Of a DNA stretch of 64,000 nucleotides, positions 1 to 64,000 are shown piece by piece. The notes beneath the pieces were generated by a model. The model worked only from the letters and a program-made list of their open reading frames with translations. It was not told where the DNA came from and did not search any database. The translations under genes were made by a program, and so were the position numbers. The first letter of the stretch is position 1, and every line of letters starts with the position of its first letter. Source of the DNA: Fimbriosthenelais zetlandica (taxonomy: Eukaryota). The stretch is from assembly GCA_977030845.1 (NCBI GenBank), contig OZ365113.1:18290001-18354000 (forward strand). The letters run 5' to 3'.

Positions 1-96
1 TTATCATCCATGATTTCAGTCTTGTCAGTATCTATGAAAAATGTGTCACGTGTGTTAGAAATCTTCAAATAATATATTATTTCTTTCTTTTTTCAG

Positions 97-9694
<9,598 letters not shown>

Positions 9695-12673
9695 TAAAAG
9701 CAGAGGTGAGGAAGCTGCTGTGCTGCCTCCTCCTACTCCTCCTCCCTCCTTCCTTTTCCTCCTAGAAAAAAAAACTCATCTCAGCTTCGAGTATAAAAAT
9801 TTAGAAAAAAAATACATGGACTTCTTGTGATACCATAAAAAGGTTATTTTTCTCTCTTCCTGGGGAGAGAGAAAACCACGATATCATGTGATGAGCATGT
9901 GATGTAAATTGTAAAGTGTGCGTGTTGTTGATATATGTGTGGTTCTACTAGTGATTGTATGTCTGTGAATTTTGATTGCTGATTGTAGCGAACGAGTACG
10001 TTCCCATCAACACACATACATATAAATATGTATAAAGCTAAATCACTACACGTATATATAATATCCACATGTTATGTAATATATAATGGACATGACTAAG
10101 GCAGGCTATATTTGTTCACGGACTTGTACTGGTTGGGAGTTGCTGATTGACTTCTCCATGTGGTCAACGACCTTCCTCCTGGGCATGCCAGTCAATAGGA
10201 TATCCTTAACCCATGGACAGTAACATAACTAAGGTTGGCATGGAGTATGTTGCCGTCTGCATCTGTCGTCAAGTGATGTATTCGTGTCTGAATGTATGTC
10301 CATCACTGGAATATACTTGATGCCCGGTGCGTGTCGGCAGTTTAACCAGTCATCCACTTCCTATTGATTATGTCTAGAATCCACCCATCATACGTACCCC
10401 TCGTGTCATGGCTATCCGTCAATCCAATTTTTTTTTTAGATTCAAAGGGAAAATGAAAACACAACATCAGGTTCTGCATTCCATTTGCGTTATGACCAAA
10501 GACTCTGGGCATTCTTGTTCACAGAACCGCACTACAAGACTGCCACTGACTGATTTCCCTGAATAACCACACATGTTTCTCAATAAGCTAGTGGATGTCA
10601 TATCTCTGTTTGCAAACAATATTTTACTTATAATGGGCGAATATGTCTATAGTGCCAAGATATATGGGGTTACTAACCTCCGTATATATAAATCATAGTT
10701 GAATGTGGCAGTTAAATTTGTCATTATTTAACCTCAGATTTTGTACGGAAAAATTAAAAAAAATAAGATACCCATCACTTGGTCATGGATGAAATGTTAG
10801 AGGATACTGTTGACTGTGGCCCAGGAATATTACCGGTACTTGTTAGCTTGATGGTTATACTTGAATTATGTGTTCATATGTTGGTCTCAAAGGCTCAGTA
10901 AGTCAATATTTTCTGTTGTATTTTTTTCTCTCATGATGCTGCCATAGTTCGCACTAAATCAGCCTGGAAGGTATTTGCATGAATGGCATGGAATAAATTA
11001 ATTGCAGGGTAAGCTTGAACAATTTTAGAACAAAAAGATTTCGGATTTGGGCATTTTAGAAATTGAAAAGAATCATTTCAAAATTTGATCACGGCTTGAT
11101 TCTGAACAAGTTTTGGTTCATGAAAAAATTATGTCTAACAAAACCCCCACCGAAAAAGAAAAGGTTTTACGGGGAAAATTTCGACTACTTTTAGTTTAGG
11201 CATTAAGTGTCTGTCAAAAAAGAAAATATTTCATTGGTCTTTTAACGACAATTATTTGGGATCGGGGTACAAACAAATGTATTTCACTAGCATTTTACAA
11301 TTGTCTCTCACAATAGGTCCGTTTCCTTTGTTCAAAATTTGATTGCGCCACTTTCCGTGTATTAATCCTACATTTGTTCTGCTCTGGCAATTAACACGAT
11401 ATTATTAAAAAATTATTGTTTTGTAAATATCATTACCCGTTTGCGGGGAAATAATGTCTAGCGATATGGACTGTATTATACATATAACTGTCTGACGGGT
11501 GCTAAGCTGTACTGTATATTGTACCAAGTACATATATATACATGCCGTGGGACTTACCAGTGGTTTGTTTGCTATGAGGGTGAATGTGTGCGTGTGTTGG
11601 TGTGCGTGAGCATCACTTCTTTCTAGTTCTAAGTTTGTATTGGATCCTAACAACATAAAACTAAAATAGAATCGCCCATTTAACATAAGACTAGGAGCAC
11701 GACTATAACCCGTCGATGTATAGACACAGAAATAGATCTCATACTTCTAGGTTATAAATCCACGGTTTAAGCAATCACATAATATGTTCGTTGTGGAAAA
11801 CGTTTGCCGCACTGCAAAGTCTGTACCCAATGGCTGGATTCTGGGACACTTAGCATGAGAGGCACGTGAGACTAATGCGAGAACACGGATGTCAAAAAGA
11901 TGTAATTTTGGTTCCAGAAGTATTGGAGGAAATCCACCAAATACTAGACAAAAAGACCTGGTTTGAAAAGTATTATGTAACATCTAGAAAAGTTGTTAGA
12001 GGTATTGTTAATGTACCGCGACAATTACGTTAGTACATAATTGTTGGGGAACTGACAAGGATGACAGGGAATATTACTAGTCCTCCCCGAGTGACTAGGG
12101 ATCCAATCTACCCCAGACATCCACTTATAATATTACATCTGATCAAGTACTGATCAAGTACAAAATTGTTTTTACCCTAAAAATTTTGACTGCAACCCTA
12201 TTTGAACAGCCGACCTGTTTGTGGTGGGATATTACAGCTGACACCCCTCTCTCTCTCTGGCTGAAAATGTCCAGCTGACGATAATTATTGGCCATGGATT
12301 CGACCCTTCAGTTGGTCTTTATTCTATTAATTTGCGTAGAGAGAGGGCTTTGTGGATGCAGAAAAAATTACTTTTATTTGCTATGGATGGATCGTCCGTA
12401 TATGCCTTAGGTCGTGGTGTAGATGAGAGATTCAAATCGGCATTATAACATGATTGCTATTCAGGAGTGCCTCATGCGCCTCTCAGTGAAATGTCTATTG
12501 CGGTGTGTTTTCCATAATGGAGTCTTGATTATAGGCAATTGATTTAGTTGAGAATGAAATCCTTTAAGAAATGTTTTTGATTATTCTATATTAAATCAGA
12601 ATTCTTTCTGGTTCTTGCGATGTATTGATTTACCAATATCGGTGATCTGAGAGAAACAAAATGTATCATATCG

Positions 12674-12747
12674 TTCATTCATTCATTCAATCATTCATTC
12701 ATTCATTCGTTCATTCGTACATTCATTCATTTAGTTATTCATTCATT
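12674..12747. repeat. (CATT)n microsatellite, imperfect
   Basis: Direct reading: ttcattcattcattcaatcattcattcattcattcgttcattcgtacattcattcatttagttattcattcatt. Confidence 0.9.
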
Positions 12748-15700
12748 ACTTTCATATACACCATGCACTCACTCATACCAGGTATTATTCACTAGCACCT
12801 AGTAGACCTATTTAGATGTCAAGAATTTGAGAAAAAAAAGTACAAAATGAGCAAAAAATAGAGAAAAAGTTGGTTTGGTTTTGATATGTTGATATGTTTG
12901 TTGCGGATTAATTATGGTCTGTCGTGAGAGCGGCAAGGGTTGGAATAGAGGGTTACATCTCTGTTCAAGTGTATATTTGATCTGTTAAAAGTTGTTTTAA
13001 AAAGATATGTCAGAAATAAATTGTGAATGCTACCATGGGGCAAGAAAATATCTAACTGTATTAATTCAAATTTCACCATTTTTAGTTAATTCTGTGTTTA
13101 TGTAAATAGAAATAATGCGCCATGATAAGGTAGTGATGTTAATTATATATTCTTTTCATGTAATAGCTGGGTTTCCAAAGTCCCACTTGCGTGTAAAGAA
13201 TACATTCGGTCAAAAATAGCTTGTGAAGAACGGCTGTATTTATAACCTTTGTAATTTCCCCAGAATTGTCGCTATGCAACCACCATGAAATAATAGATGG
13301 AAAACCCCGTGCTAAATACGAGGTGGGTTTAAACAACCTTTGAGGGGTCATGTAACCTTTTTTTATATTTCCATTCTTAAGTAAAATTTACTGGTTTGTC
13401 CTTTTTTTTAAAATATGGAATTCTTTTTCAATATTCTGTCGCTTGTATATGCTGAAATCTATTACCATAGGGGAAATATTCCACATTTCGCTAGAACATG
13501 TATTGAAGTTAGTTTCATTACATTCTTTAATTGATATCAATCTGTATGTCATTTTTACCGTGAAAATCTCTGTTTTACCCGTTAGATTTTATGTCAAATC
13601 GATTATTTTTAAAGCAATTTCTTAATTCTTTACTTACCAATGAGAGCATTCTGAACTGAAAATGCCTATTTTCGTTGTCTGTTGCAGCCAGAATTTATTT
13701 GAGATTAGATGATTTATTTTGAGTATAATCAAGACCAAAAACGATATTAGCATATATAGGAACAAATGTTTTCATGGTATAAATGGGTTGATACGATGCG
13801 TCTTTCGCTTTAATTTACAGTGTGATATATAATGGAGGCCTTTAGGTTTGACTGTATCTTCACCAATACATTGTACACAGATGCAGACTATTCTTTTCCC
13901 GCTGTTAATCCCTATATGAATGGTAATCATGCTCCACAGTAGATACCGCCTCCCCACTGTCCTCAAATTATAACAATGGCTTCCTTTTACCCTGACATTT
14001 TAGTACATATTCAAATGTTGTTTCCTGATAAGATGTGACAGGTAGGAACGTATGATTATGCAACTATTATCCATCTAAAAGTTGCATCAAGACTTCGTTT
14101 TGTGGATGTTAAGATGTATTCAGAATAATTTGAATATGTATTCAGAATAGTTTGAATATCAATTCTTGCAGTATCTGCTTACGATTGATGAAATGCTCGC
14201 GGTATCTGCTTTGGACGCTTAATATTTAAAGATGTTACTCCTTGTGTTGGAAATGTAACTTGCCTAGATATTATGTGTTAATAAATGATTCCTATCCCTA
14301 AGGGAGTAACGATGTTCAATACACTAGTCCTGATATGAGACAAGTTCCAGGGTTTGTTTGCACAACTGGCATTGTAATGTGAATAACAGTCAATATACAT
14401 TATACAATGAATGCATGTATGTGACTATACCGCTCTTGTCCTTCAAAGAAAAACGTGATAAATGCCTTTCTATAATATTTCAAAACATGGTTCCTTATGG
14501 TGCAAATCGTTAAGATATTCACAATGTAAATATATATTATATATTATGTAACGGCAGTATGTATATTTAATGTAGGGTTTCAAATCCTGTGGAAAGCAAT
14601 ACAGTGTTATATTTTTCACGTGGTCTTGGTTCCCAACAGAGCAAACGAAATGGCATTGTCCCATTTCAAGCTCACAGTCATTCTGGAGATGTCCCTATCG
14701 AGTTGTATTTCAATTTTCATCCATCTAAAAAATGAATAATCAAATTAATGAAAATGGAGATTGGAGAAATGGTGAGAAACTAACAGCTATGAATCCTGCC
14801 CGAGTACAAGGAAAGGAGTATTGATAATATATTCTCGAGTCATTTTCACATACTTATAGCTACATCTCTGTGCAATCTCATGGGGTATTACTCGTATTTG
14901 ATTGCCATGGGAACGGACTGTCACCCTATATATATATATACTCCAGCTGTATTGTAATATGGGACTGAGTAAGCATCTAGCGTGCGTGTGTTTGAATCCC
15001 TAATAAAAGGGTTTGTTTGTGTACATATATTATCTTGTTAAAACTATGTATACATATTATCTATACTTTCTGACCTGTCAAAGTTCGTTTCACAAACAGT
15101 GATTACAGACGTGGAACGTTTCATCGGTGTACAATGTGCTTGTCTTGAACAGTCTAGGTGTAATAATAACGATAGCGAAGCTGGTATTTGTAAAAGTAAA
15201 CCATTCTTTTTTGCGAAATCACTTGATTCAGAGATTTGCAGAGGGACAGAAATCTATGAAAATCACCTCCTGGTGCCATTTTCTTTTCCAGTCAGAATTA
15301 ATGAACATTAAGTATAAAGATGAAGTTAATTCGGTTCGGTATATTTATACAAACATTTGGTACAAATTCTTTTTACTTCGAAACGTAGGATTGTCATTCT
15401 TGTCTGCACACTTTTCGATTGGTGGGGACTTTAAGCGAAGAAACAGGCCAAGAGTTGTGCTTAGAACTCCCCCATTCGGGAGGGCTAATGAGTTAGTTTT
15501 CTGCCAAGTTGTGTCTGATCCAAGTGTATCATTCGAATGTGTGAAAAGAGACGAGGAATACCCGTTTGTCACCCATCTGTGACACTGTTGAATCATTTTC
15601 TATGGAATTTATGTATAAAATACATCATCGGCTATTCGAAAAAGAAAAAAAAATGTAGATTTGACTTTTAAGAAATAAATTTTTTTTCAAAAACGCAAAT

Positions 15701-15902
15701 TATAGTTTTGTATAGATTCAATTGAGGGTTGAGTGGGGATCATGGGATGGTATCGTGGGGACGAGGGAATGAGTGAGAATGTGAGGGAGGTAGCGCAACT
15801 TTTAACAAATTTATTACGCTTGAACATAAAATGTGTACCTGGCAATTCATTCGATCATTCACTGTTGGATTTTGTTTAATTCAATTCATTGGCTCTGTTA
15901 GT

Positions 15903-18900
15903 TTAGTAACTTTTCTTTATTTCGTGAGGGAAGAATATTTTAGCAAGTTCCTTCTTGTTCACTTTGCCTAAGGCATTTTTCGGCATGTCGTCTATGATTT
16001 TCAGCACTGAAGGCACCTTATAGGAGGGGAGGACAGACGAAGCCCATGATTTGAACTCTGCCAGTGTGAGCGTTTCCCCGTCTCTTAAAACGACCAAGGC
16101 TGTCACTTTTTGTCCCCAGGTGAGATCTGGTAAACCAACCACAGCCACATCCACAATGCTTTGATGACTCAATAGATGGTGCTCTATTTCAAGAGCACTA
16201 ATTTTGTAACCACCACTTTTGAGGATGTCCACTGATGTCCGACCTAAGATCCTGTATGAACCGTCTTTATACACGGCAGTGTCACCTACAAAACAGTTAT
16301 TTAAAGGGCTTCTTGAGTAATTGACTACAATTTCACATTAAAGGTAGGGCTAATATCGCAAATAATAGTTTGCGATTGTTGACTATACTGATCATCTAAT
16401 ATTATAATAGTCCATCTCAAATGTCTAAATAAAAATGTATTTGTCATAATTTCTAGGATTCAAACCGACCTGTTTTGAACCAGCCGTCTTTGGTAAATTC
16501 TTCTCGGGTGGCTTCAGGTCGGCCCCAGTAACCGGAGAACAATCCAGGTCCACGCACAAGCAGCTCTCCTTCTCCCTCACAACCTGGTGCAAAAAGTATG
16601 GACATTTATCTCGCATTTTGAGAATAGCAAATAAAGGATCTCATGTAAGATTACACATACCAATATCATTTTCAGAGAAATATCTTTTACAAACAGAAAA
16701 TCTTAATATAAAAGATAGTGCATACATGTATTCTTAATCTACGTAAATGCAGAATGCAAATACTTAAATTCATTACCAGGGGTAACCTTGGTTGACTTGT
16801 GATCCCCTCTAGCGATGATATCATAGCCTTGGACAGAATACACGTTTGGTTTAGAGATGCAAACTTCAGTTCCAGGGAAAGGCGTGCCCACAGCACCTAG
16901 GAAGGAAATTTAAATCATATTTATGTCACTTTTATTTACCTTTGAGAACAAAATTCTCTTCCTATACTCTCTGGTCTGGCAAGGATTATTTTACCTGGAG
17001 TGCGAACACCTTTGAGTGGGTTGGTGAGAGCCATGCCTATCTCTGTCATGCCATATCGCTCTAGTAAACGGTGTCCAGTGATCTGCTCCCAGCGATTGAG
17101 GACCGGCTCAGGCAGGGCTGCTGAACCACTTACCATTAACCTGAGTGAGGTCATAACAAAATATTGGAAATAGTGATTTCATAAGTGAAAATTAAAATTA
17201 TTTAATAAGTTTCAATTTATATAGTAATAAGTAATACTGGTTAAGTAAATAAGGAATGAAAGAAAGGATAAATATAACCTCAATGTACATGAGTAGTGGT
17301 ACCTGATCTTGGTTGAGCAGGTAGCTTTTATGTAGTCTCTAGCTCGTTTAGTACCCCGACCGCGGCCAAATCGCTGGTCATATCGTTCAATGAGCTTGGC
17401 ATAGATTGTCGGTACAGCCATGTATACATTGATCCTCCTGGGGATATCAGGTGTGGAGGGTCCAAGCAGATGGGACCAGACCTGTGGTAGACACGATTTT
17501 CTTTGATACAGAAAAGTTCAAATCACGATACCTTATTTTCTGGTACATGTTATTATACAATTTACGGTACTCACTTCTACAGACTGATGGCTTTAAGGTA
17601 TGGCTTTTAAAAAGTATTCAATAAATATTTCTATATATTTTATATTAAACCACAGACTGATCTAAGATACCTTATCAGCATCAAACTTGGGCAGCATGAC
17701 ACAGGTAGCGCCTACATGAAGTGGCACCATGAGTAGATTGACGATACCATGGACGTGGTGGAGAGGTAGACTATGTAAGACCACATCATTAGACTTCCAG
17801 GCCCAACACTTGGTCATCCCAGCCACATGTACACCCAAACTGCCATGTGTATGGACAACACCCTGCCTCAAACATAAAACATTAATTAATACAATAATAC
17901 CTCACTCGAAAAATCCATTAATAATAAAATTATCCATAGGGTAATCATTTCACCTTTGGACGGCCTGTTGTCCCGCTGGTATATATAATGAGAGCAGATT
18001 TTCTCTTATATCTGCTCGCCTCTAATATCTGTTGATGGCGATTCTCTCGTTGACATCTCCTCTCTAATACTGCATTAAGTTCTGCTTCATCAATTAAGAT
18101 GTCATCTGAAAGACAAAGATCTTGAAATTACAAATTTGGTATTTTCCTACAGGATAAAGGTTATATTGAAAGAGACATATATGTAATTTATATTACCATA
18201 TTATATAATATTACATAGTGAGTCTAGATTAGTATTAAGATAGATGAATTCATGACTAACCTCCTTCAGACGTGTAGTCCTCTTTTCGGAGAACGAGTAA
18301 AGTAATGTCCAACTTCTTAACAATTTCTTCAACTTTTTCCGCAAGTTCTTCTGTCGTTATCACAAGCTTGCTCCCAGAATCAGAAATGACATATTCCAGT
18401 TCAGATGGTGGGTGGGTGGCACAGAGGGGGACAGCGATTCCATCACACATCCATGTGGCCCACTCACTTACCACATGTGAACCATTGTTAGGACAGAGAA
18501 AAGCCACTCTCTCTCCATTCAGTTCATCAGATCCAAACGCCTCAGTAATTTTGTCACACAAATTATGGGCTATCACTGACAGGTCCCGGTAAGTGTAAGC
18601 TTGGTGTTCATCGACTAGAGCCACCCTGTCGGGGAATTCTTTGGCCCGGAGAAAGACTGGGGTGAGGTGAGTTGGACTGCTCTTGATCTGGTACCAATGT
18701 GTAACCATTGACCGGGTGAAGAGATGTCCTAATATATTTGGCATCTTTTGGCAAGTAGGCCTAGGCCTAATGGTGTCAGTGATGTGAGAAGACAGATAAC
18801 GGCGTCTCAGATGAAGAACATTAACATGTCTACTTCTGGATGCTTTCATGGTGGAATTTCCTGAGTAACATCTTCCTAGGTGGAAATATGGCGTGCACAC

Positions 18901-18915
18901 TTTCCATGAAAACAT
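15903..18915 (-). CDS. ACSF3: Malonate-CoA ligase ACSF3 (mitochondrial acyl-CoA synthetase family member 3)
   Basis: Minus-strand exons give an N-terminal presequence-like region, then [105 protein letters not shown] and [12 protein letters not shown], all hallmark ACSF3 motifs. A non-coding first exon probably ends at a GTGAGT donor near 19216. Confidence 0.96.
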
Positions 18916-20654
18916 ATTTGCATTAATCCTAAAAAGAGATAAAAAAAAAAATTTAAAAAAAATCAGGTTACACGTAGTATAAGCCTATTACCGGTAATTT
19001 ATTACCGTAATTTATCCTACTACTAGGCCTTTAATATAGCCTACTTAGGACTTTAGGTCTTATAACAGGCCTATAGGCCTTATATTAACTCTAGGTTGGC
19101 TGGCTATAATCCACTATTAAAATCTGTCTGGAATCTTGATCATGTTAATTGTTATGACTATGAGTCAGGTTAGTTTAACTTTTCTATTCTTCTCATAAAA
19201 TCATACTCATACTCACAAATAAAAACAAGCGCGGATCCCTATTGTCCACAATATAGGACATGTAGATACCGGCATGTACTTTATCTGTCGATCTTAGCAA
19301 ACTGTGTGGGCCTACATGTGCGCCATGTTGATTTGAATGACCTTGACCTTAAACATAAACAACAACTAGGCCTACTATGTCTAGATGGCGTTAGTGTGCT
19401 CGAGGTGAACAGGCAGCGTTCGCCATGCGCTCGTCTAACATACAGCGTCCGCCATGCATTCCTGGACAGTCAAGAGCGCCCTGCATTCAAAGGCCAGCGC
19501 CCGGCATCTCGAGTGTAAAATAAAGGGCTGATTTTAAAAGATTATTGAAAATTTGTCTTCTCTGTCATTGTTTATAGGCCTACTATGCTATATTGACAAA
19601 TTCTAAGATAATCATTCAGACGTCAGACGTCAGTCCGAAAGATTTCTGGATGATTTTGGTGCTTTCCTGTAATGTAAAATGCTGAGCTATGCCCCAGTAC
19701 AGTCTGGTCAGGGATGGTCGATTTTCCATGGTCTGGCTATGATACAGTGCAGCCACCTAGTGTTTACCTTGTGCATCGAGAGTGAACTGAGCTCCGCCGC
19801 GCCTTTACCTCAGCGGTAAACCACCAGGTGCCAGCACTGTTTCTGTTTCAGACGGCGTTTTTAGATCTATTAAAGCACCCAGCCAGAATTGAAATCAGTT
19901 GGTAAATGTACATGGAAAATCTATTGCATACAAAAGAACTGAGCTACGCTGCCTGTAAACCTGTAAACGGCGAGAGAAATTAGAAGTGAGCGATAATAGG
20001 GGTTTTGGCAGATCCCATGCGACTACCCCACCACCGGCAAAAGCGGGAACTAATGTTCAATGCTAAGTGAATGCACAGACTATCCCCTCAGGGATCATTG
20101 TTTTGACTGTTGCCAGTAAAACTTTGTCTTATTTGTCAGTCTCAGTGAAATTTTGGCTCTGTCAGTAAAGTCGCCGTAAATGACTGTTTTCTTGAAATTG
20201 TCCGTAAAACTGGTTAAAAACAAATTTTAACATATTTTATCTAGTCAGAACTCGACATTTAGCCTACAATCTGACACTCCCATTTTGTTTTGCTATCACT
20301 TGGAAAATTCATTTGGTCAGACCACAGACTAATGGGGGGTTAGTATGTGATATAGCCTATATCCATGTGGCCCTAAACTAGCATAGGCCTACACTTTTTT
20401 TGTTAATTTCAGATAGGCCTATAGGCCTATGTTGTGGAAGCCTAGACAACCCCTAATTTATAATTATAAGTTTTTGTCAATTTAAGGTGAACTAGACAAT
20501 TTCAGGTCTTCAGGCGTCTGAGGCTAGGCAACTGCTGAATATTTGATAAAAGGGGCGGAAACCCTTTTTCATAGAGCATAGCTAGGTCTACCGTCAAGCA
20601 CTGAGCGATAGTTCACACTTATCAGCTCACTTCTGACTCCCGCCGGATGAATTG

Positions 20655-21064
20655 ATAGCTTAGTTGGTAGGGCGTTGGCTTTCCAGTTGGACGGTGTCTG
20701 GTTCGAGTCCCAGTCGTGGTAGTTCTTTTTCTTCCCGGTCAGGTGGGTTACAAAAGGGACGTAGATTGCACTGCCACCTGGTGTTTAGCCTACTTACAGT
20801 AGTTTCCCGCCAGATGACGCCACATTCTAGGGTCCAGGGTAAGTCCTCCGTGTTTCAGGCTTAGGATTACATAAAGCTTATGATGGGTGGGGTGCTTGCT
20901 TAGATAGTACCAGTCTTCATAGCTTAGTTGGTAGGGCCTTGGCTTTCCAGTGGGAAGGTGTGTGGTTCGAGTCCCAGTCGTGGTTGTTCTTTTTCTTCCC
21001 GGTCAGATGGGTTACAAAAGCCTATAGCTTAGTTGGTAGGGCGTTGACTTCCCTATTGGAAGGT
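20655..21064 (+). repeat. Type A tRNA-derived units: two 102-bp direct repeats (20655-20756, 20919-21020) and a 5' half copy (21024-21064)
   Basis: A box TAGCTTAGTTGG, B box GGTTCGAGTCC and tail TTCTTTTTCTTCCCGGTCAG(G/A)TGGGTTACAAAAG. The two full copies differ at about 6 positions and the anticodon stem does not pair. Confidence 0.8.
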
Positions 21065-21115
21065 CTTATGGGCGCCACCCAGCCAGCTCTACGTGGGATT
21101 ACATATAATACGTGA

Positions 21116-21188
21116 TCCGTCATAGCTCAGATGGTAGAGTGTTGGATTTCAAATCCAGGGGTTCTGTTTTCGAATCCCCTTTGGGAGA
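21116..21188 (+). pseudogene. tRNA-like cassette type B, copy 1, anticodon position TCA (21149-21151)
   Basis: A box TAGCTCAGATGG, D stem GCTC/GAGT, anticodon stem TTGGA/TCCAG with loop TTTCAAA, B-box-like TTCGAATCC and T-runs downstream. Acceptor and T stems are poorly paired. Confidence 0.7.
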
Positions 21189-21514
21189 ATGCTTTTTTGC
21201 TTTTGGCGCCTTATTCTGCAAACAAAAAGTAATCCGTCTCCAGTGCAGCCTCAAATCACCCACCATTCCCTAAAGAATTTTTATTAATGATTATCAAGTC
21301 CAAAAACTGGTTTTCCGACTATTTATTCCCCATAATTTAATAAACGTTTTGCCTCGGCAGCAGATGCAGCGCCACCAGAAGCCTCGGAAGCAGATGCAAA
21401 GGCAGCAGATGGAGGAGCAGCAGATGGAATGGCAGCAGATGGCAAAGCAGCAGATGGCAATGGGCGCCACTCAGCCAGTTTTAGCTTGTATAGGGAAACG
21501 GTTCCAGTATATAA

Positions 21515-21586
21515 GCCTTGATAGCTCAGATGGTAGGCTCTTGGCTTTGAAAGCCAAAGGTCCTGGGATCGAACCCCCTCTGGATC
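21515..21586 (+). pseudogene. tRNA-like cassette type C, copy 1, anticodon position TGA (21548-21550)
   Basis: TAGCTCAGATGG, perfect anticodon stem TTGGC/GCCAA with loop TTTGAAA, AAGGTCC variable region and GATCGAACC B-box variant. Acceptor stem is degenerate. Confidence 0.7.
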
Positions 21587-21992
21587 TATGTTTTCTCTTT
21601 TAAGCTTTTTGTTGCTGACTAACAATGATCGACTGCACAATCGGATTTTTCTGGCTGTTCCTCATCACTTAACCCATTTTTTAGCTTCCCTTCTTGAGAG
21701 ATCTCCAAACATTTAGCTTGTGGTAGGCCTACTTTAACAAGATCAAAATATTTCATAATTATAGGCCCTACAATAAGAGGGAAACATTTGGTGGTCCATG
21801 ACCTAAAAGGCTGCCACCTTCTGCTTGAGACATGAAGTAAAATCTCCCCACAATTAATTTCAATTAAAAGAAGGCAGATGACAGCACTAGAGTGGGGTTT
21901 CATCGCTTAATCCTCGGATGCCACATTCGCCAGCCAGACTGCAATAACGGGGGTAACAGAACTGGTTGTAGTTGATAGCCTAGTCCATGTGA

Positions 21993-22065
21993 TCCATCAT
22001 AGCTCAAATGGTAGAGTGTTGGATTTCAAATCCAGGGGTTCCGTTTTCGAATCCCCTTTGGGAGA
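21993..22065 (+). pseudogene. tRNA-like cassette type B, copy 2, anticodon position TCA (22026-22028)
   Basis: Near-identical to the copy at 21116. Confidence 0.7.
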
Positions 22066-22395
22066 ATGCTTTTTTGCTTTTGGCGCCTTATTCTGCAAAC
22101 AAAAAGTAATCCGTCTCCAGTGCAGCCTCAAATCACCCACCATTCCCTAAAGAATTTTTATTAATGATTATCAAGTCCAAAAACTGGTTTTCCGACTATT
22201 TATTCCCCATAATTTAATAAAAGTTTTGCCTCGGCAGCAGATGCAGCGCCACCAGAAGCCTCGGAAGCAGATGCAAAGGCAGCAGATGGAGTCCTGAGCA
22301 GCAGATGGAATGGCAGCAGATGGCAAAGCAGCAGATGGCAATGGGCGCCACTCAGCCAGTTTTAGCTTGTATAGTGAAACGGTTCCAGTATATAA

Positions 22396-22467
22396 GCCTT
22401 GCTAGCTCAGATGGTAGGCTCTTGGCTTTAAAAGCCAAAGGTCCTGAGATCGAACCCCCTCTAGATC
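22396..22467 (+). pseudogene. tRNA-like cassette type C, copy 2, anticodon position TAA (22429-22431)
   Basis: Same as the 21515 copy but the loop is TTTAAAA. Confidence 0.7.
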
Positions 22468-22585
22468 TAGGCCTATGTTTTCTCTTTTAAGCTTTTTGTT
22501 GCTGACTAACAATGGCAAAGCAGCAGATGGCAATGGGCGCCACTTTTAGCGTTTAGCTCTACGTGGGATTACTTATAATACGTGA

Positions 22586-22658
22586 TCCGTCATAGCTCAG
22601 ATGGTAGAGTGTTGGATTTCAAATCCAGGAGTTCTGTTTTCGAATCCCCTTTGGGAGA
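22586..22658 (+). pseudogene. tRNA-like cassette type B, copy 3, anticodon position TCA (22619-22621)
   Basis: Near-identical to the copy at 21116. Confidence 0.7.
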
Positions 22659-22969
22659 ATGCTTTTTTGCTTTTGGCGCCTTATTCTGCAAACAAAAAGT
22701 AATCCGTCTCCAGTGCAGCCTCAAATCACCCACCATTCCCTAAAGAATTTTTATTAATGATTATCAAGTCCAAAAACTGGTTTTCCGACTATATATTCCC
22801 CATAATTTAATAAACGTTTTGCCTCGGCAGCAGATGCAGCGCCACCAGAAGCCTCGGAAGCAGATGCAAAGGCAGCAGATGGAGGAGCAGCAGATGGCAA
22901 AGCAGCAGATGGCAATGGGCGCCACTCAGCCAGTTTTAGCTTGTATAGGGAAACGGTTCCGGTATATAA

Positions 22970-23041
22970 GCCTTGATAGCTCAGATGGTAGGCTCTTGGC
23001 TTTGAAAGCCAAAGGTCCTGGGATCGAACCCCCTCTGGATC
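22970..23041 (+). pseudogene. tRNA-like cassette type C, copy 3, anticodon position TGA (23003-23005)
   Basis: Essentially identical to the 21515 copy. Confidence 0.7.
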
Positions 23042-23425
23042 TATGTTTTCTCTTTTAAGCTTTTTGTTGCTTAAGGTGCTGGGATCAATTCCCATATTTC
23101 CCTAGGCCTATGCTTTTTCCTTTTTAGCACTTTGTTTGTAACTAATAATTATCAAGTGCTCAATATGTTTTTCTGGCTGTTTCTCGTAATTTTACGAATT
23201 TTAACTTTCCTGCTTAACTTTTCTTTATTTCTGAAATATGCTATATTGGCCTATATGGCATTTAAGTGGCAGCAGCAGATGCTGCAGGGGCAGGTGCAGC
23301 AGCAGCAGATGCACTAGCAGCAGGAGTTCAAGCTATTGAAGCTATCATGGGCGCCACTCAGCCAGCTTTACCTTGGATTAAATAACTATACCTTGTAGGC
23401 CTAGTGGAACAGCCGCAGTGTAGAA

Positions 23426-23497
23426 GCCTTGGTAGCTTATGTAGTAGAGTATTGGATTTGAAACACAAGGGTAACTTGTTCGAATCCCTTTTAGGCC
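23426..23497 (+). pseudogene. Diverged B/C-intermediate tRNA-like cassette, anticodon position TGA (23459-23461)
   Basis: Begins GCCTTGG like type C but continues TAGAGTATTGGATTTGAAA..GTTCGAATCCC like type B. Confidence 0.6.
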
Positions 23498-23822
23498 TAT
23501 GCCTTCTCACTTTTGGTGCCTGATTCTCTATGGAAAATCCTCACCTCCTCTCCCATTATATTTTAAAAAATTATCAAAACCTTTTCTGACGGTTTCTAAT
23601 ATTTTAACTAATTTTCTAACGTTTTGCCTCAGCAGCAGATGCAGCAGCACCAGAAGCCTCGGCAGCAGGTGCAGCGGTAGCAGATGTAGCCTTTGTAGGA
23701 GCAGCAGATGGAATAGCAGCAGATGGCAAAGCAGCAGATGGCGAGAGCCAGAGCCGAGAGCTTTATCTGAGAAATCTTACAAAACAAGCGTGTTGGGAAA
23801 TCGTTAGCACATGTAGGCCTAA

Positions 23823-23894
23823 ACCTTGATAGCTCAGATGGTAGGCTCTTTGGTTTGAAACCCAAAGGTCCTGAGATCGAACCCTCCTTTGGAT
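23823..23894 (+). pseudogene. Diverged type C tRNA-like cassette, anticodon position TGA (23856-23858)
   Basis: TAGCTCAGATGGTAGGCTC TTTGG TTTGAAA CCCAA AGGTCCTGAGATCGAACC. Confidence 0.65.
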
Positions 23895-24123
23895 CTATGT
23901 TTTCTCTTTTTAGCTATTTGTTGCTAACTAATAATGATCGACTGCACAATCGGTTTTTCTGCCTGTTCCTCATAGGCCTACGTTAACCCATTTTAGCTTC
24001 CCTTCTTGATAGATCTCCACACATTTAGCTTGTGACCCCCTAGCGTCTAAAGCACAAATTGGCCTCTATCACTCACTTCCGGTCTGATGCCCGTCAGATG
24101 CGAGAAAATTTGACCTCTAGAAA

Positions 24124-25519
24124 ATGGCCATGTTAGGTAAGTAAATCCTAATGTTTGGGTCCCAATAATTATTTTGCATTCCATCACTTGAATGTATTCA
24201 TAATCGTTGAATTAGGCATCGTTGATTGCTTTGAAAATGAGCAATGTATGAGACTGGTTGTCAAAACCACGTATTATCGCTCAAAGTTGTGCGCGTGTTT
24301 ATAAATCTTACGGACCCCTTATATTGCATTATTGGCCTTAACTTAATAAATACCGTTTCTGGATATCTTTTGGTGTCCCTAATATGACAGGCATACTTGA
24401 TTTTATTTTAGGTGTTGGAAGTTTATGTCGGCTAAACATCCGCCAGCTGAGCTACACAGCAGCTGTCTCAGCAATAAGTAAACCGCCAGGACAAATAGGA
24501 GAATGGAGGATAAAGTGAGTATGGCCCGGTAGACCATCCCTAGCTATTAAGCCGGGACTAGAGTTTTTCTGAAATAATTAATTTTCTGTGGAAAATGGAT
24601 GAAATACAATTGAGACAAGAGACTGAAAATAAATATGTTATCCTCATCAATTATTTCGAGCCCGTCTCAAATAATAAATTAATAGAATTGGCCTGGCAAA
24701 AACTCTAGCCCCCACCCACTTCGTATTCTAATGGTCTCCCACTAATATTGTTATCTTAGACTTACTGTTACTGTACAGAAAACATGTTCAACCGTTAATT
24801 CTTTATTTTATTTTCACAGGAGAGGTATGGGACCATGTGGAAATGAGTATGGGCCGTTAGCTGAGATACCGGATTGGTCTTATGCTGGTATGTTGATTGA
24901 TGATAATTAATCTACCCCCTGACAGTTCTTTTTTAAATATCGAAACTGCACGAAATGAAGGTACAACCTGTTACACTACCAGTGTACGATTTACTTTAAT
25001 CTCCATTTATATATTGATTTAACATCTCTATCAAAAATGACCCTAATTAGAGTATCACTGTATGGTACGCGTCCTAAAATATTTCGACTCGAGAACTCGT
25101 TCCTGGGACCTTAGTGGATGTCTTTATGTAAGAGATTTAAATATGGCAAAGGAACCGTGCCTACTAAAAGTGTTGATATCTATTTGTTTCATCTGTTTTA
25201 AATAGATGGACGACCAGCCCCGTTACGACCGAGACAAATTGAACGCCGACAAAAACAGATTGAAATGTGTGTAAGTATATTTTATCATTTTCTCGAGTTA
25301 CCAGGTACATAATAGAGAACATGTATGTTTATCAGATTTATCAGAAGTAGTCCTTGCGTTACATGATATTTTGTGGCATATTTATTACAGGAAAGAATCG
25401 TGCAGTTAACAAAAGAAGTAAAGTTTGCCAGAGAAAATCATGCTCGTAAGGAAGAGGCCAAGCGACAAGAAAAGGAGCGCTTTTTATCCCGTAAGCTACG
25501 ACCCAAGATTCAAATGTGA
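24124..25519 (+). CDS. MRPL52: Mitochondrial ribosomal protein L52 (mL52)
   Basis: Five exons starting at about 24124, 24412, 24820, 25207 and 25391, with stop at 25517-25519. They give [53 protein letters not shown]..KLRPK, which contains the conserved YGPL..[12 protein letters not shown] motif of mL52. Confidence 0.93.
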
Positions 25520-25748
25520 TAACAATAGATTAGGTGTCTTGTAGATTCGATTTGGTTTATTACAGTAGTTTCATTACAGATTATGCAGTACCGGTCCTCA
25601 ATAAATATCAATACTTAAGCACTATAACTGTTATTTAATTATCAGTCGTGGGTTAAATAACTAAGACAATTTAGTTTCGTACACAATACATGAAAAGCTA
25701 TACACCCTCTCTAAAAAGCCGTACTCCCTAAAAGTAAGAATTGTAGAT

Positions 25749-28700
25749 TCATTGATCCATTTTCGCCCTAACAACGTACAAAGTTTTTCCTGACAACACA
25801 TATAAGCGTTCTGGAGTGGCAGCAATACCATGAATGTCGTCAGCATTGTCAAGGCTCACCACCTGTTGCTTTGCGACTGCAGTCACCGTTCTTCCAGTTT
25901 TCCTATTCCTTAGTGGGGATAGTATATCGTCAGGGCGGCGATATATGTAAATATGCCTGCTGCAGTCAGCCACGAAACAGTAAGAAAAGTCCGAAGCACA
26001 TCCAGCAAACTTTTTGTTAATTTTAGACGCCTGAACGTAACCAAACGCGTGGAATGTAGCTTTATGTTCCCAGGGGCAAGCACTATCAGCATCCATTGTC
26101 GGTTGCCAAAGCAATCCATCGACATCATGGCGAAAGCAGATGGCTGGTGGTTTTCCTGCTATTAAGTTTGTGTTGAATAACCATTGGTTACTGCCAAGGT
26201 GGACCTGAAAATGTTCGAAATTAATCAAAGTCTGGATATAACGAGTTTTCCTCTCAGATCACGAGTCGGAACTGATTTGAATGGGCTATAAGACGAATAT
26301 AGTTTTCTGATAGAAAAAGAGATATTGAGTAAATTATGTATTTATGCATGAACGGTTCTACATGTTACTGTATACATACCAGGTGTGTAGCTTGATGTGT
26401 TTCCCCGTCTATTCTGAACATGGTAGAATTATCGTCAGGGTACAGATCACAGTCTTCTAACTGCTGGGCGTTATATGCTGGTTTCTGTCCCTCTTCTGGA
26501 TCAGGATTCTGCAAAGAAACACAGTCATTTGATAACCTGTTTTAACAATAGAATATTTTTGAAAACTTCATACACACGAATCCTCTCAAAGAATGTCAAA
26601 ACTCATGAGATATAATATGAACTGCAGAGAATGAGCGAACTTATAAAATATATAAATTTCTGAAGTTTTGAACTACCGTACAGTGTTCCAAGTAAGAATA
26701 AAGGGATAGGTTAGAAGTTACATTGTACTCACAAAGCGGTCTGACGTTAAATGAGCGAGTCGCTCGTGTATCAGTTTGACCTCGTTAGGATCAAGGACCA
26801 TGCGCCCTCTGGTATCACCACAGACGACAAGATGCCAGGCCGTGGAATCTTTCTTTAATAATGTCAGTTCCAGACTGTAAACAGAAAATGTACAACGTTT
26901 ATTCAATTAAGGCAATTAGCTGATTTGGCTTGATCGTAACACTATGGACTCCAGGAGGCAAACTAGCATTAAAAATTGGCTGATTTCTACGTTTGTTCTA
27001 AACTAGCAATATCCCTTTTCCATTATCAACTATATTCTATCTTATTTTCGGTGGTATAGATAAACATAAAACGAAACCATTATTGAATCCAGGGTTTTTA
27101 AATACATACCGATTTGCCTCTAGCGTCCATGTGCTTCCTTCCACATCTACATCGTACTGGAGTTCACCATGAAGCAGGTTCTCCCCATTCTTTATTCCCA
27201 GCTCTATCCCACCGGGTGTCAGATGGAAAGCTATGTCTGATTTACTGACCGACTCAGGCAGTGTAAACTGAACTGTGATTTCTTCATCTGTTTGCTGCCA
27301 CGTGTATGTTGGTGGAGGTTCTGAAAAAAACACGGACAGGATACTATATTGTCTGTTCTATTTATGAGTTATATTAAATCCTCCCATCCCCATTTCCCTT
27401 TGAATTTTAATATTATAAATCGGTGGAGATTGGGACGTCATTTTACCTTCAGTTGTATCTTGTTCCTTGGGTTCTTCCACAGGCTTAGCTGAGTCGTAGA
27501 CCATTTTGAAAGGCCGTTCAGCAGAGATATTAACAGCTCTTCCATTTGTCTCCAAGGCTGCATGGTCAGGGCTTCTATTCCCAGTCAGACGTCTCGTCCT
27601 CTCCCGACTCCAGTTTCCATTTGTCACTGCTATAATTGAATTCAAAATTAGTTTAGAATAAAAATAATAGTCAACCGTTTGGTTAGGGCGACCATAAAAC
27701 AAGACGAATAAAATGCTTGGTTTATTACTTGAAAACTTACCGGTCACAAATGTGAGCCATTCCAGCACTGTTACAAATAGAGATTTATTGGACTCGTCTG
27801 AAGTTTCTGATTCAGGTAAAGGGTCTACATGAAGGAGGAGGCAGTCCATTCGATGAGACTCGTTATCAGTTTGGACCGTTGAATGAAGTATAGTGAATGG
27901 TTTCCCTTCTCCCAGGCAGGTCTCCGAATAACTCCCCTGTAAGAAAATCATGTACATGTATTTTATATTCAAGCGGGTCATTTAAATGATGTACTGGTAG
28001 ATAGGATCTAGATCTTATTCCAATGATCCAATTTTTCTATATTAATAATCCCTTCAGGCTTCGAAACCATAACTCAATTAAGAAATGTATTAACAATATC
28101 AAAAAAATATTTCTTTTAGTTTTGCACCAATTATATGAATCAATACCGGAACACATACAGTCCATTTCTCCTGGTCCTTTCTGTCCCCAGTTGCAAGGAT
28201 GAAGAAATGACCGGCACCGTCTGCTAGTAGAGCCCAGTGTGAACTGGGGAAGGAAAGAGTCGGGTTATGACGACCTGGCTGATGCTGCTTGTTGGCATGG
28301 TCCGGAATGATGAAAACTTCGGCTGGAGGTGACAAAGATGTTTCCTGTGGAAAATTGGAAAGCTTGTTAGGTATGCCATCTATGTGATAGTATAGGCTAA
28401 ACAAAATAGTCATTATTGTATTTATATTAAATATGTTGTATTAAATCATCCGTTGGTGCCTATTTCAGAACCCGTACGTTAAATTTTTTATTAAATGATC
28501 GTGTGGTTGCTAGTCTAATACACCAGAGTAACACATCTTATTATTAATATTGTACTTTGTAGGGGATAATCTTACCAGAATAACTCTCTGAGCGAACACC
28601 CTCCATGACTTATCAATGAAGTAGACGGTATCAGGATCCCACGGATCGACCACAAGATGATTGTGAACACCAAAGGCTTTAACATGTTGGTAGGAGTACT

Positions 28701-29152
28701 GGTCGTCAGACAGCTTCACTTCACCTATCTCTGTTCATTTTATAAATATAATTTGTAGGCTATTTATGCCGAATTATAGATATATTTAAATAACATGTAT
28801 ATCAGATTAATAATAAATATAGAGAAGTCCAGGCTTTCAACTAACTCTTGACGTACACCTGATGTACCGGTATGTCCATGACCTGCCCTATTCGTGACGT
28901 CATTACTTCCACGTCATTCTCAAAAAAGGCCCATGCTTTACGCCATGACTGGCATGAGTGCGTGAGTCGTGTGGGCTAAAACTCATTTTAAAAGATAAGA
29001 CAGCATGTACAAAAACAGGAAAATAGAAAATATTAATTACCTTCATCAAGCGCACTTCTGTAAATTGATAATTTATCTAGGGATAATTTGTAGCCGTCAA
29101 AATTAGGATCTAACAAACTCCGATTAATCTTCAGTTCTACCGAGGCCGCCAT
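25749..29152 (-). CDS. NUDCD1: NudC domain-containing protein 1 (CS/p23 co-chaperone)
   Basis: ATG at 29152 gives MAASVELKINRSLLDPNFDGYKLSL..EVKLSDDQYSYQHVKAFGVHNHL. A CS domain (YTWQQTDEEITVQFTLP..VDVEGSTWT) and a C-terminal CFRHDVDGLLWQP..HAFGYVQASK follow. Confidence 0.95.
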
Positions 29153-29221
29153 TTTGCCGACAGTAAAAATGGTAAAACACGGCAGATGAAACTTTGGTGC
29201 GTTGTAACGGTGTGATAAACA

Positions 29222-29246
29222 GGGGATTTCCCAGATCGTGACGTCA
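29222..29246 (+). promoter_or_regulatory. NF-kB site GGGGATTTCCC (29222-29232) and CRE TGACGTCA (29239-29246) in the NUDCD1/RIPK1-like divergent promoter
   Basis: Exact matches to the consensus motifs; a second TGACGTCA lies at 28895-28902. Function is inferred. Confidence 0.55.
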
Positions 29247-29576
29247 GAGCACGGAACTTACTGGCCCAGATGGGAAGTGCAACATTGGCAAAGAAAATTG
29301 CGAGATATCATAGAGAAAAGGGACAGGACATACAATAAAAGTAAGTTAAATGAGAAAACTATTATCGGTAAATAATTTTCCATACGCTCTGGAGATACTA
29401 ATGCCGTTAAACCTTTGAAATACCCGATGCAAAAAAGCAGCGGTAGGCCTGTCTGGCCATTGCCATTGCTTTGGCCTTGGTCTGATTGTCAACATCATTA
29501 CTTTTGGCATGCTCTTTTCTTAACTCCATTTTCTGTTGATTTTTGTGAACTGCAGGTGTGCGTAAGATCTACAGCC

Positions 29577-32500
29577 ATGGCATCTGGTGGAAACAGGAAT
29601 AATAATACACGAGGCCTACCAAGGGTAGAAAAAGATAAATTAACTCTGGAAGATGAACCACTTGGTTCTGGGGGTTTCGGCAAGGTTTTCCGTGCCTGTC
29701 ATGCAGACTGGGGAAATGTTGCTGTAAAAAAATTAGAAACGTGTGCTGAAGTAAAGAAGCGGTAAGTGTAGGTTATTGAAGCCCACAATGATAATAGGCA
29801 TGTATACGGGTAGCCTACCGGTAGTCATTTTTTTCTTATTTTTTTTTTATAAGCTTAGGCCTATCTTTGGTTATGGAATTATTTGATGTATATTATATAT
29901 TACACACATTTACTTATGATATATATTATTTTGTTCACTCAACAGGTTTGCTAAACCTCTAATAAGAGAGGCAGAGAATCTTTATTCCTTGAGACATCCC
30001 AATATCGTCCTCTTCATGGGAATAGTAATGGATGGAGATTTCAATGCTATCATTATGGAATATATGGCTTACGGATCATTGGACGACCTATTAAGAGGTA
30101 GCATATATCTATAATTGCCAATAAACATTTAATAATATGTAATTTATCTCATTGTTATCAAAGCAGGGATATAATAGTACTATATTTTCTTTCATTTCTC
30201 TGGAAGGTTATGTATGTATAACCAATTGTGTACCGGTATGTTATAACATGCTGGTATTAAGGAATAACCAAATAATATTTTTAATCATTCATGAGTATGC
30301 GACACATTGGATTTTCCAGAGAAAGATGTACCCTGGCCTATAATTGTGAATTTCGTGTCTGAGATAGTTCTGGGTATGAATTTCCTCCATACAAGACAAT
30401 CAGCCATAATACACCGAGATTTGAAAGCACCCAATGTGCTCATTGGAGATGGACTTAAAGCAAAGGTTAATTGTTTCTGACATTTTCTATTGCTTGGCAA
30501 GTTTGTGAAATTTTAGTCATCCATGATTTACCAAAGGAAATGACGCCACGTTTAAGATGTATATTTTTCATGATTTCTTTGTATTCTAAGTGTTGAAAAT
30601 CATTTATAACGTTATAACATAATATTTTATCATTGTGCTTTTTTCATGCAGATAGCTGACTTTGGACTCTCAGAGTGGCGTTCCTATTCACGCTCTCATA
30701 CGAAGCGTACACCATGTATGGCAGGTACTCCCGCCTATATTGCCCCGGAGAGCTGGAATGACATTAATGCTGAAGCAACACTCATGTTCGATGTATATGC
30801 TTTCGGCATATTACTCTGGGAAATTATCCATAAAAAACAACCGTTTGAAGGTATTAATTAAACATACACATGTTCTTAAAGTTTAATTATAATATTCCGC
30901 TACTGAACTTTCGTTTATGAAAACGTTATTTCCTAAATGGACTACACTTTTGTTTGGAAATATTCTTATTTGGTATTAGAATGTTTGACAGGAGAAATAT
31001 TTTGTTAAAGTCTCAATTCTATTCTCTTATTTTAACTCAATCTCAGGTGTGCCAGACTCACAGATCAAGGTATGTGTCTGTGAAGGTCAGAGACCTTCTA
31101 TCAATAGACTCCCTGAAGATGTTCCACAAGTCTTAGTATCATTGATGCAGAAATCTTGGGCAGCAAAACCAAAGGACAGGCCTAGATTTCAAGGTAATTT
31201 ACCGGCGACAATGGTTCAAAGTTGAATAACAAACCTCCAGTCAATATTTCCTACGCGAAATTATTAGGAATTTGAATGTAATCTTTAACCCTTTAATGCC
31301 GAGCCCTATGGAAGCGACAGTGCCAGTAGTACGGGGGCCCTGACCTAGCCCTTAAAATGGCCATTTTGATCATTATTTGACACCTCAGGTGAAGAGTACA
31401 GTTTATATTTTATTCAAAATTTGGGTATCTCCGGTTTCTACTTTTTCCACTGCATCCAACCATGTAAGCATTATAGTAGTCTCTAACATATAGAAAATGT
31501 TATGACGGTTAGAATATGGAAGAATTTCCAAGAATCTGATGAAATTTTGAACTTTATTACTTCAATATTTTGGCAAAAAAATGCTAAAAATAATTTAGAA
31601 AATTAAAAAAATGTTAAAAATACACTTTTCATAACTTTTTGTCCTTAATACAGTGAAACTATGATTTTGGCAAAAAATCCAACTTTTAATTATGCAATTT
31701 CGGTTTCCATGGCAACCAGTTTTCTGAAAAAAATAAAATATCCCTCAATTTTACTGTTTCCTTGGTAACAGGTCTATGCGGGGTCTACAATCAAGGAATA
31801 GAAATTTATAGAGCGTGATCCAAGCTCATAAATAAAATTTACTTTGTGAAAATCGGATGAAAACTAAGAAAATAATCAAAGAATTACTGCTTTATACATA
31901 TGTCTCAAATAAGGGGGTAATTGGATTTGGACTATTTTTTCTTGTGAAATTGCCATGCTCAGCAAAATCACAGGTTCTTGAAAATTTCTGACTTGCCCAC
32001 TTTCAAAGGCCGAATCTTCACTTCTACTGGGAATTTCAAAAAGATTTTTTCACCAAAATGTAGCAAATTCCTTTTTCTATCTTGGAAAAAATGGCTCCAA
32101 TACGGCTTTAATGCAAATTTGCATTCCCCGTACGTTTGCGGTGATGCAAATATGCATTCCCCGGCATTAAAGGGTTAACTATTTCTCTATTTAAAAAAAG
32201 ATTTCTGACATTATAATTTTAGATATCAAAGATATTTTGGAGAAGGATTCAACCCGAGACTGTGTGAATATGGACTCCTTAAAGGCAGAACTTATGAGCC
32301 AGATATCGGTGAGTATCCCAATATCAAGTTTTCCTGCATATAATTATAATGATTGTCTATATCTAATATATGTAGCAACGGATAAAAAATCTTGAAAGAT
32401 TTGCAGGGAGAATTTTATTTTAGACGACTCATTGCATTTTCTTCCAGAAAGAAGAAAATAATCAAGTGAACGGTGTTGGAAATGAAACAGAGGGTGTAAA

Positions 32501-34388
32501 CTTAGATGAGGATCTATCAAATCGAGTGGAAGTGATGCAGATCGAAAATGTACAGAGACCACACACTGATGGAAGAGAGCGTTTTGGAAATATTGCTGTA
32601 CCCCCTCAGAAACCAAACAACACAGTACCTAACATCAATGACAATGAAGAGACACAACCCAAAGTTGCACAGGTACAGCAGAGATCTATAATAGCACAAA
32701 CTCCAACCGATGGTAGAAATGGACCACAAGCTACAGTGAGTGCTGATGCATTACCTCAGACTGAGCTACAGTGTGTCAATCCACAGGGTATACAGAGTTT
32801 TACCTCCACAGAAGGACTACTGCCTCGCCGTGACATGCCCTTGTCACTACCACCTCCTAACACACGTGTAGAAAACACCGACCCTTCACAAAGCTTGAGA
32901 AATTATGGAAATGTGAGTACTACAGGACAGAGCACTTCCCTGTCTACAGTAGGCAGTCCCCGTTCTCTAGGCCATACTGGTCCATTGAGCTTCGCAGGAA
33001 TTAACAGCAACAGGAATGCTGTACCAGAGGAAGATGGACCATCTGATGGTGAATTGGAACATGATGCTGTGCCTTCATTAACCTCCCCGCAAAGTCCCAA
33101 CATGGAGTTCCCATTACAAGCTGATCCACGACTAGGTAGATACATATGCTTAAAAACACAATTAACACGTTAAATTATCACCCCTTTCATTTATTTTTTC
33201 CTATATTATTTGCCTTTGTGTATAAATAATATCAATTTATAAATTTAGTAATGCGGTTTTTCTGGTGGTTTTTTTTACCAGGTGATAGTCAGCCGGCTGC
33301 ACACAGAACACCACAGGGCCCCACGAGTTTACCTCCTTCTTATAGTGCAGCTAACACATATTCCATACCAGTAAGACTCTTCTTATCAAACCCCATCAAA
33401 TACGAACTCCACGTATATAATCCCTTGCTTCATACGATCATAGAAATAAAGTTTCTTTGATTTTCCTTTAAAATATATCAGGCTCTTTGAATTATTGAAG
33501 AGTATCATCTCTATCCTATTTATTACAGACGCCTGTAAATGTTGCAATTGGAAGTGCGCAGCCTGTTATTGTCCACGAGCAAGGTACATTTAATGAAAAA
33601 AAATTACAGATTGCTTATTACATACACTAAAAAGCCCATCATATTAGTGTGGAAAATAATGGGTCCTATTTCTATTTCACAATCAATCAATTTGTTTTTT
33701 CAAAAAAAATACAGAAGGCCGTGGGAAAACCACGATATACCAGACTGAAGGCGTTAATAAAGGATTCGTCCAGATAGGCGACGGTAATTACATGGTGGTA
33801 AACCCAGTCAATCCTCCACCTGTTCTCCCTCAGCCTAGGGCCAAACCAAGACCACCAAAGGGAAAACGGCCTACAGGTAAGGCGCTCAATTGCATTTGTA
33901 ATTGCAATGAAGAAACGAAGAAAGCTTCTGTCAACTGACTACCGGTAGTTAAAATTTGAGTAGTGTCATTCAATGATTTATTTTAGAATTGCTAGGAGAT
34001 TATTTATCTCAGAGATCCATGAATTTTGTATCCATGATTATTATCTCAGGTTTCCACTTTGTACTCTTTCGTCTCTTGAAACATTTCTTCTAAGAAATGT
34101 ACTTTCTCTTTCATTTCAGAATCACAAAAAATGATCACAGACGCTAATATCCAATGCGTTAGTGACGAGTTGGGAAACTACTGGAAAGCCCTGGGTTACA
34201 AACTCGGTTTCACACCAGGCGACCTGGATGCACTGAAACATGATTACTTCATGGATGGACTCAAGGAAATCATACGCCAAATGCTGTGGATGTGGAAGAG
34301 ACAACATGGCAAGAGAGCCACACAAGCCGCGCTTGCCCGCAGCCTCTGGGACATTGACAAATTTACATTATCACTTGGAATTTCATAG
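29577..34388 (+). CDS. RIPK1: RIPK1-like Ser/Thr kinase with RHIM and C-terminal death domain
   Basis: Exons give LGSGGFGKVF..VAVKK..HPNIVLFMG..IIHRDLKAPNVL..IADFGLS..GTPAYIAPE..DVYAFGILLWE..RPRF. A long Pro/Ser/Thr linker follows, then the RHIM TIYQTEGVNKGFVQIGDGNYMVV (exon 33715-33876) and the death domain LGNYWKALGYKLGFTPGDLDALKHDY..GLKEIIRQMLWMW (34120-34388). Orthology to RIPK1 rather than a paralogous clade is inferred from domain architecture. Confidence 0.88.
31289..32174. mobile_element. Non-autonomous piggyBac-type MITE (886 bp) in a RIPK1-like intron
   Basis: TTAA at 31285-31288 and 32175-32178. Perfect 13-bp terminal inverted repeats CCCTTTAATGCCG / CGGCATTAAAGGG. No transposase ORF. 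Confidence 0.9.
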
Positions 34389-34772
34389 GATTCTACGCTG
34401 GCGAGAAAAAATCCTGTAAAGTATTGCATTTTATTATACTACGAAATTTAAAAGCTATTGATGCTCTTATTATTGGATGATCTGCTGTTACGATATTGAT
34501 ATATACAATGTAAACGGTATTTTATTATTTGGTAGCTGGTGAACTACTTCCTTCATTTCTTTATACATAGATGAAGTAATCTATGCCAGAGAAAATATTA
34601 CCTAGAAGGTATAAATATTATCTTTTTGTTCCATAGTGAAAGCTGGAATTAGTTGGGGAATTTAATCCGAATTTTTGACGGAAGATGATACAACGGAAAA
34701 TGATTACAGCAGACATCTCTATCATTCAATTCATAAATAATTGAGTCAATGACAATAAAATTAAGAATAGAC

Positions 34773-37700
34773 CTATTCAACTTGAGGGCCTTGATCTGTA
34801 TTCATTACATGCCTCTCCGTCTGTCCGTCTGTCGTGAGAGCTTTGAGACCCAACTTTTTGTGAAACTTTACTCTATGAGTCCGCAGAGTACCTGAGACTT
34901 TCGTTGTGAAACCACAAAGTTTACAGACATAATCCTGAGCAATTGAATGTTCGTGTGCGCGATGAGCAACAAGTGCTCGGTGAGTATTCCCCGTATAGCT
35001 ACAGAGGTTACATTTGAAAGATTGGACTCCTGTGTGAATTCTTGTCTCGTGTTGCGTAACCTGATATTTGTGTTTGAAGGCCTTAGAGCAGTAACTGTGT
35101 GGACAGAGAAACGGCCTCTCGTCAGAATGTTTATTCAATTCATGCTTTCTCAGGGCAGATTGGCTAACATTGCTGTAGTCACAGTAAGGACAGAAGTGGA
35201 CTTTTTGATGAGAGTTGATCATTTTATGGCGTCTATACTCGTGGGTTTTTACCGCCACAGCATATCGGCTTGTGAAGGCACAAACACTACAGTTAAACTT
35301 CTCCTTCCCATGCAAGACCTTTTTGTGTTCCTTTAGTATTTGAACCGTTTTGAACCTTTTCTCACATATATTGCAATAAATCTTATTTCGCTCATGCTGT
35401 TGGCAGTGACTTTTGTATGCATACCGCTTTACAGTCCTGAATTGACAATTCTTACATTCGTGGACTTTTTTGTCGGTTATTTCCTGAGACTTTATTTCGT
35501 GGGTTAGCAGAAGGTGGTCATAGTAAGTGGTCACTGTATTAAAAACCTCATCGCATCTGTCACATTTACGCTGATACCTAGTGGTATGTTTACCTCGGAA
35601 ATGTTCTACTACATGGTACTTTTTGACAGCCGTGTAGCTACAAAGGGGGCAAAGAAACCTCCCATCCACTTTATCTTGCACCCTGCACCAGTCCATGTGT
35701 TTCTCACTGTTCTCAACGCTCATAAACACCCTCTGACAGAAGCTACATTTATGTACTCGCTCAGGATGTTTGGATTTGGCGTGTCGTTTCAATTTAACTT
35801 CCTTAGGGAATTCACAAGTACACCATGGACAGGGCCAGACTTTAATATCCTTGGTACTGGAGTTCTTTTTGCTTCCGCCTGCAGATTGTTTTATGATCAT
35901 AATATGAGTATCACGCCAATTTCCTCCGTGGGAATTCTGGTCCCCTCCATCCTCTATCACACCATCTACATTGCTCTCAGATATATTTTGAGCATTAGGC
36001 GGTGGAAGTAGATTATTTTGATCTTCTGGCTGTGTACCACTTTGAGGTTGGACTTCTATTTCGTTTACGGCAATAACTGTCTCTACGTCATTCTGGCATA
36101 TCATGCCTTCCTCATTGGGAAGATCAAGTCTTTCTGAAGGCATTAATTTATTGTGATCAGTCAGCATGCAATAATCATGAAAACCAGCATCCTCATTTGC
36201 TGCCGCTAGAACAGTCACATTACCCATTTTCATATTATCGTTAATCTCACCAAGGTCTTTGTGTGGATTGGTTATAACCTCAGTATTGTCCAGATTAATT
36301 GCAGGCGACTCAGAGGGAACATTACTTTGGATTTGGCTTGGTAACTTATCAGATTCACCAGAATTGCGTTGTTCTGTGTTGTTCATTGTCCCCTCAGTTG
36401 TTTCGGAATGTATAGGGTTTTGATGACTAGTATACGAAGCAAAGAAGTTTTGTATATCCAAAAAGGGATTCAGATCATACTCGTTGCTACTGTCAGTCAC
36501 AATCGCATGGTTCTTCTGTGGGTCCGTCTCAGCAAGGTTCTCATACATACTAACATTAGAATCGCCATTTATTTGGCTGGGTTCCATGTCACCAGATCTT
36601 TCCTTCCGTTTCATAGGAGGACAGTTTCGAGGTAACCTACCGTTTTGGATTGAGCCAGTTGCATTAGAATTTGATTTGGGCTCCTTGGTTGTCTCTATGT
36701 CTGAAAGAACCAATATGTTGGTCGAGACCTGATGATCTTGAGTATCTTCCTGAGTTACATCCGAATTGCCACCTTTGAGTAAACTATTCAGAACAGGATT
36801 AAGTAGAGCTAGGTCCGTTTGAGGGACAATGGTATTTTTCCCCTGATCTTGATCGGTCGGAACAATTGGTTGAGGTTCCTCATTTATTTGTTGCTCGGGA
36901 ATTCTTATCACGGGTCCCGCAAGGAATCCTGGTTTCCCACATGATGTGACAGGGACATTGGCGATGTTCATCTGACCACCATGTTCAGCAGTTAAAGTGT
37001 TATCCCCTTCATGCCGAGAAGACGAACAGCTGTCAAAATCGCTCAAATCCGAGTCAGGGCTCTTGGGACGATTCAGAGAATGTTTTTTCCCCCAACGGGA
37101 GTAGGTCCGTGTGCGGCTTGACCCCTGTTTATATTTTTCGGGCTGCTTTCTCGTTTTTGTTAAGGGCGTTTTAAATGTGCTGCATACCTGTGACAAAAGA
37201 ATCACAAATATTTAGAAATTATAAATGTTTTTTTTATTCTATCCTACCTTTCTAATATTTTGGCAGGAAACCCACATTTACACAACAGGCAATTTCCGAT
37301 GATATTGATGAAGTTCTTCTATTTTATAGAACTAGAATAATATGATTTTTTCAAGAATTAAAGATTTTACCTCATGCAAAAGTTCTATTTGAAGTTGTTT
37401 CCCAAGTGTGTCAATAGCATCCACATTGTGTTTGGTGATGTGCATTTGTCCTGTATATAAAAAATCCAGTATCAACATCATGTCACCGGCGTTTATCCCA
37501 TTAATCTGAAAAATCACAGACGAGTCCTCTCCACCAAGGATATTCTGGAAGAATTTGCTTGTTGCTGCGAGGATGCACTGGGGAAAGAAAAAAGGGCAGG
37601 ATATAATTTTTGTATGCGTGCAAAACACGTACATTTTTAAGACCCCACACCCTAACACCCCTCCTATGCGACCAGTTCTGTCCAGTCCCGTTCTTATATA

Positions 37701-38278
37701 CGGTATTTTAATATACATCCCCCCTTAAACGGAAGACCGACTGTTTCCGGTTTCTGACCACTTTTTTTAGTCCCATTATTTTCTCATACAACAATTAGGG
37801 CAATGGGCCTTATGGGTTAACTTTGGCCCAATTTTTAATGGAAAAAAAAAGAAAATCAAATCAAATTTTTTATCGTCTTCTTTCGTACAGAATGTTTTGA
37901 TAGTCCTAGTTCACCTTTTCTCCACTAATTTCCTTGTTTCTGTTTTTTCTTGCCGCGACCGGGATTCGAACCCGCGCAGGCTGTAGTCCTGCACGCTAAC
38001 CATTGCGTCACCGAGTCCCATGATTCAGTGGCGCCGCCGGGCGGGGAACGGCGTCATCTTTGCAAAACAGACCCACCACTTCTATGGAGAACGACTGGCG
38101 CCACTGTGCGTAGTGTGATTAGGGGGTATTGTAATTTCATTTTTTTAAAGCAAAGGCTCACCTTATGTGCAGGAAACGCTATATCGCCAACCATTAGAGT
38201 AATATCACACAATGATTCTGTTAGCCTCAAGTTGTTCAAGCGACGCATAACCGCCGTACACACTTGTTTTTGATCCAT
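34773..38278 (-). CDS. BTB/POZ domain plus about 11 C2H2 zinc fingers transcription factor (ZBTB-like), about 910 aa
   Basis: Exons 38278-38162 (LNNLRLTESLCDITLMVGDIAFPAHK), 37577-37371 (CILAATSKFF..LILDFLYTG) and 37187-34773 (acidic linker, 11 CxxC..H fingers, with a TGVQSFKC linker). Confidence 0.92.
37951..38017 (-). pseudogene. Compact 67-nt tRNA-like element (SINE head or tRNA pseudogene) in ZBTB intron 1
   Basis: Minus strand reads GACTCGG TG ACGC AATGGTTA GCGT GCAGG ACTACAG CCTGC GCGGG TTCGAAT CCCGG TCGCGGC A, followed by an A-rich tail. Confidence 0.65.
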
Positions 38279-39222
38279 GATGTTAGAAACACCTGCAACA
38301 TTATTACAGTCAATATAGTACCGTACAGATGTGTCAATTTTGTCGCCCAGAAATGATGAATTCCGGTACCGGTATTTGTAACGTTAGGCCTATTCGAATT
38401 TTGTAATCATTAATTTATAGATTTTTAAGTGACAAATTGACATTATTTGGACAAAAATCAAGATTTCTAGAGTTTAGTTATGTAGGTCACACTTTGTAAT
38501 ACTTATATTATAATTATATAATATAGATTCTGCTTAGTACTGTAGTAACCCTAAGCCTAAGTCTAAGGTGCTTAATATATATGTGAGCTCAGCCTCATCA
38601 GGCTCATGTTTCAAACGTGGACATGGACTCCACTAACTTGAGGCACTTCTTCAGCCTCGCCACAGCAGACTGTTAGGGCCAGTAAACAAAATCTAGTTCA
38701 TTATGGCCATGATAAAGTACGGACAAACATAGATACCTTCAATAAGACCAATTATTGCTCAGGAAAGAAGAAAATTCCATTTTCTGGTATGCTCTTCGAC
38801 GCTGACCAAGCCGGAAGTTCTCTGAAAAAGGTGAAACACTTAGTGAATGGTATGGCGTATGCGATGCAACGGTTTAATAACATGTTTGACTTCGAGTTTG
38901 TACTTTATTAAGTTATTCTGACCATCAAACCGATAAATACATATTTGCTTTCTCAAATATTGGAAAATTAACGTTACATTTGATAGATCTACAGGAAATA
39001 ATTTCAATATAGCAGTTTAGGATCAACCATCGTCCAGAGACAGGAAGACGTCATGATGCGCAATAAACTGCGCAGAAGATCCATTTTTAACGATGTCAGA
39101 GAGGTGGACCCCTGGCCCAGACGGAAACAAGATACAATTCTGTGGATGATATCTCGCCCATGCCGTGGATAAACCCCGGAAAAGACTAAATAGTAATAGA
39201 AGAGGCTAGGTATCACGTTAAA

Positions 39223-42200
39223 ATGGCGCAATGCAAGCAGTCTGCCGCGGAAGTGATCAACAATGCCTTCGCTCCGATGGTGGCTGCTCTCTGCAGCCAC
39301 GATGCAGAACTGGTGTGTCAGAAAAACAACTTATCATTTTGCGAACTCATTCAGCCTTTCTGTAGGCTTAACACTGAAGGTAAATAGTATGTTTGTCCAT
39401 TGTTTATTCGCCTTTGTTATATGTTTCGAAAATTCTTGATTGATAATTATTAGAGGCTACCACGTAATCGTATTGTTGTGAGTCGTTGGGGGTGTGTATT
39501 CTCAGACTCAGTGCCAGTGGCATGGGGGAGTGTCTCTTTACTTTAGTTTCAAGGCGTGACTGGCCGGACCCTCCCACTTTTTATAAATTGCTTGCTTTCA
39601 TTGATTCATAAATCAGTCTTAATTTCTTTCTGCATCACGTTTATGCGATTTATCTGAAGATTCTTATCTGATTGGCAGATTGCCCATAAACATTACAATT
39701 TACCGGTACATACATGATACTTCTACAAAATAACTTAAAATACATACTACTTGTCAGTGAGTTTTATTTTAATTTAGACTGATTCAGACAATTCTATCGG
39801 GGAAATATGCCATGCAAGCTATGCAACTCTGAGCTGTATGACCAATGTCATTGAACCTCGACATTACAATAAACAATTTAAGCAATTAAGTTGCTAATAT
39901 AAATTAAAAATTCTCACCTCCTCAATTTTTTCCTTTTTATTAGGCCTATGGTACTTGACATTTGCATGAAAGTTCATTGTTAAAATGTTTGCCTTGAGTT
40001 TTGAAGGATTAGATTCAAGCACAATGCAAAGCATTGAAATAATAAAAAAAGAAAAAAAAATCACCTATGTTGTGCAGTCAATGACCATTTCAGATGTGTA
40101 AATGTGTCATGTTATATGCTTTGCAGCCCATATACGTGATCCTGGTAGCACGGCACATCCAGTACATAACTTGCATGTGAACGTGAGAGAGATGAGTCAG
40201 ATTCCGCCCAGCCCGACCATGGCCCGCAAGATGCTAAATGATGTAGTTGCCAATTGTCAGCCACAGACTGAGACATCAAGAACCAACGTTATAACTGTAG
40301 GCGACTATGACTTACAGCTCTCAGGTACCGTAATTCCATCGACTTTGTTTTATGTAAAGTAACGTCTCGTATACATGACGTAACAGTTTTCTCTAAACTC
40401 TTTCTTATATAGTTCGTAGTGAAATAAGATTTCTTGGAGTTTTAAGAACAGTTTTTATTTTCCAGCTTCCACGCCTTGGTATGAGGCATATCGTGATTGT
40501 TTCCTTCAGGTCGCGGTACCTTCGGACCACGAATTTCTCAAGCATTACTTGGCTTGTATCCTTACATTTGCAGAGTTTAACATTTTGGATATTTTTGATT
40601 GGATAAATTTCCTTATTTTTTCTTTATCAAACATCATTATTTTATAAGAAGATTTAACGGAGTGTTCGTCCCGTTGTATTCCTTAATGAATGTTAGGTAT
40701 ATTTGTGGTGACATCCTCCCATCCCGACCCGATGGAACAATTTTCTAAGCTGACCCAGCAGCAGCATCAACAACAGCATCAGAACGCTAACAAACTTCCT
40801 AAATGGTTCTGTCCTAATGTCCTCCGCTACTATGTCCTCCTCCACGACGTCTGTGACGGAGATGAACAGAAGTGAGTAAAACTTTTGATCCTTTCAATTT
40901 CGTTGTCATTTTGTGTATCTCAGTGTTGATTTTTGTTTGCTAGTGAAGCTGTTTGCTAACACACATTGAAAATATGTTTCAGGGCCGAATCCTTGTATCA
41001 AAATATGAAGTCAACGTATGGTGTGAACGCTTGTCACTTGCTGCAGATCAACTCACGACCTCAAACCTCTCCTGATGATCAGTCCAGCGAGCATGACAAC
41101 CTCCCTGACCCATGGACTCAGTTTCTCTCTAAAAAACCCACAGACATCCCTGTAAGCCATGTGAATTATTACATAATAACCACAGGTTATAATCAACATG
41201 ATGTTACCTCTCATTGTAAATGATCAACGTAAGGAATTTGAAATTTTGATATTTTAAAGTACTTGTAATATTAGTATCTTATCGCATGCTCTCTTAATCT
41301 TGATATTGCTCGTCTAAAGGTTTTGATAATTGTTTTTCCAGCAGGAATCGGGAGATTATGAAAGTAACGAGACGAAAATTGAGAGTGAAGCGTTTCCAAC
41401 GAAATTGGCGGAGGGCACGAATGAACTTGTATCAGAGAATTCTGTCGAGGATGCCACGGAAGTGACAGAAGGTGATTTAAATTTCTTTATCTCAAAACAT
41501 CCTCAAGAATACTACCTCTTAGGATCTTACCTCTAGGCAAATTATTCCCCGTGTTAGCTTATTCGAATATTTGCATATTTGCTTAAAATTTAAATCCGTT
41601 TTACTTTACGGGTAATTTATTTTGTAGACTCTGAAGGACAGACATCACAGCGTTCCATTCCATTTGACCACCCGCTGGCGCAGGACACGACCGATTCTCC
41701 CACCACTGGTACCATAGACACTAATCATGTGGAGAACAGTGTGGACAACCGTATCCCGCGTGACAGCCAGAACAACGCTATCAGTATCCAACTGAGGGAG
41801 AAATCCAGTAAAATCGCTAACCAACACGGGCATTTTCTGAGTCTTAGTGATCACGACCGAATCAGGATCTTTGTCCATGAATTCATTGTACGTGGCCTCA
41901 TTCCCTGGGCTGAACGGACGCTTAGATTGCTAAGTGAGCAGGTAATATCTTTAATTTATTTATTTTATTCCTTCAAAATACTAATACTAGTTTCATACAT
42001 AATTATAAAGTACAGGAATCTCACTGATCTTGGAATACTCTGATAATTGGTTGATTCCCACTTTTTATACTGAACATAATGCTTTATTTTCATAGCTGAC
42101 GTCGAGAAAGGGTATTCACCGATCCTTCTTTAATGCCACAAAGAAATGGTTTGGTGGCAGTAAACCTGGCGGACCTGCTGCTGCTGTACAAGAGAAAGCC

Positions 42201-45200
42201 AACGTGGTGTGAGTATTCAAACTCCTCTACAATGAGATATACATGTTTATAATATAATATACAATCTCACAATTTTATGTATTATGGATATCCATTTATT
42301 TTAAGGAATTTAATAAATTAAATTTAAACGGTAATAAATTAAAACGCTAATGTTTTACAGTTACACGCTAGAAGCGCCCGAAATGCAGACCAGACGCCTG
42401 GCAGACTTGGCCTTCATGTTCCAGCTGTATGAGATAGCTTATCAAACGTATCAAACATGCAAAAGAGATTTTAACAACGATCATGCATGGCTCTACTTTG
42501 CTGGAGCTACGGTGAGTAATATTGAGGCTGTTGCTAAAACAAAGTCAATGCTATGAATTTTTGTGATTTATATATTATATTTTTAAAATTTCTTAATTAT
42601 CATTTTGTAGGAGATGGCATGCATGTCGGTCTTTATGCAGGGTAATGCTAGTCAAAGGCAATACCCTCATCTATATATGGACACGGCTGTTACCACCTAC
42701 CTCAGCACCTGCAAGTCAGTACACTTTCTATAAATAACAAAAATAGACAAATAATTGATCCCGATTCCACATCTTCCTCAGATTGATTTGATTTCTGAAT
42801 CTGAATGCATCGATATTCTTATACATTGAATTTCTAGATCGCCGCAATTTGCGACGCGAGCTACGATGTTAAGCACCGAGGCCTTGAAGAGCAGGGGCAT
42901 GTATGCCGAGGCTGCCATGCAATTTATCAAAATGACTAGTGAGGTATGTAACGCCCTATCTCTATCAAATAAGCCCATATAATATGAGATGACATTTAAT
43001 CATGTTTATAAAGAAAGGCAGCTGTAGTGAACGTTAAAGGCCTCATAACAGGTTGAAATACAGTTCAGCGCATACAATGACACATCTTTCTCGTTTTCCA
43101 TTTATAATAACATCCAAATAAAAAAAACTACCACTTTTTGTCCCTATTTATTGTAAATCCTCTGTTTAGTGATTTTGTTGCCAGCCGGTTTGACCCCCAT
43201 TTACCTGACCTTGACCTGTTACCTTGACCTGTATTTAGCTTGCGGACAGAAGCGCAGTGTGGCGGCCTTTATATGCTCAGAATTTAGAGACTGTGGTAAG
43301 GCAACACAAAAACCGTATAAAGGCCTATTTTTGAATTCTGGTACCATTATTTTCCCCCCTCGTTTGTGCTCAGTGTGCTTGTATTTTGGTACAGAAATTT
43401 TTCTTGGTTGGACCGAATTGTCTACACGCATTATGTCATAATTGTCACCTCGCTTCTGGTTCCGCTTTTCTTCAGGCTTTGTCTGGTGAAACACGAGAAA
43501 AGAAATTATCATACTTACGAAATGAAGAACTTATCATACTTACTAGGAAATCATTGCATGGAAATTGCTCTGATCATTTTGCATGTTCATATTCCACAAT
43601 TTGACGCACATTGCTTAAAATGAAAAAAAAATGGTTCCAAGGTCACTCATCTTCTGCCGTGTAAAAAATAAATTAAACTGGGGAACTATGTTTCCTTTCA
43701 ATTGTGTCAGAACTGTATTCTCAGCAGCTTTATTGACGGCTTTTGCCAAGAGAAATAATGTTTACTCCAAAAATAACCAGCTGATATTTGTTACCTTAAA
43801 TCATCGGGATACAGGGTCCTTATCACTAAAAGGAGTTGATTTTGAATGGAAAGACTGGCATTCACTAATTTCTCAGTAAATCTAAAACCTGTTGTAATTA
43901 ACAGTTAATTGACAATTGGGTGATTCTTTATGTTAATGTGTTAAAGGCTGCATCCTATGAGGTAGGTCTTAATACAAAAAATACAGCATGTCTAACCCCG
44001 ATCCATTGAAGCTTCCTTAGATGTTTTCATACACTTCGTAGTATAGCTTTGAAAAGTCATTGTTAATTTATTTCCTTCCCTACCTAACCCATAATCATGC
44101 CCTGTAAATGTTTTGTCAGTTTATTTTTGCTGTGAATTTGAAGTCGCCTCATAATTTTATATTGATATGTATCACAATACACAATCAAATTTTCCACTCT
44201 TCATCCACAAACCAAATTTTCACCTTAGATGGATTTATTTTATGTACTGCACCCTTCAATTGCCATAATACAAAAGTAAAGTTTCAGCCCCCATATATAA
44301 TGGTGGTATAATTATGTAAATGTTTACATATAATGTTATTTTCATTTTGTGTAATTAATTTGTCTAAATTTCATATAATCTGCATTCATAATGGAGCCTG
44401 TTACAATGGGTCCCGACCGATGAGTTTATTTTTCAATGGATCACTTCCGTGACATTTTGTGGAACGCACCAAAGCTCGATATAGAAAAATTGTTTTTAAA
44501 AATGTTTTTAATATAATGTCAGCAAAGGAGATCCAAATGTCCCTTACTTTTGTTGCTGGAGACTGATAACATTTTTGCTGAAGCGTGGGAACTAACCATC
44601 ACCTAACTGTCTGGCTTGATTATCAAAGGTCTAGATAGCTGGATAGAATATTAGTTTATGTACTGTTTAAATGATCAGTATTTGCCTTTTATTCCAGGAC
44701 TCGGACTTGCGGAGTGCATTGCTGTTAGAGCAGGCGGCACATTGCTTTATCAACATGAAGGCTCCGATGGTCCGCAAGTTCTCATTTCACATGATTCTTG
44801 CTGGTCATAGATTTGGAAAGGCTGGACAGGTAAAATATCAATTCATTATTTGCCCGTCTTGTAGTGCTACTTTTCCTCTTTCGTCTAATTTATGAATGCT
44901 TGTCTTCTTTACAAAATAACTTTATATTTCAGCGAAAACATGCTCTACGATCCTATTCCCAAGCATTGCAAGTTTACAAAGGGAAGAACTGGACATTAGC
45001 GGAGGTACTATTACATTCTTACTTTTGTCGTTTTCTATACAGATATTCATATATTTCCCAAATCAGAGCATGACTTTTCAAAACGAACTGAGACGAATTT
45101 CTCTCATTTCAGGATCATATAAATTTCACTATTGGGCGGCAGTCCTTTAACCTGAAGCAGCTGGAGAACGCGTGTGCTGCCTTCAAACATTTATTAGCGT

Positions 45201-48200
45201 CAGAAAGTAAGCAGACCCCGCCTCAACAAGCGGCCTTCCTCCGAGAGTACCTCTTTGTCTACAAGGTATGAGTAACTCCTCATCCTCCATAAAAAATACT
45301 TTGCCAAAATATTCCGCGTTATGTCATTATATCTGTGCTTTTAAATGGAATGCTTACATACAGCTTATTACTGTCAAAAGATAGTGCAAATGCATCTTGT
45401 TAATCACAATCATAAATGCACTAAACGTTAATTGAATCTTTTTTTTCCAGCAATTACTATCGTTGGATGGGGTCACAGTCAGTCCGGATTCCCTCCCACA
45501 GCTCCCTCTGCCTGTCGTGGATGGGAACAAGACTAATGTTCTCCTGTGTAAACTTGTAACATCTGATATTAACGGTAAATATTAAGTGTTGCAATTTTGT
45601 ATCATTTTGTTCCTACTTCAAAGCCAGAAGAGCATTTCCATAATAACAGAACCTTCCTATCAACCTTAATTTCTATAAAAAATTGTTTGTGTCTTTTGGA
45701 TATTTAGCTCTCAGACAACCAGCGACATCTGTGACGTTTGAGTCACCCGAATCAGAGAACCCGACATGGGCGAAGCTGGAAGAGTTGATACTTATAGATT
45801 GTGATGCTAACGTCAGTCAGTTCCGACCTTCCTTACAACATTTCACCAACCGAACCAACAACAGCGCCAACCCTGTTGCCATCGTTGGAGGTAACCCAAG
45901 ACTGCTAAGTTGTCTCATTTTATTTATTTAAGCGATGGAAGGGTTCATCCTTATCTCAATATTATTAGTGGAGTGGAATTTTTCCCTCGATATGTGCATG
46001 GTATCATTTCTACTTTTGATTACAGAAACGATAACGGTGGAGGTGGAGTTGAGTAACCCTCTAAAGATTCCGCTCCTACTCTCTGATGTTCTGCTCCTCT
46101 GGCGATTCATCCCTGTCGACTTCTCACAAGCCAACGCCTCCTCCCACGACTCGAATGTCCCTCCCATCACCAACGAGGCCCTCTCTGTCAAGGTAAATAT
46201 GAACATGTATTTAACTACCGCCTTGCTCTCACATTGAAACTTTGATCTATTAAATCATTGGATTTTTCAAATTGTTTTCAGAACCCGTTGGCGGATGAGG
46301 TAGTTGAGACAGAAATAGTGGATGAACTAATACTCTCTGCTTGTGAATCTAAACCTGTGAGTCATCTTCTACTTCATTATAAGATACATATATATACATT
46401 ATATACTCAAATATCAAATATGTATGCTCAAACGAAATATATTGTCGGTCCAGAAACATTTCGTGATATTCTAGGTGAAGTAAGGAAGTCATTGATTTTC
46501 AAAGAATATTGTGTAACCCGCATTTAATACTCTTTTATTAAAGACCGAACAAAAGGTAAGAGGACGAAAATTTCATGGTTTGCATTCGAGTTTGTTTTCG
46601 ACTTTGATAGGGCTACATGAGACATAATGTATATCTAGTTAAATTTGATGGTTGAAAATATTAAGTAGGTTTCCATGTAGGCCGCGGATGCATGTAGTAT
46701 TAGATTCAGTTGCCTCGCTACAATTCAATGATGACGTGTGGTATTCAACATATTTTGTCATTGAAATCTTTCTTTTTGACCAGCGTGAATAAAATTTATC
46801 TAACCATGCATTTAGTGTTAATGCACACTGTTTGTTTAAATGCAAGTTTATATTGCACGCACTCTTATTACAATAATTAATATTTGTCCAATTTAACTTT
46901 AATTCTTTGTAATTATTGTGATAAAGCACGTTTTATAAAATGTATCTTCATTGATGAAATATATTAGGAAATAGCTAATAAATGTGAATTTGTGGATAAA
47001 TTGTCTATAAAAATAATACCTCAGCTTAATGACCTTTCTTCATTCAATGGCAGTTACATCTACAACTGACTCCAAAGCAGACTGGCGAGTTGAGAATTGT
47101 GGGTCTGGCGTACAATCTGGGGACGAGCACAGTGAATGCTGCAGCCTCAGCTTCCTCCAGTAGTTCAACTCCAGGGAGTACGACTCCTGGTAGTGCTACC
47201 ACCCCCGGCAGTCAACCTACAATCCAGGAGAACTCCTCTAGTATGAATAATGTCATTGAAACAACAGCAGCTCAGACACCCAGTGGTAAGACCCCACTCA
47301 CCAGCACCATCTATGTAAGGGGGCGGGTCAATCTGGACGTACAGGGACCCCGACTAAATAACAGCAAAGTGGAGAAGGCGAGCAAGATGTATGGCCCAGA
47401 CCGTAGACTGGATCTGGTCATAGCCCCGGAGATGCCACGACTGGAGGTAGGCTCTTTTCTGCCTTTTTTTGACTGTCTTTCATATTCGCTATAGATTAGC
47501 TTACATTAAGTGGGGCTTTATTGGTAGCGTGGTATCAGAAGTACCCCCTTAACTTTATCCAATCCATTATATATACAATATCCTGATATACAATATCAAG
47601 AAAACCACTGCTGTAAACTTTTATCTGATGACTTCTCTCTCCTAACACATCAGATAGCTATAATTCTTAGTGACATCAATAGTCAATGTCGGAACTACAT
47701 AGGTAGATGAATTAATATATAATGTATGGATTTTGTATATTTTAGGTACATTTCACTGGTTTTCCCAACCATATGTTATGTGGTGAAATACAACATGTGA
47801 ACGTGGACTTTACTAACAATGGCAGCCACCCACTACTGGACCTGAAGGTGGCTTCATCTCACCCCGCCTTTTTCACCTTTGGTACAAACTCCGACTCCTC
47901 CACCTCCCAGCCTTCCACATTAGACCAACCTTACCAGCAGTTGAGCTCACCGTCTGAAACGGGAGAATACGTCATCAACAAGGCCCAGGTTAAACATGTG
48001 ATGAATATTAACTTACCAGGAGGAACTCTAGCCCCAGGCGCCACGGTCTCACTACCCATGTGGATTAGAGGACCCAATACAAGTGGTCAACACAAAATAG
48101 ATTTCCTATTTCATTACAAGTCTGAGATAAAAAACACCAAAGTCAAGTAAGTTTATCTCTCTTTATGTTCATTTGTACCTAGTATATAGGTTATTTTTAG

Positions 48201-50558
48201 AATATTTTGATGATACATGTATAGCAGTTCACTTTTTCACAACTTTTCGTTGGGGACCTTTCTAAATTCTACAATATTTTAACAGCCTTGTTCATCTTAC
48301 AGGCATCGTGTATTGAGGCACTTAGCAGGGATCACAGCTCACAACTCTCTAGGTTTAAAGGCGGTGGCTACAAGGGGCTCCACCTGTAGTCGAGTAGACC
48401 CTTCCCTGCCTCTCAACACCATACTAGTCAATCTTGAAGCAGAGAACCTAAATCAAGTAAGAGACATCTCTTCAGTGGACCAATAACTGATTACTACGAC
48501 ATACAATAAATGATTACTATTACACAAAATTAAATTTCCTAGATAAGCAGCTGAGCCAAATTTTATCTGATTGAAACTTTGATCTGTTTCACTGTCTGAA
48601 AGGAATGTTTCTCTCTTAGATGCAAGAACCCAATATAACAGATATCAGCCTAGTTCAGGTATCATGTGCCTCCTGCAGATGGCATCTCCGTCATCTTTCT
48701 ACTCATGGCCAATCAGGTACGTTTAGAATTATAGATCCCATGGTATCTCTAGAGTCCCTCTGTTTCTATGGCAAATGAAGATTTTTCAGCATAGATGAAA
48801 TTTTGAAAATCGGTTATCTATTTCAGAAGTACGATTGAAGAGTCGGGAGACTATAATGTTGTCTTTCAAGGCGCATACTTGCAGCCATACATTCGTGAGA
48901 AAAGGTAGATCTTTTTATCATCATTAAACTATTTAAGTTTGATGTCTGAATATATATTAAACTATTATCTTAACTTGGGTATTATCATTCATTACTAAAA
49001 ATGTTCCCAATTTTTTTTTTCAGAGAAATCAAAAGGAGGAAAGAAATCTTGTAAAAAGAGGAAATCTAGTCAAGAAGTAGTTTTTACCAACGTCACCTTT
49101 GACCAACCACAAGTGAGTTATATTTTCATTAATCTATTTTTCACATTTTTATGATGATTTCTAGATAAAGTAAGTTTTTGATTCAGATAAGCAATGTATG
49201 GTAATCTTTTCCACCTGGTATTAGGGTATTAAATATTAACCTAGTCGGTAAACCCTAAATCATTTCAGCTCCATAGTGCAATGACACCGTGTGCTGATTT
49301 CTACCTGCGGTCCCATGACATTCCATTGTTAGAAGACATAGAGAACGTAGCAAACAACCCTTCATTCCAATCACCTGAACCTGCAGAACATTCAGAGGGT
49401 CCATTTGACGACCTCGATACGGCACTGGTCGCCGGTCTTACTCTCATAGTTATATGGAAGGTATGAATTTAACTATTCTATAACTGATCTTTTATTTTAT
49501 TACCGAAAAGGCATAGATTTATAATTTTTTTAATAATATATTAAAATATAGCGCACGTGATATTATTATATACAATTTCTGAATTCACATGTATGAATTT
49601 TATGATTTAATTGCGATATTTTGTATTTTCAGGCACATGTGGTGGACGATGCCGGTGTAACACATGAGATCATGGGTCAGCATCATACCACACTAGAGAA
49701 ACTTAATACTCCTGTACATATACCTGCAACAGTCAAGGTGAATAGAGTGATTACTTTTAAACGATTCCTTAAATATTTCTCGAGGTACGTTTTCATTATC
49801 TGCATATAATAAAACTATTAACTTATATTTATTTTGTGAACTCTTTCAGAATCCAGTAGAACAGCCACCTGTTAAAATAATCAAGGATTATGAACCTGAC
49901 AGAGTGAAATTACCCAGTGAGGTGACAACCAGTCAGCTCGTCTCGGTCCACTTGCTATATAAGCACATGGTCACACATGACTTTACACAGAGCAGAGTGG
50001 CCATAATCACTGTCCAAATCCAGATGTTCAATTGCTCTACTACCGAGCTTGATGTCTTAGTTGATACAACGAAAAAGACAGAGAGGTTAGTATAAATTGC
50101 ACTCTGCTGTATAATTGTCCAACTGTATCATGTATTATAAGTTACTTCAGGTACATTCCGATCGCATTGTAATTCTTCAGAAAAAGGAATTTTGATTTTT
50201 TGCCTTTCAGAATTAACACTAATATTTCATGGATCATTCATTCCTTTCTAGGTCCTCCTCCCCTGAGGTATCACAGACGCAGTTACCACCCACAAATGAC
50301 ACCTCTACCTTATCCTTCACCTGGATCGGTCACTCACTCAGTCAGTTCTCTATGGCCCCGGCCTCCACTAGAACCATCTCACTCCGTGCCTGCTTCGTCA
50401 AGCCGGGAGTTTACAACTTAAGTAACATCGCTGTTACTGCCAGACCCACACATCCCCTCAATGGCGCCGTGCTGGAAGCTGTCAATCAAAAACTCTCCTC
50501 CAGTAGTCTACTTACAATAGAGCAAGCTCCTTCTTCTTCTGTGGAAACTGCTTCCTGA
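39223..50558 (+). CDS. TRAPPC8: Trafficking protein particle complex subunit 8 (TRAPPIII)
   Basis: About 28 exons, from MAQCKQSAAEVINNAFAPMVAALCS through PSDHEFLKHYLAC, PKWFCPNVLRYYVLLHDV, FVHEFIVRGLIPWAER, EAPEMQTRRLADLAFMFQLYE and RSALLLEQAAHCF..RKFSFHMILAGHRF, to ACFVKPGVYNL..ETAS stop. Confidence 0.96.
40556..40696 (+). other. U12-type (minor spliceosome) GT-AG intron in TRAPPC8
   Basis: 5' splice site GTATCCTT, branch site TTCCTTAAT (40679-40687) close to the AG, and no polypyrimidine tract. Splicing restores HYLA-C-IFVV. Confidence 0.88.
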
Positions 50559-53500
50559 AAACTCTAACATCCACACGTTATCCTTGGCAAAACGACCGAA
50601 AAACCTCTTTATTAGATTTATTAGGATTATCTTTCTAGCCTTGGTAAGCCTACCGGAAAGAGGCTACTTCAAAACGATTAAAAGTAGATTGAAGCATGTT
50701 ATTTAAATCCATATTATTTCGTTATCTAAGATATCTAGAATGCTTTTTTTGTCTTTTCAAGATAAAATGTTTTCACCGTGTCCATGAGAGGTTCTATGGT
50801 CATATACGTTTGATTTTGGGATATGCAATTTTTAATATGTACATTGTGAATTTTTTTCATATTACACTCCTATATCTACCGTAAAAGATTTTTTCATTGA
50901 AGTAGGAAAACCATTTATCAAAGACAGATATCTTGTACATTTCTTGAAAGACTCAATTACCTGTACATGTACTGGAGCGAGTTAAAACTCGAGTGTTAAT
51001 GTCTGTGTATCACATATAAATTGGTTTCCGACTCCCTCCATTCTAATATATTTCTTATCGAAGATACCATTTAATTCTATACATATGAGCAAGCCCAGGT
51101 TGGTACACATTGAATTGAAAGGCATGAAGATTTCACGAGCTTGAAGTTTCATAGAAATCTATCCATGTACTTGCCATTTTGTAGATGCTCATGGGCGTCA
51201 CACTAATTGCACTTATTTTCCCGGTATTAGTCCTCAAGTTCAAGATTTTGTATAAGTTGTATGATTGAGGTAAAAGTGGGATATATTGACAATTATTTGG
51301 TGCTTACAGTTTGAGACTGGGTCTACGTATACTGAGAAATTTGAAGCACAAAGTTATTGCTCAAACATCAGACCCCAGTGTATGGGTCGCTTTTCTCGAG
51401 CTTGAAGCGCTAATAAACCTGTAGTAAACGAGTCCGATTTCCAAGTCTGAAAAGGGAGTATGTGTAGTTGCAAAATGATGTATACATTCGAGTGTTTTAA
51501 AATATAATATTTTGTTCATAGTATACGTGTTTCGGAGTTACCACACTTGCCTCAGAGTGCCTCGCGAAATATTGCATGCCGAAGCCCCAGTAAATTTTCT
51601 ATGTACATTTCTTGTTTTGACTCGGGGGAAAAATCCTACCATGTGATTGGAAAAAGAATCTTAATTATTATAAAAGTTCAGCTTTTGTAATGCCTAATGT
51701 AAATTGAAGCATGCCCCATGTGATCATTTCTTTTCTCAATGGATAAAGCGTACGGACGCATATCACTTTCAATAATGTGCATTTGTTCAGTTTGACTCTG
51801 AAATGTAAATAACTTTTAGGATATATGTATTTATCAAGAATGAATTAATTTGGAATTTGATAATCGCCATATATACCCGACGATTTAGTATTACAATGTT
51901 TTTAATTATTCAACGAAAGCATCTATATTAAATCACTGACATTTTAAAGTAAATATTGGTTAATTTGTCAGCGCCAGATTAAGTCAAATGTGGTCAATGA
52001 TTGATAATACTAATACCGGTAGTAGTGTAGTTTTGTCCTTTGACCCTATTTGGAATCTACTAAGATGCACACTTTCTATAGGGTTGTTCTGTGTTAGGGG
52101 AGGGGACCCACTACTTCTGAGTGATGGTCTGATAATATTCCAAGAGATTATATGTGATTTGTTATAAGATATGTATAGATTGGTGTAATTCCTGTACAGT
52201 TCTTCGTTAAGCTGTCTGTTGAAATAGTCAATTCATTGCTTATTCTGTATATAGCTATCAGTATATATGATGTACAGTTTGTTCATTGAAGGCAAATGAT
52301 TAATAGAGTACATTATTTATATGTTGCCCTTAATATAATACCCAACAAACACGAGTACAGAATTTTGATTTTCCGTGCCCGGTTTTTGTACATAGACCTG
52401 TATGTAAGTGCTAGAGATACCGAGTATAGGAGGTCGATATATTGTGGCAAGACGTCACGGAAAATGTGTGCTGGATTCAACGAAGCAGAGCAATTTATGA
52501 TAGATATTCACTTTTATATATTTTCGCTGTAACTTTCACTTTCTAGCTTTTTAAATTTTGAACAAATCTCATTGAAATTTTAAATTAATGGTATTTCCCC
52601 CTAAGGTGTAATGTATGGATATATGCAATAGTGATACATTGTAAGTGTTAGATCTGCATAAATCATTACATGGAAAACCTGGGGTCAATTAGGAATAGGA
52701 AATTAGGAAATAATAGAAACTATAAGTTGAGAACTAGAAATGCAGATATCATTTCCGGAGGCTTCAAATAAACGAGCAAATGATTCTAAAACTGCTGGGT
52801 GTTCAGGTTTCATGGAATCTTTCGTACTTTAAATATTCCTAACCGAGATGATTTGATACAGTCTGAAACTAAGCTACCTAACGGGCTATGTGCATTTCCA
52901 GTAGAAAATTAGTTCATTATACATGATGTAATCTACTTTCTCTTTATTCCAATGAACAAAGTCACTGTTACGACCCGTTTCCTTCTCTAGTGCACTAGAT
53001 AGCATGAATTTACTATCCTGTTTTATGGTCATGATATTCTTTTTATTTCAATACACTATTGTTAGGAACATTCCTGTTGTAAAACTATTCACGACTAGAA
53101 AGAATGGAAACGGGGGAGTATTTGCCTGCCTGTACAAATATATTTGATGAAGTGACGATAGCGATAAAATGGTTAACTTACATTGATACAATATTTAGAA
53201 TACTCGCTACTGAAAGCAGTGATATCCCTGACAGGTGGTCCAGGGTCGAGAAAATACTACCGGGAATTTGCTGGGCAGATCTTTATAGAATACAGTAAAA
53301 TTAAAGTACATGTAATAGAAGTTTTCTCTGATATTTCTGCCAGGTGTCTGATACAAGGTGACCACCTAAGTGAACTTCGCTGTACATGTTAAAGCTAGGA
53401 CGAGTGCCACGGTATCAATTAGAGCAATGATACTTTATTCCATAATATGGCCCGGTTTTCTAGATTTGCTGATGAGATATGCATCTGTGTGTTTGATATG

Positions 53501-53915
53501 AAGCATGGCCATTTTATTTTTCCGTCGACTTTTTCTTTGCAGAGTTGCACATCATGCCAGTTGTATTATTTCTACGTTGAGTGCAACACAATTGTGATCC
53601 TATTGAATAATCGTACTTGTACAGTGTTCAGACAATGCTGATTTATCAATAAAAAAAATCCAGTGTTAACGAATTGAGAACTGATTCCTTTTATTTATTT
53701 GCTTTAAATTATTCGCAATCACCCAGAAGGAGTTTCCCCTTATTCACGAATAATTAGAGCACATTATTATAACTGAGAATAAACAACCAATTAAAATCTC
53801 TAACACATGCTTTTTCACAAATGACTGTACAAGAAGTTCTTAATGAAATGATCTGTGAAAAATGCGAAATGTTGAGCACTAGGCCTTATATTAAGTTGAT
53901 AATATTCTAGTTACA

Positions 53916-55374
53916 CTAATGACCGGATGCCTGTTTGCATACTACTTTGGCTCTGTGGCGGTGATCGTTACCGGACTCTGCGTCTGAACTGGAGGAGTCC
54001 GAGTCTGAACTGTTACTGTAGGCGCCAAGACCTGGCAGGACAGCAATAACTCGGGGGAGCTTATAATCGCGTTCTATGATAGTCTCTGAAACTGGAAGAA
54101 AAATGAGGTTATAAATAAAAATAGAGAATATGATTATATATATTCAGGACACTCAACCATTAATTAATTAAACTGACCTTCGTTTTTGTTTCCTGAGGTC
54201 TCATTGGCGCTAGTTTTCTGTTTTTTATCACTCGATTCTCCATCTCCTCTACTGAAAAAGAAAAACATGTAATTTAAGACCACACAAATAACATGTGAAT
54301 AATTCCATTTTGCCGTTCTCCACCCGTTTACATGTATATAGATTTACAATATTTGGTACTGGTACTTCAAGAAGATATTTGTGAGCTGTAGTATGAAAAG
54401 GATATTTAAGTACCTTTTTCTTTTGACGACCCCAGCTAATAGAGCTTGCTGTGATTTAGCACTTTTCGTTACTTGAGGTTTAGGATTCTTTTTCTCTGTT
54501 TTCTCCTCTAGTGCTGTCCGTGCAACTACTGCCTCCTGAAAACATGATTAAGAATGTTAGCACGAATGCACAATTTCAAAAAGTTCATTCTGCATAATCT
54601 CATTTATCTCTATATAATTTAGAAAAAATGAAATAGAATTTTACCCTGTATTCTCGCAGTACTGATTCATTCTCGTCTTCACGAGCTTGGTCTAGTTCTG
54701 TCTTTCTTTTACTGACGAAGTCCAGGAAGTCAGTCTCATCTTCACCTAATCCTTGAACTTGATTCCCTGAGAAAATAAAACATTTCTCCTTTATAATCCT
54801 AAAATTAACTTTATTATTTAAATAAGTGACGGTATATGCCGGCCACATTTTGTCTCATATTAGATCAGATCAATTTAGGAACTAGGGCCAACTAACGTAA
54901 TTTTTGGGTTTCGTCATATTCGTCATCTTTCTTCTGCTTCTGTTCTTGGAGTTTATCATATAAACTCCTTGTATCAACAACTTCTTCTGGGGCTTCTGAA
55001 ATACAAAAATTACATACGTAGGCCTAATGATCAATAAATAGGCTTATAAATAAATAAATCTGTCATTATAGCGGTATTTAATTATATTTTGGATAATAGT
55101 CAGGCTAAAAATAGAGGAGAGATCCATAACAATTAATAGGGCCTGGATGTATCTTTAAAACAAAATTTTGGATCTAAAATTTGGACCTTATAAATAACGG
55201 TAGCCTACTGTACCGGTATGTCAAATGTCGATTTAGACCTACGGTACCTATTGGATCATCTGCCTTCCGGACCTTATCCCATTCGGCTTGGCGAACTTTC
55301 CGCTTCTCTTCCAATTCACTTTCTGTCACAAAAGATTTGAATTGAGTAGCGGATTCACTACTAGTAGAACTCAT
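53916..55374 (-). CDS. PSME3IP1: PSME3-interacting protein (FAM192A/NIP30/PIP30)
   Basis: Exons give KSFVTESELEEKRKVRQAEWDKVRKADDP..DTRSLYDKLQEQK..GLGEDETDFLDFV and the C-terminal IAVLPGLGAYSNSSDSDSSS motif. Stop at 53916-53918. Confidence 0.94.
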
Positions 55375-55739
55375 GGTGGTGATCAGGCAGGCCTCAACCT
55401 TAGGCTAAAGGACACCTGAAAGTATATATCAATACATATTAACTAAAAAATTATTAAGCGTACCTTGTAGTTGTACAATAAATGTACCGGTATTAATTAT
55501 AAATGTAGGCATAGATGTAGGCTAGGCCTAGGCTAAAGACTGGGCTGACACTATTGTAGACAAAATATTCGCCTCGGGTCCCATTCCTGCTTTGAGTGGG
55601 GACAGCTATGGCCTATGCAGGCTAACACTGTAACAGTGACACACACTATTGTAGCCCGGGTATTCCATACTACATAGTAATCCCAGTACTATCCCATAGT
55701 AGGCCTATACTATAGGCTATACGGTGGCTCACAGTGTCA

Positions 55740-55808
55740 CACACTCCGCACAGTGGCGCTCCAGTCGTTCCTCCTTTGAACGACTGGAGCGCCACTGTGC
55801 GGAGTGTG
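55740..55808. repeat. Perfect 31-bp inverted repeat with a 7-nt loop
   Basis: CACACTCCGCACAGTGGCGCTCCAGTCGTTC-ctccttt-GAACGACTGGAGCGCCACTGTGCGGAGTGTG. Confidence 0.93.
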
Positions 55809-56163
55809 ACAGTGTCAGTGTCTATGGCCATTGCCAATGGAAGGGCCCAACTCTCTCTATTAAATCACCTATGATCTCGATTAAAGCTACTGGACCACAC
55901 TACATGGCTATCCTGTAGACCGATAGATGTCTACTGCAATCATAGAGTCTATTTCCCAGCAGAATACTCACTATTTGCAGAGAAAAACTTAAAATCAGAA
56001 GAGCGTGGATGCCAGAACGACTCACTTCATGGGCGCAGACATGTTTGTTTTCAATGACCGCTTACGTACCTGAAAACTATTTATTTCCTATGCTGTAAAC
56101 GGCCCCGTCGTACGTGCTTCCGCTTTAAATGGCGATGGAGAGTGCAGAACTTCAGATAACAAC

Positions 56164-59100
56164 ATGACATCGAAGGAGGCAGAAGTCAATGCCGAGGAGG
56201 CCTTCCGCAAACTCCAGCGGAAAATAGCCTCCTTGGGAATATCTGGAAGTGACCTTTCCTCACTTCATTCGTATCAACGCTTAACAGCTCCAAGAAGACC
56301 CATCTGGCCCTACGTTTGTACTTGTTTTGGCCTACTTCTGATCCTTTCATCTGTCGTCTTATTAATGCAATGGCCCGTTCAAAGAAAAACAGTATTTGAC
56401 TTGTGGTTCAATTTCAACGACATGGACATTGATAAAGAACACTGTCTGGTGGAACTACATGATGTTTTCTTGGATGTTGTGAGACCGCCTGTGGACTGTA
56501 GTATGTGCAGTCCCGTGCAGGAAGTGGATAGGATTTCTAACGTCACACCAGAATTATTTGAGGCCAAATATGCATACAGTGGTATTCCCATTGTCATTGT
56601 TGATGGCATGAAAAATTGGACTGCAAAAAATACATTTAGTTTTGAATTTTTCAAAAGTATCTATGGAGAAGACAGTCCAGCACTTCTGAACATTGAGGCT
56701 AATTGCCAATTTTTCCCCTACAAAACCAATTTTGGCAGTTTAGGGGAAGTTTTCAACATGACAGATGAAAGAGCTCATATGAAAGATGGAGCTGAACCCT
56801 GGTATATTGGTTGGTATGTAGGTTCTTCTACTTTATTTAATTTTGACATTTTGGTCTATTTCATCTGTCTTGGTATTTTTTCTTATGCCTAGGCCTATGT
56901 ATTTAATTATAGGCCTAGGTACATCAGGCCTCATTTAATTTCTCATTTTAATTCATGTACATATTGTAGGTAGGCCTAGGGCTAGGCCTACAACCAGCCC
57001 ATCATTCCATGCCTCCGTAGAGATGGATACTCTCCATAACTCAGATCACACTTCCACTAGAGTGTCAAGAGAGGGCATGAGAGGCCTCTCGCGACACTCT
57101 CGCAGCCTCTCGTGACACCCTTGTAGCCTCTGGTGGACTCGGCCTCTCTCGGCACCTTTGGACCATCATGGCAGTACGATACTCACGATGGCAGTAGGCC
57201 TACAACACTCACAATGGCTTGGCAGTAAAACAGTAGACATGGCACAGCTGTTGTGAGGTTGCAAGTCTCGTGCACTCGTGTATCAAACTCTTACTCTCCC
57301 ACAAGTGTCCACGACAGTCCCACGACAGTCCTACTGCCATCATGGTTCAAAGTGGCGAGAGAGGCCGAGAGTCTGTGAGGCTGTCACGAGAGGCCCCTCT
57401 CTTGGAAGTGAGATTCCCCTTGAGACCTTAATTAAGGCTTGGTCTTTTTTTAAAGGTGGGCGATGGCCAATTATACTGTGTGATAGCAGGGGCGGTTCTA
57501 GTATTTTGAAAAAAGAAATCCTTAAACTGGAAGGCTTGATGCTCCACGTGACAGTTTTAATCTCTAAGCTTAGGGAAGTAAATCAAATTCAAGGTTAACA
57601 TGTCTGTTTTATTTATCATACTTTCCCACAGCCTCCGTTTATAGCATCCCTCCAGGCTTGTGTATTAACTACTGAAAAAGTGTCTAGCCTTCAGGCTTCA
57701 TATTCATAACCTCTGCGAATATGGGCTAACGGTACTAAATTGATATTTAGTGCATGCAAATTGTGAACAATCTGTACCACCACGGCGGTGGAGTGTTTAG
57801 ACTGTGTGCCCCGTGTGTGGAAGGTCGCCGGTTCAAACCGCTGCCGGGTTATACCAGAGATTGAAAAAATGGGACTAGTGGCTCCCTCGATTAGCACTCA
57901 GCAAAGTACAAAGACTGGTCAACCTGGTGTCAGTATACAATATTGAATAATGTGAATTGAAATGTAAAATTGTTGAAAGCGACGTTAAACCCTATTCTGG
58001 TTTAATTTGTTCAGAAAACTTTCTGGTTTATAACAATCTTTCCGGTTTAATCTGTCCAGAATTGTTTAATTTGTCCGGTTTAATTTGCTCTTCGTCATAT
58101 AGGGTCAATCTGGACAAATTTAATACTGTAGCCTAAATAATCTGACTTAAATAGAATATATTGATCAGTTAAACTGATGTGTACCGGTAGTCACCCTAAT
58201 AAAGTCCTAAGTCTACTACCAGTTACGGTACTTCTCTACAGTCTGTTCACTCTAAGTTGATCCGAAACCACAGTACATATATATATATGGTGGTTTTGGA
58301 TAAACTTAGAGTGAATAGACTGTAGATACATGATTGATTAAAACTATTTAAAACACCTCACTAGAGCGACCCCAAACCCACCTACTGCCTCCAATCAAAT
58401 AGAGCCGGTAGGCGGACATTGCAAGGGGTAAACATCTCTCAATATACATCTCTCAGTGGGTGATTATATGGTAAGGAATTGTCATTTTGACATTTTACAT
58501 TTTGACCGGTGAGAAACAGGAAGCTAAAATATAGCTGAGCCTGCCTCTGTTTTAGACCACCAATACTATATAATAGGCTGCCTTTATTAATTATCGACGT
58601 AACATGTATGATTTCTCTAAAATTGTGCTTATAAAATGTATTTAAAAAAATGGTCAGATAGTCCCAAATGTGTGGACAGATAGTCTCTATTTTGTCCAGA
58701 TGGTCCCTTGCCCAGATCCTGACTTCTAACCCCGAGTCCCAACCCCCTCCCTTCTACCATTGTCCATCCAATAAGCATGAAAGTCTGCCAGCGAATATAA
58801 GCTACGACCCTGAATTAGAATTGACATGGTAGCCTAAATCCGGGAGGAAGATTCATAGAGGCGTACATTGACCCAACTGACATTATCACTCCTCTTCACT
58901 AGCTTCCTGGAGGGGCTTCACTGGGGATGAAGTTGAGGTTGAACGTTACCTCTAATCCCCACTCCCTCCCCCATCCCCAATCCCTCACACTCGCTCTCCT
59001 GTCTATCATTTTATCATTAGGAAATTATTAGGTCACCAATAGAAACTAATTCCACTGCCACTTTATTTGTATCTGAGGAATGTGGGAATAATGTCAATGT

Positions 59101-60734
59101 GACACACTACTTTCAAAATAAAATATGTTTTCTGTTTTTTTTTTCAGGAGTAATTGTGACTCGACTGCTGCTAACATACTCCGTCAGCACTACACCAAAC
59201 CTTATTTCTTGCCCACTGTGGCGGAATCCAGCAAGACTGACTGGATCTTCATGGGTAGTCCAGGCTATGGTGCCCACATGCATGTAAGCCATTTTGTTGG
59301 CACAAACAAACCTAGAGATAATTAACGTCTCGCATGCCTCATATTTTATTACGGCAGAGGCTTCAGAAAGACAGAACTGATTGATGATCAATAGCATTAT
59401 GACTAGTAACTTGAATTTATAGATCTATTTCCAATCATGTTGTCCAAGCAGGGCTCAACAAATTGTACATAATCAGGTCGTGTTATTTGGCGGGCCCTGC
59501 TAGGTTCCTTTTAAAATCTGAAATGATTGTTTTACAAGATTGTTTTTCTCTATAGATTGACAATGTCCGTAACCCATCATGGCAGGCCCAGGTGACTGGG
59601 GAGAAACTGTGGACACTAGAACCACCCCCCGAGTGTTACCACGTCTGTAAACAAAGTGTAGACGTCAAAGTTAACCCTGGAGAGATAAGTAAGTTACCAT
59701 TATTACATTATCTGTTATTACAATATCGGTAATACCCATTAATCTCATCTCTAGTTTATAGTTACAGAGCCAGGTCTTGAATCTTGCTCTTTAAAATTAA
59801 CAACTGTTTTCCTCATTATAACATCCTCACTGTTAGAAGCTTGTTAGAGGTTTGTCTGAATTGCCTTTTTGGAGTCCCCATATTTAAACCTATCGCCCAT
59901 CGTGTTCCATTACATCTCACTGAAGCATGAAACAGAGTTCCTAATCCTCTCTGATCACCAATCAGCATAAATCAGATTTCCCTTTGACCTGAAAGAGTGT
60001 TCTTCTCGGTGATACGAATCAGCCCGTCTCTCATGTGAGTGGCAGGCAGTGATAGTATCCTCGCCGACTCATTTGCCTGTCCATTGGCTACGTTTCTGCT
60101 GCACTGATTAGATCAATCTGAAACGTAATGACATGGGGCTGATAAGGGACATCACATTGTGTGACTCTCTGACTGGACATGTGGAAATGGTTTAAGAAGA
60201 TGGAAATGAGAGAGGTAATAGAGGAGGATGGAGGTAGGAAGAAGATAGAGGCTTGCCCCTACTTGTAACAAGTAGGAAGACACGGGTCAGGCAGGTCTGA
60301 TTAGTGGTCACTAATCACCTCATTCATCTTATAAAAGGCCTGTCCCACTCACACCCCTCCCACCCACACACTGCCCCGCACCCCATCACTTACTAGTCAA
60401 TGGGCAATCATTCTTTTCCAACTGTGTCTCTTTAGATGACCATATCATGTCAACATTTTATGTTGAAAAAAAATAAATTATTTTCTACCTGGAGCAAAGC
60501 TTCGTCCCACATCACATCATCGCAACTGTTATCGAATTCTCTTCACACTCCCCTGTAAACGTAGTGTGGCCTCACTGACGTGTATAATATAGTTGATATA
60601 ACAAGCATTTATAATAAGATTTAATATTGTAATTCTTTGTTTTGACAGTTGTCCTGGACACCAACCGTTGGTACCACTCAACGTTAATAGAAGGCGATAA
60701 GATGAGCATTACTATAGGCTCTGAGTTTGATTGA
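56164..60734 (+). CDS. Membrane-anchored JmjC/cupin 2-oxoglutarate oxygenase-like protein (JMJD6/4/8-related, uncharacterised)
   Basis: Exons 56164-56813, 59148-59283, 59556-59688 and 60649-60734. They give an N-terminal TM segment (IWPYVCTCFGLLLILSSVVLLM), a Cys-containing linker, PIVIVDGMKNWTA, WIFMGSPGYGAHMHIDN..SWQAQVTGEKLW..GEIIVLDTNRWYHST. Confidence 0.88.
57045..57420. mobile_element. Degenerate foldback/MITE-like element
   Basis: The left arm ..gcctctcgtgaca..ctcggcctctctcggcacctttggaccatcatggcagta is the imperfect reverse complement of the right arm tactgccatcatggttcaaagtggcgagagaggccgag..tgtcacgagaggc..ggaagtgagat. Confidence 0.65.
57775..57990 (+). mobile_element. tRNA-derived SINE (degenerate) of the type common in molluscs
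   Basis: A-box-like GGTGGAGTGTTTAG, B-box GGTTCAAACCG, central ..TTAGCACTCAGCAAAGTACAAAGACTGG.. and tail GTTGAAAGCGACGTTAAACCC. The family resemblance is recalled, not searched. Confidence 0.7.
58239..58322. mobile_element. 84-bp Tc1/mariner-type MITE with TA target duplication
   Basis: TA|CAGTCTGTTCACTCTAAGTTGATCCGAAACCAC..(TA)n..GTGGTTTTGGATAAACTTAGAGTGAATAGACTG|TA. The arms are about 33 bp with 3 mismatches. Confidence 0.8.
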
Positions 60735-62928
60735 TCCCTAGAGTCCCACAGGCTCGCTTCACGCCGCACTCAAGTATCATTAATAGCTTGTCTGGTAATA
60801 TGGTAGAGATAAATTCTGCCCACATTTATAGTATATATATCTGTATAAAGATACAGGAGGTGCTTTGGTGTGGCTAAAAACGATTGACCTCAACCTTCTC
60901 ACATTGGTTGGCGTTTAAGAGGCGTTTTCCATTTTTTTATGATGCTATTGCTATTATAATCTTCATTGCTATTATTTGAGACAGCTGCTAATGTAATTAG
61001 CATACATGTATGATGAACGCTCGGTTTTAGTACACTTAAGTACACCAGATAGTGATGTTTGAATTGAATTTTACCGAGTGATACACGAATCATTTAATCG
61101 GGAATGAAGCAAGTCATTGGGTATTACAGTAAAATGGAGGTGGAAAAAGCTCATAATATTGTTGAATATAAATATATTGTTGAAAATTATATGCTCGTCC
61201 CTGGAATAGTATGAAGAACCATTCTAGGTTACAGATTTATCCTTAGTTGAAGGATACTTTATAGGAGGAGAAATCTTACAAATTACGCTACATTGTTTTT
61301 GTATATCAGCAAATTTAAAGCGGTTATTTTAGTAATAACACGTTTATTGCCCTAATTAATCATGTTTATACCTGGCTGACGTGCTCCTCTATGTCGTGAC
61401 TGGTACTAGAATTTAACGAGGCACGCTCTCACGATGGAGTAATTTTCCAACTTCCCAATTTTAGACTATTTGATGTTTCTAGATTCTACAATGTAGTTTA
61501 TATATATATACAATAATGTATTAAACATATCGTCTAGGTCTAGTATTAGAAACCTTAGTTCCCGTTCCGGGTTTCTTATAGGCTGGATGACCTGAAAGAT
61601 CTAGGATTCATTTTCACATCCTCCACACTACCTCGCCCTCACATTTTAGAGGGAACCTGTTGACTTGAATCAACCGAATCTCTGTGACGTATACTTTGAG
61701 GAAAGATCTGGAAGTTTTATTAGAACGTATCTTATATCCACTGCTAACGCTTGTTGGACTGGAAGTCGGTATAGAATATGCAATTGGTCATTCCTCATAT
61801 TTATCACTATTTGATAATGTTTTCCATTCTTTGGAAATATATCTGGATGAAAAGAGTTCCAGATGTAAAATTGAAAATAACATTTGAAATGTTCTTGGTT
61901 CTTCACTCCTACAATAAAAAGTAAAGAGAGCGATAAAAAGTATTTTTATCGTGAACACTGTGAATGGTAGGCCTATTGGAGTCTACATGTATTGTATATT
62001 GTTAAAAAAACTCCAGCTGATTCGCTCCATCTAAATATTATATTGATATATATATTTACTCCATGACAAAAGACCTATTTCTGTTTTGGAATACGCCAGG
62101 CACATGATATTACAAGAGTATTTCACCGATTTTTTGTATGGTGGCCAACAGTCGCATGTTTAATATTTCTATACGTTTTGCTTTGAACACAGCCGAAGTT
62201 TACCATTGTATTGTGCCAACTGTATATTGTGCTGTCCCGTATTTACAAGAATTGTGAACAATATTTGCTATTGCTCTTAGAGAAAACACTAAAAATTTGT
62301 TAAAATACCTCTATTAATTTGTAGGAATAACTAAAAGGAAATTCAGTAATTAATGCGTCTTTTATTGCCCTAGTTGCAGTGTATAAATTGATTGTTCAAA
62401 ACAATATATTATCCATAGCCTAGGTATGTCTGGTGACATTCATGTCTGATAATTGGTTAGACTAATATTAATAAGGTTCACAATCAAGACCTCCATGATC
62501 ATCAATTTGTGCGATTCCTTATAACTGTTAAAGAAAGTTAATTTTGATATTTTTTTTCAGGGGAGGTTTCCTTACTTGTAATGTTCTACTATCCAGGCAT
62601 ACACTGTATAGTTTATCATGGATTATATTTTCTACTGTTAAGAAATTATTTGAATATTTCAATTAAACTTTTTGTATCATTTGTAAAGGATATCACCTAT
62701 GATAGACTATTAAGATCATAATATTATGCCAGTGCTACTTCGCTATCATATGTTATCAAACATGTGCAAAATACAATGTGAATCGAGATTGAAGTGTTTT
62801 CTTTTCTTCTCGGGACAAAATACCTTTTGCTGCATATCCAACTACATGCAGTTACTACACAATTAGTAAATTCAGAGACCAGTTCTTTCCTGTCATCGAT
62901 AGTACCGGTATTAAATGATCTTAACTTG

Positions 62929-64000
62929 TTAGACTTCAACATTAATCTTGTTAGACCTCACTTGACGGCCTGACTTGGCTTGCAGGGTGATGTTGAAGGA
63001 AATGTCAATGTAGGGCTCCGGACAGCAAGGGTAGTGAACCGCCTGACGTTTAGCACTTGTACTAACCAGATCAAACTCGGGGTGGGTCATGTAGTTACTG
63101 GTATCGACATCCTTGCCAGACAACTTCAGGTCCATCAAAAAGCCATCATAAGTCCATGATCCTATTTTAAGTGGGCAGGTGAACTGTAAAAGATGAATTT
63201 TTTAATTTGGTTAATAATGTCAACGTATTGCATGGAGGGAACTTAAGATTATTTTTATTCCTAATTCTTTGTCTTGAAACGATGGGGAATTTACCCTTTG
63301 GTTGCTGTCATTGGGGTGTGGGATTCTGCAGGAGAACCTCTGTTTCACTCCAGGAATGTAGTAAATTAACCCGGTATGTTGAACCAGGACCAACGACGCA
63401 TCTCCAGTGACTATTTCCATCTTGGATGCCCTGTAATTATCATCCAGTAAGAAGTTTCAATGGATTTGTAACTTGGAGGTTCTATTGTATTCTAAATTTA
63501 TTTGAATGCTATATTGTCATTTATTTAAATGCATTTTACCTACCCATTGTATGCAGTAATATCGGGAATGAAAATTTCCCTAGGTTCCACTCGTATATTC
63601 TTCACATCGCCGAAATCTGAAGGCGTCCATTTCATATATATGTCAGTCCATTGCTTAAAGGAATAGAAGATTTAATATTTACAGAAATATATATAAAACT
63701 ATCTCTTATGACATTTTTCATGGTTTCATTGCCCTCGACACCCCGCAACTTAAGGTTGAATGATAGGCCTATTGAATTAGCATTGGCAGCTGGAAGGGAT
63801 TAAACCACCATTCATTCATTATTTCTTTTTAAAAGATCTTATCCTTTCTTACCATGTTGAACCATACCAGGAGTTCAATGCTCTGGGTAGAATAATCAAC
63901 GTCCACCACTTGGATTAGACTTAGACCAAAGTTAACATCCATGGTGTCATTGTGTGATTCTACCGGTCGACCCAACCTTCCAATGCGGCGATAGTTGTCT
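62929..64000 (-). CDS. AChBP: Soluble acetylcholine-binding protein (Cys-loop ligand-binding domain with no TM helices); 5' end outside the window
   Basis: Exons 63999-63853, 63653-63544, 63430-63295 and 63183-62929. They give RPV..VNFGLSLIQVVDVD..VWF..IPDITAYN..SCRIPHPNDSNQRFTC..IGSWTY..HYPCCPEPYIDISFNITLQAK..VEV stop. No TM-coding ORF was found downstream, and a minus-strand AATAAA lies at 62361-62366. Confidence 0.88.

What the first reader, a model, noticed from the sequence alone, without database searches (positions are those of the whole stretch)
20655..24035. Recently expanded higher-order array of Pol III-type tRNA-like cassettes interleaved with a minisatellite, inside a divergent promoter interval
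Seen: 11 tRNA-like cassettes (3 type A including one partial, 3 type B, 4 type C, 1 B/C intermediate), all on the + strand. Most B/C cassettes are preceded by ATGGGCGCCAC(T/C)CAGCCAG and followed by T-runs. They form a B-C dimer repeated three times near-identically plus one diverged copy. A boxes, D arms (type B) and anticodon arms persist while acceptor and T stems are broken. Established: A and B boxes recruit TFIIIC, and tDNA or extra-TFIIIC sites can act as chromatin boundaries. Inference: this is not a tRNA gene cluster but a composite, tandemly amplified module. It could be a Pol III ncRNA unit, a boundary/enhancer element separating ACSF3 from MRPL52, or a tandem TE derivative. It is the main unexplained structure in the window and may be an undescribed system.
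Basis: partly seen in the sequence, partly recalled or inferred. Interest (0 to 1): 0.8.

Follow-up and report, generated by a model that had tools for sequence, protein, structure and literature searches.

The report
Tandem array of decayed tRNA-like repeats
A 3.4-kb stretch between two housekeeping genes of an invertebrate is a locally duplicated array of worn-out tRNA-like repeat units with a small minisatellite, a kind of repeat already described in molluscs, and nothing here shows that it does a job.

Summary
Eleven tRNA-like heads lie on the + strand at 20655-23898, plus a twelfth fragment near 23066. The 19-mer, the 15-nt minisatellite and the three near-identical B-C dimers (97.2-99.2%) are all real. 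None of the heads is a valid tRNA.

All types are diverged head-to-tail copies of one unit of about 0.4 kb: 19-mer, leader, head, T-run, body, minisatellite. The array is bracketed by direct copies of a promoter-proximal motif that occurs only three times in the window. It looks as if it grew in place, splitting a compact ACSF3-MRPL52 bidirectional promoter.

A and B boxes keep the tRNA spacing of 44 nt and every head is followed by a T-run, so Pol III/TFIIIC binding is plausible. However, the RNAs fold no better than shuffles, and in the young copies the heads vary more than the rest, so there is no sign of selection.

I found no copies elsewhere and no sequencing runs were listed, so dispersion, transcription and copy number are untested. 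Tandem SINE arrays in bivalves and SINE-derived satellites are published. Other scan notes report similar arrays elsewhere in this genome, some attributed to Helentron-type transposons; those terminal hallmarks were not found here.

Verdict: a real, ordinary member of a known kind. A boundary function remains an open minority reading.

The parts
19983..19995 (-). Copy 1 of the motif TATC(N0-2)CTCACTTC, pointing towards ACSF3. Candidate ACSF3 core-promoter or TSS element, about 1.07 kb upstream of the ATG; a possible short non-coding exon and intron lie between.
   Evidence: 3 matches in the window, 0.01 expected; sequence: possible donor after the motif, strong acceptor before the ATG at 18915
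20620..20650 (+). Left direct repeat at the edge of the array: motif copy 2 (20620-20633) followed by the 13-mer TCCCGCCGGATGA (20638-20650).
20652..20756 (+). Unit A1: tRNA-like head (20655-20725, perfect B box at 20700) plus a T5 run. The 13-mer is repeated at 20805-20817 (12/13), so A1 is flanked by short direct repeats.
   Evidence: (D8)
20916..21020 (+). Unit A2, 93% identical to A1.
21024..21064 (+). Unit A3: a partial head (A box and anticodon region only), joined to the 19-mer.
21068..21722 (+). Young dimer 1, the only complete one. It holds the 19-mer, B1 head (21122-21190), T6 run, body, minisatellite (21353-21459), a second 19-mer (21460-21478), C1 head (21521-21590) and the C body ending in a 44-nt 3' module (21679-21722).
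21723..21998 (+). Spacer after C1. It is only weakly like the A-type spacer (not significant) and carries an A-box-like remnant near 21975.
21999..22513 (+). Young dimer 2: B2, minisatellite, 19-mer (22341-22359) and C2. C2 is truncated in its body at 22513, carries a 6-nt TAGGCC insertion at 22468, and has a 4-nt insertion in the minisatellite.
22514..23071 (+). Young dimer 3. A hybrid junction (end of the minisatellite, 11 bases of the 19-mer, 13 bases of C-type leader) is followed by B3, a minisatellite one 15-mer shorter, the 19-mer (22915-22933) and C3, which is truncated at about 23071.
23066..23346 (+). Unit D. It is 5'-truncated (T arm only), has a C-like body 67-68% identical to C1/C4, and has its own minisatellite (23255-23340).
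23347..23745 (+). The head at 23432-23500 is 72% identical to B1, the body 58%, and the minisatellite (23630-23745) 89%.
23746..24034 (+). Unit C4. Its leader has diverged, but head and body are 86-93% identical to C1, and it ends in the same 44-nt 3' module (23991-24034).
   Evidence: (D9)
24067..24101 (+). Right direct repeat: motif copy 3 (24067-24079, continuing as an ETS-like CTTCCGG) and CCCGTCAGATGC. It lies 45 nt before the MRPL52 ATG at 24124 and is the presumed MRPL52 core promoter.

Best explanation
The stretch is a satellite-like tandem array of decayed tRNA-derived Pol III cassettes of mobile-element or tRNA-pseudogene origin, and it grew in place.

An ancestral unit of about 0.35-0.45 kb consisted of a junction motif, a leader, a tRNA-like head with A and B boxes, a T-run, a short body and a 15-nt minisatellite. 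It sat just downstream of the MRPL52 core-promoter motif of a compact ACSF3-MRPL52 bidirectional promoter.

Unequal recombination between short direct repeats at its edges multiplied it head to tail. The copies diverged into types A, B, C and D, and part of the junction expanded into the minisatellite. Recently a B-C dimer was duplicated to three copies, with deletions at microhomologies truncating the inner ones.

Shown: homology of all units, the dimer structure, the truncations, the bracketing repeats, the intact promoter boxes and terminators, and the lack of tRNA function. Inferred: the order of events; that the heads still bind TFIIIC/Pol III and give RNAs of about 80-100 nt; and that the array is a selectively neutral by-product. 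Whether the founding unit was a SINE, a tRNA pseudogene or the cargo of a rolling-circle element is unresolved.
For: All units align over leader, head, trailer, body and minisatellite. They are head to tail on one strand, with spacings of 98-478 nt between successive heads. The young dimers are 97.2-99.2% identical and differ by a 15-nt, a 4-nt and a 6-nt indel. C2 and C3 are truncated at different points and fused through hybrid junctions, as expected from unequal or illegitimate recombination. The motif TATC(N0-2)CTCACTTC occurs only 3 times in 64 kb against 0.01 expected: once facing ACSF3, and once at each edge of the array facing MRPL52. The 13-mer TCCCGCCRGATGA flanks A1 on both sides, which matches the TSD1-(SINE-TSD1)n arrays reported in a clam (PMC11481361). 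No head is a tRNA. A box and B box start 44 nt apart and are the best-kept columns across old lineages. The RNA folds have z-scores from -0.9 to +0.7. Among the young dimers the heads vary more than the rest, 7/126 against 5/364 columns, p=0.016.
Against: No copy of the unit was found anywhere else, so a mobile-element origin is inferred from form, not shown. T5-T6 runs directly after each head would stop Pol III before the body, which is unlike a working SINE and more like a tRNA gene. Between old lineages the head (76-78% B against C) and the minisatellite (89% B1 against old B) are better kept than the body (43-58%). That could mean past or present constraint rather than gene conversion. 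The match between the left and right flanks is short (13/14 plus about 13/17 bases; 5 of 300 shuffles reach the score), and the motif pattern was written after I had seen the matches.
Confidence: 0.65

Rival explanations
1. The array is one or two copies of a non-autonomous Helentron-type rolling-circle transposon (HINE). Its internal tandem repeats are tRNA-Ser-like cassettes, and it inserted next to the MRPL52 promoter.
For: Unverified scan notes report such elements with about 200 and about 900 copies elsewhere in this genome (s1-203921, s1-210712, s1-223625). ARAGORN at a relaxed threshold calls type C tRNA-Ser(tga). Published HINEs carry short satellite-like arrays next to a microsatellite, and tandem whole elements have inner copies truncated at the 3' end (PMC7492417). 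That pattern matches C2 and C3 here, and the complete 44-nt 3' module occurs twice (D9).
Against: No inverted match of 11 nt or more (at most 1 mismatch) links the candidate right module to any left sequence, apart from trivial TAGGCCTA palindromes. The 3' module forms no hairpin, with z +0.4 to +1.2. The junctions between copies restart at different points. The array is bracketed by direct repeats, whereas Helitron-type elements make no target duplication (PMC7492417). No second copy lies in the other 60 kb.
Confidence: 0.17
2. The array is a co-opted chromatin boundary. Multiple TFIIIC-binding B boxes, plus CTCF-core-like motifs in the minisatellite, would insulate the ACSF3 and MRPL52 promoters from each other.
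For: Ten heads keep A and B boxes at tRNA spacing. Of the 25 matches in the window to the vertebrate CTCF core at 2 mismatches or fewer, 16 lie in 19750-23744, and both 1-mismatch matches lie at 19821(+) and 20771(-). The minisatellite is the best-kept part between B1 and the old B unit, at 89%. Precedents exist: a human tRNA tandem repeat with a CTCF motif (PMC4041453) and mouse B2 SINE boundaries (PMC8136502).
Against: The motif matches are copies of one repeat and so are not independent. The consensus is a vertebrate one recalled from memory. The copy number changed very recently and the heads of the young copies are not conserved. A distant species has neither the array nor MRPL52 within 10 kb upstream of ACSF3. 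There are no occupancy or expression data.
Confidence: 0.1
3. The array is a cluster of Pol III genes for a tRNA-like small RNA that is itself functional, comparable to tandemly repeated SINE-derived small-RNA genes.
For: Every cassette has an A box, a B box and a terminator within about 25 nt of the head. One compensatory change separates the B and C anticodon stems, A-T against C-G.
Against: No fold is more stable than shuffles. The acceptor and T stems are broken. Types A, B and C differ by 22-36% in the head. The young heads accumulate more changes than their flanks.
Confidence: 0.04
4. The repeated dimers are an assembly artefact.
For: Near-identical repeats of about 0.9 kb are hard to assemble. 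No reads could be laid on the region.
Against: The three dimers differ by private substitutions, by 4-, 6- and 15-nt indels and by different truncation junctions. An assembler duplication would not create these differences.
Confidence: 0.03

Closest known systems
Tandem-like SINE arrays in bivalve genomes, especially the blood clam Scapharca broughtonii (PMC11481361)
   Same: Both have tRNA-related heads and direct head-to-tail arrays (4-15 units in the clam). Both have units truncated at fixed points and separated by a repeated short flank, the TSD1-(SINE-TSD1)n form. Both lie in or near genes, and unequal recombination is the proposed origin. Scan notes also report palindromic versions elsewhere in this genome.
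   Different: No dispersed parent SINE could be shown here. Each head is followed at once by a Pol III terminator. There is a 15-nt minisatellite and a two-type (B-C) higher-order period. No recognised conserved SINE body domain could be tested.
SINE-derived satellites (sSats) of squamate reptiles (PMC10702118) and the limpet PcH-Sat derived from a Nin-SINE (PMC11121367)
   Same: Both are tandem repeats built from parts of a SINE, with dimeric elongation and incomplete homogenisation.
   Different: Those families occupy many loci, often subtelomeric, with up to 1000 units. This is a single short array in a promoter interval.
Helentron-associated interspersed elements (HINEs) carrying satellite-like arrays in oyster and clam (PMC7492417, PMC3879986)
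   Same: Both have a short internal tandem array adjoining a short-period repeat, and inner copies truncated at the 3' end. The element type is common in bivalves.
   Different: Subterminal inverted repeats and a 3' hairpin were looked for and not found. Direct repeats flank the array.
tDNA / extra-TFIIIC insulators and the human 1q23.3 tRNA tandem repeat with a CTCF motif (PMC4041453; B2 SINE boundaries, PMC8136502)
   Same: Both have clustered A/B-box elements between Pol II genes, with a CTCF-like motif repeated alongside the tRNA-like units.
   Different: Those contain real tRNA genes or have measured occupancy and activity. Here there are only sequence motifs.

Membership tests
Functional tRNA gene cluster | Cloverleaf with paired acceptor and T stems, scoring above detection thresholds | tested here: not met
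   ARAGORN finds 0 genes; only C1 and C3 appear once the threshold is lowered to 90%. Rfam tRNA scores 21-23.5 bits against a gathering score of 29, on B copies only.
tRNA-derived SINE | tRNA-related head with internal A and B boxes | tested here: met
   A and B boxes start 44 nt apart in all full heads, and B boxes have 0-2 mismatches.
tRNA-derived SINE | Pol III can read through the body to a 3' tail (no early terminator) | tested here: not met
   T4-T6 runs lie within about 25 nt after every head.
tRNA-derived SINE | Many dispersed copies flanked by target-site duplications | not testable with these tools
   No genome access. No copy lies in the other 60 kb. A1 alone has 13-nt flanking direct repeats, 12/13.
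HINE / Helentron non-autonomous element | 5' and 3' subterminal inverted repeats | tested here: not met
   No inverted 11-mer (at most 1 mismatch) pairs the candidate right module with any left sequence.
HINE / Helentron non-autonomous element | Palindrome forming a stem-loop at the 3' end | tested here: not met
   The 3' modules at 21660-21725 and 23972-24037 fold no better than shuffles. Only an 8-nt GAGATCTC is present in C1.
HINE / Helentron non-autonomous element | Insertion at TT without target duplication | tested here: inconclusive
   The array is bracketed by direct repeats of about 31-35 nt. No empty site is available.
Satellite-like higher-order tandem repeat | Head-to-tail homologous units with a multi-unit period more homogeneous than the single units | tested here: met
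   B against C heads are 76-78% identical, but dimer against dimer is 97-99%.
tDNA / ETC chromatin boundary | TFIIIC occupancy and enhancer-blocking or barrier activity | not testable with these tools
   Only B-box motifs are present. No sequencing runs were listed.

The most novel reading that the evidence does not exclude
An ancestral compact bidirectional promoter had its ACSF3 and MRPL52 motif copies 625 bp apart. It was split by an expanding array of TFIIIC-binding tRNA relics whose junction grew into a minisatellite of CTCF-core-like motifs. The array is now kept as a composite Pol III/CTCF-type insulator, one instance of a recurrent way of building boundaries from tRNA-derived repeats in this lophotrochozoan genome.
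Probability: 0.1. Interest if true: 0.6.

Novelty: new member of a known kind. Interest (0 to 1): 0.3.

Why it matters
As it stands, this is a clean, dated example of how a tRNA-derived repeat turns into a small higher-order satellite inside a housekeeping promoter interval. The founding flank is still visible on both sides. This is useful for repeat annotation: these heads should not be called tRNA genes. It also serves as a worked case of the TE-to-satellite transition in a lophotrochozoan.

It would matter more if the array, and the similar ones the scan noted elsewhere in this genome, proved to bind TFIIIC or CTCF. That would parallel the mouse B2 SINE and human tDNA boundaries in a distant animal lineage.

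Tried and rejected
- **Sequencing runs.** Two look-ups, on the array and on ACSF3 exon 1, listed none. No reads could therefore be laid, and neither transcription nor copy number was checked.
- **Dispersed copies.** blastn and a head profile against the rest of the window found none. A translated search with a 113-aa ORF across the unit found none. A head pattern in metagenome contigs gave 0 hits. The 19-mer gave 9 hits, all in GC-rich microbial contigs sharing only 19-25 nt, so these are chance matches.
- **Orthologous interval.** The closest ACSF3 relative sits on a 1.8-kb contig. A related 1.57-Mb contig (cupin gene 70% identical) is about four times more expanded, so walking 30 kb or more was not feasible. 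A distant ACSF3 locus, L003, shows no MRPL52 and no tRNA-like array in its 10 kb upstream; this is weak evidence only.
- **Coding reading of the minisatellite.** ORFs exist in several frames, but there are no canonical splice sites and B2 carries a 4-nt insertion. Rejected.
- **Homology of the C1 tail (21723-21998) to the left flank or the A spacer.** Not significant, z 1.4-2.0.
- **Upstream-motif link to the tRNA-like relic at 38 kb.** Only the T arm is significantly similar.
- **Helentron architecture.** Not found.
Full report
**What is there**

Eleven tRNA-like heads lie in register on the + strand, at 20655, 20919, 21024 (partial), 21122, 21521, 21999, 22402, 22592, 22976, 23432 and 23829.

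A profile built from the heads recovers these eleven (E 1e-6 to 1e-23; the profile was built from ten of them) and nothing else in the 64 kb. It also gives a non-significant hit (E 0.59) to a twelfth fragment, T arm only, at 23073-23095.

The 19-mer ATGGGCGCCACYCAGCCAG is present five times exactly, against none expected. Tandem Repeats Finder shows a 15-nt minisatellite of the type GCAGCAGATGG plus four bases, in five blocks.

- The ORF at 18256-18915 on the minus strand carries an AMP-binding domain, and a 37%-identical hit is named ACSF3 by its source.
- Three exons at 24820-25519 match colinear parts of the Pfam family MRPL52. The ATG is at 24124.

**They are not tRNAs**

ARAGORN finds no tRNA gene in the whole window. 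Only when its threshold is lowered to 90% does it call C1 and C3, as a 72-nt 'tRNA-Ser(tga)' without the long variable arm that a eukaryotic tRNA-Ser has (established knowledge). Rfam's tRNA model reaches 21-23.5 bits on the three B copies only, below its gathering score of 29, with unpaired acceptor positions.

**One unit, many versions**

Multiple and pairwise alignments show that types B, C, the 'B/C intermediate' and fragment D are homologous over their whole length. The shared plan is: 19-mer, a leader of 35-40 nt, the head, a T-rich trailer, a body of about 100 nt or more, and the minisatellite.
- The 'intermediate' is simply an old B-type unit.
- D is a C-like unit that still has a minisatellite, so the ancestor of C had one as well.
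- Type A shares the head (64-67% identity) and the T-run with B and C. Its flanks are too diverged to align.

The three young B-C dimers are 99.2, 98.1 and 97.2% identical, whereas B and C heads differ by 22-24%. This is a true higher-order period.

The inner copies are damaged in different ways:
- C2 stops in its body at 22513 and is joined to the end of a minisatellite, 11 bases of the 19-mer and a piece of C-type leader.
- C3 stops at about 23071 and is fused to the middle of the D head.

The fourth dimer is a mosaic: B head 72%, body about 50%, minisatellite 80-97%, C head and body 86-93%. Such heterogeneous junctions and mosaic identities are what unequal crossing-over, small deletions at microhomology and gene conversion produce. 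They also argue against an assembler-made duplication.

**How the array sits in the promoter interval**

The motif TATC(N0-2)CTCACTTC occurs three times in the window against 0.01 expected. I wrote the pattern after seeing the matches, so the test is post hoc.
- One copy (19983-19995) points towards ACSF3. On the minus strand it is followed by a possible splice donor, and a strong acceptor sits just before the ACSF3 ATG. This suggests a short non-coding first exon.
- The second copy (20620-20633) lies at the left edge of the array.
- The third copy (24067-24079) lies at the right edge, 45 nt before the MRPL52 ATG, where it continues as an ETS-like CTTCCGG.

Each of the two rightward copies is followed by a related CCCG.C.GATG segment. 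The 13-mer TCCCGCCRGATGA recurs immediately after unit A1, matching 12 of 13 bases.

The simplest reading is that ACSF3 and MRPL52 once shared a compact bidirectional promoter with the two motif copies about 625 bp apart. A tRNA-derived unit then landed or arose just downstream of the MRPL52 motif. Unequal recombination between the short repeats at its edges multiplied it, carrying a copy of the promoter-proximal segment to the far side.

This is the TSD1-(SINE-TSD1)n form described for tandem SINE arrays in the blood clam (PMC11481361). The junction motifs in the later units (CAGATGACGCCAC after A1, GGATGCCACATTC in the C1 tail, and CAGATGGCAATGGGCGCCAC in the B and C units) look like descendants of that segment. 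The minisatellite looks like its slippage product. This last step is inference from short similarities that are not individually significant.

**Would it work as anything?**

At the DNA level the heads keep what Pol III needs. The A box (TAGCT.AG.TGGTAG) and the B-box core start 44 nt apart, and they are the best-conserved columns across the five old lineages. B boxes carry 0-2 mismatches. A run of four to six T follows within about 25 nt. From established knowledge of type 2 Pol III promoters, binding of TFIIIC and synthesis of 80-100-nt RNAs are plausible.

Nothing suggests that the RNAs matter:
- Six representative transcripts fold no better than dinucleotide shuffles, with z between -0.9 and +0.7.
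- Among the three young dimers the heads carry 7 variable columns in 126, against 5 in 364 elsewhere (Fisher p = 0.016). This is the opposite of purifying selection.
- Five of the seven head changes are G/A differences outside CpG. Transcription-associated mutation is a possible cause, but the sample is tiny.

The immediate terminators also mean the unit as a whole could not be a working SINE. It looks more like a tRNA gene relic with its flanks, or a repeat multiplied only at the DNA level.

**The boundary idea**

The vertebrate CTCF core consensus, recalled from memory, has only two matches with at most one mismatch in the window. Both lie in this interval: 19821 on the + strand and 20771 on the - strand, against 0.26 expected. 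At two mismatches or fewer, 16 of 25 matches lie between 19750 and 23744, mostly as GCAGCAGATGGCAA in the minisatellite. These are copies of one repeat and so are not independent. The motif of this animal's CTCF is unknown and there are no occupancy data. The idea stays a minority reading, with precedents in a human tRNA tandem repeat that carries a CTCF motif (PMC4041453) and in mouse B2 SINE boundaries (PMC8136502).

**The Helentron lead**

After I had formed the reading above, earlier notes of this scan reported non-autonomous Helentron-type elements with tRNA-Ser- or tRNA-Leu-like cassette arrays elsewhere in this genome. They also reported a second '11-cassette' array between two other genes, which a follow-up agent judged an ordinary tRNA-pseudogene cluster. 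These are unverified AI notes.

I tested the published HINE architecture (PMC7492417) on this locus:
- No subterminal inverted repeat pairs the candidate right module with any left sequence.
- The 44-nt 3' module forms no hairpin.
- The array is bracketed by direct repeats.

What does fit is that the inner copies are 3'-truncated and that a short-period repeat adjoins the cassettes. I therefore keep a Helentron-borne origin as the main rival (0.17) and leave the source of the founding unit open.

**What could not be done**

- No sequencing run was listed for the array or for ACSF3 exon 1, so transcription, copy number and assembly could not be checked with reads.
- No copy was found outside the locus by any route open to me. 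These routes do not include this genome, so dispersion is untested.
- The best named relatives of a cupin-domain gene in the window are bivalves, at about 50% identity. The organism is a lophotrochozoan without a close named relative in the searched collection.
- A distant ACSF3 locus has neither MRPL52 nor an array within 10 kb upstream.

**Verdict**

Tandem SINE arrays and SINE-derived satellites are published (PMC11481361, PMC10702118, PMC11121367), and the scan has met similar arrays elsewhere in this genome. I classify it as a new member of a known kind, with interest 0.3.

Noticed in passing
window, 27 sites; 14 of them in 18756-23980 and 8 in 55019-57202: The 8-bp palindromes TAGGCCTA (27 sites, 0.94 expected) and TACCGGTA (14 sites, about 18 times over expectation) are by far the most over-represented palindromic 8-mers, and TAGGCCTA clusters in two stretches, the ACSF3-MRPL52 interval and 55.0-57.2 kb. 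Inside the array TAGGCCTA behaves as a filled/empty site between near-identical units. C1 has GGATC-TATG where C2 has AGATC-TAGGCC-TATG (22468). The same holds before the C4 head (23814), and at the same spot in D (23103) and the old B unit (23492). This looks like TA+GGCC+TA, either a transposon excision footprint or a 6-nt insertion process at TA.
   Followed up: partly
window 37960-38030, minus strand: Another tRNA-like relic lies in intron 1 of the BTB-zinc-finger gene. It has a perfect B box (GGTTCGAATCC) and an A-rich tail, and ARAGORN does not call it. Its T arm and 3' side resemble type A (17/20 bases; 1 of 500 shuffles reaches the score). A GGCGCCACT motif and an inverted repeat lie just upstream, but that similarity to the array is not significant.
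   Followed up: partly
window 19740-19845: A 106-nt hairpin-forming inverted repeat (DNA fold z -2.3). Both its arms, and a third copy at 20766-20786 inside unit A1, contain CTCF-core-like CCACC(A/T)GGTG motifs. It may be a small MITE-like insertion between the two promoters.
   Followed up: partly
window 19983-19995 (-), 20620-20633 (+), 24067-24079 (+): A shared 13-14-nt motif, TATC(N0-2)CTCACTTC, is found only at these three places in the 64 kb. It is a candidate core-promoter element of both ACSF3 and MRPL52, and it suggests ACSF3 has a short non-coding first exon about 1 kb upstream of its ATG.
   Followed up: partly
window 21106-23071 (three young dimers): Substitutions among the young copies are concentrated in the tRNA-like heads (5.6% of columns against 1.4%), and 5 of 7 are G/A differences outside CpG. 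This may be a trace of transcription-associated mutation at active Pol III units. The sample is very small.
   Followed up: no
L002 (ENA contig ctg38705, 1.57 Mb) against window 54641-56822: A related unannotated genome shares the cupin-domain gene (73% nucleotide, 70% protein identity) and its upstream neighbour, but the spacing is about four times larger. That 20-kb locus holds only one TAGGCCTA.
   Followed up: no
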